From the NCBI GenBank assembly GCA_024679065.1, contig JAGIQG010000016.1, forward strand, positions 31,000,001 through 31,064,000: a DNA stretch of 64,000 nucleotides, in the 5' to 3' direction. This DNA comes from Sphyrna mokarran. Its lineage: Eukaryota. Below, one piece after another: positions 1 to 64,000 of the stretch (within the stretch, counting starts at the first letter, position 1; every line of letters begins with the position of its first letter). The notes beneath the pieces were generated by a model that saw nothing but the letters and a program-made list of their open reading frames with translations, was not told where the DNA came from and ran no database searches. Made by a program: the position numbers and the translations under genes.

Positions 1-1496
1 ACAGCTGGCAAGGAGCACAGAGCACCTGTGATAATCACTCTGCACGCCGACTGATTTTCAGACAAATGAAATGTCAAGCAGGATCAAAATGTTGCAGCGT
101 TCTGAAATGCTGAGACAATCACAAAATATCAGCAACTGGCCTTGAGCAGTTTCAGTCATATCCTCAATCTGCAGTTAAATGAAGAGTCTGACTTTAAATT
201 TAATCTCCAGTTAGAGAGAAGACATGACTCCTGTTCGATCCTTAAAACTTGTTGTCAAGGTAGATTTTGGACCCTTCTCCACCAACTCTCCCATCACTTG
301 CCCTCCACCTCACAGACGCCCATTCTGCTCACTTTGCTCTCTTCGTTCTGTTTTCTGTGACATTCCTGCTATTTTTAGCGCAAGTGTCTGTTTAATGTTT
401 GCCTTTGTTCTACTCAATTGCAATAGTAGGCAAATGAAATGGAAAGGAGCCTTTTGGATTTTGTGCTGATGTTTTAATTAACATTTAAACCATTTTAACT
501 GGGCTGTTTTTGTAACGCTGGAATTCATTAAGTGGCAATAAAATGAGCTGAAAAGAAATACTGAATGATGGAGACAATAAAGGACTGCTCACGTTGAAGC
601 TGTATGCATCTGAATGAGAAATATTAATCCATCTTCTATCTTTCATTGATAGTCCTGCTGTACAGTTTGAGTATTGTCACTAATGTCAATTTGCCATGAA
701 AATTATTCTAGAATGTTACTTGGTCAATCTTTTTTTAAAATCTTGCATTGTATCAATTTTATTCACAAAATGACGTATGCTCACACAATTTAATTAGTTA
801 AATAAATGTAAATAAATAGAAGTTTAAGTCAATACTGTTTGGACTGTCAGATCTATATACTGTCTGCTTTTATGACACTGATGTGGTTAGAGATCTTTGC
901 CTACATTATGCTTCAGGAGTTCTGGGGCAAGCTTGGTCACTGGGCCAAGAGACAGTAGAGTAGGAGGCAAGCAATGAGAAGTAGGAGCCCCCCACCTTGA
1001 GCAATATATCCATTTCTGCTACCCTTTCTCCAGTTTGCCTCTTATGATCACCCACATGTCATTGCACTTTGCTACACTTCAGTGGGGCTTTGGCTGGACA
1101 AAGTTTACCTCCATCATGTTTGAACTCACAGAATGAATGTGCAGGCTATTGGTGTGTATTCAGCATGCCCTTGGTTGCCTACTTGATCTTATGCTCCACC
1201 TAGGCGGATAGGTTTTTGCATAAAAGTAGATATCAGCATAAACTCCTGAGACTTCTTAGGGTAGTTTGCCATGATGCATGTGGGAGTTTGTGTTTCAAGA
1301 ATTAAACCTTCATTCCCACTTGTTTCTCAACTGAAACTCTTATAAGAGCCTCTGTACATGTAGAAGTTTCAATTCTGCTCATTTTAAGAACATAAAAACA
1401 TAAGAAATAGGAGCAGGAGTATGCCATCTAGCCCTTTGAACCTGCCCCACCATTCAATAAGATCATGGCTGATCTGAGGTGAATCAGTTCCACTTT

Positions 1497-2378
1497 ACGA
1501 GGAGAGGTTAGGCAAATTGGGACTGTTTTCCTTAGAAAGACGTAGACTTAGAGGACATCTAATAGAGGTGTACAAGATCATGAGGGGTATAGATAGAGTA
1601 AACTGGGTTAAGCTTTTTCCTAGGATGGACTCAAATAGCATGAGGGATCACAGGCTTAGGGTGAGGGGGGTAAGGTATAATTTGGATGCTAGAGGGAGTT
1701 TTTTCACACAGAGGGTGGTGGGGTATGGAATGCGCTGCCAAGTAAAGTGGTGGAGGCAGGTACTCTGGAGTTATTTAAGAAATACTTAGATGGGCACATG
1801 AACAGAATGGGAATGGAGGGGTATAGAAAACTGATTTAAAATAGGGATCATGAGCCTTGGGAGTCCCTGGGAAGTGTGTAAATAGATGATGATATTGATG
1901 TACTTGTTTTTATCCTACAGGTGCTTTGGTCCACCTTGTTGTCTAACGAGGGGCATACACGCGATGGGTCGTGAGAGGGCTGCTCTTGGATTTTTTTTCA
2001 AGAGTATCCTAGTGCTTCACGTCGTTAGTGTACGCTTGACCTGGACCATTTGATGGGCAACACGACAGCTCAGTGACTATCGCTGTGCTGTGCAGATACA
2101 TGGATTTGGGCCTGTGTCTGTGAGAGTTTGCACATTCTCCCTGTGCTTGCATGGATTTTCTCTGGGTGGTCCGGTTTCCTCCCACACCCCAAAGATGTGT
2201 TCTTAGGCTAATTGGCAAAACAAATTCTCCCTAAATTGTCTCAAATTTGATTTTTAATCCATAGATCTATAAACATAGACAGGGATCACGGGTAGAGGTG
2301 GGAACATTGGGGTGGCGGCGCGGGCTCGTTGAGCCAAAGGGCCTGTTTCCCATGCTGTTTTGTTCTTTGTTCTTTGTT
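1497..2378 (+). mobile_element. Younger 5'-truncated CR1 LINE with an extended, chimeric 3' region
   Basis: ORF 1517..1789 reads GLFSLERRRLRGHLIEVYKIMRGIDRV...FFTQRVV. The element ends in 'gggcctgtttcccatgctgt' plus a (TTCTTTG)n tail and contains a V-SINE-like core at about 2055-2235. Confidence 0.85.
1918..2052 (+). ncRNA. Candidate structured RNA element (three-way junction) of unknown class
   Basis: Nested stems read from the sequence: 1927-1933/2042-2048, 1943-1949/2022-2028, 1950-1956/2012-2018, 1960-1964/1969-1973 and 1976-1990/1997-2010, with 7 G-U pairs in the + sense. Confidence 0.5.
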
Positions 2379-2784
2379 TTTTCCCGCTTTCTCCCCATAA
2401 CCCTTAATTCTCTTGTCTATCAGAAACCTATCTATCCATAACTTAAATATATTCAGTGAGGTAGCCTCCACCAATTCAACGGGCAGAGAATTCCAGAGAT
2501 TCACCACCCTTTGAGTGAAGAAATTTCTCCTCAACCCCTGATTTCAACTGCACCCCTCCCCCCTCACCTTGTTTTGAGGCTGTGTCCTCTAGTCCTGCTA
2601 TCCTTTCTATGCGGGAAGAATCTCTCTACCTCTATCCTATCTATCCCCTTCATTATCTTATATGTCCCTATAAGATCCCCCCTCAGCCTTCTAAACTCCG
2701 AGTACAGATCAAGTCTATTCAATCTCTCTTCATATGCTAACCCCCTCATCTCCAGTATCAGTCTAGTAAACCTTCTCTAAATCT

Positions 2785-4525
2785 TTTTAAAGTGTTCCAA
2801 ACTTTTGCAAGAAAACATTCAGCAATGCTTGCAGGACACTATTTAGCTGAGGTTTTTTTTTGACATGATTTATGGGCATCTTGAGTTTTGATTCTATAAT
2901 GCTTTATTTTGCCCTAGAGTGTCTTTGGCATTCTTTTATTAAATAGGTTTCACCATCATTGGAAGTTTTCTGAACCATAGTTAATGCTCCCCTTATACAA
3001 TGACTATTATTTTGTTGATGGACGTCTAGTTGTCTGACTAATTGCATTGTCTTCTCCAAGTTAAGTGTTCTTGGGAATGCAGTGGGTCAAAAAGGGTGTA
3101 ATTGCTTACCCCCCACTACAATACAGTGTTGTCTCAGCTCAGATTTAAGATCACTGTATGTATAACCTTCAGCTAAACACAGCAGGTCATTGATGAAAGT
3201 ATATACTGGTTCATCAGGTTTCTGGATCATTTTGGAAAATTTAGCTCTTTTTGATATCTTGTTACTGTAAGTTAAAATAATTATCAATGGCTTTTAGGAT
3301 CTCTTTAATGTTTGATGTTTCATTAATACTACCTTGGACTCATCTTGCTATTGCTTCATCAGCAATTGCTCCAATGGATACAATGACTTGTTGAATCTCT
3401 GACTCATTGTTTAACATAGATGTAATTTTGAATCTTAAAAATCTCTTCCTTAATAATGCCTGATTCTATCTCTGAACTGGCTCTTTCATGTGCCCGAATT
3501 GGTCTGCTAATATGAATTTGCAATTAATAGCTGATTTAAGCTCTCAGGAGGTTTGTCTGGACTTTTTAAAAATTAATTGCAGTAATAGAGCTTTCCTGCA
3601 CTGATCAGGATTTGCAGTAATACTCACTATGGTCAGTACTGACTCTGATGGGAAGTAATTCCTAAACTTTGCAGAATTTTGAAATTAATCGCTGGATTAT
3701 TAGAGCCTATTTGCTGCTTTCCTCCCATTTCAAATCATTTTACAATAGTGGCATTTAAAGAGCATCTAGGCGAATACATGAATAGGATAGGAATTGAAGG
3801 GCATGGATTCTGTAAGTGCATATAGTTCTAGTTTAGGCAGGCATCATGATCAGCACATGCTTGGAGGGCCAAATGGCCTGTTCCTTTGCTGTATTGTTCT
3901 TTGTTCTTCCTCATCTTTGTTCATTCTGAACAGCTGATTTTCTTCTTTCATTTGTACATGTGGTCACCATGTGGAATGGCAATGACCTCGGACCTGGACT
4001 ACAGAGTGTATTAAAACCCACACTTGTTAAAATGGAATTTCTCCCAGTACTGCTTTTTCACTCCACTTTTAATTTGAAACCTTTAAGCATTTATCAAAGT
4101 TTGCTCATCCTGCCTCAATCATTGTCAGGTTCTTTGATTCTGCCGTTGAATCGGGATTTTTTATGAACCATTAAAGTAGCCCTTAGTAAACTGAATAGTT
4201 GATTTCTTCTCTGGATCACAGGCTCCACCATTTCTCCTGAGATCATTTTTGGGAGATTTTTGAGCTCAGACTTGAAAACTTTTCTTTTAAAGTTGATTTT
4301 CTGAGATTTCAGGATCCTTCACTGCTACTGTATTTAGATTGTTACTCGCTTAGGAATGATTGTGGAGACATAGATATATGCGAATAGTTATTTATTGCAA
4401 GAACATATCTAATGCACCTATATAAGCATTGTTTTTTTTAGACTTCCAGTTACATAACTCTCTCTTAAATCAGCGGATGGCATTGTTTCTCCATTTCAGC
4501 CCTGAATATCCTAATACTACTGTCA
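2785..4525 (-). mobile_element. Decayed Gypsy-like LTR retrotransposon (gag remnant and probable 5' LTR at about 4330-4525)
   Basis: ORF 3087..3287 (RAKFSKMIQKPDEPVYTFINDLLCLAEGYTYSDLKSELRQHCIVVG) resembles the Gypsy gag core. A degenerate Cys/His knuckle lies near 2790-2850. Many stops and frameshifts. Confidence 0.75.
3742..3908 (+). mobile_element. Short CR1 3' end inserted in the Gypsy remnant
   Basis: 'gcatttaaagagcatctagg...ttggagggccaaatggcctgttcctttgctgtattgttctttgttc' is the CR1/HER1 terminus. Confidence 0.85.
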
Positions 4526-4559
4526 GAAGTCAAAATTTTAAAGGAATAGCCCTAGTATT

Positions 4560-4765
4560 TTTTATTCTACCTGTTGACTGCCATTAGCAGCCTTTCCCCT
4601 TGACTTACCTTTCATTCCCTCACCCTGCAGAATAAATATCTCCCACCTTCTCTGCCATTTAGCTTTGATAAGGAGTGATCTGGCCTCAAAACATCAACTC
4701 TCTTCTCTCCTTATAGATACTGCCAGAACTACTGAGAGTTTCCAGCATTTTCTCATTTGGTTTTG
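4560..4765 (+). mobile_element. Penelope-like element 3' end (degraded)
   Basis: 'tagatactgccagaactactgagagtttccagcattttctc' matches the end attached to the GIY-YIG remnant at 24193-25240. Confidence 0.6.
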
Positions 4766-6159
4766 CTACAGTTAGCATTTGAGTTGTTACATAATGTAAT
4801 TTGACACCTCATTATGTTTATAGTATCACTACTGACACAGTGCTTTTGGCATGCCGAGACTTTAATATACAGTACATTGTTGTTCCTTAAATTATTTGGA
4901 GCTTTAAGTTTTCTTTCAGTGATGAGCTTTCTGCTATCTTTATAAGCATTCATTTCTTCACTTGAACAGTTACTTGTAGATTATTCATCATCTAATCGAG
5001 TGTATGTATTATAAATGTCAGATTGAACTGTACAAGAAATTTTGGAAAGTTACATTATCGAACATTTAAAACAGGAGTCAGGAAAAAATGTTCTTTAATC
5101 AAAAAAAGATAAATGTCTAGAATAATCTAATAAGCAAGGCAACAGAGTGAAACATTGGACCATTCAAAATAAAATTAATGTGGTGACAGGACATTTAATG
5201 TACCAGTGAAATGGGTTCCAATGAGCTGGAAATACAGCAAGGGAACGCATTCAAAATGATAGTAAGGAGTGAGACCATCTCGCTTGCTGGTTCAGTACAC
5301 AAATAAAACACACATACTGCAATTTCTAACACTGCATCATTTTATTGAGGGACAATAGCTCAACGTTACGATCTGGTGAAGGATTAACTTAGCAAGAGAC
5401 ATGCCCTTAAAAACTAGGAGGTTATAGTTTGTAGAACACCATCTTTTATCTGATTTTTTTACCAAGGAAATTCATTAATGTGAATAAATTAGATGAGTTC
5501 AAGAGGCAACTGAAGACAATGATATTTTACTGGACTAAATCTCCAAGGGGTTAAAATCTCAGCACGTTAGTTATACAATCACATTCAAAACAATCAGGTA
5601 ATTTGTAGTCTAGTCCAAAAAATGACCAAGAAACCTCTGGGTTGTTGTAAAGACCTGCCCACTGCCTTTCCAGGGCTGGGAAACTACCCCACTGGGTTTA
5701 TCTCAGTGTCTCCAGCCACACACATAGTACTTTTCTCTTGATGCCCTCGTGGCAACTAAGGAAAGACAATGAATATGTCACCCAAAAATAATTCTTTTCT
5801 AAATCTCGAGTAAGAAAGAGGGATTTGGCGAAAAGATATCTGGGGCAAAAAGGGGTAGACAAGTTGAGCTCAGTGGCTTTCACCTAATCCTACGAGATGT
5901 TCAGTAAATTTCATTCAATGGGGAGGTAGACTGCAGTTAAAATTGGGTGGCCACAAATCAGGTAAACTGAGCCCTGTGTTCATCGGCATGAGTTTTCTTT
6001 GGCTGCTCCAGTGTCCTCTCGCAGTCTGAAAGACATGCTGGTTAGGTGCATTGACCCGAACAGGTGCCGGAGTGTGGCGACTTGGGGAACTTTACATTAC
6101 CTTCCTTGCAGTGTTAATGTAAGTCTTACCTGTGACTAATAAATAAACTTCACTTTAAC

Positions 6160-6310
6160 TGAAATAAAAGCAAATGACCGTGAATGCTGGAAATCTGTAA
6201 TAAAAATAGAAAATGCTGGATAAAATCAGGAGGCCTGGCAACATCTGAACTAGTTCTGTTGACAGATCATTTATAGCTGAAACATCAACTCTGTTTCTCC
6301 CCACAGATGG
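6160..6310. mobile_element. Degraded inverted Penelope-like fragment pair, between two V-SINE fragments
   Basis: Minus-oriented end 'aaaagcaaatgaccgtgaatgctggaaatctg...ctggcaacatctg' followed by plus-oriented 'gaaacatcaactctgtttctccccacagatg'. Confidence 0.55.
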
Positions 6311-7461
6311 GGATGGAGTAAACAGATCATCTGTTTGTATATCTGTGCTTGACTGTCTGGATTGTGTGTATTGACTATATTAAATTGCCCCTTAGTAATA
6401 GGGGGACTAGCTGAGTTAAATGCATGGGAATAGGACCTGAGTAGGATTGTGATCGGTGCATTATCAATGGCCCGAATGGCCTTCTGCATTGTATGATTCT
6501 TTGATTCTTTGGACTCACCTCTTGCCTAACAAGGTTAGAGAATTAACACCTAAAATCTACTCTGATGTTTCCAGAGTAAGTCAGGGGAATGCATGGTGAT
6601 TATATAATGCTGAGGGAACTTTTTTCCTTTTTATCCATGCTATTTTTGACCACACCCTCCATTGCAGATCACTAAATGAAACAGAATTTTATTGGGAATG
6701 CCAGGTAATGTTTTGTTTCTCTAATTTCTCTTTCTCATTTTAGAAAGCTGTAACTTGATCACCATAAAATCAGTGTGATTTTGATCCATTGAAATTCTAT
6801 CACTGGAACATTTTCACCTTTCTAAGAAAACAGGGCCAAATGCACCTGTCCATATCAGCATCTCCCTACCCCTGCTTTACTTCATGGATGGTTCATTCAA
6901 CCAAAAGTGTGGCTTAATAGTGGGATAAAAACAGGTTGGAACTGAGCATTTTAAATAGTATTAACTAATTTATAATAATGTTTAAATTCAACAATAGAGT
7001 GTGCTGGTAGAGCTTTAAGGTTCTGATGAGACTAATTTGCAGAGAAAATTATAATCCAAGATTGAGAAGAGTTCAGCTTCCAGTCATTCACCAGCTAATC
7101 ACCATTGTAATGTTCTATTACCTGACAGTTATTTTCAACATCTGCAACCATGTCACACATTTGCAGCTACTGACATTAAGTGGAGGCTGTAATTTGTTTC
7201 AGAGTGGAATATTGGGTCCACATCGGGCCAAAAGGCTAATTAAATATATATGACATTCAGTGTTTTTAGTGCCACTTTTTTAAGCTTGGAGAGTTGCTTA
7301 AATTAATTTTTTTTTGTTTCAAACCTGATTAATGGTTTGATTTTAAGGTTCCAATGTATCGTAATTGTAAATAGCAAAGCAAGGAAGTAAAGCAAACAAT
7401 ATGCCATTTCTCAAGATGTGATTTAGTGTCTACATTAAAAAGACCCAATAAAATGATGTAT

Positions 7462-8005
7462 GTCAGCCTTGGCCCAAGGACAGGACTCTCAGCTCTGAGC
7501 GAGAAGTGTCTGGGTTCAAATGCCACTCTAGTGATTGGAGCACCATCTTGTCTGACAATCCAGCATGATACCGAGGCAGTGTTCCACTGCTGATGGTGTC
7601 ACTTCACAGAAAAGATGTTGTAACTGAGGACTCATCTGTCTGTAAGGCAGATCTTAAAGATCCCAAGACACTGCTTCAATGAAGGGTTCACATCAGTCCC
7701 CAAGACAGTATTTATTCCTTAACCAATATCTCTATAACAGGCTATCTATGCACCAGCACGTTGCTGTTAGTGGAAACTTGGCTGGAATTCTCCAGCTGTG
7801 CATGCCCCACCACCACTGCCAGAGGGTACAGAGACTCAGCTAAATCTTCATTCATGCAGTGAGATGGGAGAATCCCGCTGGCATGAACAGCCAGAGAATC
7901 CTGCCCCTTGCAATGTGCAACATTTCCAACATGTCAGAAATACTTCCTTGGACTTCTGGACATTATGAGGTCTTGGTAGGTGCTATATAAAGGAACTTTA
8001 TTATC
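7462..8005 (+). mobile_element. tRNA-headed Deu-SINE-like element (SacSINE1/AmnSINE type) with an internal MITE
   Basis: B-box-like 'gggttcaaatgcc', Deu-like core 'ttgctgttagtggaaacttg...tgtgca', and tail 'ggtgctatataaagg'. Confidence 0.6.
7780..7906. mobile_element. PIF/Harbinger-like MITE (about 127 bp)
   Basis: Imperfect TIRs GGCTGGAATTCTCC...AGAGAATCCTGCCC with a 3-bp TSD (CTT). Related copies at about 41601-41730, 46775-46901 and 57264-57398. Confidence 0.7.
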
Positions 8006-8144
8006 TCTCTTTCTATTCTCTGATTTTCAGGTTTCCTTCAAATGTAATTCATGAAATTCATAGTTCACAATTCATAAATGTAATTTGGGAATTTGGCAAG
8101 CATTAAAATCACATTTTGCCAAATGCCGTTTCTTTCAAATGATT

Positions 8145-8450
8145 GGGTGATACAGTGGCACAGTGGTTAGCATTGCTGCCTCACAGTGTTGGGAACCCGG
8201 GGTTTGATTCCCAGCTTGGGTCACCATCTGTGCGGAGTCTGCATGTTCTCCCCATGTCTGTGTGGACTTCCTCCGGGTGCTCTGGTTTCCTCCTGCATCC
8301 AGAAGATATGCTGGTTAGATACATTAGCCATGCTAAATTCTCTCTCAATGCATCGAAACAGATGCTGGAGTGTGGTGACTAGGGGATTTCCACAGTAAAT
8401 TTATTGCAGTGTTGATGTAAACCTACTTGTACCACTAATACTTAAAACTT
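8145..8450 (+). mobile_element. HE1/V-SINE-type tRNA-derived SINE (short-tail variant)
   Basis: A-box 'tggcacagtgg', B-box 'gtttgattccc', and V-domain 'gtgcggagtctgcatgttctccccatgtctgtgtggacttcctccgggtgctctggtttcctcc'. Confidence 0.85.
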
Positions 8451-8570
8451 ATTTTGATGTCAAAGAAACTGTGAAACAGACTGCACACTACCTACAATAG
8501 TGATACGATGACTCTACTACTATATGCTGCATCCAATCAGATTCACCTATTACAAACATGTTAATAGCAA

Positions 8571-8882
8571 TAGAATCCCTACAGTGCAAAAAGGAGGCCA
8601 TTCAGCCCATTGAGTCTGAAATAACTACAATCCCATCCAGACCCTATTCCTGTAACATCACATATTTACTCTGCTAATCCCCTGACACCAGGATCAATTT
8701 AGCATAGTCAATCAACCTAACATCAACATTTTTGGACTGTCGAAAGAAACTGGGGTACCCAGAGGAAACCAACACAGGCACAGGGAGAATGTGCAAACTC
8801 CACACAATGATCTGAGGCTGGAATTGAATGCAGGTCCCTGGCGCTGTGAGGCAGCAGTGCTAACCTCTGTGCCACCATGCCA
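8571..8882 (-). mobile_element. HE1/V-SINE-type SINE
   Basis: Reverse complement has the tRNA head, the V-domain and a CR1-derived tail ('ctgtagggattcta'). Confidence 0.85.
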
Positions 8883-10376
8883 TCCAATATAATAGCCAGT
8901 AAAACCAAGAAAGGTGATATATTAAATCTAAGTTCTTTCTTCATCATAAATTATGTATTTCAAGAAAAAAATCTTATGCCAATATGTAATGAATTACTGA
9001 AAAACTATTAGGTGTTGAGAGGTGTTAGCAGCCACTATACTAATGTTAAGTATAAACAGTCACCCCGGTGAACACAATCTGGTATATTTGTCTCCTATTA
9101 TCATGCCATGAATTCCACCAATGGCTCTTCATTTCTCTGAAGCCTTTAGCAAGATGAATATGTCCATAGGCCACTCAATATTACAGTAGCATCCCTGAGT
9201 CATTCCAACAATGAGATATCTTCTGATGGATCACTTCATTAAGATCACCCAGATAAGAGAGTTAAACATCCATGTCTTATTAAGTCACTGTTTTTATATT
9301 TTTAAAAATGCTAGGAAAATTTTTAAACAAACATGTATGTTACCTTTAGCAAAATATCATACCCTTCCATCCATTCCCATGGTTTCTGTTAACATGAATG
9401 GTGCGTGACAAAACCAGGGAGGCTGGAAATATCCAGCAGGTCTGGCAGTGATTATGGAGATAGAAAATAAACAGAGTTAATGGACAGTATTTAATGATTT
9501 TTTTTTTGTTGGTCTGTTAACTCAAGTGGGAAAAGTGGAGGGTAGCCTGATGGTGGCATTGCCAGCTTTTTCCCTATTGTATTTTTAAACACTTTGCGAG
9601 AAAACAGTGAAGATGAATGTTCCAGTGAAGAGCAGGGTTCCATGGTGACATATTAGCCAGGCAGTCTCTGAATAAGTCTGTTTTGCCAGTAACTTAGGTT
9701 TTTAAAATATCAGGACACCGTTTTTAAAGGGTGCCCCAATTTAAAAAGATACAAATTGAGACACCCACCACCATGGAAATCCTCCAACAACCATGTATCT
9801 CCCCCTCCGTCCCAGATCTCCCCCATGAAACCCACCTCAGCACTTCCCATGCTGACCCCCCCAGTACATCCCTCACAGAATGCCACCTACATTACCCCAA
9901 CAGCATGGAACGCCTTTGGCACTAACTCCCATGAAATACTCTTGGCACTGACCTCAGGCTCTTTCTCCTTGTTTTTTCTCTGGCTCTTCCCTGAGGCATT
10001 GTTGGGGCAGTACCTCAGGGCTATGTGGTGTTGCACTGCTGCCTGGCACTGCCCACTAAAGGATAATGCCAGCATATTACATGAGCATGATCCTCTCCCA
10101 CTGGTGACTAAATTCACAAATTCATTTGTGGCTCCAGCGGGTTGATCCAGGAAATCCTGTCAGTATTTTGGGACTCCTGTACTCCTTTGTGCTTCCTCTG
10201 CTGTTCCCATCCCCCCAAAATGGGGGCAGAAAATTGTGCCCAAAGTTAATATTTCAGGTCAAGGACATTTCTGTGCAATTAATTTTGTGAGTATTTATTA
10301 TAATATCAAGTTGTACCTGAATTCACCACATGCTTCAAAGTCAAAGGTAGATATGCATTAAAAAGTCTGCTCACAA

Positions 10377-10740
10377 TTTTTTCTTTATTCATTAGTGGGA
10401 TCTGGGTGTCATTGGCTAGCCAGCATTTATTGCCTATCCCTGGTTACCTGAGGGCAGTTGAGAGTCAACTACATTGTTGTGGCTCTGGAGTCACATTGTG
10501 GCCAGACCAGGTAAGGACAACAGATTTCCTTCCCAAAAGAACATTAGTGAACCAGACAGGTTTTTCCAACAATCGACAATGGAGTCACGGTCATCAGTAG
10601 ATTCTTAATTCCAGATTTTTGAAAATTTAATTCAAATGTCACAACCAGCCGTGGTGGGATTCAAATCCAGGTCCCCAGTACATTAGTTGAGTTTCTGGAT
10701 TAATAGCCTGGCAATAATACTCCTACACCATCGCCTCCCC
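10377..10740 (-). mobile_element. Second tRNA-derived SINE family
   Basis: Same sequence family as 14311-14674(+), 24340-24685(-), 38988-39335(+), 47957-48630(+) and 59803-60131(+). tRNA boxes and tail 'ggcaataaatgctggc...gaataaa'. Confidence 0.8.
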
Positions 10741-10970
10741 ATACTGAGATTGTAATTTACAGATGGTTACAAACAGGCGAGTCTCCATTATCTTAGTATC
10801 AGCGAGTCAGCTGAAAGGATTACAGTCAGAAATTTTGGAACTTTAAGATCTGCAGTACTTTGGTGATTACTGCTGCATGCAATTTGTTGATTCAGTGTGT
10901 CAATTAAGATACCTCTTTTACAATCGATCTGAATGAAGTACATATTTTGGAGAATCAGTATGTGTCACGA

Positions 10971-11095
10971 GTATGTGGAGATGCTGGCCTTGGACTGGGG
11001 TGGGCACAATGAGCAGCCTCACAACAACAGGTTAAAGTCCAACATGTTTATTTGGTATCACAAGCTTTCAGAGCACTGCTCCTTCATAAGGAGAG
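10971..11095 (-). mobile_element. Penelope-like 3' end with a mutated hammerhead motif
   Basis: Minus strand reads CTC-CTTATGA-A-GGAGC-AGT-GCTCT-GAAA-GCTT-GTG, then AATAAA and the tail 'ccccagtccaaggccagcatctccacat'. The core has G5->U. Confidence 0.75.
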
Positions 11096-11099
11096 TTAG

Positions 11100-12040
11100 A
11101 AATGGAATATTACCTCCACCTGTCAAAAAGGTGAAGCCATATCTGTTTCTCACCAGTGAGGGTGGCAGAGGCTAAGTCTGCCGAAAGCTGGCAGTTAGCA
11201 GCAGAGGACGCCAAGCTTGGTGACAGTGCCCCCCCCACCCCTGCCTCTGCTGGCCTTCATGGCTGATTTCTCCTCCCTTGCTACTGTGGGACTCTGCAAG
11301 TGATTGCCCCGATCACTCCCACATGGGCCCATTCCCTCTCTCCACTGTGCCTGGACCAATAATCACTACACCCTCCCTACTTGGACTGATCTCCATCTCC
11401 CTACTGTCCAATTCCTCTACACCTGCATGGGCTAATTGCCCATGCCCCCCACAGTCACAGGGCTTCTGGCCTCAACTGCCCCACCCCTTTGCCCATGGAC
11501 TGGATGATTGCATGTTCTACAGCAGCCAATCATCCCCTATCCAATTGCTGTTGCAAACCATGCAATGTGTCTCCCTGGTTTCGCCTGCCCACTTAGGCTC
11601 TGCCCCCTCCCCATGGGTCCTGTGCTTCCGGTCCTGCTTCTTTGATAGTACTCGGTGCCTAGAGAGCATTGTCAATGCGCCAGGCTGGCAGTGCCACAGT
11701 GCCCAATGGGCAGTGCCACAGTGCCCAATGGGCAGTGCTGCTGTCATGTTGGCACTGTTGAAGGAGTAATCCCCACCTCTGCCCACAACTGACCAGGTGG
11801 GTCTTAATGACTTCTGATGCACTGGCCACTTGCAGAGGCGAGGGAAATCGGCCAATTCTATTCTGGGCTCACTTATAGTATTTAAATTCTATTTTGCATA
11901 AAATTTAAATATTACAATCTCATTGGATATGGAATGCCAGTAAGATTGCAAGAGGAGAGGAACGATTTTCTGGTCCTTTCATGACCTTACCGGCTCGCCC
12001 TGCCCATTGGCCAGCTGGGTGAAAAGGTAAAATCGTGGCC
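11100..12040. mobile_element. GC-rich degraded Harbinger-like non-autonomous element(s)
   Basis: Recurrent 'ggcagtgcc/tggcactg' motifs shared with the TIR-bounded elements at 17561, 25463 and 49764. Includes a 22-bp tandem duplication near 11688-11735. Confidence 0.45.
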
Positions 12041-14310
12041 AAATTATGCTCAAAATCTCTCAAACATTTTTGACTTGTATGGTAGTGTGAGAATATATAA
12101 TATAAACACAGATTGAATTTCTTCATAGTGAAAAAGATTTTGTATCTGTATTTTATTTCACTCTGAATTATTAATGGAATCAAAAGTTATTCTGATTAAA
12201 TAGCACTGATTAGTAGCAGCTTAAAAGTGACAGATCTAATACTTTTCATGTTAGTTGCTATTTTTATTGAAATGTCAGATTAGTCAGCTGCTACAATGTA
12301 TAGAATATGGTTTTATTTTATTCACATGATGCAACGTACTTACTTCAAGATTATATGAAGCATTGATATCACCTGGTTGCAAGCAACTTACAGTGCACTG
12401 ATCACATAGTCTTACGGATCAAATTGAACACAATAATAGCATGCTTTAAATACCTAAAACCCTTTATATTCTTCGCAGCTGCTCTGACTCTGAGGGCTAA
12501 CATAGAGAAATGGTACATGCCTTGGTCAAGACAGTGCATGTCAGTTGTTGGTCTAGATTATGAGCACCAGCAGATAATTTAGCCACAAGGTCTCACAGTC
12601 AAGGACAAGCTTATCTCTAACATCCAAAAGCACCCACCTCCTAGTCATAAACATTAGGTAATGATTAAAAAATGAAACCCTGGCTGATTTCACTCTGTCT
12701 AATTCAAAAAGTGCTAAATTCATCTGTAGCTCCTGAATGCTCTAATTTAATTCTCAAAAAGGGATTTAAAATCAAATTCTTAGAAGCATAGAAGTTCTAC
12801 AGTGCCAAAGGAGGCCATTCAGCCCATAGACTCTGGACTGACTCTCCAAAAAAGCATCTAACCAAGAGCTATCCCTATTATTTTTGAAGAGCTGATACAC
12901 TGAATGAAGATAAATATTGTTAATTTGACTCAAACAGTTAACTGGGACACACAAGATGTTTGAGGGACTCTTTTGAGAGTTTCTATAAGATTTGATGCAA
13001 TGACAAACAACTATTCAGAAACAGCAATTCATGACAGCAAGACTATGTTGAGCTTGCAAGGGCAACATTAATTTTGTCAAAAGGTGAAAGGAACCCAACT
13101 TTTTAATTTGGTTAATAGTACCCATAACTGTACATTGTGCCCACAACACATTCCTCTCTACCTTTTGAACTGTCTTGAATTACATCAGCAATTTATGAAA
13201 AACACTATTTTAATCTTGAAGGTAAGTCTTGCTGTCACTGTGTTTGATAAAAATATTTGTCTTTTCTCTCTGTTGGTCTGGTTAATTGTATCTAATGCTG
13301 CTGCTGCTTTTATGTCCCTGATTCTTCTTTCAAGAAACTTCCAGATCAAATGTACACAACCACTTACAAAAGATGTGCATTTGTGCATCTCCTTTCGAAT
13401 ACTCAACATGTCCAAAAGTGCTTTGTAGCCAATGAAGTCCAATGTTGGACTATAGGTGAAAGGTTGAAATGTGGAGCAGAAATTCTTCTTCTGTACTCGG
13501 TGTGCTGGCCATTGTTTATGCTCAATTACATTGTATTGTCACTTTGCTTCATGTTGGGCATTGAGGGTTGTTGTTCACAAAGAGGCTTTATAAACCTTTA
13601 ATTGTTATTGTTTAGGGATGGTCCCATACCATTGATTTCTTTCCCCCCTAATGAGCAAACTCTTTAACTTGAATCATTTTCTTTGTCCCAATGAAATTTA
13701 TAAATTAAGTAATTAGGCCAGTGCAAGTGACGAGAAAGTGATGCATTTGCTACCATTAAGCTTTGTGGAAGCAGTTCCAAATATAATTCTAGATTTGTAC
13801 ATCTTATGCAGCACAGCTCACTGTATCTTAATGAGGCATATTCATACACATTTTCACAGCTCGCTGAGAAGACAGCTCACCCTTTATATAGAACATTCAT
13901 CCATATCTCCATCATCTTGCAAACGAAAAAGCTGAATTAGTTTTATGTGCATTTTTCCTCTGCGTTTTGAAGATTTTCTTTGATAGGCATTCATCCTACA
14001 GGACCACTTATCAGCAAAAAGAAAAATGTTTTAAAATTGTAACTTCCAAATTATTTTCATACAGCTTTTGGATGGTAAATTCTGAAGTAAATTGCCAACT
14101 TGTATTTTACCTTCATCCATTCTCGATGATATGGGCCAACATTAATTTCCCACTCCTTGTTGCAATTGGAAAAGTGGCGGTGAACCTTAACCTTGAACTG
14201 CTGCTGAGGGCAGCTTGATGCATCTGAATTGCTTGCTACATCATTTCAGAAAGCAATTGAGAGTCAACCACAATGGTGTGGGACTAGAGTCACATATAAA
14301 GAAGAGCAGG

Positions 14311-14674
14311 GAAGGCAATGGTCTTGTGGTATTATTGCTAGATGATTAATCCAGAAACTTAGCTAATGTTCTGGGAACTCAGGTTCAAATTCTACCAAGA
14401 TAGATGGTGGAATTTGCATTTAATAAAAAATATCTGGAATTAGGAATCTATTGATGACCATGAAACTACTATCGATTATTAGAAAAAAAAACTATCTGGT
14501 TCACTAATTCCTCTAGGGAAGGCAATCCACCATCCTTACTTGCTCTGGCCCACATAGGACTCCAGAGCTACAGCAATGTGGTTGATTCTCAATGGCCTGT
14601 GGGCAACTAGGGATGGGTAATAAATTCTGACCCACCAGCAATGCCCATATCCCACAAATGAATTTTAAAAAAAG
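14311..14674 (+). mobile_element. Second-family tRNA SINE
   Basis: 'ggcaatggtcttgtggtattatt...aggttcaaattctacc...ctggttcactaat...gggtaataaattctg'. Confidence 0.8.
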
Positions 14675-15559
14675 GGTCACATGCTTCCTTCTATGAAGGG
14701 TAATATTGACTTTCAGGTGACAAGCAAGACTAAGGACAGTATTTTAAACCTCTGAAGTCACAAAGTTGCATTTAGCATGAATTTTTTTGCCATTGGATTG
14801 CTTGCCTACAGTCATATAGTCATGTATTCCAATTCTCTTTCTGCACGCTCATCTATTGACACATCTAGTAATTCCTGGAACAGGTTCTTGTCTGTTGCCA
14901 GCTACTTATAGCTTTAAGGGTGCCAATCCAAGAATGACTGACTAGGAGTCTCTTCCACTCTTAACACCAGCATTTGGCACATTTGGAAGGATTTGCAGAT
15001 TGACAGTCAACATGTTTGACCATGTTGTGAATTTCTTGGCCATCAAGTCCTGGTATAGGACTCAAAACCAGAGTTTCTAGCTCAGAGGCAGGGACACTAC
15101 CCACTGCACCACAAGAACTTCCATAATAACATAGAGATTCCAATTTTACCCTTTTGTGTTGATTCCTATAAGTATGCCTTCGGTTTTTATTTCAGATCAA
15201 AATAACCAACCACTATAACAGAACCATAGTCCAATTTATTGATACAAACCCATGTTATCCCATTATACAGTTGACTTCTTATGCCTTCAGAGATGAACAA
15301 TAGGTATCCTTTTTCATCCATTCTCCACATTCCAAGAACAAATAAAGAAATTATTGCTTCTGAGCTTTAACATTGCAATGCACAGTGCAAAACTCTGAAT
15401 ATGTTTGTCCATAATACATTTCTTCTTTACCAAAGCAAAATGCTGCAGATGTCAGATATTGGAATTAAAACAAAAGAAAATGCTGCAAATACTCAGCAAA
15501 TGAAGCAGCATGAGGACCATGAAACCGATTTAGTGGTTCAGATTGTCACTGAGTTGGAC

Positions 15560-16065
15560 TGAGTCAGGCCTTTCAATATGATAGGCATGACCCACTTCCC
15601 ATATTCCTACCCCTTTCCCATTTCTAGAAATCTTGGCTGGCTCAGGAAAAGAGAATTTTCTTCAAACTTTACTTGTTCTCAGGATATTAAATACTGTTGT
15701 TCTTTTCTTTTGTCCCGAAAAATCCCACTCGAGAGATGGGCATATAATCTAGACCAACACTTCAGCATTGAACTGTAGGAAATGCTAAATTGCAGCCTGT
15801 TCTGCTGTCTCGAACAGAGGTTAAAGATCTCACAGAACTATTCAAAGAACTGCTTACGTTTCCTAGCCAGCACTCATATCTTAACCAGCATTACCAAAAC
15901 AAACAATTAGATCATTTATTCTATTTCTGTTTCTGGGATACTGTGCACAAAATTGAAGTTACATTTTTCCATATTTAAAAAGTGACTGCCCTGTATTGAC
16001 AATGAGGTTCTTCAGGATGTATTGAGGGTATGGAAAGTGCTATATAAAGGCAAGTTTAATTTTCC
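15560..16065 (+). mobile_element. Degraded Deu-SINE-like element
   Basis: Core 'tttctgtttctgggatactgtgcacaaaattg' and tail 'aaagtgctatataaaggcaagt'. Confidence 0.5.
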
Positions 16066-16776
16066 TTTGATGGAGACTTTCTTTCTCATGCCAAAACCTT
16101 ATTTGTTCAATACTATAACCACAAGCCAATCACTGAAACAAGCAGACACTAGCCATTAATATATTTTCTAAAAGCTAGCAGGCCTGTGTGACTATTTTAA
16201 TAAATATTCCATGAGCTTCCGCAGGCTTTGGTGATGTAACCCCACTAGAGAAACACTCTTTAATATTACCATTATCAAATCAAAATTAAGACTCAAATCC
16301 ATGAAGGAATAATTAAAGCTGTGGCTGTCTAAGTTTCCAGCTGAGGTGATTTAGTACATTTGAATTACTGTGAAGTAAGTGCTAAGAAAGTAATAAAACG
16401 GAATTTCTCTGACTTTAAGTGTTAAAATATTGCTTCTTTAATGTGATTGATCTTGAGTGTTCAATAACACACTCTGATGTTTTACAGGCACAAGCATTAA
16501 GACCAGTTTTATAATATTCCATATCAGACTGCCCTTGCTATGAATATTTTAAATTCATGAGGCATCTACACAACATACATGGCAACGCTGCTACTGGGAG
16601 TCTCTGGAAAGAGTGTACTTGTATCCACCAGCACTATCAAGGCCTTTCCTTCCTGTGGGAATTGCACAGACTGGGGCTTTTTGACCCCTTTCAGTCTCAT
16701 TTCGTTTTGATGTTTTAATTTTGATTTGGGCTCAGCCTTTCAATTTGTTCCTTAATTTGTTGATTTATCGTTAGAG

Positions 16777-17095
16777 TCATAGAAAATCTACAGTACAGAA
16801 AGAGGCCATTCAGCCCATTGAGTCTGCACTGACCACAGTCCCACCCAGGCCCTACTCCCATATCCCTACATACTTTACCCACTAATTTCTCTAATCTATG
16901 CATCTCAGGACATTTAGGGACAATTTTAGCATGGCCAATCAACCTAACTTGCACATCTTTGAACTGTGAGAGGAAATTGGAGCATCCGGAGGGAGCCCAT
17001 GCAGACATGGGAAGAATGTGCAAACTCCACACAGTGACCCAGTCAAATCCAGGTCCCTGGAGCTGTGAAGCAGCAGTGCTAACCACTATCATGCT
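16777..17095 (-). mobile_element. HE1/V-SINE-type SINE
   Basis: Family match; ORF 16715..17092 (STAASQ..PGF..WSLHILPMSAW) is the typical chance translation of this SINE. Confidence 0.85.
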
Positions 17096-17560
17096 ATCAT
17101 GTGGGTTTAGTTAATTTGATTACCCAGAGGAAGCACAAGCAATAAGCTAGAGTCCATTGGAATGATCAAGATTGTGAGTGGGTTAGAGGGAATTGTTGGG
17201 GAGGCCACCAGTCAGATTCCCAGCAGTGGGAAAACAAAGCAATTAAGTTAATATCAGGCAAGAAGCAAAGTGGGAAATTTGCTGCAGAGACAAGAGACTC
17301 ATATGATCAACCACCTCTTTAAACACAATTCCACATCAATTAAACTGGCTTCTCTGATTTATTGAAACTCATGTGTTCCCCATGCCTTCAGTAATCTGCC
17401 CAGTGAAAGTTGGTAGCTTAGTGTGGCTCCTTAACTCAGAGTCCTTTGGACCTCCAGGAAGCTGCATCACAGGGTATTGGATTGAATTTGACAATACTTG
17501 CTCGCTAAGTATCTGATGAACTGGCACTCTGAAGGACAGAACTTCATAGTCAGGAATACT

Positions 17561-18620
17561 GGCCGTGATTGTTCTAAAAAAGCACTGAATTGGCGGGAAA
17601 ACAGTTCTGGATCATGACTGTGTTATCAGTTGAGCTTCTTCCTCGTATCTCCCCACTCTCTGCATTGCAGAGGTCCCAATCGTAAATCTCATTAAAAACC
17701 CAGATTGGGGGAAGCGGGGCCTATTCGTGTCAGAATCTGACAGTTCTGGAATTCTGCACATGTGCAGGGGTTCCAATCTGTTGGTCTCCCCATTTGCTGG
17801 GCAGCCCGATCACTGACCAGCCCAGGACTCCTCAGAGTGCTGCACCTCCAGCCTACCCCACTTGACCTGATCGTGGCACCCACAACAATTCTAGGGCCAG
17901 ACCTGACCCACCTCTATCCTGAAATGCCCAGATGTCCAGCATCCCCACCACTCTCCCTGGTAGTGGTGAACCCTTCACCTTTTCATGCTGGCAAACCCCT
18001 TTCCTGACCTTCCCTCTGGGTTTAGACCCCACCCTGGAAGGCAGGCCCCCTTCTCCAACAGACCGCCCAAGCCCTCCCCAATCACTGCCTTCCTGCCATC
18101 CCAGACTGATAGTCCAGTAGAGTGGCAGCAGGATCTCCCCAGCCCCACCAATCACCAATAGGTCCTGCCCACAATAGGCCCCACTCCCTTGGCCCAATGC
18201 TTGATGGACACGGCAAAGGGACATCCCCCAGGCATTGGCACTTTGCTCCTTGGGCAGTGCGTGGGGGCACAGGCCAGCACTGCCTGGGTGCTTGTGCACA
18301 GGGGGCATCACCTCCCACCCAACTCCCAGGGAACCTCGTTTGCCCTTCCTTCATTCTGGCCGGGTCTCCCACTAGTTCACCGAACACGGGGAGCTAATCT
18401 TTACCCCAATTTTCAATGGACCGGTAAGTTCCCAATAATATATTTAAAAGATATTTAAAACATTGAAGACAGATTCAAATGACTTATCTGCCTTTCTGCC
18501 CGTTTCCAGCATTGTCTGACCTTTGACCGTCGCCAGCTCTGGGAGTTGTGCATGTGTTCCCAGCACACACACAAATCCCACAAAAAAAGGGACAGGACAC
18601 AACAGAGACATGGAGGGATC
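17561..18620. mobile_element. Large non-autonomous Harbinger-like element
   Basis: Starts 'ggccgtgattgttc'. Its internal sequence 'ccccactctctgcattgcagaggtcccaatcgtaaatctcattaaaaac' is shared with 25463-26151 and 49764-51868. Confidence 0.6.
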
Positions 18621-19114
18621 ATTCTTAAAGTGATATCACAATTTGAGTTCCTTGGAGGAATACATGTAACAAGCTTTCTGAAGGAAAGCATTAAGTGTGA
18701 CAGCATAAGAATCATCCACCTATATTCATCCTTAAGCACCAGTGGGAATGGAATGGTGACACCTCAGATCTCAGATGAACACACTAATGCTACTGAATTG
18801 TTTTGTATGATGGCAGTGAAACCTTCTCCCAGCACTTCGGGACATCATTTTGTCCTGGGGGAACAAAATTCAGATGCTGAAGTTGCAATCCGCAGATCTT
18901 GCCAAGAACCCTGTGAGATGATTTCCCAACTCTAACACTGAGCTGGCTGCCCTTTTCAACAGGGAACCAACCACTGCGTGGCCATCCGATGATGCTGGCT
19001 CCCAAAATCAGAACCGTCCCACCCCTGCCATGTGGTCCGGCAGAAGCTGCCATCTCCCGTTTAAATACCTGGGTCCGGTCAAATGGAAATGACCCTGCTC
19101 AGACTTCTGCTGAA

Positions 19115-19641
19115 TCATAGAACCTGCAGTGCAGAAGGGAGCCATTTGGCTCATCGAGTCTGTACTGACAGCAACGTCACCCAGGCCCGAAAGAGAAAAT
19201 TCTAGAAAATCTCAGTAGGTCTGGCACCATCTGTAAGCAGAGAAAAGAGCTGACATTTGAGTCCAGATGACCAGCTTTGACAAAGGGTCATCTGGACTCA
19301 ATATCAACTCTTTTTTCCCCCCCTTACAGATCAGCTGAGACTTTCCAGCATTTTCTCCTTTGGTTTTATATTCCAGCATTGACAACAATTTGCTTTAATG
19401 CACCCAGTCCTGTCTTTTTCCGGTAACACCACATACTTATCTTCCTAACCCCCTGACATTAAGAGGCAATTTAACATGGCCAATCAACTGAACCTGTACA
19501 TTTTTGAACAGTGGGAGGAAATCAGAGCAAATCCATGCAGACACAGAGAAAACGTGCAAAACTGCACACAGACAGACTTGAACCTCACTTGAACCTCGGA
19601 ATCTAGTTCTGTGAGGCAGCATTGCTAACCGCTGTGCCATA
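19115..19641 (-). mobile_element. HE1/V-SINE interrupted by a Penelope-like palindrome (19190-19399)
   Basis: SINE tail at 19115-19189 and body at 19400-19641. 'cacccaggcc' and 'cacccagtcc' flank the insert. Confidence 0.75.
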
Positions 19642-22600
19642 GTTCTAGGCTTGTGTGTGGAGATCACAATGGGAGGATTAAGTTTTTTGCTCTGACAAGA
19701 GTGACACATTCATGCCCTATCGCTATCTGTGTGAAAATGCAGATATAAGATAATGACCCCCAAAAATTCAGCAGGCAAAATGACAAATCGTTTCTCACAT
19801 TACAATTTGATATGATCTGGCAAGCACTGCCTGAAAGCATGGGATTTTGCTGCAACAACAGCATTCACAGTTGTTTTATCTGATGCTCATTTACCAAATT
19901 ATCATATTTAGAATTGACAACTTGTCACTGTGAAGCCATAACCATCATCTCCCTCCACCGGCTGCTGCTCCTGGGTTGCTCGTGTAGTACCATAACCATT
20001 CGGTACCATTCCCATGGACCATGCTTTACACAGGAGGAAATGATAGAAAAAGAATGATACAAAATAAAGACAATTTGTCAAGAATATCAATTATACTAAA
20101 CATGACATTACAAAATACACTGTATCCTTCATATTAATAAAATCAATTACAATCCAACATGTCATCTCTTACATTGAAAATTAGAGTCATACAATCACCC
20201 TTCAGTAATGGATCTGTCAGCATTTATATTTCAAAAATCTTTTGCCTGTACCATTTAAGGATTGAGATTACATGACAAAAGTTACAAATGGTTTACACTG
20301 CATAATTTAGCTTGGAAACTTATTTACAGTTTCAAAGAAACAAATTATTTGTCTGACTGTTAAAAGTGCTGTTGGATAGCTATGCTGGAGGAATCTTGGA
20401 AATGATAACAAAGTGGACTTTGAAAGAGGCATGGGTGAGCTGGGCAGATAGTCAATACATTGCTCCATGGAAGACTAGTGAGCAGGAATGTAGGCAGCTG
20501 ACTGTGGTTCTCAGTTGAAATCAAATAGGAATAAAACAATGCTGAAATGTAATTCTTTGTCTTTGCCTTCCTGCATCAGTAGTTCTTGGGCTTTAGTTTG
20601 TTTCAATAGCAGGTAACTCAAGGAATAGGTCACTAATCTGTCATCATTAAGTATGGCTAACGAGGAGTCTCTCCTGCTCTTACCACCAGCCATATTCAAC
20701 CTGTTTGACTGCATTATCTACATACCTTTCTTGACCATCAAGTCCTGAGGTGGGACTCGAGCTTCTAGTTCAGAGACAGGGACATTGCACATTGAACCAC
20801 AAGACAAAATGAGGTTTGAGGGGGCTATAATCTGCTTTAGGAATGTATTTAGTCTGTAGTTATTTGTCACATTTCTGTCATGACTACATTTATATGCAAC
20901 CAAAACAAACCTGTCAGTAATATTAATATCAAACAATACTCATGATAAAAAACAGCAAGAAGCCAAGTCAGGAAGTATTGCAAAAGCTGGATAGCAGCAT
21001 TCACTAAAGATACTCATTACATAACATTCTCAGCAAGTTGGAGCTTGTGAGACAGAGCTGCAAGAATGGGCTCTGCATTAAACCAAAGTTAATCCATTCT
21101 TTTTACAAAATCACATAAAAGTATTTCATTATTTTCAGCTGGTTTCTCACCTAATACTCAGGAAGGAATTTTCTGATGAATGATGCTATTAATCTACCAA
21201 ATTACTTGACCAGCACCCTCTGGTGGGTACATGTAGAATTAAAACAATGGATGAAATGTAATCACTTCCCCTCAGCAATCATTCAATCAGGTGGCTGGTG
21301 AGAACCCCAACACCTTCCCATTTACATCCTGAGGAGGCCCATGAATGATCTTCAGGCCTCACCACAATTGAAGCCTTTCAGTTGGCAATCCATGGTCAAA
21401 TGAGAGCCTCATTCTGCCAGTCCTGCATTAGCCCAAAGGCAGGCAAAAACACATCATGAGGGAAGTACAACAAGCAAATTCTAGCTTGTTTTCAGGTGGG
21501 CTCTTGAAAGCTAACCTCCCTGTCCATTACAGCAACCATCCAATAACCCCTCTTCCATGACTTCCATCTGTATGATTCTGGGCCTCATAAGTTGCCACAC
21601 CAGAAGCATCCATAGTGGTGCTGCCATTTAATAGAGCTGTTAGCCTCTGATTGGTTGGCAACTCTCATCAAGTAGGTCTTCTACTCCCGGGGTCCTTAAT
21701 CGTAGAGAGGGGTGGCTTGTTAAGTGCCTGTGTGGCAGTTAATTTGCTAGCCTTTTCCAGAAGGAAGAAATGCAGTAATCTCATTAGCCCTCCAGGCTAC
21801 TGGTGAGATCCCTGTCACCTTCATTAAATACCTGCCTGCTGGTAGGATTTGCCAGCATTTCCCCTGGTGGGACTTCTTTTTCCCCACTGAAGATGATCCC
21901 TATCCACCCCTATATGGCAGGTTCCCTGGAAGCAGTGCAGTGAACCATAAAAAACATTGTTGACTGCAGATCCCGCCAGTGCCCAATGCCTTTTAGAAAA
22001 CATGCCTTTGGCAGGTGGAAGGAGGGTGGTGGGGGTTGTCGTGGAGGGATAGTGGTCGGGCAGAAAATCTCAACGTGCATGTTAAAGGCGTTAGGGAAAC
22101 TTTTGCTGTGGTAGGACATCTACCTTTAAACTATTAACATTTTACCATTAAGCTAAAAACATTTTTTTGCACAACTTTTCTGAAACTATCAGCTAAAAAC
22201 CTTCAGCCTCATCCACGGTTGTAATTCTCTGGTACTGTTGCACTGAATTGAGTTTTGCCTGAGTCCCAGATTCCCATTCTAATGAAAATAGAGATTTCTC
22301 CACTTTCATAATTCTTTTATTGTTTTCATAACTTGTCAGGTGTCAGATGTGACAACTTGGCAATTATATTATTTAGTGGTCACTTATCTTTTCAATACAA
22401 AGTCACCTCATCACTCACTGTATTGAAAAAAAAAGTATATATAACTTATGACACAGAATGCCATTAAAATGTATGCAATTGTAACAACATTTGAATCTAT
22501 TTTTCATATGGTTCCACTTCCAAACCATTGTTCCTCCATAGTCCATCATGGCCCTAGTCTGGCATGAACCATGTCTTATCCCAAAAGCAGACCACACCTT

Positions 22601-24192
22601 GAGAATTGTGGAAGAGCTGAAATATTCACACCTGTAGTGGTGCCAACAATGCCAGAACATCGGTTTGTGGGCTTCTAACACATCTGCTTATCGTGTGCTG
22701 CTGAAAATTGCCAGTTGCTGGGAATAAGGTCAGGAATCAGGTTCAGGCACCACCTGATACAGTGTGACACCGGAGCAGGCTTGGGATGGCTCATTGTCTG
22801 CTCGTTTATCTCATTACCGCTAACGGAAACCTGCTACTTGCAAAAACACCAGGCTCCCTACATTACAACAGAGTCTGCATGTCAGAATTACTTTAGAAAT
22901 TTCCTTAGGTCATAGAATGTGCCACTTAAATATCACTTTGTCCATTTTATGAAACTGGTTTGGCCATAAACATCTGAGTCCAAGTTGCACACAGTCTGTC
23001 AGTGCTTGTGCCAAGGTCAATCTTTCTTTATTGCAGTTGTATCTGTTTTCTTTCTGCTGCCCTGTCACCAAAAAAAACCCTGTGTAATTTTTCAATACTG
23101 TTTTTGTTGCTTCACATTGAATGATGTCAGTTTTTAATATGATATATAATTGTTAATATACCAGCTAGGAGTGTTCTGAAACTGTTTTGAGATATATTGC
23201 AAAAAGACAACTTGCATTTTTTGTACTTGTGAAAATAACAAAGACAAAAGAACCAAATCTAGAAAACCTTAAAAAATTATTTCCCTTCACCCATTCATAT
23301 TGATTTACTTGTTTTCCCTGGAGCCTGCATTAATATTTGTTGTTGTGTTTCATGCAATGCCGCTGGCTTGACCATCTCTCTCCAAACCATCTTCTGCAAA
23401 TGGAGTTTTTATTGCTGTTATAAATCATAGAACAAGTTTCAAGCTGCAAGGCTCTATAGTTGCTTTGTGGGTTACAAATGGATGAAAGGGTGGAACAATG
23501 GGAGCAAGTTTGCTTATTTCAGGAAGTTATTGTGGGCACTGTACGTACAACACTTGACTTTCTTTTAGCCCAAACTTTTTGTGAAATGCAATTGGTCAGT
23601 AAATATCGTTGGATATTTTGGAAGGAAAATTAGCTTTGGACAGTAAGGCAAAGTGAGCAGGATCAAATTGGTCACCCACAATACTGCATATCCAATTCAT
23701 TAATTTCATAAAAATTAAACTGAAAAGAAAGGAATGAGTGAAATGAAATAAAAAGATTTAGGATTTTAACATGTAGTGGTTTCAATAATGACCACTAATA
23801 TTCAAAAGTGAGCTTTTACTCCTAAGTTCTTCAAAGTTTTTAATCTGAAATAAAATGAAAACTGTTATTTGAAATCTCAATATCTGTGGCATTTGCTTGC
23901 GGCATGTTATAGCTTTTATTAGGCATTTCAGAATTTTAAATATGATTTAGATATTCTGTCATCATTGTTGGATGGCTTTTAGTACTGAACAATCTAACAA
24001 AACATAATGTTTGGATTAATAGTGTTCTCCAGCAACAATTTCAAGTCTCAAACATTGTTGTATACATTGGTGTTCTGTGTTGTACACATTTTCACCTACC
24101 TCAGTAAAATCCTAATCTGTGCCCCCCTCCATTTAACAAAGTTTGATTGGCTTCTGAATTTGAAGCAAATTGAGGGGCATAAAATTATAATA

Positions 24193-25240
24193 AGCAAAAT
24201 ACTGCAGATGCTGAAATCTGAAACAAGAAGTGAGGATGCTGGAAAATCCCAGCAGGCCTGGCAGCACTCAAAGGGGAGAAAGCAGAATTAATGTTTCAAG
24301 TCATTTTGGCTCTTTACCAGAACTGAAGGGAAGGAGAATTCTTTTATTCATTCAGAGGATATGGGTGTCACTGGCTGATCAGCACTTATTGCTCATTCCA
24401 TTTACCCTTGAAGGGCAGTTGAAAGTCAATCACATTGCTGTGGATCTGAAGTCACATGTAGGACAGACCAGGTAAGCATAGCAGCTTTCATTCTCTAAAG
24501 GACATTAGCAAACCAAATGAGTTTTCCGACAATTATTTTACGATCACCAGTAAATTATTAATTCCAGATTTTTTTTTATTGAACTCAAATTTCAACATCC
24601 ATCCTGGTGGGATTCAAACTCTGGTCCCTAGAACATTAGCCGAGTTTCTGGATTAATACTCTAGTGATAATACCATCGCCTTCCTTTAATGTGTTAGATA
24701 TTAAAGTGTCATTGTGAGAAATTGCAAAAAAACATAACAACTTTAAGAACAAAAGACAGGGTGTTGTATTGAGGCAATACATGTGTGGTATTTTTTTTAA
24801 AGGGGTCTATGATGGAAGAGAAAGGTCACAATCTAAAGCAGCCAAATGCAGTATTAAATCTCAAGGGTTGCTTGTGCTCAAATGAATGATCCAACATTGT
24901 GCCTCAACCCGAGATTGCATTGCAGGAGGCCAAGGAAAGACCTGTGGATATGAGAGCAAGGTGCTAAGATAAAATGAAGAACAACAGGAAAGCAAAGGTC
25001 ATTCTTGTGGATTGAGTGGAGGTGTTCTGCAAGGTAGTCACCCAGTCTATTTTTACTATTCTCAGTGTAAGGGAGATTGCATTAGGAGCAGCAAGTATAA
25101 TAAACTAAATTGAAGAAAGTGCAAGTGAAAAAATGCTTGCCTAAAAGGAGCACTTAGGACATTGACCAGTGAGGAGAGAGGAGGTAAATGGACAGGTGAT
25201 ACACCTTGTGATTGTAATAGAAGGTGCTGTGGGAAGGGGA
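24193..25240 (-). mobile_element. Penelope-like element 3' portion with GIY-YIG endonuclease remnant, interrupted by a SINE at 24340-24685
   Basis: Manual minus-strand translation of about 25000-25210 gives RCITCPFTSSL...FTCTFFNLVYYTCCS*CNLPYTENSKNRLGDYLAEHLHSI, matching the Cys-linker plus GIY-YIG pattern (NLVY...LYIGET.R.L..RF.EH) of PLEs. Confidence 0.8.
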
Positions 25241-25462
25241 AGCATAAAATTATCATTGGATCTAACTTGTGATCTCACTAATGATGGACACCAATGCAAA
25301 AAATACTAATTTATGTTTGGATGTTTAAAACAATATTGCCATCTCACCAGATTGCTGTTGAAAATATTATTTCGGCTAAGAATGCAAATTAATTAGTATT
25401 TGTGTTTTGATTTGTTTAATGTAACTCAATACTTTGTGACTGAAATAGCTTAAGTGACATAG

Positions 25463-26151
25463 AAGGAACAATTCTCCCTAAAGTGCTGAGTTCACAGGAA
25501 AACTGTTCTAAATCCCAATTGTTCAGTAGTTCAGCTTCTCACCTGACTCTCCCCACTGTGTGCACTGAAGATGCCCCAGTCGTGAATATCATTAAAAACT
25601 TGAGGGCGGGACCTATTCGCACTGGAGTTTGACCGTTCTGGAACTCTGCGCATGCGCAGATGCCCGATGCAGTGCCAAGATGTCCACTGAACATGGGCAC
25701 TTTGCCCCTTGGACTGTGCCAGGGGCACAGGCTGGCACTGCCAAGGTGCCCATGCCCAGGGGTATCTGTCCCCACTGCCCAATCCCCTGCGAGGCCTTGA
25801 TTGCACCCACCCCCCCCCCTCCCCACTTCATTCTGGTGGGATCTCCCGCTAGCTCCTTGAAAGTGGGAATCTAGTCTGAACCCTATTAAAATGAAATATT
25901 CCTGGCGGGGTGGAGATTCAATTGGGACCTGAAAGTTCCAATAATTAACAAATCTATATATTTAAAATAGATTTCAAACAGATTTAAATGACTTACCTGC
26001 CTTCCCGCTGATTTCCAGCATGATCTGACCGATGACTGTTCACCAGCTCTGGGAGATGTGCATTCGCAAATCCCCGTTCAATGCCGCAGACGCGCATCTC
26101 CTGGCCGGACCCACCAGAAAAGTGGGGTGCTGCAATGGGAGAATCACAGCC
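25463..26151. mobile_element. Non-autonomous Harbinger-like element
   Basis: Imperfect TIRs 'ggaacaattctccc'...'gggagaatcacagcc'; internal homology to the 17561 and 49764 copies. Confidence 0.65.
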
Positions 26152-27524
26152 GTGATTTCTTTGTGTGATTTGTGAATAATTCACCTGAATATAATTCATA
26201 AAATGCTTGTAATGTGTAAAGTGTTGTGAAGTTCATAATGCATACAAATGAGTGAAATAATCAAAGAGGGTCACTGGAAGTTCATCACTCATCCGGTGAC
26301 TGGATCAGCCATTCTACAATGGAGTTTCGCCATAAGATCTGCATCATTGTCTCGGCTTTTCCTTTTAAACCTTCTCCATGTCAGTGTTTACATCTTCAGT
26401 TTCAGGAGTGGGCATGCAGGGGTGGGAGTAAATGTAACCAAATTTCTCAGTTGGTTTTCTCCTTCAAGAATGAAATCAATTAGCTTGAAGGCATCGATGA
26501 TGAAAAGATACACTCTGATAAAAAAGCCTCAGGGGAGAGAAGAACCCATTACTGTGCAAAGCATTCCTGATGCTCCGCTTGGTCAACCTCCCGCCTGTTC
26601 CAGAAAGTGCTTTCATTGATCTGGATAGCTACTTAAATTAGCACTTTGTCCTGGGATTGAAAAGAATCTCCTCTTCACTTCAGTTTCATCATGCCCTCTC
26701 ATTGTCTTCCTTGACTTTTGAAAGTCACAGAATGTCATTTTTTTACTGTGACTCATGCTTTAACTGAAAAACATATTTATTAAACAGAAAATGACTAGAC
26801 AAATAATAGCTGTACCAGATTGTAGTTTCTATTTTAAGGATATTTTTGGGAAAAGAAGAATAAAAACAATTGTTGCAATTGGTGTGCAAGATTATTGACT
26901 CCTGGGTCTGTGGTCAATGGTGAACGAAAGGCCAAGTAAATAGGCATCCTCTTAACCAATTAGATTAAAGAATTGTTCATGGAGTTTGAACCAGAAATCT
27001 AAGTTGGAATATTTCACCACTTATCAATTCAGATACAGAAAATGAAGAAAAGAGAGGCAGAGAAAAATTGGATTAAAAGAGATTTAAAAAAGACAGGACT
27101 TGTCAAATATGTTATGTACTTTAATTTAAAAGATCTCCAACAATCATTTCATGTCAAATGAGGCTCTATACTTGTTAAAATTAATTTTTAGTGCCAGAGA
27201 GGTTATTTGCCAATAATTTAGATTCATCATACCATTAAAAAATGAGTACAATAGAAAAGAGAATTTTTTTTGGTGGTGAATTTAGTTCGTGTATATCAGG
27301 TAGGTATAGCAAATTTACATCTTTCTATGTATTTCAGAGGTGAGCCTCTAGACAAGACATCATTGTTGCATAGTTTTTGAAGGAACAAGGCACCTCAATA
27401 AATAGCTTCCCATTTTATACTTTTCACTGTGTATGTGCATTTGCTGAAAGTTACCGTCTGACTACTTTTGAAATAGCGATGTCCCTATCATTTTTGCCAC
27501 AATATTCAATCCAGGATATATTCC

Positions 27525-28742
27525 CAAGTACTGACACATCTGTTAGAATTCTTTGAGGAGGTAATGAAGAAGTTAGACAAAGGACAGCTAGTGGACATGA
27601 TTTATTTGGATTTACAGAAAGGCCTTGACAAGATGCCTTACAGGATACTGCTAAATAAGCTAAGAGCCAATGGTGTTAGAGGCAAGGTATTAGCTGATAT
27701 ACAGAAGATAGAGAGTGGGATAAGGGGGTCCTTTTCAGGATGACAACTGATAATTAGTGTGTTTCACAAGGGCCAGTGTTGGGACCACAACTTTTTACTA
27801 TATACATTAATAATCTGGATGATGAAACTGAGGGCATGGTTGCTAAATTTGCAGATCCTGCAAAGATATGCAGAGGGATATATAGTGTTTAGAAAGTGGG
27901 AAGGTTGCAGAATGACTTGGACAGGCTAGGAAAATGAGCAAAAAAGTAGAATACAATGTGGAAAAGTGTAAGATTATGTACTTTGGTAGGAAGAATAGAG
28001 GTATGGTCTAGTTTCTAAATGGGGAGAGGCTTCGGAAATCTGAAGCACAAAGAGACGAGTGAGTCCTGATTCAGGAATCTCTTAAGGTTTACCTGCAGCT
28101 TCAGTTGGCAGTTAGGAAGGCAAATTCAATGTTAGCATTAATTTCTAGAGTGCTATAATACATGAGCAGGGATATGCTGAGCTGTACTGTTGGCCAAACA
28201 CCATTTGGAATATTGTCAGCAGTTTTAGGCTGCTGGATGAGCTAACTTAAAAGAGGGTTCGGAGGAGGTTCACTAAAATTATCCAAAGAATGAAGGGTTT
28301 GCCACATAAGGAGCGCTTGAGGAGTCTGGGTCTATACTCAATGGAGTTTAGAAGGGTGAGAGAGGATCTAATTGAAATTTACAGAATACTGAGAGGCCTA
28401 GTTAAAGTGGACATGGAGAGAGGGTTTCCACCAGTGGGAGAAACTGAAGGGACAACCTCAGAGTGAAGGAATACTCTTTTAAAACTGAGATGAGGAGGAA
28501 TTTGTTCAGCCATAAGGTGGTGAATCTGTGGAACTCATTGCCATGGGAAGTTTTGGAGGCCAAGTCACTGAATATCTTTAAGATAGAAATGGATAGGTTC
28601 TTGATCAATAAGGGGATCAAGGATTACATGGAGAAGGCAGGAGAGTGGGGATGAGAATTATTTCAGCCATGATTGAATGGTGGAGCAGATTCAATGGGCC
28701 AAATGATCTAATTCAGCTCTTATATTTAATGGTCTTACGGTA
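27525..28742 (+). mobile_element. CR1 LINE, RT domain to 3' tail, decayed
   Basis: Motifs YLDLQK (LDF.KAFD equivalent), 'gtgttgggaccacaactt' (VLGPQL), 'aaatttgcagat' (KFAD); ORF 28463..28654 RRNLFSHKVVNLWNSLP. Many stops. Confidence 0.9.
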
Positions 28743-28851
28743 CTGATTAATTTTCTTACTCATGTTTCATTCACATTGTCTGCCCTAATCACCCCTCTCC
28801 AAATGTTTCAATCGGATTCCACAATTTTTTTGTTCTTTCACAATTGCAGGT

Positions 28852-29245
28852 ATCATTTGCTAAGCCAGCATTTATTTGCCGTCTGTAATTGTCCTTGACA
28901 AGGTGGTGGTGAGCTATCTTCTTGAACTACTGCAATTATTTTCCCTTGTTACACCCAAAGTGCTGGTAGGAAGGAAGTTCCAGTATTTTGACACAGTGAC
29001 AATGAAGGAATGGTATTAAATTTCCAAGTCAAGACACTGAGTGACTTGGAGAAGAACTTGCAGGTGGTGATGTTCCCACATTCCTGCTTCTGTTGTCATT
29101 TTGGGTGAAGAGGACATGAGTTTGGAACATGCTGTCAAAGGAAATTTGCTGCAGGGCATCTTCTAGATTTTCCATTTTGCCTCGAGGATGGAGGGAATGA
29201 ATCATTCAGTCAGTAAATGGAGTGCCAATCAAATGGATTGTTTTT
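28852..29245 (-). mobile_element. 3' end of a different CR1-clade LINE whose tail is shared with the second SINE family
   Basis: Minus translation F..TVSKYWNFLP...FKKIAHHHL, followed by 'ggcaaataaatgctggc', the same tail as the SINEs at 10377, 14311 and others. Confidence 0.6.
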
Positions 29246-30201
29246 ATTCTGGGTGGCATGGTGACAAAGTGGTTAGCACTGCTGCTTCACAGGGCAGGGA
29301 AGCAATTTTGATCCCATCCTTGGACATCTGCTTGTGTGTAGTTTGCAAGTTTTCCTCGTGTCTGCATGGGTTTCTTCCGGATGCTCCGGTTTCCTCCTAC
29401 AGCCAGGTTTTAAATTACTGCAGCACTCCATTCTCAGGCAAGGATTTCTCTTTATAAGTGGTTTAACTTCCTTTTTTGAAAAACACACTCCTTTTGATAA
29501 AACTACAGTTGTCAGTTAAGCTTTGTAAACGTTGCAGTTGGGAAAAATGTAGATTCATTCGACTGTGAACAGAAATGAAAATAAATACAGATGACTGGAG
29601 GCTGAGTAGAAATCCATTAAGCTCTCAATGGAAGCTTATTTCGAAACACTGCACTTTGAAATTGACAGAGATTAAAGTTTTCCAATACAATAGAGAGGGT
29701 TTCAAAGGTTTCAGCTTGTTCTGAAAGTTCAGAAACTTCGACCAGAAATTTCCTGTTCCACCAGCTGTGGGAATCATAGGACAGAAAACTTAAAGGTCTG
29801 TTAACCTTGAGCTGGAATTTCTAGTTGGGGCACATGGGGCTGGAAAATCCTGAACTCCAAATCAAAGTGGTGTGAATACAATGGGGCTAAGTGCACAGCT
29901 ATGGGGAATGGACCCACCCTCAACCCTCAGTGAAATCAGATTTCTGTCAGTGAACTTCATAGGAGTCTCCTCACATCTGCGGTTTCTAACAGGGAGAAAG
30001 GGAAATCTCTGTTACAGAATGAAGTTTAAAAGCCTACCATGTGACTAGGGACATGGAAAATTTTCACAGCTGACAGGCAAGAGTGAAGATGTTGATCACC
30101 CAGCTACCTGAAATCGCCATGCCAGGAGTAATCTTCCAGGTCTGCCAGGGCTAAAAGTGGCGGTCCAGCCACAAGGTCTCCATCCTGGGGGAGAGTGGTG
30201 A

Positions 30202-30453
30202 GTTTAATTTGCTTCAATCGAAGCATCTGTAGTTGGCATATGCAATCAGTAAGCCTCAGGAGAAACATTTCTCTTTAATCCTGTTTGAGCTAAAAATCTT
30301 CAACATAATAAAATTTGGGTTTTGATATCAAATTTTCTCTCAACTTCAAATCTTACTTTGAGATTCACAAATCCAAAACAAAATAAGAACAAATTTGGAC
30401 CTCAACCAGAGCAGTTCCCTGACACTGCAGCAGTGATAGCCACACCTCATCCT
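30202..30453 (+). repeat. Copy 1 of a diverged direct repeat of about 250 bp
   Basis: Aligns with 31658-31899; shared blocks include gtttaatttgcttca, catatgcaatca, catttctctttaatcc, ctttgagattcacaaa and aataagaacaaatttggac. Confidence 0.85.
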
Positions 30454-30738
30454 GACAATGACAGAGGGACAAATGATCACTGGATGTACCACCTTGATCC
30501 CTTGGAGCCCAAGGTGCCAGGCCAGGGTATCAGTGCCAAGGTGACAGAGCAGCACACTGTTGGCACTGCCAAAACCTGTAGCCTAAAGGTGGGGTCTGAG
30601 GAAAGGGAGGGAGATTGAGTGTGGGGGCTGAGTGTGGGGAATGGGGATCTGAGGGGGGAAGGGTCTGAGTGGGGTATCCGTGGAGGGAGAAGCGCTGAGT
30701 GCCGGGTCTGAGAGGAGCTGAGTTGCGGAGCGGGGTGG

Positions 30739-30741
<3 letters not shown>

Positions 30742-30811
<70 letters not shown>
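30742..30811 (+). repeat. 70-nt poly-G homopolymer
   Basis: Counted directly; lies in a G-rich Harbinger-like segment. Confidence 0.95.
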
Positions 30812-31657
30812 CGCGGTGAGGTGGGTGGGTTGAGGGGGGAGGGGTCTGAAGGAGGGATTGAGTATGCGGTGGAAGTGAATGCTGTGGGGAGGATGCCTCT
30901 TTTTGCTGAAGAATTGGTGGTACTCCCCTGGACTCTTGGGTCCAGCACACCATGTTACATTGGTGATGACTAACACCAAAGCTGTCTGGGAGTCTCGTGT
31001 GGGGGAGGGGTGGCACTGCTGGTGAATTGGCTATCAAACCGGCTAATTGTATTACAATTTGCGGGTTTGCATACGTTTTGGCTTGCCGTCTACTATGGTT
31101 GAGAACCTGATCAGGGCCAGCAGGTCCCCTGATGTTTAAAGCAATGACTGATAAATTCCTGATTAACAATAATGTAAGGGGTTGTAGGGATAATAGATGT
31201 AAAAGACACGGATGCCAGAATTTTGCTGCCTCGCCTATCCAAGGCTTATAAGATCCCACTCAAGGCTAATTATGGCGTGAGAGTTTTGGTAAAATTCCAG
31301 CATGAATATCTGATCAGCCATGATCGCATTGAATAACAGCAAGCTTGATGGGCTGATTGGCCTATTCCAGTTGCTATGTTCACAATGTGTTTCATTTTGC
31401 TGCTACTGCTGGGCTCATCTTTTATGGATCTCAGGAAAACTACACCAAAAGCGATTTTTTTAATCACATTTTTTAAAAAAAATAAGTGCCTGTTCCCGCA
31501 GGTTTCTTAATTTGCAGTAGATTACATTGTGAACTTGGCATTTCAACCTACTTTGAAGAAAGTGGAAAACATTGCCTATTAGGAGGTAATTGGTGACATT
31601 GAGGCTGTGGATCAATAAAGATCTGTCAAGAAAAATTTTGAGAGACTTCTTTTGCAG

Positions 31658-31899
31658 GTTTAATTTGCTTCAGTTCAAGCTTTTGCAGTCAGCATATGCA
31701 ATCAATGAGTCTCAGGAGTGGCATTTCTCTTTAATCCAGACTGAACCAAAAAGCTTCGACATAACAACATTCAGGTTTCGACATCAAAGTTTCAACTGCA
31801 ACTCTTTCTTTGAGATTCACAAAGTTAAGGCACAATAAGAACAAATTTGGACACTAACCAGAGCACTTCCCTGAGACTGCGGCAGTGACACCTCTTCCT
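31658..31899 (+). repeat. Copy 2 of the diverged direct repeat
   Basis: Aligns with 30202-30453. Confidence 0.85.
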
Positions 31900-32034
31900 C
31901 ACTAACCTGGGAACTCAGGGGAATTGACATAAACTCCAGATAACCAGCATAATCCCTGGTGAAGAAATGTAAATCCTGGAGAAGTAAAGTAACCCCTCAG
32001 AGAGCAGAACAACAGAAGAAAGAGGAGCAGGAGC

Positions 32035-32560
32035 TAACATGTCAGCTACGACGCTCACCAACTTTTACAGATGCATCATAGAAAGCATTCTTTCTGGTTG
32101 TTTCGCAGCTTGGTATGGCTCCTGCTGTATCCAAGACCATAAAAAACTATAAAGCTTATGAAATAAGCCCAGCCCATCATGCAGCCTCCCACCCATCAAC
32201 TTGGTCTACACTTCCTGCTGCCTTGGCAGAGCAGAGAGCATAAATAAGGATCACACGCTCCCCAGATATTCTCTCTTCCACCTTCTTCTGTCAGGAAAAA
32301 GATACAAAATTCTGACGTCACATAGCAACCAACTCAAGAACAGCTTCCTCCTTGCTGCCATCAGACCCTTGAACACATTTACTTCATACTAAGTTGATCT
32401 TTCTCTGCACCTTAGCTATGACTGTGACACTACATTCTGCACTCTCTCCTTTCCTTCTCTATGAATGGTGTGCTTTGTTGGTATAGCATGCAAGAAACAA
32501 TATTTTTCACTGCGTATTGATACATGTAACAATAACAAATCAAATCAAATTAAATCAAAA
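32035..32560 (+). mobile_element. Rex1/Babar-type LINE 3' end inserted in a minus-strand CR1 tail (about 32005-32900)
   Basis: Translation LTNFYRCIIESILSGCFAAWYGSC...SLFHLLLSGKRY...LKNSF...AIR.LN, followed by an (AAATC)n tail. Confidence 0.8.
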
Positions 32561-33301
32561 GGGGAGGGCCATTTTGTCCTTGCAGCATGCTCCACCATTC
32601 TTTAAGATCATGGCTGAAGTTGTTCTTCAAGTCCACTTCCTGCACTTATCCCCATTTTCCTCAATTCTCTTAGTATCCAAAAATCTATCAATCCATGTAT
32701 TGAATAAACCTTGCAACTGAAAATCCACAGCTCCCTTGGGTAGAGAATTCCAACCCTTTACCAGTGAAGATATCTCCTCATCTCAGTTTTAAATGGCTAC
32801 CCCATTAATCTGAGAGTGTGATTCCGAAGTTCTAGACTTCTCAGATGGGACAAAGATTCTCTTGGTATTTAACCTCTAAATCCCCTTGACAATTTCTTGA
32901 GCTAAAAATTGGTTAACTTTGTCTATTGGGCACATAGACCAGAATTCTACCACCCTGCTTGCCATGGAATTGGAGCGTGAGGGAAGGACTGGCTTCTCCA
33001 GTCTCGCTTGAGCAAGGCCAGAAGATCCCACCCATTGATCATGATGCACGGCATGCCCAAGCCTATTCACATCCATGCAAACTTGTATACCTACCTCACC
33101 TGAATGACTAAGGCATTAGTTTGTGCAGCAGCCATGCTGCTTTCTACCCTTTAATCAAACTGCTTCTTCCCTTTGTGAATAATAGCAGAATCTGTGGCAC
33201 AATAAAAAGAAGGAAGAATAGGGTTTATGTAAATGAGAACGAATTGGGGCCACAATGAATGGATCAGAATTAGGGTTAACATTTGTATGAGCTGAGGATG
33301 A

Positions 33302-33635
33302 GGGGGTCAGTGTGAATTGGGGGTCAGTGTGAATTGAGGGTAAGTGGGGTCAGTGTGAATTGGGGGTGAGTGGGGTTCAGTGTGAATTGGGGGTCAGTGT
33401 GACTCAGGGTGAGTGGGGTCAGTGTGAATTGCAGGTGAATGGGATCAGTATGAATTGGGGGTCAATGTGAATTGAGGGTGAGTGAGGTCAGTGTGAATTG
33501 GGGTGAATGGGATCATTGTGAATCAGGGTGAGTGGAGTCAATGTGAATTGGGGGTGAGTGGGGTCAGTATGAACTGGGGTCGGTGTGAATTGGGGGTGAG
33601 TGGGGGGTCAGTGTGAATCAAAGTGAGTGGGTCAC
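33302..33635 (+). repeat. G-rich minisatellite with units of about 17 and 26 bp
   Basis: Repeats of GGGGTCAGTGTGAATTG, with or without GGGGTGAGT. Confidence 0.9.
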
Positions 33636-33649
33636 TGTAAGATCACGTT

Positions 33650-34995
33650 TGTAAAACCTTTGGAAGTGTTTTGAGGATGTTACTAACAGCGTTGATAAAG
33701 CGGATTTGATGGGTTTGTAAAGTCCTCATAGGAGGTTGTTTAGCAAAATTAAAGCACATGGAATAGGAGGTAACATACTGACATAGATCATGGATTGGCT
33801 AACAGACAGGAAACAGAAAGTACAGATTAAACCATAAGTCTTGTGTTGGCAGGGTGTGATGAGTTGGGTACTCAGGGATAAGTACTCAGGCTCCAGCTTT
33901 TGGTAGGGTGTGATGAGTTGGGTACTCAGGGATAAGTACTCAGGCTCCAGCTGTTGGCAGGGTGTGACTAGTGGAGTACACATGGATAAGTACTCAGGCT
34001 CCAGCTGTTCAAATATTTATTAATGATTTGATAATAATTCCAAATTTGCATATATCATAAAGCTAGGTGGGAATGTGTTGTGAGGGACATGAAAAGTGGC
34101 TTAAAGCTGATTTGGACAGACTTAGTGAGTGGAAAGAACATGGCAGATGGAATATAATATGAAAAAATGTAAAGTTATCTACTTTGATAGGAGAAACAGA
34201 TGTGCAGAGAATTTCCTAAATGGTGAGAGATTAAAAAATATGCAAAAGGAGCTGAGTGTCCTCATCAGTAAACACAATAATGCCACAGGCAATTCAGAAG
34301 GCTCATGGTATGTTGGCCTTTTTCTCAAGAGGGTTTGAGTACTGGAGTAATGAAGACTTAGTTCAATTGTTTGTTTGGATTGGAATACTCTGAGTTTTGG
34401 TCCCCTCGCCTTAGGAAGGATATTATTGCTACGAAGGGAATGTAGTGAAGGTTCATCAGACTTGGTCCTGAGCTCCCAAAAGGGAAAAGAAACAGTTCAG
34501 ACCAGTATTCTTATTTCCTACACTATTTTTAATTCTGGGGTAGTAGGACTGACCCATGAAGAAATATTGGGGAAACTGGGCCTATATTTTCTGGAGTTTC
34601 AGAGAATGAAAAGTGATCTCATTAAAATCTACAAAATACTTAAAGGGAGAGACAGGATAGCTGCAAGAGGTGTTTCCACTATTTGGAGAGTCTGGAACCA
34701 AGCAGCACTATTTCAAATCATGGGGAAGACACTTAGGATTGAGATGAGGAGATTTTTTTGTATTATTCAGAGGCTGTAAATCTTTGGGATTCTCTATCCC
34801 ATAAAACTGTGAATGTGCAGTCACTGAATATGTTTAGAGTAGAGATCAACAGATTTGTAAATGCCAGAGACAAAGGGATAGGGTGATAATGTGGAGAAAA
34901 GACATTGAAGAGGATAATTGGCCATGATTATGTTGAATAGTAGAGCAGGCTCAATGGGCTGAATGGTCTACCCCTGCTCCTGTGTTCCTATGTAA
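33650..34995 (+). mobile_element. Decayed CR1 LINE (RT to 3' tail) with an internal 54-bp triplication
   Basis: HRRLFSKIKAHGIGGNIL..., WQMEYNMKKCKVIYF, LGKLGLYFLEFQRMKSDLIKIYKILKG; tail 'cccctgctcctgtgttcctatg'. Confidence 0.85.
33846..34007 (+). repeat. Tandem repeat, 3 x 54 bp
   Basis: Units 33846-33899, 33900-33953 and 33954-34007 (TTGGCAGGGTGTGA...TACTCAGGCTCCAGCT). Confidence 0.95.
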
Positions 34996-36424
34996 TGTGA
35001 ATTAAAAGCACCAGCATTAATTGAGGAGAAAATTACTAATGTTAGAAGAAAATCCATAACAGAAACACAGACCTTACAGGAACCTTTCTTTGCTCAAAAA
35101 GCAGGCTCCATTTTAAATAGAATTCTTAATCAAAAGTAGAGTTAACTTCAATGGATTGTGCAGCTCTGAAATAGACAGCAATTGTCTGTTTTGCAGAACA
35201 ACCCAAGGCAAATTTATACCTCAAACTATCCAGTGACTTTTATATTAAAGATCAAGCTTACACTGTGAAGGCCAACCTGTTCAGTTGTGGCCATTGCCTG
35301 AAAAAACTGGCTCCATTGATGGAAGTTGTCAAATTGACATTCTTTTAAAAAGCAAAATCCTTCCTGTGAGTCTGTCAAATCCGTCCATGTAGCTTCCTGT
35401 GTTTCATTTTGCCTTCCTCTACATCTTCAGCATATGGCAAGTAAACCTGTCAGGTATTTAGTTTTTGTCAGAAAGGTTTAAGCAATTTCATGTCAAACCT
35501 AAAACAAAGGATAGGACAAAAAAATGGCTGTGAAATACATTTTGCATCAACATATATTAGATTGCTTTCTCGGCTCTTTTCAAAGTTAATGTCATTAACT
35601 TGCACCTGCACAACCAGAATAATGCAGAATGATTGAAATATGGAGAAATGTTGTTTTGCAATCAATATTGAGGCAGTTTCTGTCAGCAAATGCTATTATC
35701 TTTATGCCACATTAGGCAGACACTTACACAAAGTAATATCCAAACTCCCACACTAGCCGATAGTGACATATTTCAATCTGTCACATAATCTTGTTTATTT
35801 AAAATTATAGGCTGCCACATTTGCCATGGCAACCAACTACCCCTTTACTTTGACGGAATATAGGCTGTTACGATGTTTATCTATATGTTCAGTCAACCAA
35901 GTTATACATGTTGAGCAAATAGATGCTTGCTAATGACCCTTCCTGCTTAAATTAATGAAGAAATTATTATCGTCATGAAAAATGTAGACGTTTCAGTAAA
36001 AACATCTTAAAAGATACTGAGTAATTTTTTAAAAATTAACTTGCGTCAGTGAAATGGTGCATGCAAATGAGAATGCAGTCGAGTCCGCACAAGCACTTTA
36101 TTGATTGAGCCATGAATCTCGTACATGCATTGAAGATAAATGTTTAGAGCTTTTGAAATTAGGTCTTGCAGAGGAGAAAGGCTGGTTCCCCTTGAGCCCC
36201 AGTAAGCAATGCAAAGTCTTAGTGATTATCCAAGATTATTTCCTGTTTCAGACCTTTAGAAAATAGACAATTATGCACATCAATTTAACAATGTTCCATA
36301 ATCACTTGAAGTTAATATTCCTTTACCCCTTTTAATTGTTTTTTAAATATATAATACATATGTGACTATTACAATCTTGTGATCTGTGTGCATGGCTATC
36401 AAAATCTCTTAAGGACATCAGCTA

Positions 36425-37035
36425 GCTTTTATAAAACGGATTTATAAGGATGATACCCGAACTGTGAGGTTATAACTATCAGGAAAAGATGAAGAGGCTG
36501 TGACTCTTTTCTATAGAGAATAGAAGGCTGAGGGGTGACCTGACAGAGGTCTAGAAGGGACTTAAAAGCAAATGTTTTCACATGTAGGAGAGACTAAAAA
36601 CTGGAAGCCATAAATATGAGATGGTGATATGTTACAGTTTACTCATGGAGGCTGAGTTGCTGTGGCAACATTCCCTTCTTACATGCATGTTACAGTCTGG
36701 AGCTAAGGATACTGATGGTAGAGGTTCCAATTTTCTTTCCATCAGGTAGCTGAGGAGGATTCTTTTCCACTCCCTCCACTGCTATTTATGCTGTGAACTC
36801 ACCTTGCTTGGCCACATCCATACAGAGGTTGGGACGTGACTGCTGTGGTACAAGACCTCTGCATGTGAAGTTGGTACTGATGAAACCAATTAATATTCAG
36901 GGGAAATGTCCTTATGCAAAATGTAATGTTAATATATAAAACTCACTATGACAAGGGGAAGTTGAGGCAAATAGCAGAAAAATATTTAAAGGAAGCCAAA
37001 TAAACATGTAAGGGGAAAGGGAATGGAGGACATGC
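36425..37035 (+). mobile_element. Old CR1 3' fragment with an internal insertion
   Basis: 'gaagaggctgtgactcttttctatagagaatagaaggctgaggggtgacctgacagaggtc' (L.LFS.E.RRLRGDL.EV). Confidence 0.6.
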
Positions 37036-37042
37036 TAATCAT

Positions 37043-37323
37043 GTTTATTTATTAGTCACAAGTAGGCTTACATTAATACTGCAATGAAGTTACTGTGAAA
37101 ATCCCTTACTCGCCAAACTCCGCCACTGTTCAGGGACACTGAGGGAGAATTTAGCATGGCCAATGTATCTAACCAGCATATCTGAGGAAGTAAACTGGAG
37201 CACCCAGAAGAAACCCATACAGACATGGGGAGAACATGCACAGAGAGACCCAAATCGGGAATTGAACTCAGAACATTAGCTCTGTGAGGCAGCAGTGCTA
37301 ACCGCTATGCCACCACGCCACCC
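37043..37323 (-). mobile_element. HE1/V-SINE (short-tail variant)
   Basis: Reverse complement matches 8145-8450. Confidence 0.85.
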
Positions 37324-37811
37324 AAATGTGAGATAAAGTAGGTTGGGAGAAGGCCTATATGGAGCATTAAAGTTGGCCTACAATATCAGGCTCAAAAGCT
37401 TGTTTCTGTGCTACATGTAAGTCGACATAACCACTAACATTTCCTTTGCTATATTCTCAAAATCCTAAGTGCATAGATGAATGTCCCCCACTAAGACTGG
37501 ATTGGAAAACAGACACATAAAACTACTATACTACCCTGAATTTAATGTCTATTGGGTTCCAGGTTGACAAAAATTGGAAATCATTTCTCCCTCATAAGAC
37601 TATCAAAAACTGGAATATAAAATATACTCTTTTATTTAAAAAGTGACAGGAAATGGCTTGTAAAATTACAACTACCCAATTGGATTGTTCTGGATGTTTC
37701 CCATATCATAAATCAGCAACAATCTAAGCTTAGTTTTTTGTTAACAAATCTAGCCTAAGTTTGGACTGCTTCAGGGTTCAGACAGATTAGAAGTCAGTCA
37801 GGGCTACTTTC

Positions 37812-38690
37812 AATAAAACAGAAAATGCTGAAAAACATACATGGCAGGTCATGATAGTATCAGTAGAGTGGGAAACAAAGCAACGTTTCAGGTTTGTAAT
37901 CTATGAGAAAAGTTAGAAATGTAACAGGCTTTGAGCAAGAGGTGGGTGGGACAAGGGAAAACAGGAAGACCTATGATAAGTTTGAAGACATGGATAGTGG
38001 GATGACAAAAATGTTAGTTCTCCAGGATCAGAGAGAATGGAAATAGCGCAAGAAAAGAAACAAAAGGTGCACCCACAGTAGGTGTGCTGCTGTCTGGATA
38101 GAATAAAAATAAAATATGCAAAGACAAAGAAACAAATTGGAGGACCAGATTTTAAAGTCTGAAATTGTTAAACTCAATAGATGGCATGGTGGCACAGTGG
38201 TTAGCTTTGCTACTTCACAGCGCTGGGGACCTGGATTCAATTGCAGCCTCGAGTCACTGTCTGTGTGGAGTTTGCATATTCTCCCTGTGTTTGCGTGGAT
38301 TTCCTCCGGATGCTCCCGCTTCATCCCACAGCCAAAGATGTGGGTATTAGGTTGATTGGTCATGTTCAATTGACAGGGTATATAGGTGGAGTTACAAGGA
38401 TGAGCTTGGGTGGGATTGTGGTCAATGCAGATTTGAATGTCATCCTTTTGCATTGTAGGTTTTCTATGATTCTATGATGAATGTTGAGCCCAGAAGACTG
38501 TAGATTTCCTAATTAAAAGTAGAGACATTGTTCCTCAAGCTGATATTGAGCTTCGCTAGCGCTGAACATTAGGCCAAGGACTGAGAGATTAGCGTGAGGA
38601 CAAAAAGTATACTTTAAATGATAGGTTTGGGATCATACATGTGGACCAAATACAGGTGTTCTGAAAAGTTGTCACTGACTTGATTGTAAT
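37812..38690 (-). mobile_element. Penelope-like 3' portion with an HE1 SINE (+, 38180-38478) inserted
   Basis: End 'aaaacagaaaatgctgaaaaa...ggcaggtc...aacgtttcagg' and body 'ttgttcctcaagctgatattgagcttc...aggtgttctgaaaagttgtcac' are homologous to 24193-25240. Confidence 0.7.
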
Positions 38691-38987
38691 GAAAGTTTCA
38701 CTGGTCTAGCCTTCCTTCAGAAACCTGCCAAATGAAAGCTGGCATTTCAGAGAGGCAAGGAAATGCCTATTTAAATGTTCTTTGACTTCCAGGGGACAGG
38801 ATCGATCTTGGAGACTTCCTTGTGTATAAACAGGGCATAGCTGAGTGAGTTGAGGGATGGGGCACCAGGCAAGAAGCTCACATCCATGATGCTAAGAGGC
38901 AAAAATGAACAGGGCACATTTGAGGTGCAGAAGGACCATTCCTTAAAGTCATATCACAGACCTGAGGGACTGTAGTGAACTCTCTGC

Positions 38988-39335
38988 AGAGGCAATGACA
39001 TAGTGACTAGTAATCCAGTGAGCCAGGATAATGCTCTGACTAATGTTCAAATCCCACCATAGCAGATGGCAAAATTTGAATTGAATAAAAAAAATCTGGA
39101 CATAAAAGTCTAATGATGACCATGAAACCATGGTTGATTGTTGTAGAAATCTGGTTCTCTAATGTCTTTGTGGAAAGGAAATCTGTTAACTTTATCTGAT
39201 CTGGCCTACAGAGCCACAGCAAAGTGTTGACTCTAAAATTCTCTCTGAAATGGTCACAGCAAGCCATTCAATTCAAGGGCAATCATGGATGTGCAGAAAA
39301 TCCTGGACTAGTCACATCCCTTGAATGAAGGAATG
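38988..39335 (+). mobile_element. Second-family tRNA SINE
   Basis: 'ggcaatgacatagtgactagtaatccag...gttcaaatcccaccatagcagatgg'. Confidence 0.8.
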
Positions 39336-42300
39336 AAAGGCTGGATGTAAGAACAGATAGAGATATTGACAAAATGGGACTCATCCATCCAGATTTTTCT
39401 GCATTTTCATGGGGGGTGGGGTAGGAGATGCCAAAAAACACCAATTCCACACCCATCAGTGCAGAGCACCCACCAGCTATGATAAATGGTCAGAGAGCAA
39501 AGCGTGATGCATATTGGGAAAACTTACTTGCAAATTCAGAGAAGTAATGATCTGGCAGACAGACACTGACCTCTGCTCCCTAATGTAACATGCCCAGTGC
39601 CCAAGGCCTACAGAAAGTTCCTGTTTCCGGTGGTTCTGGAAGAGACTGCAACTCTTAACCTCTACGCCTGTGGTTCCTTCCAGGGAACAGCAGCTAATGC
39701 ATTGCACTGTCATAATAGCTGAACCAATCTGTCTTGTTTCAAGTATAGGTATATCTAACTTCAGTGCACAAGTTACTCCTAGAGTTGGTATATTTCCCAA
39801 AACACCACAATGCCAAGCCTATCTGTATAACCACATGTTTCCATGTGGCTAGCAGCCTTTTCCTGGATTATTTTGATATCTGTTCCACTTCTTGCCATCC
39901 TATTGTGTAAGAATTTTAAATTTAAAATGGTGTGGCTGAAAAACAATTAAACAAATTTATCTGTTAGAAGAAATATTTTCTTTCTATATCTTTGATAATA
40001 TTTGAATAGTAATGACTTCAGCTAATTTGTTTCACTGTGTCATAAGAATGACTTTCTTCATATCATATCTCTGTGCCCACTGTCACTCAACACCACCACG
40101 TATGCCTCTTTCATTTCCAAAAATTGTCTTTTGTTATTACTTTTCAGTGATACGTTTGATGCAATTTTCCAAGACATGACATTTGTGGCTAAGATTTATT
40201 ACCCAGTTCTTTTATCTCGGGTTGTGCCGAAGGCTGCCTGATGCATCGAAAGGTCCTCCTTTCAATTCACAGGGACCTCAATGGCCCAGTGATTGAAAGA
40301 GAATTTGTAGTTCTGGCATTTTGCCAATGTTTTCAATGATTCATGATTTGACTAATGAAAGTTTTGTCACTTGTATTAATGTGTGCTTTATTAGCTGCTC
40401 AGGAACATTAGAAGGAGCTTTGGAGGAAATCGCTAGCATTGGATGGTTTCCTGTTGCTTCTGTTCCACATCATTGGCTTGCTGGAATAGATCACAGCACA
40501 ATTACAGTGCCTCATCATCCACACTGGCATTTGTTAAAAGTTATAATGAATAGGGTTATTACTTCTTTTATATGGAATTAGACACAATTCTCTGAGTTTG
40601 GAGCCCAAACATAAAGCTCAAACTCCCTTAAACATGGGACACACATCTTTTTGACATGTCATTTCCCACTATTAAAGGGATAATTTAATGGATTCATAAA
40701 AAATTGAAGAGATGAGCACCCGCATCTCACTCTCAGCGACGGTAAGATCTGTGCCAGACGAACAACATTCAAAACTGCCCTTGGCAGCCAATTACCCAGA
40801 CTCTGCAGAAAAGCATTCTTGCATCTCAGCATTAATTGTGCATTATTATGTTCCATTTGCCATCAAAACTGCCTTAATGTCTGCACTTTGGAAAAACAAA
40901 AGCCCTCAAGTGATTACTTGCCACAGTTACTGCTGAAATGTTGGCAGTGAAAAAGTTAGAAGGAAAGTAGAAGCCAATTACATGATTAGGAGACTCTAGT
41001 GGAACAATAAACTACAGCATGGCTGATAAGGTTCATTTTATCATCCACGCCCAGTGACATTTATAGCCACTTTATACTCTTGTTCCCTAAATTATTTTAT
41101 ATAATTTAGTGATTCTTATCATCTAAACTTTAATAAACAATGGCAACTTTCTCTTCTCCAGGCTATTTCTAATCTCGACTGTTTGGCCTGTTTCTTTTGT
41201 TTGACCTTGTTCAGTATGTCCTCCTTAGAAAATTATAGCTGGCAGTAGCAATAAATTAACCTTTAAAGTAACAATCAAAATAACACCACAAGAACAGAAA
41301 TAGCAGGGACAAAGCTGGTGAAATTGTGCATAAGTTACATCAAATCAGTTCGCTTTTTGTAGATTCTGCAATGATCTATTTCAAAACACTTTTGTGAGAT
41401 ATAGAAATAAGCAGTGTTCATTTTGATTAAGAATCATAATTAAAATTGTGCAGAATAATAATCCTGCATCTTCTCCATGGTATAATGGGTAAGGACATGT
41501 GTGCTGTGGACATTGTCCCATACCGGGGTATTGGGGTAAGTGGAGGGGTGGGGGGAGAGGGGGGAAGGGTGGGGCATTGAGTCCAGAACAAGGAATCATA
41601 GGCTGGATTCTCCAACCTCAGCTGCAGCTGGAGTTTTCTGAACCCACTGCAGTGAATGGAGATTTAGCTAAGTGTCAAATTCTCCATTCTCACTCACAGT
41701 GGTAGTGAGGTGTGCAAAACCGGGGAACTCTGAGGATGATCTTAAGGTTGAAGATAGATGGTATGATTTTCAATTTGGGTTCTATAAGTAATGTGGGTGT
41801 AAATTACAACCTAAAATTTGCTAGTTTGGAGAAGTAATTTTCTTTTACTTACATTTCTACAGAAACTCATTTGGGTGTCATCACAAATAAAATCTGCCAT
41901 TACCTTGTTAATTGTTTCAGGCTGTAAAAAAGTTATTTAAAAATATTATTTGATATGTTTAGGAGTAATAAACTGGCACAATTTAATATGAATGAAAATA
42001 GGTTTCTTGTATCATGAAAAATAAGCATTTGTGTCTAGTCCTACACTTGTGAATAATTCTTTTCTAAATGAATGAAAACTACTTTTAAAAAACTGTATAG
42101 AAACAGTTGTGAGCTATCAGTATTGTTTTTATTGCTTTGCAATAAAGGGCAGGTTCAACACCTCACCATGGGTAGGGAAAAGAAGCAGCACTCAGATCCA
42201 TCCCAGTGGAATCGGTGCCAACAATGAAGTGTTCAATCCCCATTTACACCAACTCCCAATGGGAAGGGGGATTGAACACAATATTGTTGCCACCAATTCC

Positions 42301-43491
42301 AGTACACAGTGGCCATCCAGCCTACTGAGCCATCTATCCCCTTCACAAATACCCATATTGCTATGGCAATATGCACTTTTGTATGTATGTTGTAGCCAGG
42401 TTGTAGTTATGGTGAAGGGTCAAATTTCTTACCACCATATGGCTGACCTCTCCCTCCCTTACTGAATGACATTGATGTGAGTTGCAAAGATTTATAAGTT
42501 GATACTCAACCTATCTGATTGCATTATGAACTATTCCCATGGCCACAAGTCTAGTCAGCATCTTTGATAAGTGAAAAGCATATTCAAATGTTTTAAAAAT
42601 GTGACATGTCATGCTGCCTCAAAGAACCAGATTAATTTAAAACTCATCTTAATAAGCATAAGGCCACAAATAATGGAGATTCTGATTGTTGGATAACTTA
42701 ATTTGGGGTATGACCAGTTTTGTTGGTGGGGTAAAAGATTATCACCCCACCAAAAGATTGATTTGTGCTGATGGCAATTAATGTTTGAAGTTCTGTACTG
42801 TTTTGCCTGACTTAAAGAAATTTGCTAAGAAAAAAACACAATGGAGTAGCAAGTCCAATGTAAGCTTTTCAAAGGGTACATCAAAAGACACTTCTTCAAA
42901 TAAAAGGGAGAAATATGCTCTCTCCTAAAATGGAAGCAATGTCAATTGAAAGTTTCAAAACTGATTGAATGAGTTTTGATAGGCAGGGGTAATAAGTATT
43001 ATGAAGCCAAGATGGTGGGTTAGGGTCCCAGAGCAGAACCCCAGGATATATTATGAAAGCAAAGAGATCCCAACATTTTTTTTAAATTTTGATACAAATA
43101 TGAGAAAAGGATGTTTCACTCCAGGAGTGATTCCATTGACAATTTGGGATCTTTTATAAAAATAAACTTTATTCACAGAATCATACAATCATAGAATGAA
43201 GAACAGGCATTTGGCCCATCAAGTTTGCACCAATCACAATCCCCACCCAGCCCGCTTAAACACTTAAGCTATGTAACTGCGTAACACAGTTTAATATAAC
43301 TCTGACAAAATGAAGCAATTAACTCTTAATAGTAGAGCAATCATAAAACATGAAAAGAATCAACATTTATTTCTAATATCACCATTAGGTTCCAAATAAG
43401 CAACATTATTTTTATAGACTTAAAACACACATTAAATATAGTTAGCAATCAGAAATATACTTGCTATAATGTGTATAGACAGCCTTTTTTG

Positions 43492-44122
43492 CTTTGATTT
43501 GATTTATTATTGTCACATGTTTTGGCATACAATGAAAAGTATTATTTCTTGTGCACTATACTGAGAAAACATATCATCCACAGAGAAGGAAACAAGAGAG
43601 TGCAGAATGTAGTGTTATAGTCACAGAGTGTAAAGAAAGATCAACTTAATTCAAGGTAGGTGAATTCAAAAGTCTGATGGCAGCAGGGTAGAAGCTGTTC
43701 TTGAGTCAGTTGGTATGTGACCTCAGACTTTTGTATCTTTTTCCCAACAGAAGAAGGTGGAGGAGTGTATGTCCGAGGTGTGTGAGGTCTTTAATTACGC
43801 TGGCTGCTTTGCTAAGACAGTGGGAAGTGTAGATAGAGTCAATGGATGGGAGCCTCCTTCACATGATGGATTGGGCTACATTCACAACTTTTTGTAGCTT
43901 CTTGCGGTCTTGGGCAGAGCAGGAACCATACTAGGCTGTGATACAACCAGAAAGAATGCTTTCTATGGTGCATTTGTAAAAGTTGGTGAGACTTAGTGGA
44001 CATGCCAAATTTCCTTTATCTTCTAAGGAAGTAGAGGTGTTGGTGGGCTTTCTTAACTATAGCATCAGCATGTGGGACCAGGACATGTTGTTGGTGATCT
44101 GGACATCTCAAAATTTGGAGCT
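43492..44122 (-). mobile_element. Rex1/Babar-type LINE 3' end
   Basis: (TTTGA)n tail on +; reverse complement homologous to 32035-32560; ORF 44016..44210 ends HADAIVKKAHQHLYFLRR. Confidence 0.85.
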
Positions 44123-45001
44123 GAATCATGGAATCCCTACACTGCAGAAATGGGCCGCTCAGTCCATTGATTCTGCACTGACCACAATCCCACCGAGGCC
44201 TCAGTCCCATAACCCCACATATTTACCCTGCTAATTACCTGACACTAGGGTCAATTTAATATGGCCAATCAAAGTAACTCGCACAACTTTGGACTGAGCA
44301 TTGAGGGAATGAATGCCCTAGTAGGGTGAACACAGCTGCTGGAGCGACAAATGCCAGATAACTGTGTGACATATGGAGATAAGTTTATCACATCCGCAGG
44401 CGGCATCATGTAGGAAGATGACACAATCACATATGATTCAGAATTGAAAAGATCCCGGTCTCAAATGAGTGAGAATGCAGGCCCCTGCTGGTGCTATGCT
44501 GTGGCAAGTGTACCAAGCACAAATTATCAGATTATAAAGCCATCTGGTCAGAGATAGTAGCCAGACTAGTTAAAATTTGAATTGTCTGATTATAAAGAGC
44601 CTGACAAATGGCCACATTACTTCTGTTTCTGTGTTCCAAACAAAGCCATGTTAATCCCAGTCCAGTTGCAGCCTTTTCTGAGATCTGAGATAGATTCTTT
44701 AAAACACACGACGCATTTTAAGTTGAGACAGGGATCAGGCAAAAATGGATAGACATGGATGACAACTTGTCTTAACTTTGACAGGGAATAGCTCAGGTGA
44801 GTAAATGTGAAGGCCTCAGCTGCATGCTTCTTTGTTAAGTTGCTTGACCAGAACCGACAGAGGTGGGCAGGCAGGAACAGAGTAACTTGCAGCTGGACAC
44901 CACTGCCGGAGGCCAAAGGAATGACATTAATATTTGTTAAATCTCAGAGGGGGATGTTATCAAAGGCCTGGTGTAAAATTCGATTCGATTCGATTCGATT
45001 C

Positions 45002-45351
45002 ACCTAATCGAAACATATAAGATGATTGGAGGTATAGATAGGGTGGATAGTGATAGCCTTTTTCCTAGGATGGAAAAAGCTAGCACGAGGGGACACAGCT
45101 TTAAATTAAGGGGTGATAGTTATAGGACGGATATCAGAGGTAGGTTCTTTACCCAAAGGGTGGTTCGGGAGTGGAATGCCCTGCCTGCAGCAGTTGTAGA
45201 TGCGCCAAGTTTGGTGGCGTTTAAGAGGTTAGTTGATAAGTATATGGAAGAGAAGGGAATGGTTTAGTTTGGAGGGGCATTGCTTTTTATACTGGTCGGC
45301 GCAACATCGAAGGCCGAAGGGCCTGTTCTGTGCTGTAATGTTCTATGTTCT
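45002..45351 (+). mobile_element. Young CR1 3' end
   Basis: ORF 45022..45267 GIDRVDSDSLFPRME...FFTQRVVREWNALP; CpG-intact tail 'ggtcggcgcaacatcgaaggccgaagggcctgttctgtgctgtaatgttctatgttct'. Confidence 0.9.
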
Positions 45352-45939
45352 AAAAGGGATGTGGGACGGAGCTGGTTTAAACTTTCCTGGTGGAGCCTGA
45401 AGGAACATTTTTGCTCTATCCAGCTCCACGTGGAATTTTGAAGAAGAGAGAAAAACCTCCTGCTTAAGCTGCTCCTGGCAGTAAATCTTTCTTTCTTCAT
45501 TGAACTTGAGCTGCACATTTAAAAAAGAACCCCAGTGGTTGTCCTTTCTGCCTACACAAAATAGTAGGTTGGTACTAATGACCATAAGAATAGAGCTGAA
45601 TGTTGGCAGGCATATCTCACTGTGTATTCTAACTGCCTGTCAAGCTGTGGTGGGGAAAATTGATTTGAGTTTCTGTTCCCCATTGTTATCCAACAACTTT
45701 TGGCTAAAAGTAGACATGTACAGATCTTTGTTGCTATTCACAACTGAAGTTTGCTGATAGTTGCTGTTGTGTCTCATATACATATGGTCTGGACATTGTA
45801 GCAAGATGCTAGATACACTAGCTCCCTGTTTTTTCAGTGAAGCTTTAACCCATTCTGAATCATTACTTTCACTAAAGATAGAAAAAGAATATTAAATTAG
45901 AGTAAGACTGATTGGTAAAGCATGCTTCAAAAAAAGAGT

Positions 45940-46530
45940 CATGCTGAAGGTTTTCATCTTGTATTCATCAGGACATTTCACAAGAATGCCAATATTTGGA
46001 GAAAATGACAATTTAACAATTTATACTGGATAAGAAGAGCATGCTGATGGGTTGGCAAGTAAACTCTGATTACTAAAGGCATTGCCATGGAAAATGCATC
46101 AGTTGTTGGTGATTGACAGATAACTGCAAAGCATTGTTTGAAACTTAAACCAGGCAGGCTTGACTCTAGTCACGGCATTGCCCTAGGGAATTAATCAGCA
46201 AATGACTGCCATTTACTTTATTCCGTTAAAACAGGCACAATGTGTGTATATGTTCTTTATGTCTGCAAAGAGTAGGACCATTTTGTATCAAGAAAACTTC
46301 CAATATATGCAAATACCTCACATGGTAAGTCTGGTTGACTACCTTAAATTGGTAAGCAAAAATTCTCAGCATACTGAGGATTATTTAGGGAATGTTGCCA
46401 GACCACAGAATCATGCCCAATGTTGGACACCATATTTTGACTTTCACAAGCACATGATGGCTGGATACAGTCTGTACCTTGCCCATTCAGAATATCAGTT
46501 GGATCATGCTGTTGAATACGACATTCAGAT
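45940..46530 (-). mobile_element. Third Penelope-like family, endonuclease C-terminus and 3' UTR with a degenerate hammerhead motif
   Basis: Minus translation RIQQH...DSVVWQHSLNNPQYA...FKVV...LHILE...GPTLCRHKE..TLCLF*; 3' motif GTC-CTGATGA-ATACAAGAT-GAAA-ACCTTC at about 45943-45974. Confidence 0.7.
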
Positions 46531-46904
46531 CTTAGGGAAGATTTTTATTTAATGACATAAAGTTAGATATTTTCTTTAATATAGAAAGATGTTCCAAGGC
46601 ATTACAAAAAGATAAGGATTCTGAGGCATAAAAAGAGATTTTAGAAGGGGTGACTAAAATTTGGTCAAAGAAGCGGGATTAACGAAGGGACTTAAGGGAA
46701 AGGAGAGACAAGAAAAATTTCTGTGTTCTATACACTTCTTCAGTACAAATAAAAATAAACTGCATTTAGCCGATGGCCAGAATTCTCTCGTCTCAGGTGC
46801 CCTACTACCAAGAACATAATACTTGATGCTCAGCCAAATCTCCATTCACTGCAGCGAGACTGGAAAATCTCAGCTGTGGATGAGGTTGAGGAATTCTAGC
46901 CAAT

Positions 46905-47300
46905 ATCTTTTATAAGCTAAAGAGATTTCAAAGCAGATTCTAACCAATGGAGTAATGTTTATTGAAGTGCAGTCACTATTTTATGATGGGAGATGTGACA
47001 ACAAAGTTGCACACAGCAAGGTCCCACAAACAGTAATGATCTAATGACCAGATAATTTGCTTCAGCAGCATAAGGTGAGGGATAAATATTGGCAAAGGTT
47101 GAAGAAGAACTCTTTGAAAAATGTCATGAATCTACATACCTAGCAGAGAGTGTAGACAAAACTTTGGTTTAATGTTACACCTGAAAGTCAGCACCTTGTA
47201 CATTGCAGTACTCCATATGTGGGCACTGAGGATGCCAGCCATGTTAAGCGCTCAGGTCTCTGGAATGAGACTCATGATAGAGTGCAAAACATCAGGCTCC
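46905..47300 (-). mobile_element. Degraded Deu-SINE-like element
   Basis: 'ttgcacacagcaaggtcccacaaacagtaatgatctaatgaccagataat' is the reverse complement of the Deu core. Confidence 0.6.
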
Positions 47301-48280
47301 TGTCAAGCCAAAAGTAAATTAAGATTGAGAAATGTTTCCGAACTGTATAGCCATACAACTGGCAGTTTCAATTCTCAAGAATAAATGTTACATTAGAAGC
47401 AAACTCCTAAGCTATAATGTAATCTAATTACTTTGCTTCATTATGCAAATGTTGACAGTTGCCCGTGATTTACCGCCATCACTACTTTGCATTTTAATTT
47501 GGTTTATCGTAATCTGCATATGTTTTGTTTGGCTGTGAAGTGAAATATTTTTGGGTGTAAGATAGGATGCTGTATGGATAGGCACCTCTTTATCCACAGA
47601 TTCATCCAAATTTAATTTGCCATGTTACTAAAATGTTATAACAGGGGGACACCGACATGTACCGATTAAAATGCTCCACATTTGTGTTGCTATGTGTTTT
47701 CAATATTGGGCCTGGCTCACAAGGAAATCCTCAGTTATGCAGGTGACATGCTTCATGAATCTTCAGAGCCCTGAGAGGAGCATCTCTGGATGTAAAACGA
47801 GCTCGTCAGACTCCGTGTGTAGAAAGGAGAGAAGTTATTTTCAAATTTGATGAGCTTGAAGCAAACCATTGCTTCTTAAAAACTCCACAGTATCAAAGAA
47901 TTGCATTTCTTTTCTGTCTTAGAAAGTAATTATCTATTTATGATCTGAATTGTATGGAAAGGTAGTGGCCTAATGGTATTATTACTAGATTATTCATCCA
48001 GAAACTCAGCTAATGTTCTCAGGACCTGAATTCAAATCGTGCCATGGCAGATGGTGGAATTCGAATTTCATTAAAAAAATATGAAATTAAGGACCATGAA
48101 ACCATTGTCTATTGTCAGAAAAACACATTTGGTTCACTAATGTCCTTTAGGGAAAGAAATCTGTCACCCTTACCTAGTCTGGCCTAGTGATGATGTAGAG
48201 ATGCCAGCATTGGACTGGGTAAACTGAGTAAGAGGTCTGACAACATCAGTTTTAAATCCAAATGATTTATTTGATAGTAA

Positions 48281-48321
48281 ATTTGCTAGCTTTCGGCCTT
48301 TGTAGCCTTCGTCAGGCGAAT
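48281..48321 (-). ncRNA. Minimal type I hammerhead ribozyme motif
   Basis: AUUCGC-CUGACGA-A-GGC-UACAAAG-GCC-GAAA-GCUA^GCAAAU: intact core, stem I and stem II pair, palindromic AGCU in place of stem III. Confidence 0.75.
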
Positions 48322-48420
48322 GAGGTGTTCTGGTCTGCAATAGCACACATATCAGCACAGACAGTTCACAGATTGAACTGTCTGTGCTGATATGTGTGCT
48401 ATTGCAGTCCAGAACACCTC

Positions 48421-48461
48421 ATTCGCCTGATGAAGGCTACAAAGGCTGAAAGCTAGCAAAT
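48421..48461 (+). ncRNA. Minimal type I hammerhead ribozyme motif
   Basis: AUUCGC-CUGAUGA-A-GGC-UACAAAG-GCU-GAAA-GCUA^GCAAAU; predicted cleavage after 48455. Confidence 0.7.
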
Positions 48462-49763
48462 TTACTATCAAATAAATCGTTTGGATTTAAAATTGGTGTT
48501 GTCAGACCTCTTACTATGTATGATTCCAGAACCACAGTAATGTCGTTGACTCTGACCAAGGGCAATCAGGGATGGGCAATACATGTTGGCCAGCCAATGA
48601 CACCTATGTCCTATGAGCAAATAAAAAATAAGAATTTAAACACTGGGGAGTTGAGGGGGTGTAGGGGATGCGGTGGAAAGTGCTGGTCACAGTGGTGGCA
48701 TTGGAGGTGGGTACCATTTCCACATGAGTGACATGTAGCTGGCCAATCAATGGACTGACCAGGGAGGGAAATGAGACCCTGATCAGTGCCAACAGATTGA
48801 AAGGCAGCCATTTTTAAATTGTTGCCTGTCCTTCATACAGTGTTACTTTGTTACTGAAGATTCCATCAGCATCAGTGCTGAAGACCCTGGTAGTTAAGCT
48901 CCGGAATTCTCCACCCATGTGGATCAACTATAGACCCAATCGCTGGAATTCTACTTTCCCGCTGGCCACATAATTGGAGCAGGCGAGGGGCAGACAATAG
49001 ATATGTTCATTGACCTCGGGCAGGATTTTCCAATCTCGAGTCGAGCAAGGCCATAAAATCCCACCCACTGTGTGGACAGAGAAGCTGCTAAACCATGACA
49101 GGTGGGAGCCATATGTGGAACCAAGGCTTAGTGATAAACTTCCTTGCAGTTCTCTTCCAGATTGCATGAAAAATGCAGAAGCTTCTTTTGCCGTGGGATA
49201 ACAAGAGGAGCCTGACTCGACCAACACAGAGGGTATCTTCCTGTCATTGTGGCCTATTGAAATAAGCTGTCTGGTAATTCACCCAGGTCTCCAGTAACTG
49301 CATGCTTGCCCAGTTCCTCTCTTATTGCACCATTAGGTGCATCAGGCAGGCGCGGGGTTTACTGTCACTCATAAATTCTGAGAGTTTGCTGTTTCTATCT
49401 TTTGCTGCCCCTTCCTTGCCCTCATAAGGACACAACAAATAGGAGCAGGAACAGACCACATGGTCGGTTAAGTCTAGTCCATCATTCAATATGATCATGG
49501 CTGATCTTGGTGTTTACCCTCTACTCTTCATATCCCTTAATTCTCTGAGAGACCAAAATCTGTTTATCACAGCTATAAATATATTCAATGATGGAGTATC
49601 CAAACCCTCTGGGGTAGAGAATTATGAAGATTCTCAATCCTTCCAGTGGAGTAATTTCTCTTCATTTCAGTCCCCCTATCCTGAGTCTATGTTTCCATGT
49701 TTTAGACTCCTCACGTGGTGGAATCAATCTCTTAGCATTTACTCTATTAAAATCATAGCATCA

Positions 49764-51868
49764 TAGGCCACAATTCTCCCAAAAAAGTTCCAATCATTAA
49801 TTTTGCAGAGAAACTGCTGTAAATCACGTTGGTTTCTTTTTTCAGGGTTTAGAATCTCCCACACTCTCTGCAATGTAGAAGTCACAATTGGGAGTGTCAT
49901 TAAAAGCTTGGGCAGGGCCTATTCATGTCAGAGACCTACAGTTCTGGGCCTATGTGCATGTGCAGTGGCCCCGAATTGTCAGCCTGCAGTTTGCCAAACA
50001 ACTCAGTCACTGGTAGCCTGGGACCCAAACAATGCTGTCCTTTAACCCCCTCCCATAAACCAATTGTGATCCCCCCCCCCCCCCCCCCCAATCCAGCCAT
50101 GGGTTAGTCCCAAATCCACCCCACACAGACCATCGAGTTCCAGCCCTTCATCCAGCAGTGATGATTCCCCCATCAGCCTTGGCAGAAACCCTCTCCCCGG
50201 CAGACACCACCCTGGGAGACAAACCCCTCTCCAGGAGGCAGACTCCTCCCAGTTCACATTAATTGCAATGGCAGAATGGCAGATGGACCCCACCAATTGC
50301 CATCAGCAGGCCCCGTTATCAATATGCCCTGCTCCCTTGGCACGGGCACTTTGTGCATTAGGCAGTGCTGAGGGACACAGGCTGGCACTGCCAGGATGTC
50401 TATGCCACCTCCCCACTACCCAACCTCGCCCCGATTGCACCCCCCTTCTCTCTAGCAGGGATGCCCCATTAGTTTCTTCAAAGTGCGGAGCTAATCTGAA
50501 CTCTGCTGGAGTGAAATACTCCTGATTGGTGGGAAATGCTCATGGGCCTGAGAATTCAATCCTGGGCTCGCTAATCACTGTAAAATAAGATTAAGAACAG
50601 GCACAAAATCCTTACCTAGTGTTCCTACCAGTTTCCAGTGTAGCTCAGATAGTGACGGACTGTTACATAAGATAAAGGTGCATAGTGTTACGGGTAATAT
50701 ATTAGCATGGATAGAGGATTGGTTAACTAAAAGAGAGCAAAGAGTGGAGGTAAATTGGTGTTTTTTGGTTGGTGATCAGTGACTAGTGGTGTACCTCAGG
50801 GATCAGCATTGGGACGCAATTGTTTATGAATTACATAGATGATTTGGAGTCGGGGACCAAGTATAGTATGTCAAAATTTGCAGATGACACTAAGATGGAT
50901 GGAAGAGCAAAGTGTGCAGAAGATGCTGAAAGTCTGCAAAGCAATTTAGATAATTTAAGTGAGTGGGTGAGGGTCTGATGGAGTACAATGTTGATAAATG
51001 TGAGGTCATCCATTTTGGTAGGGATAACAGCAAAATGGACTATTATTTAAATGGTAAAAAAAATTCAGCGTGCTGCTGTGCAGAGAGGTCTGGCTGCCCT
51101 TGTTCAGGAATTCCAAGGAGTTGGTTTGCAGATGCTGCAGGTAATTAAGAAGGCAAAATGAATTTTGTCCTTCAATGCTAGAGAGATGAAGTTTAAAAAC
51201 AGTGAGGTTATGTTGCAGCTGCTCAAGGTGCTGGTAAAGCAAGACCTGGAGTACTGTGTATAGTTTTGGTCTCATTATTTGAGAAAGGATATACTGGCAC
51301 TGGAGGGGGTGCCGAGCAGATTCAGTAGGTTGATTCCAGAGTTGAGAGGGTTGTGTTATGAGAAGTCACTGAAGAGACTGGGGCTATACTCATTGGAATT
51401 CAGAAGAATAACAGGAGATCTTATAGAAACATATAAGATTATAAAGGGAATAGATAAGATAGAAGCAGGGAAGTTGTTTCCACTAGTGGGTGAAACTAGA
51501 ACTCAAGGGCATAGCCTCAAAATAAGGGGAAGCAAATTTAGGACAGAGTTGAGGAGGAACTTCTTCACACAAAGGGTTTGAATGTGTAGAATTCCCTGTC
51601 CAGTGAAGTAATTGAGACTACCTTATTGAATGTTTTTAAGGAAAAGATAGATAAAGTTTTGAACAGTAAAGGAATTAAGGGTTATGGTGAGTCAGTCATG
51701 ATCTTATTGAATGATGGAGCAGGCTCGAGGGGCCAGATGGCCTACTCCTGCTCCTAGTTCTTATGCTCTTATGTTTTTATATCTGACGTTGAGAGATGTG
51801 CACGGTGGGAACACATGCAAAAATCCCTCTAATCAGCCAATATGTGATTCTATGGAAGAATCGGCCCC
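49764..51868. mobile_element. Non-autonomous Harbinger-like element inserted in a SINE (CATAGAAT)n tail, itself carrying a CR1
   Basis: TIRs 'aggccacaattctccc'...'ggaagaatcggcccc'; internal homology to the 17561 and 25463 copies. Confidence 0.7.
50658..51775 (+). mobile_element. CR1 LINE, RT to 3' tail
   Basis: VTSGVPQGS, KFADDTK and EYNVDKCEVIHFG motifs; ORF 51279..51581 RLGLYSLEFRRITGDLIETYKI...RRNFFTQRV; tail 'ctcctgctcctagttcttatg'. Confidence 0.92.
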
Positions 51869-52224
51869 ATAGAATCCCTGCAGTGCAGAGGGAGACCATT
51901 CAACCCAGCAAATCTGCACCAATTCTCTCTGACTGTGTACCTTAACCAGGTCCACTTCCTCCCACCCAATCCCCATAACCCCACATATTTACCATCGGTA
52001 TTCCAGCTAACCTACACATCTTAGAACACTAAGGTGAAATTCATCATGGCCAATCCACCCTACCTGCACATTTTTGGACTGTGGGAGGAAACTGGAGCAC
52101 CTGGAGGAAATTCATGCAGACATGGGGAGGATGTGCAAATTCCATATAGAGAGTGACCCAAGACCAAAATTGAGACCAGGTCCGTGGCACTGTGAGGCAA
52201 CAGTGCTAACCACTGTGCTGCCCC
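51869..52224 (-). mobile_element. HE1/V-SINE
   Basis: Full tail, V-domain and tRNA head in reverse orientation. Confidence 0.85.
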
Positions 52225-52299
52225 AAATCCATTAGAATTTTGTAGATTTCAATGGAGGCACCTCTCATTCTTCTAAACTCCAGAGAATATAGGTGCATC

Positions 52300-52520
52300 A
52301 TTTTGATTTGATTTTGATTTGATTATTATAATCACATGTATTAACATACAGTGGCGAGTATTGTTTCTAACGTGCTATGCAGACAAACATACTGTTCATA
52401 GAGAAGAAAACAAGAGAGTGCAGAATGTAGCGTAACAGCTATAGCTAGGATGTAGAGAAAGATCAATTTAATGTAAGGTAGGTCCATTCAAAAGTCTGAC
52501 AGCAACGGAGAAGAAGCTGG
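52300..52520 (-). mobile_element. Rex1/Babar 3' end
   Basis: (TTTGA)n tail; homologous to 43492-43700. Confidence 0.8.
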
Positions 52521-53714
52521 TCAATCCCTTCATCCCAAGAGCCAACCTAGTGAAATATTATAATCTGGTTCCTCCTCCATCAATCTGCCAAAGACACTAC
52601 CTCCTGCATGTGAGGGTTTTGGGTTAATTTAAAATACTAATATAGCCTCTCCTGCATGGCAGTATATCATAGTCTTGCTGAAGTAAATGGCAAATTAAAT
52701 AGTGTGCTGCATTCATCAGGGTGGGTGGGCGGACATGGGGATGGTGGCAGAGATATGCCATGATGGGGCAGTACAGTCCTGGCCACTGTTGCCCTTTTTA
52801 ACTAGCTAACATTTTGAATCTGACCTGGTTTCATCAGATAATTTGCATAACAGTGATATGTGAAATCCGCGAGTATTGGACACAGTTTGCCTGTGGAAGG
52901 ATACAACATAATTCTATGAAAAATCTGGTTATTGGACATGGTGGATTCCATTATTACATCATTTTCTGCCAATTTATGTGGCGGAATCTGGACAGTAGAC
53001 CATGTAATGGTCACGTAATGGCCCTGCTACAAAAATGATCGTTTGGCCAGCATGTGGAGTTTTCCCCGGGAGCATGGGCAGAGTACAGCCATGAAGTACC
53101 TGCTCAGCTGGGGAATAAATGTTTGTTACAAGACCTTGTTATCAGTGCTTGGAAACCCAGCATTTCCATATAGACATTCAGCAGGGTATGTATCACTGAC
53201 AATGAATCTTTATTTTAATCTTTGAAAGACTGTTTTGACTTACCCTTAAATCAATCTTGCATCAGAATTAAAAATCTGCCCCAGTTTGTTTTTGAATTTG
53301 ATGGAATTTATTACTGATTGCTGCAGTACCAATGCCAAGTATACCACAAAAGATATCTCTCTATACAAGGCAACATGCTCTGCATATCCACAAGATTGAC
53401 AATGTTAAAGGACAGAGCATTTGGAAAAGGTATACCTGAGGGAATACAGAAATCTTCAGATTCTGTCTTATTGACCACCTGCAGTTTAAGTTAGAAAAAC
53501 TTTGCGCACTCTCTGGCAGGGATAGAATGCAAAAAAAGAATGAAGGAAGGTAATTGAGTGGAGAAGATAATTGCGTGAGATAATTGAATGGTCTCCCTCT
53601 GCACTGTAGGGATTCTATGGGGCCGATTCTCCCATAGAATCGCGTCTCAGCCGATATGTGGGATTTGTTTTTACCACTGAAATAAAAACAGAAGATTGTG
53701 ATTGTCAATTTAGG

Positions 53715-54001
53715 ATAGAATCATACAATCCCTACAGTGCAGAAGGAGGCCATTCACCCATCTGTAATGACCATTGTCCCATCCTATCCCTGTATCCCAC
53801 ATACTTACCCTGCTAATCCCTGACACTAGGATCAATTTGGCGTCACCAATCAATCTAACTCACACATCTTTGGAGTGTGAGAGGAAACCAGAGCATACCC
53901 AAGCAGACACAGGGAGAAAGTGCAAACTCCACACAGACAGTGCCCCGAGACAGGAATTGAATCCAGGTACCATGAGGCAGCAGTGTTAACCACTGTGCCA
54001 T
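53715..54001 (-). mobile_element. HE1/V-SINE
   Basis: 'atagaatcatacaatccctacagtgcagaaggaggcc...gcagcagtgttaaccactgtgcca'. Confidence 0.85.
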
Positions 54002-54951
54002 TGCGCCATTTCCCTTATCAAAGGTGACTTTTTCCTTTGCGTCCACAGTCATCTTTGTGTGTTTCAATGACTGTGAAACTCAATTGCAGATGTGTGTTGC
54101 TTTCCACAGAGTGGGCAAGGTTGAATTCTTTGACTTTGTTGGGCTGCTCAATCTTTCCAATTTGCCTTTTGCCCTGAGCTCCTATGTTGTTCGCTGTTCG
54201 AAAGAAACAACACCATGAATTAAGATCGTTACCCAGGCAGTCCTTTCTTGCCCATTTTTTTCTCCCTCTCTATGGTAGTCACGTCACATTTCCTAAGGTC
54301 AACTCACAAGGAATCCTCTCAGCCTATTGCAAGAGGTGTTCAAATTAAAGATGTGAATGCATGATCACCTCAGGGATTTTATTAACAGCACGCTTACTAC
54401 ATGTCTGCTCCATCTCAGCTGGGCTCTGATGATGAGTCTTACAATTCACAGCAGAAGATAGGCAAACAGGGAAAAAGCTAACTTCAGAAATGGATCCTTT
54501 GTCTGGACTGAAAGCAGAGAAAAAATCAATTCCCCAAACAAACTAAGTTGGGGAAAGAGAGTGTGAGGAAGAGAAGGCAGGGGTCAAGATTCATAGCTCT
54601 TCTCTCGCGCCACACACAGGAGATCCTGCATCAAGTGCTTTGTACACAAGAGAGGGCGACCTTATCAAAAATATTCTCATTCCAGAATGGATGGGGAAAT
54701 GGAGGAGTTTTAGAGCCATTTTTTCAGCGAGGCCATTAGTCAAATCTAATGCACTCTATGCAAACAAAACCTTCAACCTGATTTCTGCTTGTATGGCATA
54801 GTGGGCGGAGTGTAGCTCACTCAAAATCTGGCTGATAGCAGAGAAGTGGGCAATTGCACATATGCAAGTTTCTGCTCTGAGAGCAGAGAGATGTCAGTAA
54901 GAATTTAGCAACACCAATTTATAATCCAACCGATTTATTTGATAGTAAAAA

Positions 54952-54986
54952 CGCGAGCTTTCAACACTCTGTGTCTTCCTCAGGCA
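54952..54986 (-). ncRNA. Minimal type I hammerhead ribozyme motif
   Basis: Exact mirror of 54998-55032. Confidence 0.7.
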
Positions 54987-54997
54987 AACACTGCATT

Positions 54998-55032
54998 TGC
55001 CTGAGGAAGACACAGAGTGTTGAAAGCTCGCG
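54998..55032 (+). ncRNA. Minimal type I hammerhead ribozyme motif
   Basis: UGC-CUGAGGA-A-GACAC-AGA-GUGUU-GAAA-GCUC^GCG; predicted cleavage after 55029. Confidence 0.7.
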
Positions 55033-55973
55033 TTTTTACTATCAAATAAATCAGTTGGATTATAAATTGGTGTTGCTAAATTCTTACTGAGTTCTTACCA
55101 CCCCAATCCAACGCCGGCATCTGTATATCATAGCAGAGAGATGTGTCAGTTTCTATGCTGCTGTAGTTAGCGGGCCTCCTTGGCCTAAAACCTGGTATAT
55201 CCCCAACCCCCCAACCTGCTACTGTGGGGCCCGCTGATATTTGTGACCCTCCTCGTTCTTCTGGAATGATCTTCCTCCCTGCTCCCCCATTCCCTACCCC
55301 CACTTCCAGAATAAACTTTAGGTTTGCACTTTTGTCCAACGTTTCTCTCTTAGCCGAGGTTGCTGAAACAGATTGATTGGTCGCTGTCTTATAGCTGTTC
55401 ATGGGAGCTTGCTGTGCAGAAAATGGCTGTCACCTCACCTACAATCCAATGTTGATTACACACCAAAAATACTTAATTGGCTGGAAAGTGCTTAGCATGT
55501 CCTGAAATGATGGAAAGTAAATATAAATACAAGTTTTTTATTAAATTACTCCCAATCTGGCTAATACTGAGTTCTTGCAAAATGTCAAATTTTAACCTAC
55601 CTTCTTTCTACTGTGAGGTCAGTAGATGCCCTACCATTGCGAAAAGAGGTTTGATAGCTAAAATACAAAATTATCATTTACCAATCTTCAACAAGGGGGA
55701 CTACTGACAAGCATGAGATATCAAGGTGGTCCCAACCGATACCATACCATCAGGAATAGGGTTCGCTGTCTAGAAGTGTTCTCTCTACTAGGATCATAGA
55801 AATGAGCCTTCATCCCATTATTTCCTGTGGTTCATGTTTTGGAATAGTGTAAAGAAGCGATGACGGAGAGATCAAATTGGAGAACAGGGAGAGCAATTGA
55901 AGTGGCAAATCAAAGTAAGTTCAGTATCACACTTGAGAACAGAGGACACATAATCAGCAAAGGTACCACTAGA

Positions 55974-56560
55974 CAGAGATGTAAGTGGAAGCAAGCATTG
56001 AGATAGATCCTAACTTAGGCCTTATGCTTTGTATATGTGTATTGTTACAGGTAATTAATAGATAATCGCTACTAAATTGTACAACCTTCGAACCTCTTCA
56101 TGAGACATACCCAACTACACACATCTTGCAACATGGTGGCAACTATTGGAACCTCTCAGAAGAAAATTTAAATCTGTAAGAATTATAAAGCTTGTAGACC
56201 ACTGAACTTGTAACACAAAGACATTAATTGGGGAGAAGAGGTATATATATATCTGCTGGGAAAGCAGGGATACCTTGTAAATACCTTGGATAAAGGCTTA
56301 GGGGAAAGTGTAATATCAGGGTTTGGCATAGAAAAGGTTAATGTAGGGTTGGGTACAGTAACATGCATACTGTGCTATAAAGGAACACGACTCGAGTATT
56401 ATACTGGGCAGAGACGTGTGTCAAGGTCAGCATGGAGACAGCTCCTAGATGAGACTTCATATACATACATAGTTACAAGTAGTTAATAAACATTTACTAC
56501 TAAACTACACAAAGCTCATAATTTTTATGAGGCTGAATGAATTACACACATCTTGCAACA
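55974..56560 (+). mobile_element. Miniature LTR retroelement (TRIM-like)
   Basis: LTR end TACACACATCTTGCAACA at 56133 and again at 56560; PBS-like TGGTGGCAAC at 56134; PPT GGGGAGAAGAGG at 56230-56241; internal region 108 bp. Confidence 0.75.
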
Positions 56561-56704
56561 GAAACCATGGCGAATATAGTAAGACAATGAATGGCAATAA
56601 AAAGGGAAGCTTTTTGCAGCTTTAGGTAGATATATTTCGATAACTACAAGATTCCACCGGTCCTGCACTCTGTGCATGATCAGAGTGAAAGAATGGAGCT
56701 ACCA

Positions 56705-56850
56705 TAATAGAACATAGAAAAACTACAGCACAAATAGGCCCCTCAGCCCACAAGCTGCGCCAAACATATCTCTACCTACTAAGCTTGGCTATAATCCTCA
56801 ATCCTATTAAATCCCATGTACTCATCCAGAAATCTCTTGAAAGACACTTA
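56705..56850 (-). mobile_element. CR1 3' tail fragment
   Basis: 'atagaacatagaaaaactacagcacaaataggcccctcagccc...catccagaaatctcttgaaagac'. Confidence 0.7.
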
Positions 56851-57169
56851 CATTAACTTTCTTACAATAAACATGGAGCAGATTCAATTAATGATTGCTC
56901 CCAGGGATATTAACGAATGACTACTTAACGCATTGTTTGAAATTTTTCCCAACATTTCTTCACTAGAAACATTAATTTATTTATTTTAAATGATTGATGC
57001 TACTTGAAATAGTGAAGCAAAATTTTTCAGGTGGATGTGTTTGGAACTTTTTAGCAGTTAGAACTCCAGAACCTGAGAGTTTCTGTTCCCTTTTTCACAC
57101 TGTTCCCATCTCTGAATTATTGACACTTGTTCATGATCAGAGAAAAACTTACAGCTTATTGAACTGTAC

Positions 57170-57445
57170 ACTTCTGATGAAAAGTTATACTGATTCAGGA
57201 TGTTAACTCAATTTCGCTCTTCATAGATGCTACCAGACCTGCTGAGTTTTTTCCGCATTTTCTGCTGGAATTCTCCAACGTTGTATACGTCACCATTGTT
57301 GCTGGCAAGGATGGAGATTTTGGTGTTCAGCCAAATCTCCATTTGCTGCAATGGGACTGGAGAATCCCAGCCACAGGCAAGGTTGGAAAATTCTGGCCTG
57401 TGTTTATATTTCAGATTTCCATCATTTGCGGTATTTTACTTTCAT
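57170..57445 (+). mobile_element. Penelope-like 3' end with a MITE inserted at about 57264-57398
   Basis: 'ttctgatgaaaagtta...tagatgctaccagacctgctgagttttt...tttcagatttccatcatttgcggtatttt'. CTGATGA is retained; the GAAA half is lost. Confidence 0.7.
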
Positions 57446-57517
57446 AATCATTGATTGTCCGCAGGTTATTGGGTCATTTTCCAACTTCTCATCAGAGAAC
57501 AGGACTTGATTTGAAGA

Positions 57518-57855
57518 TGGGTGGCACAGTGGTTAGCACTCCTACTTCACAGTGCCACAGACCTGGGTTTGATTCCAGGCGCAGGTGACTAACAGTGTGG
57601 AGTTTGCATATTCTCCCTGTGTCAGCATAGGTTTCCTCCGGATGTTCCAGTTTCCACCCACAGTCCAAAGATGTGCTGGTTAGATGGATTAGCAATGCTA
57701 AATTGCTCATTAGTGTGTAGATTAGAGGGATGAGCATGGTAAATATGTGGAGTTGTGGGGTAAGAATGAAGGCAGTCCTGGGTAAGATGCTCTGTAGGAG
57801 AGTTAGTGCAAACATGATGGGCCAAATGGCCTCCTCCCACACGGTAGGCATTGTG
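57518..57855 (+). mobile_element. HE1/V-SINE
   Basis: 'ggtggcacagtggttagcact...gtgtggagtttgcatattctccctgtgtc...gggccaaatggcctcct'. Confidence 0.85.
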
Positions 57856-59802
57856 TCATTTATTTGTCCTCTTCCTGCTCACGGGTCACTTGTACCAGCT
57901 GCCCTTCTTTCCAACTTGGATGCAATCAGGAAGGGAACTGCAATGCTGTACCTGATGATGCATTTATCTAAAAAGCAATGGGTAATTAAAAAATAGATTT
58001 TTAAATATAATCAACACGTTATTCAACTGCTGCTTTTTTCAAGGACCAGCATTTCAGGGTAAAGAACAGGTTACATCAGTGAAAGTTTCTGTTCCTGATT
58101 GTTATTCAGGAAACTTGTGCTAGGAAGGTCATGCTATCAGCATAACTTCACACCCAAACTGTTTTCTTCACCGCTGGGGGATAGCGGGGAAAGTGGCGGA
58201 AGGATTCCAGAGTTGATTTGCAGCCTGTTGAACCATGCTGAATGCTCCTTCGGACAACATTGGGATCAAACGTGTGACTCACCATGGTCAAACAGCTAAC
58301 CAGCACTCATTGTGAAAGCTTGTGCATGAATGATGGATGTTTGAGTATAAGACTGCAGGCAACTGGCACCCATTGAATCGCTCCACATCAACGGGTCTAG
58401 GCAGAATAGTGAGGGAGGGGGAAAAATTGGCAGGAAAAATTGATGTGAAACAAAAAAAGCATGCCGAATCCAAATGAGTTCATTGCTTAGAAACCTATTC
58501 CTAACAGTCCATTAAATATAGAGTTTCCAGTAGGATTGTTGTTGTGGAGAGAATGATTAAGTTTTTTTGATGTGTTTCTGTTAATGACATTATTAAAAGT
58601 CATTAAAGTCATCATTTATTGTGGTGCAAGCTGCAGGATTCGTGTTAATAGCTGTCACCTCTTGTCTGTAACTCGATTCCTGAATGCTAATGTCAGCTGA
58701 ATTCCCAATAATGCGACCATTATCAGTCTAGTCATATTCTGTCACAGACTGTTTGCCAACTGTGCAGATCAGAAGCTCTGCAGCTTTCTACGCTCAAAGA
58801 GGCATGGATGACTGAGCCAGAGAATGAAATTCTTTGCCTCCTCCTCCGCGTTCCCCTCCCCTGTCTCCCCCACCTTTTCTTTAATTTGGTAACAAAAATA
58901 AGACTTTCTGGCTTATTGTATCCTTTCCAAAAAAAATGCACACATGCAGTGTATTTATTTAATAATGACAGGCCAGCACCAATCCTTTAGTTTCATTCTA
59001 TTCTATCTGTTTTGATAGTTAGAAAATCTCAGTGCAGGATGAGTTAGGGTCGTGTGGTTAAACAGTGAAATAGACTTAAACTGCCCCATAATTTAGAATT
59101 TTAATTTCGACAGTCTGACCTCTATGAAACAAGAATAAACAGCATAGGGGATGAAAAAAACATCATTTAGCCACTCCTATACATATGAGCAAGAGAGAAA
59201 AAATTTCTGCTTTGAATGAAAAATCTGCTAGCTCTCAGTGAATGGGATTGGCCATGAGATGTATTGTTGAGAGTAGTTTACCGACATCAATACTTTGAAA
59301 CTCAAACCCAAAAGGCATAATTATTTGTCTTTTTCAAATCTTACATAAAGGGTGCAGTGCAGTTTCTTTTCCCCCTCAGCTCAGAACAAAGTAGCAACCA
59401 TATGAGAGAGCAAGAAGTTAACCTGGAATTCAGTCTGAAGTTGTACAGTTTGGGCATGAGGTGTACTGTTTAACACCAACTTTTAATTCACTGATAATGA
59501 AAGGATTAGTGTTAGGTGGAATGTGTTGACTCTCAATTTTGTGACTTGCCTCAAAGTGGTAGTAGAACATAAGGTCAGGATTTTAACTGCCCGTGCATTA
59601 CTGATGACAAGCCACAAAGGCAAGTTATTTTTTCATCTGCCCATGGCAGGTTGTGACCCAGTTGACCTTAATAACCAGGGCCTCACTTAAATCCCACTGG
59701 TCAAGTTCCCAACTTTTCTAGAGGGGAAGGAAGATAAAAGGCCTGAAGGTCACCCACCAAGAGGAGCTAGGGAAGAGTATTTGCTGATGGAATTGGAATT
59801 GC

Positions 59803-60131
59803 GTGGTGGTGGTATTGTCATTGAACTAATAATCCAGAGACCCAGACTCATGCTGTACGGACCTGAGTTCGAAGTCTACTACAGCAGATCATGAAATCTG
59901 AATTCAATAAAAAATTTTGGAATTAAAAGTCAAATGATGACTGTGAATCCATTGTTAATTGTTGTAAAAACCCATTAGTTCACTAATGTCCTTTTGAGAA
60001 GGAAATCTGCCAGCTTTACCTGGTCTGGTCTACATGTGACGCCAGATCCATTATGTGGTTGACTCATCTGGGGATGGGCATTAAATACTGGTCCAACCAA
60101 TGACACCTTCATCCCGAGAATGAATAAAAAC
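59803..60131 (+). mobile_element. Second-family tRNA SINE
   Basis: 'gtggtattgtcattgaactaataatccagagaccc...gagttcgaagtc...gaatgaataaaaa'. Confidence 0.8.
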
Positions 60132-63100
60132 AAAATTTGTGATCTTTCTGATAGGGGATCTAAAACAGCAACTACTGGCCTTATTGAAGTCAATGGAATT
60201 TTGAATGGCTCACACATTTTATAACCTACATCCATCACGATAGGGATTATAAAATTCCACCTACTGAGTGGAAGAATAGCTTATCATTGAATCATACAGC
60301 AGAGAAGGAGGCCATTTGACCCATCATACAAACAGCAATCCAATTAGTTCCATCTTTTCACCATAACCCTTCATTTTTTTCTTTTTAAATTAATATCCAA
60401 TTTTCTTTAAAATCACCTAAATCCTCCCAGGCAATGCATTGCAGATAATAATAACAATTTGTTTCTGTTTCTTTTAAATTAATATATTTTTTGGAACTAG
60501 AAAATCATTCCCACTTCAAAAACGACTACAGCAATTCTTATTAAAGGTGATAAAAGACCTAAGTTCCTTACCTCCAGCATTACCCTAAAAAACACATCAT
60601 CTGCTTCCAGGATTTAATCAGTGAGTGGCTAGTTTATTGCTTTCTCTGCTCTTGGGAAACTCAGAATCACGTTGATTCAAGCTCTACAAATACCGAAGTA
60701 TTATTCATTATTCACTGAAAATAAATATTGTATACAATGAAAGGAACAGAACTAACAGATGGAAACTTTGAAGGGGACTTGGAAGTGACCACAAATTTTC
60801 AACGGTGGGACAATATGGAGAAGTAATTTGAAGAGAAAATAGAAGATTGAATTTTCCCGTACTGTCATGGGAATCGTAGCAGGTGGGACACAAACTCTTC
60901 CAAGGGTTCATTGACCTTAGGTGAGATTTCCTAGACTTAGGGGAAGCATGGCCAAAAAATCCCATCCTGAATGTTTAGAGTACAATTCCTTGGTTGAACA
61001 AAATTGCAGTAGGACCAGACAATCTAACCCTTATCTGACAGAATTTGCCTGGATGTCCCTCCTTTAACATGAGGAATAGCTTTGAAGCAGCAATCTCACA
61101 GCTGTATCACTCTCCAACACCAATGAAGGGAAGGGAAGGAAATCCAATGTCATTACAGAAATGAAACTGTGTTGCAGCTTAAATCGTCCATTGGCAACCA
61201 AACATTAAGAGAACAGAAACAAAGCAAGAGTGCTATCTGAATGTTGACCAGTATTGCAAGTATTTTCCATAGCCAGGGCACAGGTTCTCAGATCCTACTT
61301 TGAAGGTGTCATTGACAGAGATAAATGCAAGGCCATTTGCTACTATCAATGACATCTTTCAGTTCTATAACATCTGTAATTTAATAAAGCGTTCTGAGAC
61401 ATTTCGTTGGAGCGCATTATAAAGTTTGACACTGAGTCACTTGAGACAAAAGCTTGAACAAAGAGCTAGGTTTCCATCAGCATCTTGAAGGAGAAGAAAG
61501 TGAGGTGGACAGGAAGAGAAGGAATTCCAAGGCATAGGGCCTAGTTGTCTGAAAAGTAATCATCAGTGTGCATCAGAGGCCAGCATTGGAAAAGTGCAGA
61601 TAACCTGGAGGGCTCTCAGAGGTTATGAGTGAGGGAGACGAGGAAATGGAATAAGGGAAAGAAAAGAACAGATGATAGAGCAGGCTGAAAAAGTGATGGT
61701 TGTGGTAACTAGCCTATAAATCATATACATCACTGAAGACAATTTGCTAAGGTTGGGTAAGGCTTATTAGCAAACAGGAAGCCAAGAAGTTCTTGTAAAC
61801 ATTTTTTCTATGTTCTATGTTCAATCGTGCTGAAATTGTTACTCACCCCATCTCCATGTATACACTGTCAATTAAAAGAAGTGTGAATTACTATAAACCT
61901 GACAGCTCACTATCCTTCCTTCTCCCAATCTGTCATCCCTTTCACTCCATTCTACAACCTGATTATTTAAGTGAAAAATGGTGTGATGTCTGCACAGCAT
62001 CCATCTGGAAACTTGATATAATGGGAGGCCAGCAGACTCTGGTGTGAAATTGAATTTCAAATTCATCAGCAAACTTTATTTTCTTTCCAAAACAACTTGT
62101 TAAACAAAATCAATATTACAGGTGAAGAATGCAGTCATTAAATGGACACAAAGAGGAAGCTCTACTGAATCTGGACAAACACACAAGAAAGGCAGTTCAT
62201 GAGAGAGGAGGACAGCTGTCAGTTTAAGATTTCGAGTTGGATGACTGACTCCCGAGAGTGATGACAGTTTTCAGATACTCTAATTTTTGGAAAGGTGAGC
62301 TGTGACTGCTCAATTACTTTGGAATTATAAATATGAATTTATAAATAAACCTTTTGTGTTTCTCACAGATGCTGGATTTTTAGATGATGAGGGATCGTGA
62401 ATAGCCTGCAGTTCTACTTTATTAATTCTACACATGATTCTGCTCAAGAACCACAGTTCCCAATGGGCCTCAGCGTCTCTGCAGTGTCCCTGCAAAGATT
62501 GCACTCGCACAGATCGATTTTTTTGCTTTTTCAGCTTCTTCACCGACTGGAGATAGGTCGCATATGCGCATGTACATAGTTTATCCCTTTTATGTTTTTA
62601 TTAGATCAAGAGCGAGCCCTGTGCCTGTGCAGAAGGGCAAACACAAACCAAATAGAGTTAAAAGGAGACCAGAAAAGAATGCCATTCTGTGTAATGAAGA
62701 AATTAGACATGGAAATAGACAGAGAGAAATTCCCAATCCAGAAAAGAAAGTCCCAAAACCAAGGAGAGGGAGAGGAAAAAGGTCCAAGATGATGGATAAT
62801 TCAAAGAATGAAGACAAAATCTGGAAATGGTCCTGTTCAGTGAAAACAAGGAGCAGTAGGAAATGCTCCAAATTCAAGAGCAAAGCCTACATGGATTAGG
62901 ATCAAGGCAAAGTAAACTTGCAAGAAGTCAGGGGATTTGGGAGACAGTCAAAGGCTGGAGATCACCTATTATGGGTCTGTGAAGCAAAGGTGTTTGGTGG
63001 TATGTCTGTATATCTGAGAATGTGTGGAAAGCAAAACTTGGATGTATTTGGCGATTGAAGTAAGAGGATCATCAGAAAGATCAAAATTCTGGAGGTGGAT

Positions 63101-63349
63101 CCTTGTTGAAAACATCTGTGAGAAAGCAAGTCTGGAGCTGTTTGTACAACCTACATTTTATTTGAAGCTTTATGATCCATTAAGTATTTCAGGAAAATGG
63201 GGGGAGAAAAGTAAAAGAAACTGCCTTTTCTCAGTCACAAGGGATTGTGTACAGACCTATAGACTTACAGCGACCCAGAAGAAAGCAGAGTTGAACTTAC
63301 CAACAATAACTCAAATTGCTGCACCTCAATTCACATTTAATGAATGCAT

Positions 63350-64000
63350 GATGTAGTATATATGGACTTTAGTAAGGCGTTTGATAAGGTGGCCCATGGA
63401 AGACTTCTACAGAAAATGCAGATGTGTGGAATAGAGGGTGATTTAGCTAATTGGATTAGGAATTGGCTGGCAGATAGAAGACAGAGGGTGGTGGTTGATG
63501 GGAGATATTCATCGTGGAGTTCGGTGACAAGTGGTGTGCCTCAGGGGTCTGTTTTGGGGCCCCTGCTGTTTGTAATTTTTATAAATGATCTGGATGAGGG
63601 TATTGAGGGATGGATCAGTAAATTTGCAGATGACACTAAAGTCGGTGGAGTGGTAGATAGTGAAGAGGGGTGTTATAGTTTACAGAGTGACTTGGACAAG
63701 TTGCAGAGCTGGGCCGAGAGGTGGCAAATGGAGTTTAATGTGGAAAAGTGTGAGGTAATGCACTTTGGCAGGAACAATAAATGTGTAGAGTATAGGGCTA
63801 ATGGTAGGGCTCTTAATAGTGTTGAGGAACAGAAGGATCTTGGTGTATGTGTCAATAGATCCCTGAAAGTAGGCAGTCAAGTGGATAAAGTTGTTAAGAA
63901 GGCATATGGAGTCTTAGCTTTTATTGGTAGGGGGATTGAATTTAGGAGCCGCAGCATCATGTTGCAACTGTACAAAACTCTAGTGCGGCCGCACTTGGAG
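63350..64000 (+). mobile_element. Young 5'-truncated CR1 LINE with an uninterrupted RT reading frame, running off the window
   Basis: 217 stop-free codons by manual translation: DVVYMDFSKAFDKVAHGRLL...VTSGVPQGSVLGPLLFVIFINDLD...SKFADDTK...WQMEFNVEKCEVMHFG...LYKTLVRPHLE. Not in the ORF track because there is no stop in the window. Confidence 0.95.

Follow-up and report, generated by a model that had tools for sequence, protein, structure and literature searches.

The window (the whole stretch of DNA that was analysed, 64,000 nt) carries on its + strand the 3' end of a CR1-type LINE. The following features were assigned to this copy:

1495..1839, + strand: 5'-truncated 3' end of CR1 ORF2 (ending EGYRKLI and a stop), with the stop codon TAA at 1837-1839 and a 1-nt deletion near 1719
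1840..1892, + strand: variable spacer 1; 53 nt long in this copy, against 140 nt in family G and 0 in C and D
1893..1920, + strand: acceptor-like pyrimidine tract ending in CAG, kept in 9/9 tabulated subfamily sequences
1914..2057, + strand: structured module, a predicted three-way junction based on folding and subfamily comparison
1914-1921/2049-2057, + strand: predicted helix P0, pairing CAG/G with the start of the SINE head
1927-1933/2042-2048, + strand: predicted helix P1
1934..1951, + strand: predicted side hairpin P2, 7 bp
1952..2036, + strand: predicted long, irregular, G-U-rich arm (strands 1952-1990/1997-2036), ~33 bp in the majority structure
2055..2121, + strand: degenerate tRNA-like SINE head, aligned to free SINE copies
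2122..2215, + strand: conserved SINE core common to the genome's free SINEs, 90-95% identical between subfamilies
2216..2314, + strand: variable spacer 2, 52-155 nt across subfamilies
2315..2378, + strand: CR1 3' tail with (TTTGTTC)n repeats, the family's fixed 3' end

We found that the module lies within the 3' UTR of a young, high-copy CR1 LINE with a full length of ~4.7 kb. Copies elsewhere in the genome, as envisaged in a sequence-only reading of the locus, were found: a 22-mer of the module gave 29,288 matches genome-wide (≤2 mismatches) in a pattern search of its own genome, compared with 0 for a control. Absent from that reading were the high-copy repeat itself and the V-SINE-like body that starts at 2055. 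At 30/30 loci examined, the module was located in the same LINE 3' end, with a common downstream 430 nt and a (TTTGTTC)n terminus; in these loci the 3' end was fixed, 5' truncation was variable and pairwise identity was ~95%. It was also present in 9 of the 12 long candidates fetched, the longest being ~4.7 kb, and the full-length copies L229 and L233 gave Lipase_GDSL_2, Exo_endo_phos and RVT_1 matches above Pfam cut-offs. The element is a CR1-type LINE, with a GDSL-esterase ORF1, an ORF2 combining APE and RT, and a fixed 3' end with short tandem repeats. The window copy begins near 1495. It interrupts an older repeat on the opposite strand, the two halves of which adjoin each other in another copy.

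Two further observations concern family A. In its 5' UTR (L228, L229, L233) a TATA-like GTATAAAAAG is found ~130-150 nt inside the element. In long copies (L031, L033, L034, L047, L049) the partner match ends 1790-1930 nt upstream of the module, and copy L230 is interrupted at about -1918; this ORF2 break zone is possibly a truncation or insertion hot spot.

The UTR is ~540 nt long and has a single pyrimidine tract. Its order is ORF2 stop, spacer, pyrimidine tract with CAG/G, 134-nt module, remodelled V-SINE-like body and CR1 tail. From 2055 on, it could be aligned to the free tRNA-headed SINEs of the genome. We presume these free SINEs to be HE1 and V-SINE, names taken from sequence resemblance with no database match, and the core (2122..2215) is presumed, again from resemblance, to be a V-domain. 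For the tRNA-like head, folding predicts a rearrangement into two hairpins (z -2.1 to -3.4 in four subfamilies), suggesting that the structured region reaches past the module. A loss of 19-20 nt from the head (2055-2121) occurred after family G (L261, L141, L194).

Every copy of the module examined had LINE context, and a source locus was not found. A covariance model detected the module in every one of 12 family-G loci and at a single site in the window; a metagenome pattern scan for it returned 0 matches. Sequence sets labelled organisms D, E and F held low-depth contigs near-identical to the same families, and in the raw RNA of organism E there was 1 element read among 12.8 million records. 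These contigs look like carry-over and probably do not represent other carriers.

Folding of the module supported a predicted three-way junction, in which P0 and P1 are the closing stems, P2 is a 7-bp side hairpin and the third element is a ~33-bp G-U-rich arm. In agreement with the sequence-only reading, the + strand of the window copy folded better than shuffled controls (-51.7 kcal/mol, z -3.95, with 1/200 shuffles as good). The five nested stems described in that reading fared unevenly. The complementary strings are all present and stems 1 and 5 belong to the supported fold, but stems 2-4 had a pair probability of 0.000 and were not protected across subfamilies (10 pairs broken compared with 11.2 expected). 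As a whole, the noted structure lies 11 kcal/mol above the MFE (-42.8 vs -53.8). Its 7 G-U pairs were counted correctly in the window copy. G-U pairs are favoured on the + strand because the module is 57-63% G+T. ADAR editing was rejected as their source, since in stems A>G stood at 7.6 per 1000 and T>C at 9.0.

The richness in CpG that had drawn attention to the locus is real, with 7 sites (1947, 1960, 1962, 1970, 2020, 2023, 2033) and at least 7 CpGs in only 44 of 12,773 overlapping 135-nt windows, but it is not a conserved trait, the number varying from 4 to 10 per module across subfamilies. In the adjacent SINE-like part it ranges from 5 to 11. The only other CpG-rich patches in the window (25536-26200 and 26250-26620) adjoin a broken minus-strand coding-like stretch, and this region looks like a transposon remnant.

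Homologues of the module were found in 12 subfamilies, with 71-87% identity across the main lineages. Profile searching yielded 252 hits, of which 222 were full-length and 192 were distinct copies; 190 of these were sorted into 11 subfamilies. The twelfth, G, was built from 15/30 loci. A diverged copy (L020:710-1170, 74% identity) was the lead to further pattern searches, which gave 6,945, 8,369, 8,979 and 633 matches, numbers that overlap and are not family sizes. The oldest subfamilies are G, whose age was judged from column support, and F, in which copy divergence is 9%, compared with 1-6% in the others.

The module is carried along as a constant component of the LINE, and its length holds while both spacers shrink. 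It measures 128-134 nt in the nine tabulated subfamilies, across which spacer 1 goes from 140 to 0 nt and spacer 2 from 155 to 52 nt. The stop-to-AG distance falls from 168 nt in G to 19-21 nt in C and D, with the module intact. The P2 hairpin is dispensable: it is deleted in C3 (outside the nine-subfamily table), shortened in B and eroded in C1/C2, and in the D-type copies L152 and L220 a common 22-nt deletion, independent of the one in C3, removes it whole.

The majority sequences of the 11 subfamilies folded independently to one architecture, with + strand z-scores of -1.6 to -4.8. The proposal that the fold is one-sided holds for these sequences, which lack a - strand signal (z -1.5 to +0.8), but not for the window stretch itself, where the - strand also gave z -2.84. 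Family G has the same arm and P2, but the old families are weak against shuffles (z -0.76 for G, -1.59 for F and -1.82 for B). In 14 real copies, 94.2% of cells were paired, compared with 35-42% for slid controls, and two-sided changes were seen in 7 pairs. Two-sided changes lie at 1960/2028, 1966/2020 and 1981/2006. The last of these is a U-U mismatch in E and F, whereas A/B have U-A, D has U-G and C has A-U. Most pair-preserving changes were located in the long arm. With RNAalifold, P0 was missed, while P1, the arm and some of P2 were recovered.

We used a minimum spanning tree of the observed subfamilies, with no branch-wise ancestral states, as the frame for selection tests, and the null was obtained by random reassignment of changes with CpG context kept. 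The 88 fixed differences break 12 majority pairs, compared with 34.9 ± 3.6 expected (0/3000 randomizations), in a test that is partly circular since the structure was derived from the tested sequences. In the non-circular version, where the first sequence of each edge supplies the MFE structure, 26 pairs were broken compared with 35.9 (P 0.006). When the five long edges were taken in both directions, P was below 0.05 in 6/10 MFE tests, though the subfamilies share ancestry and are possibly mosaic, which means that edges are not independent. Neither kept pairs (22 vs 21) nor two-sided changes per edge (2 vs 1.2) were in excess.

Private changes in the 190 copies kept 92 pairs and broke 137, while fixed changes kept 22 and broke 12 (Fisher P 0.009). 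Private changes accumulated at the same rate in loops as in stems, and A>G was not in excess. The A and C modules differ by 42 substitutions, and 39 of their 54/49 MFE pairs are common (z -4.3/-3.2); eight ORF2 control windows, with 17-38 substitutions between the same two subfamilies, gave 0-21 common pairs and z -2.4 to +0.5. With G's own fold as the hypothesis, pair-breaking was below the null in 4/4 comparisons, none of them under P 0.05 (0.05-0.18), and the ORF2-end control of this run likewise outdid the MFE null in 3/4 comparisons (related lineages).

As a separate observation, the last 144 nt of ORF2 in C, D and E had a more stable fold than the substitution null. This stretch may be a second structured region in the C, D, E lineage.

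We consider it very probable that the fold is under selection. The deficit of broken pairs and the + only folding bear out the earlier suggestion of a lineage-carried, sense-strand RNA structure under selection, not a DNA inverted duplication. Inserted copies decay neutrally, so that selection would act on the RNA of source elements, suggesting that the module serves the LINE RNA and not the host. No sign of a host function of the module was observed.

What is new here is the corrected fold, together with selection tests for a selected RNA structure in a CR1 3' UTR with no Rfam match. Our literature search, whose '3 UTR' wording may miss printed forms, found no description of the module. In LINE 3' UTRs, most of what is understood concerns the terminal hairpin. 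Here a single genome offers 12 dated subfamilies through which the history of the motif can be followed, with natural P2 deletions and alternative repairs of one mismatch, which offer ready-made variants for probing internal UTR structure, and the adjacent SINE core, in retrotransposition.

We tentatively favour, at a little less than an even chance, a stability or RNP role, in which the module would be a protein-bound cis-element keeping the LINE mRNA stable and copy-competent. The pyrimidine tract near the ORF2 stop and the long double-stranded arm would recruit RNA-binding proteins, and these would shield the long UTR from decay, by analogy with the PTBP1 sites of the Rous sarcoma virus stability element. 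The AG would be concealed within P0, and the tract thereby kept from serving as a splice acceptor. For the Rous sarcoma virus element, stop-proximal PTBP1 sites are described as protecting long UTRs (PMC4764554), and the two cases have in common pyrimidine-rich sequence just past the stop codon, a long UTR ahead and retroelement RNA. The viral element is 400 nt long with up to eleven CU-rich clusters, whereas one tract is present here, in a UTR of only ~540 nt, and the likeness shown is one of position.

As to origin, a V-SINE and the RNA flanking it upstream may have been captured in a single template switch, the fold being tightened later. The body downstream of the module resembles in build the HE1 V-SINE and the CR1-type LINE HER1, both listed for sharks and rays in PMC3747384, namely a tRNA-like head, a conserved core and a CR1 tail. 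Free SINEs so built are common in the genome. Here, by contrast, the SINE body has become a constant segment inside the UTR of an autonomous LINE, placed after a 134-nt fold that free copies lack. A MITE, MER6/MER6A, carries a V-SINE piece (PMC6887750), and is similar in spreading a V-SINE fragment as another element's cargo; however, it is a DNA transposon and the passages about it mention no RNA fold upstream. According to PMC5786205, no sequence similar to conserved SINE bodies had been found as their LINE source. A bolder proposal is that the CR1 lineage built a new multi-domain regulatory RNA from captured junk, consisting of the tract brought close to the stop, the junction that became tighter from one subfamily to the next and the refolded SINE head with its core; to this we give a modest chance, and regard it as rather unlikely. 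If it is true, these parts together would make up the first RNA stability element borne by a LINE, and would account for the tens of thousands of copies of the lineage.

Five other explanations were weighed against the stability role. The one that survives best, though we think it unlikely, is transport, with the long arm as a localisation signal carrying the LINE RNA to a germ-line insertion site. Stem-loop localisation signals occur in Drosophila mRNAs and in retroelements, e.g. the I-factor. The long bulged arm, whose shape is conserved more than its sequence, would suit this, but retention of the pyrimidine tract would be left unexplained.

Next comes a functional acceptor, an improbable reading in which a LINE or host transcript would be spliced onto CAG/G to give a short ORF2-less RNA, with P0 regulating access to the AG. 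The 3' splice site pointed out in the sequence-only reading is acceptor-like (ttgtttttatcctacag/G at 1920/1921), but there was no sign of its use in the form of spliced integrants, none ending at the AG being found as integrated DNA. The pyrimidine tract and CAG/G are kept in all subfamilies and position -4 varies, as it does in acceptors; however, CAG/G is predicted to pair in P0, which also accounts for the conservation of CAGG. Only 6 genome matches had foreign sequence joined ≤4 nt from the AG, among several thousand C-type copies (family A was largely missed by the pattern); the upstream sequences were unrelated, with no common upstream exon in the five of these six displayed. Furthermore, 57 copies had a changed base after the AG, and the module was kept in 30/30 of those examined. 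The +2 position varies (GT, GC, GA). A donor or recursive-splice reading was also tried and rejected, as +2 may be T, C or A and no copy was found without the module after the AG.

A passenger role, placed third, is also judged improbable; here a captured flank rich in G/U would fold by chance and hitchhike between two needed parts. The weak z-scores of the oldest families, the repeated loss of P2 and an A-C identity of 0.71 in the module, no higher than the 0.72 of the ORF2 end, all fit such a history. It is harder to reconcile with the constant module length in the nine tabulated subfamilies, where spacers were deleted or replaced, with the deficit of broken pairs, and with the way in which the module stands out among the eight control windows.

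Still more doubtful is an accessory ORF2p/RT recognition element that would let the LINE outcompete SINEs with the same tail. As the main job of the module, RT recognition, which the sequence-only reading had put forward, is unlikely: the most conserved segment is the ordinary CR1 tail, found ~260 nt further downstream. The LINE that carries the module in its 3' UTR is of the stringent type, and in the stringent LINEs UnaL2 and ZfL2 the ORF2p reads tail stem-loops (PMC4176376). The module resembles these tails in being a (here predicted) cis-acting RNA structure in a LINE 3' UTR; however, theirs are short terminal hairpins bound by ORF2p, whereas the module is a 144-nt branched internal fold apart from an intact tail. 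Against an accessory signal, the canonical tail is intact, and free SINE copies with a CR1-like tail occur without the module.

That the module matches no known RNA family, as first proposed, was confirmed with Rfam covariance models (riboswitch, ribozyme, snoRNA, SECIS, tRNA, 5S), which gave no hit overlapping it at E up to 10. The idea of a ribozyme that cleaves itself, or of a processing signal releasing the downstream SINE-like RNA, would suit the position of a structured domain just 5' of the tRNA-like head but is highly improbable, as this Rfam result, the lack of HDV-like matches (0 P1/P3/L3 nested pseudoknots in 11 sequences, using a simple descriptor with no positive control), the lack of both hammerhead core motifs (CUGANGA and GAAA) in 11/11 subfamily sequences, the fact that cleavage here would part ORF2 from its tail, and the lack of a hot spot of 5' ends as far as +16 among 45 copies (an analysis blind further downstream) give no support to the catalytic role once suggested.

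Y RNA was rejected as well: the local score against the genome's own Y RNA was no better than shuffles in 4/4 subfamilies (P 0.19-0.95), and the module gave no match to Rfam RF00019. The Y RNA gene itself (L081, G000:C771:59330848-59330956) scored 70 bits, above the Rfam cut-off. A family-G pattern match at C771:59324985 lies ~6 kb from this gene, probably by chance.

Follow-up and report, generated by a model that had tools for sequence, protein, structure and literature searches.

The window analysed here, a 64,000-nucleotide stretch of the Sphyrna mokarran genome (contig JAGIQG010000016.1, positions 31,000,001 to 31,064,000), contains a short palindromic insert framed by two plus-strand copies of a 12-bp target-site duplication (TSD), AGCAGAGAGATG, at 54882-54893 and 55132-55143, the sole 12-mer direct repeat at a spacing of 245-255 within the window. 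With element positions numbered from the C of CTGAGGA at 55001 as 0, the insert comprises an inverted, tailless arm (54894-54988, minus strand; element -5 to +89), which agrees with the end of the element at locus L050 at all 95 nt (100%), and a sense, tailed arm (54987-55131, plus strand; element -14 to +130), 99.3% identical to L050 over 145 nt. The arms meet head-to-head at a 2-nt microhomology, AA (54987-54988), the sense arm matching the element from 54987 and the inverted arm ending at 54988. In the palindrome, 54894-54988 pairs with a second 95-bp arm at 54996-55090 (plus strand) except for one mismatch, at 54931/55053, where a CpG has undergone a G>A change. The intervening loop, CACTGCA (54989-54995, plus strand), is native element sequence with no inserted bases, since the match of the sense arm to the element already begins at -14, and the two CTGAGGA cores start at 55001 (plus) and 54983 (minus), each 5 nt from the loop. 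An AATAAA lies at 55045-55050 (plus strand), and copies end 80 nt further on, without poly(A); the last 41 nt of the sense arm (55091-55131, plus strand) form a tail that ends in the AT of the parent start codon.

An initial annotation, made from the sequence alone, had described these arms, their mismatch, the 7-nt loop and its 5-nt distance from the cores, the one-sided tail and the TSD, all of which were confirmed. It had also proposed TCAGT as microhomology at the left junction. The pentamer is indeed present at the insert's left end and also in the right flank, where 2 nt separate it from the TSD. The focal site, CTG-N17-CAG, carries the half-site of the family target TG-N16/17-CA, and this explains the flanking match; the half-sites are CTG at 54877-54879 and CAG at 55147-55149 (both plus strand), separated in the empty site by a 17-nt spacer. 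True overlap between the tailless junction and the target is 1 nt (T), and TCAGT was rejected as junction microhomology.

A search for an autonomous Penelope-like element (PLE) with the same 3' end, as the annotation had suggested, found a Neptune-type element with an 893-aa open reading frame (ORF) encoding a reverse transcriptase (RT) and a GIY-YIG endonuclease (EN). The L050 ORF matches RVT_1 (E 7e-08) and, just below the Pfam cut-off, GIY-YIG (E 3e-04), with similar results for L222, and ADKGG, YIDD and a C-x4-C before YIG are visible in the translations. The RT with its DKG motif and the C-terminal GIY-YIG with its CCHH motif are those of EN+ PLEs, as are the partial tandems of the terminal pLTR, the inverted 5' copy, the one-sided 30-40-bp tail and the TSD. 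The RT-EN linker, CHSNLCKTC, conforms to the CX2-5CxxC motif of the Neptune clade (Craig et al., 2021, PMC8557442, in the part used here), a motif that Nematis shares. The monomer is about 3.03 kb long and circularly permuted, and two full-length candidates out of 20 keep the ORF uninterrupted; the 2.77 Gb genome holds 3,609 exact matches to a 21-nt tail pattern and 257 to the tail-ORF junction. Several full-length copies (among L149, L151, L158, L163, L166, L168 and L172) have a 5' pLTR 80-87% identical to the reference before an ORF 95-98% identical to it, which suggests chimeras or faster change of the pLTR. Judged by its sequence, the focal insert is a 5'-truncated, head-to-head insertion of this Neptune-type retrotransposon, and the PLE origin and extreme 5' truncation supposed in the annotation are borne out by the 99-100% identity of the arms to the element's 3' end.

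Elsewhere in the window, 48190-48501 holds a second, older head-to-head palindrome, which belongs to a sister Neptune family (79-85% identity) and differs in helix II; it is centred near -50, its minus-strand arm bears the tail, and its stretch upstream of the ribozyme is almost identical to that of the focal family. A 42-nt inverted repeat (86%) with a 102-nt spacer at 53578-53763 is probably an unrelated repeat remnant, and an open frame of 219 aa at 63344-64000 resembles a CR1/L2-type LINE reverse transcriptase.

Ribozyme motifs and recurrence of the palindrome

Each arm carries one minimal hammerhead motif, at 54998-55032 on the plus strand and, identical in sequence, at 54952-54986 on the minus strand (core 54983-54955). 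The plus-strand motif is type I, with a predicted cut at 55029/55030, and would need a dimer, by comparison with the minimal hammerheads described in the consulted part of Cervera and de la Pena (2014, PMC4209133). It consists of a 3-bp helix I, CUGAGGA, an extra A, a 5-bp helix II closed by G-U, and GAA-AGCU-C, so that the minimal core with its extra base after A9 and palindromic 15.2-16.2 is found as CUGAGGA-A...GAA-AGCU-C at 55001-55029. The pair G10.1-C11.1 is replaced by G-U in both focal arms, as in 45 of 61 sampled arms, the other 16 having C; helix I has only two pairs in 26 of the 61. Rfam gave no match in the window at the gathering score and, at E values up to 10, only generic hairpin miRNA models and no hammerhead family. 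With the motifs on opposite strands, any one transcript holds one motif and its antisense, and the RNA read through the site is predicted to form a 95-bp hairpin of -161 or -173 kcal/mol, depending on the strand. Each strand thus has a single predicted, dimer-dependent minimal hammerhead, locked in a hairpin, and the insertion product is probably inert.

The annotation had raised the possibility that the palindrome is a non-autonomous ribozyme mini-element, to be recognised, if it amplifies as a unit, by many copies sharing the CACTGCA centre. Such copies exist: the exact focal centre is common to 17 genome-wide, five of which share the focal haplotype and tail side and may form a small clade. 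As a group, however, the 17 span several subfamily haplotypes and are polyphyletic; 10 carry the tail on the loop-bearing arm and 6 on the opposite one, one copy being unclear, and they stand among 516 palindromes centred just before the ribozyme (a count for which slightly longer flanks were required). The 50 palindromes listed of these 516 have, by eye, about 37 different centres, the focal geometry accounting for 3 (with single-base variants) and the commonest for 5. Haplotypes are common to short and long copies, the short ones having no private variants, and the RNA of such a unit would fold into the single hairpin of -161 kcal/mol. Nor do the copies resemble a retrozyme family, being neither monophyletic copies of one fixed unit nor head-to-tail tandems with a dimeric ribozyme in cis, but head-to-head with one motif per strand. 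Recurrence of the same centre follows from the narrow zone in which arms end and from their joining at AA. Amplification as a unit is thereby largely refuted and in our estimation very improbable, and we are close to certain that the insert is what its sequence indicates and, at the same time, did not originate as a unit.

The description "very young" is valid in a relative sense only. Arm divergence is low (one difference in 95 bp) and the haplotype is young, but the copy is unexceptional: of 35 sampled copies, 18 show at most one change (0-1) between their arms, and the sample mean is 2.2. Substitution is slow in cartilaginous fish, and low divergence need not mean recent in years.

Arm ends and arm coupling

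A census of the family used 90 tail-bearing places, chosen by position from the first 100 listed, one of the first 91 being skipped as the same insertion as L128; five tandem-junction copies running on into the ORF were set aside, leaving 85. An adjacent inverted arm is present in 59. Most tailless 3' ends fall at +83 to +105, whereas most tailed ends fall at +127 to +130 or extend into the ORF by a few bases. The 5' arm ends pile up just before the ribozyme, 67 lying in -22 to +8 against 4 in -53 to -23, and palindrome centres counted genome-wide in 30-nt windows follow the same pattern (516 just before the ribozyme, 70 upstream of -28 and 74 around the predicted cut). The limit is sharp: short-palindrome arms that reach -21 stop by -24 at 29 of 30 loci (88 of 100 rows by eye). 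C-22/A-21 sits in TGCAGA, within a stretch nearly unchanged in the sister family at 80% identity, and this hexamer fits the initiator consensus BBCABW. A G, possibly cap-derived, was seen by eye at 12 of 20 arms ending at -21, about half being explained by the other arm. Resemblance to a splice acceptor (TTGCAG) had made a spliced exon another candidate for the limit, rejected on finding by eye no constant sequence before -22 in 100 rows. All nine RNA runs listed consist of contigs. Those of four runs, which are without visible molecule ends, cover the pLTR-ORF junction with no joint at the ribozyme or at -22; four runs compared with the tail and right flank gave no cover of the unique flank.

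Arm lengths are coupled, with both arms short in 37 copies, both long in 20 and one copy in each mixed class (57 of 59 coupled; Fisher p 1.5e-13). The further-reaching arm is the tailless one in 22 copies and the tailed one in 23, the two being equal in 14, and therefore in many copies neither arm can have been copied from the other. Both arms share a haplotype in 30 of 35 sampled copies (22% by chance), a figure that gene conversion between arms could inflate, and in L160 and L173 private junctions recur in both arms; together these support a common template for the two arms. L108 joins arms of two different subfamily haplotypes, which points to two RNA templates in what would be a minority of insertions; the arms at G000:C771:15333551 likewise differ in subfamily haplotype.

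Self-priming, in which one cDNA or antisense RNA folds back into a two-tailed hairpin and loses one tail at integration, has been proposed for PLE inversions (Arkhipova et al., 2013, PMC3846280) and, for the tail, by Craig et al. (2021, PMC8557442), in the parts of these papers used here. It accords with microhomology at joints (AA in the focal copy; TGCAG in 8 of 100 rows by eye), with arms mostly of one haplotype and with tails on both arms in L128, L132, L153, L160 and L169, and the 22/23 split would fit if trimming were random. A target-primed fold-back, however, predicts a tailed arm that is always longer; in 22 of the 59 copies it is the tailless arm that extends further 5', and these could not come from simple fold-back of a tailed cDNA, which was rejected in that form. 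With copies such as L108 that join two haplotypes, and a hard limit at -22 left unexplained, we regard fold-back in general as unlikely. Predicted hairpins at about -62 to -28 (z about -2.3) and -24 to -6 could allow a cDNA to fold back or, alternatively, could stall the RT. A stall at such structure or at a bound protein near the ribozyme, rather than at an RNA end, would also suit the spread of ends across 30 nt instead of a single base; yet both arms stop or both pass in 57 of 59 copies, the limit at C-22/A-21 is sharp, and a second passage through the zone stops less often, 3 of the 14 more-than-unit copies that reach -22 to +8 ending there against 38 of 74 (p 0.02). Stalling thus appears distinctly improbable.

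The same 3 of 14 argue against whole copying of a capped full-length mRNA as the one linear template of all copies, from which full-length copies should end in -22 to +8, and long copies therefore need a second class of template. This would likely be circular or tandem RNA, a template proposed in the consulted part of PMC4209133. Among tandem copies, L173:882-2334 (G000:C749) has about nine 155-nt units (+32 to +188) in tandem with one inversion, both arms having the same private junction no more than 3 nt from the predicted cut and the usual tailed and tailless ends, and looks like the product of a small circular or repeatedly copied template. Short tandems in L174:892-1283, L144, L146, L159, L160, L163 and L178 join the first ORF codons back to the pLTR at individual junctions. 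Array starts lie within 3 nt of the cut in L173 and elsewhere at +13, +13, -54, -105, +99 and +2. Run-off at the cleavage site was rejected as a source of the short class, whose arms contain the whole core. Among the 74 palindromes centred near the cut, about 13 of the 50 listed have, by eye, both arms at or past it, and cleaved RNA is therefore at most a minor template, in line with the biochemistry of Frangieh et al. (2024, PMC11167929).

Target sites and a proposed origin

TSDs of at least 9 bp flank 64 of the 85 census copies and measure 12-14 bp in 43 of the 64. After one spurious case was dropped, TG-N16/17-CA was found centred on the TSD in 51 of 63 empty sites, against 100 of 1,638 control positions (6%), with 32 TG-N16-CA and 19 TG-N17-CA; a C precedes TG in 39 of the 51 and a G follows CA in 31. 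The tailless junction overlaps the target by at least 2 nt in 22 of 42 gap-free cases, where 16% would be expected. Four independent insertions (L053, L075, L080 and L083) occupy nearly the same target in another repeat, with a TSD starting TAATCTAT; this repeatedly used hotspot conforms to TG-N16-CA.

Taken with the arm ends, these regularities make it fairly probable that the insert arose in one event, both nicks of a staggered cut priming reverse transcription and both cDNAs running off the front of the element RNA. Priming from two sides is in itself probable; that the run-off point is the transcription start, an RNA 5' end deduced from DNA copies, is a reading to which we lean only slightly. 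A dimeric GIY-YIG endonuclease would read TG-N16/17-CA and leave 12-14-nt 3' overhangs, one of which would prime at about +130 and give the tailed arm, while the other would anneal by 1-5 nt at about +83 to +105 and give the tailless one. The template would be uncleaved RNA with its 5' end at about -22, where transcription from the pLTR promoter probably starts; both cDNAs would stop after 100-150 nt at the template end and be joined after small losses, in the focal copy via AA. Parts of this scheme have precedents: a PLE protein cuts and extends both strands, with two start sites bounding the tail, on uncleaved RNA (PMC11167929), and an Inr/DPE promoter lies inside the Penelope pLTR (PMC2377424). 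Against it stand the predicted hairpins and the 3 of 14 long copies described above; moreover, the anole enzyme starts in vitro without homology and prefers ATT (PMC11167929), whereas short overlaps and a motif are found here.

A broader and much more tentative suggestion, which we think rather unlikely, is that the stubs are dead-end strong-stop products. A Neptune dimer on a symmetric site would prime both nicks on one RNA, and a linear capped transcript would offer start sites only in its 5' leader, hence run-off at -22; long and more-than-unit copies would need a circularised or tandem template, and the ribozyme would act as the switch from abortive to productive copying or back.

Comparison with known systems

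In LINE-1 twin priming, the second target strand primes internally by short homology and an inversion within the TSD results; the twin-primed pieces do not overlap, whereas both arms here copy the same RNA segment. Closer parallels are the EN+ PLE insertions with inverted pLTRs (Craig et al., 2021, PMC8557442; Arkhipova et al., 2013, PMC3846280), which, in the parts of these papers used here, share the 5' truncation, the adjacent inverted copy, the 30-40-bp tail at one end, the short TSD and the head-to-head joint. The layout of inverted stub, tail and TSD is thus already published, and the focal copy is ordinary debris. What differs from those accounts, as far as the same parts go, is that a large fraction of copies is reduced to about 240 bp, while the sharp 5' limit and symmetric target motif seen here were not found in them. 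The family-level clues are less ordinary, namely the symmetric target, the pile-up and limit of 5' ends and the coupling of arm lengths. The literature searched on PLE twin priming, target preference and run-off or head-to-head joints yielded no report of these results, the symmetric target and arm coupling included, though repeat databases or supplements may describe the target motif; the portion of PMC12910113 consulted held nothing relevant. Family statistics of this kind bear on how PLEs make inverted ends and tails, and a defined target, an RNA boundary and a coupling rule can be tested in the existing in vitro system; if a retrotransposon GIY-YIG selects a symmetric target by sequence, this would also matter for RNA-templated insertion tools.

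With the minimal hammerheads of metazoan PLEs, as the same part of PMC4209133 describes them, the motif shares the CUGANGA core, the extra base after A9, the palindromic 15.2-16.2, a short helix I and dimer dependence, and differs in having G-U for the conserved G10.1-C11.1 and a helix I of just 3 bp; that paper also records paired motifs on opposite strands at distances of 100-700 bp. Animal non-LTR retrozymes (bioRxiv 10.64898/2026.07.22.740005, in part) are likewise small, PLE-derived and hammerhead-bearing, but form head-to-tail tandems with families of their own, whereas the focal insert has its arms head-to-head and belongs to no separate lineage. A biochemical counterpart is the Poseidon PAc of Anolis (Frangieh et al., 2024, PMC11167929), with which the scheme proposed here shares two RT start sites bounding the tail, cutting and extension of both strands, a predicted dimer and an uncleaved RNA substrate. 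It belongs to another clade, prefers ATT and comes without a genome-wide account of arm coupling, and its ORF starts inside the ribozyme, whereas that of the present family starts at the end of the tail.
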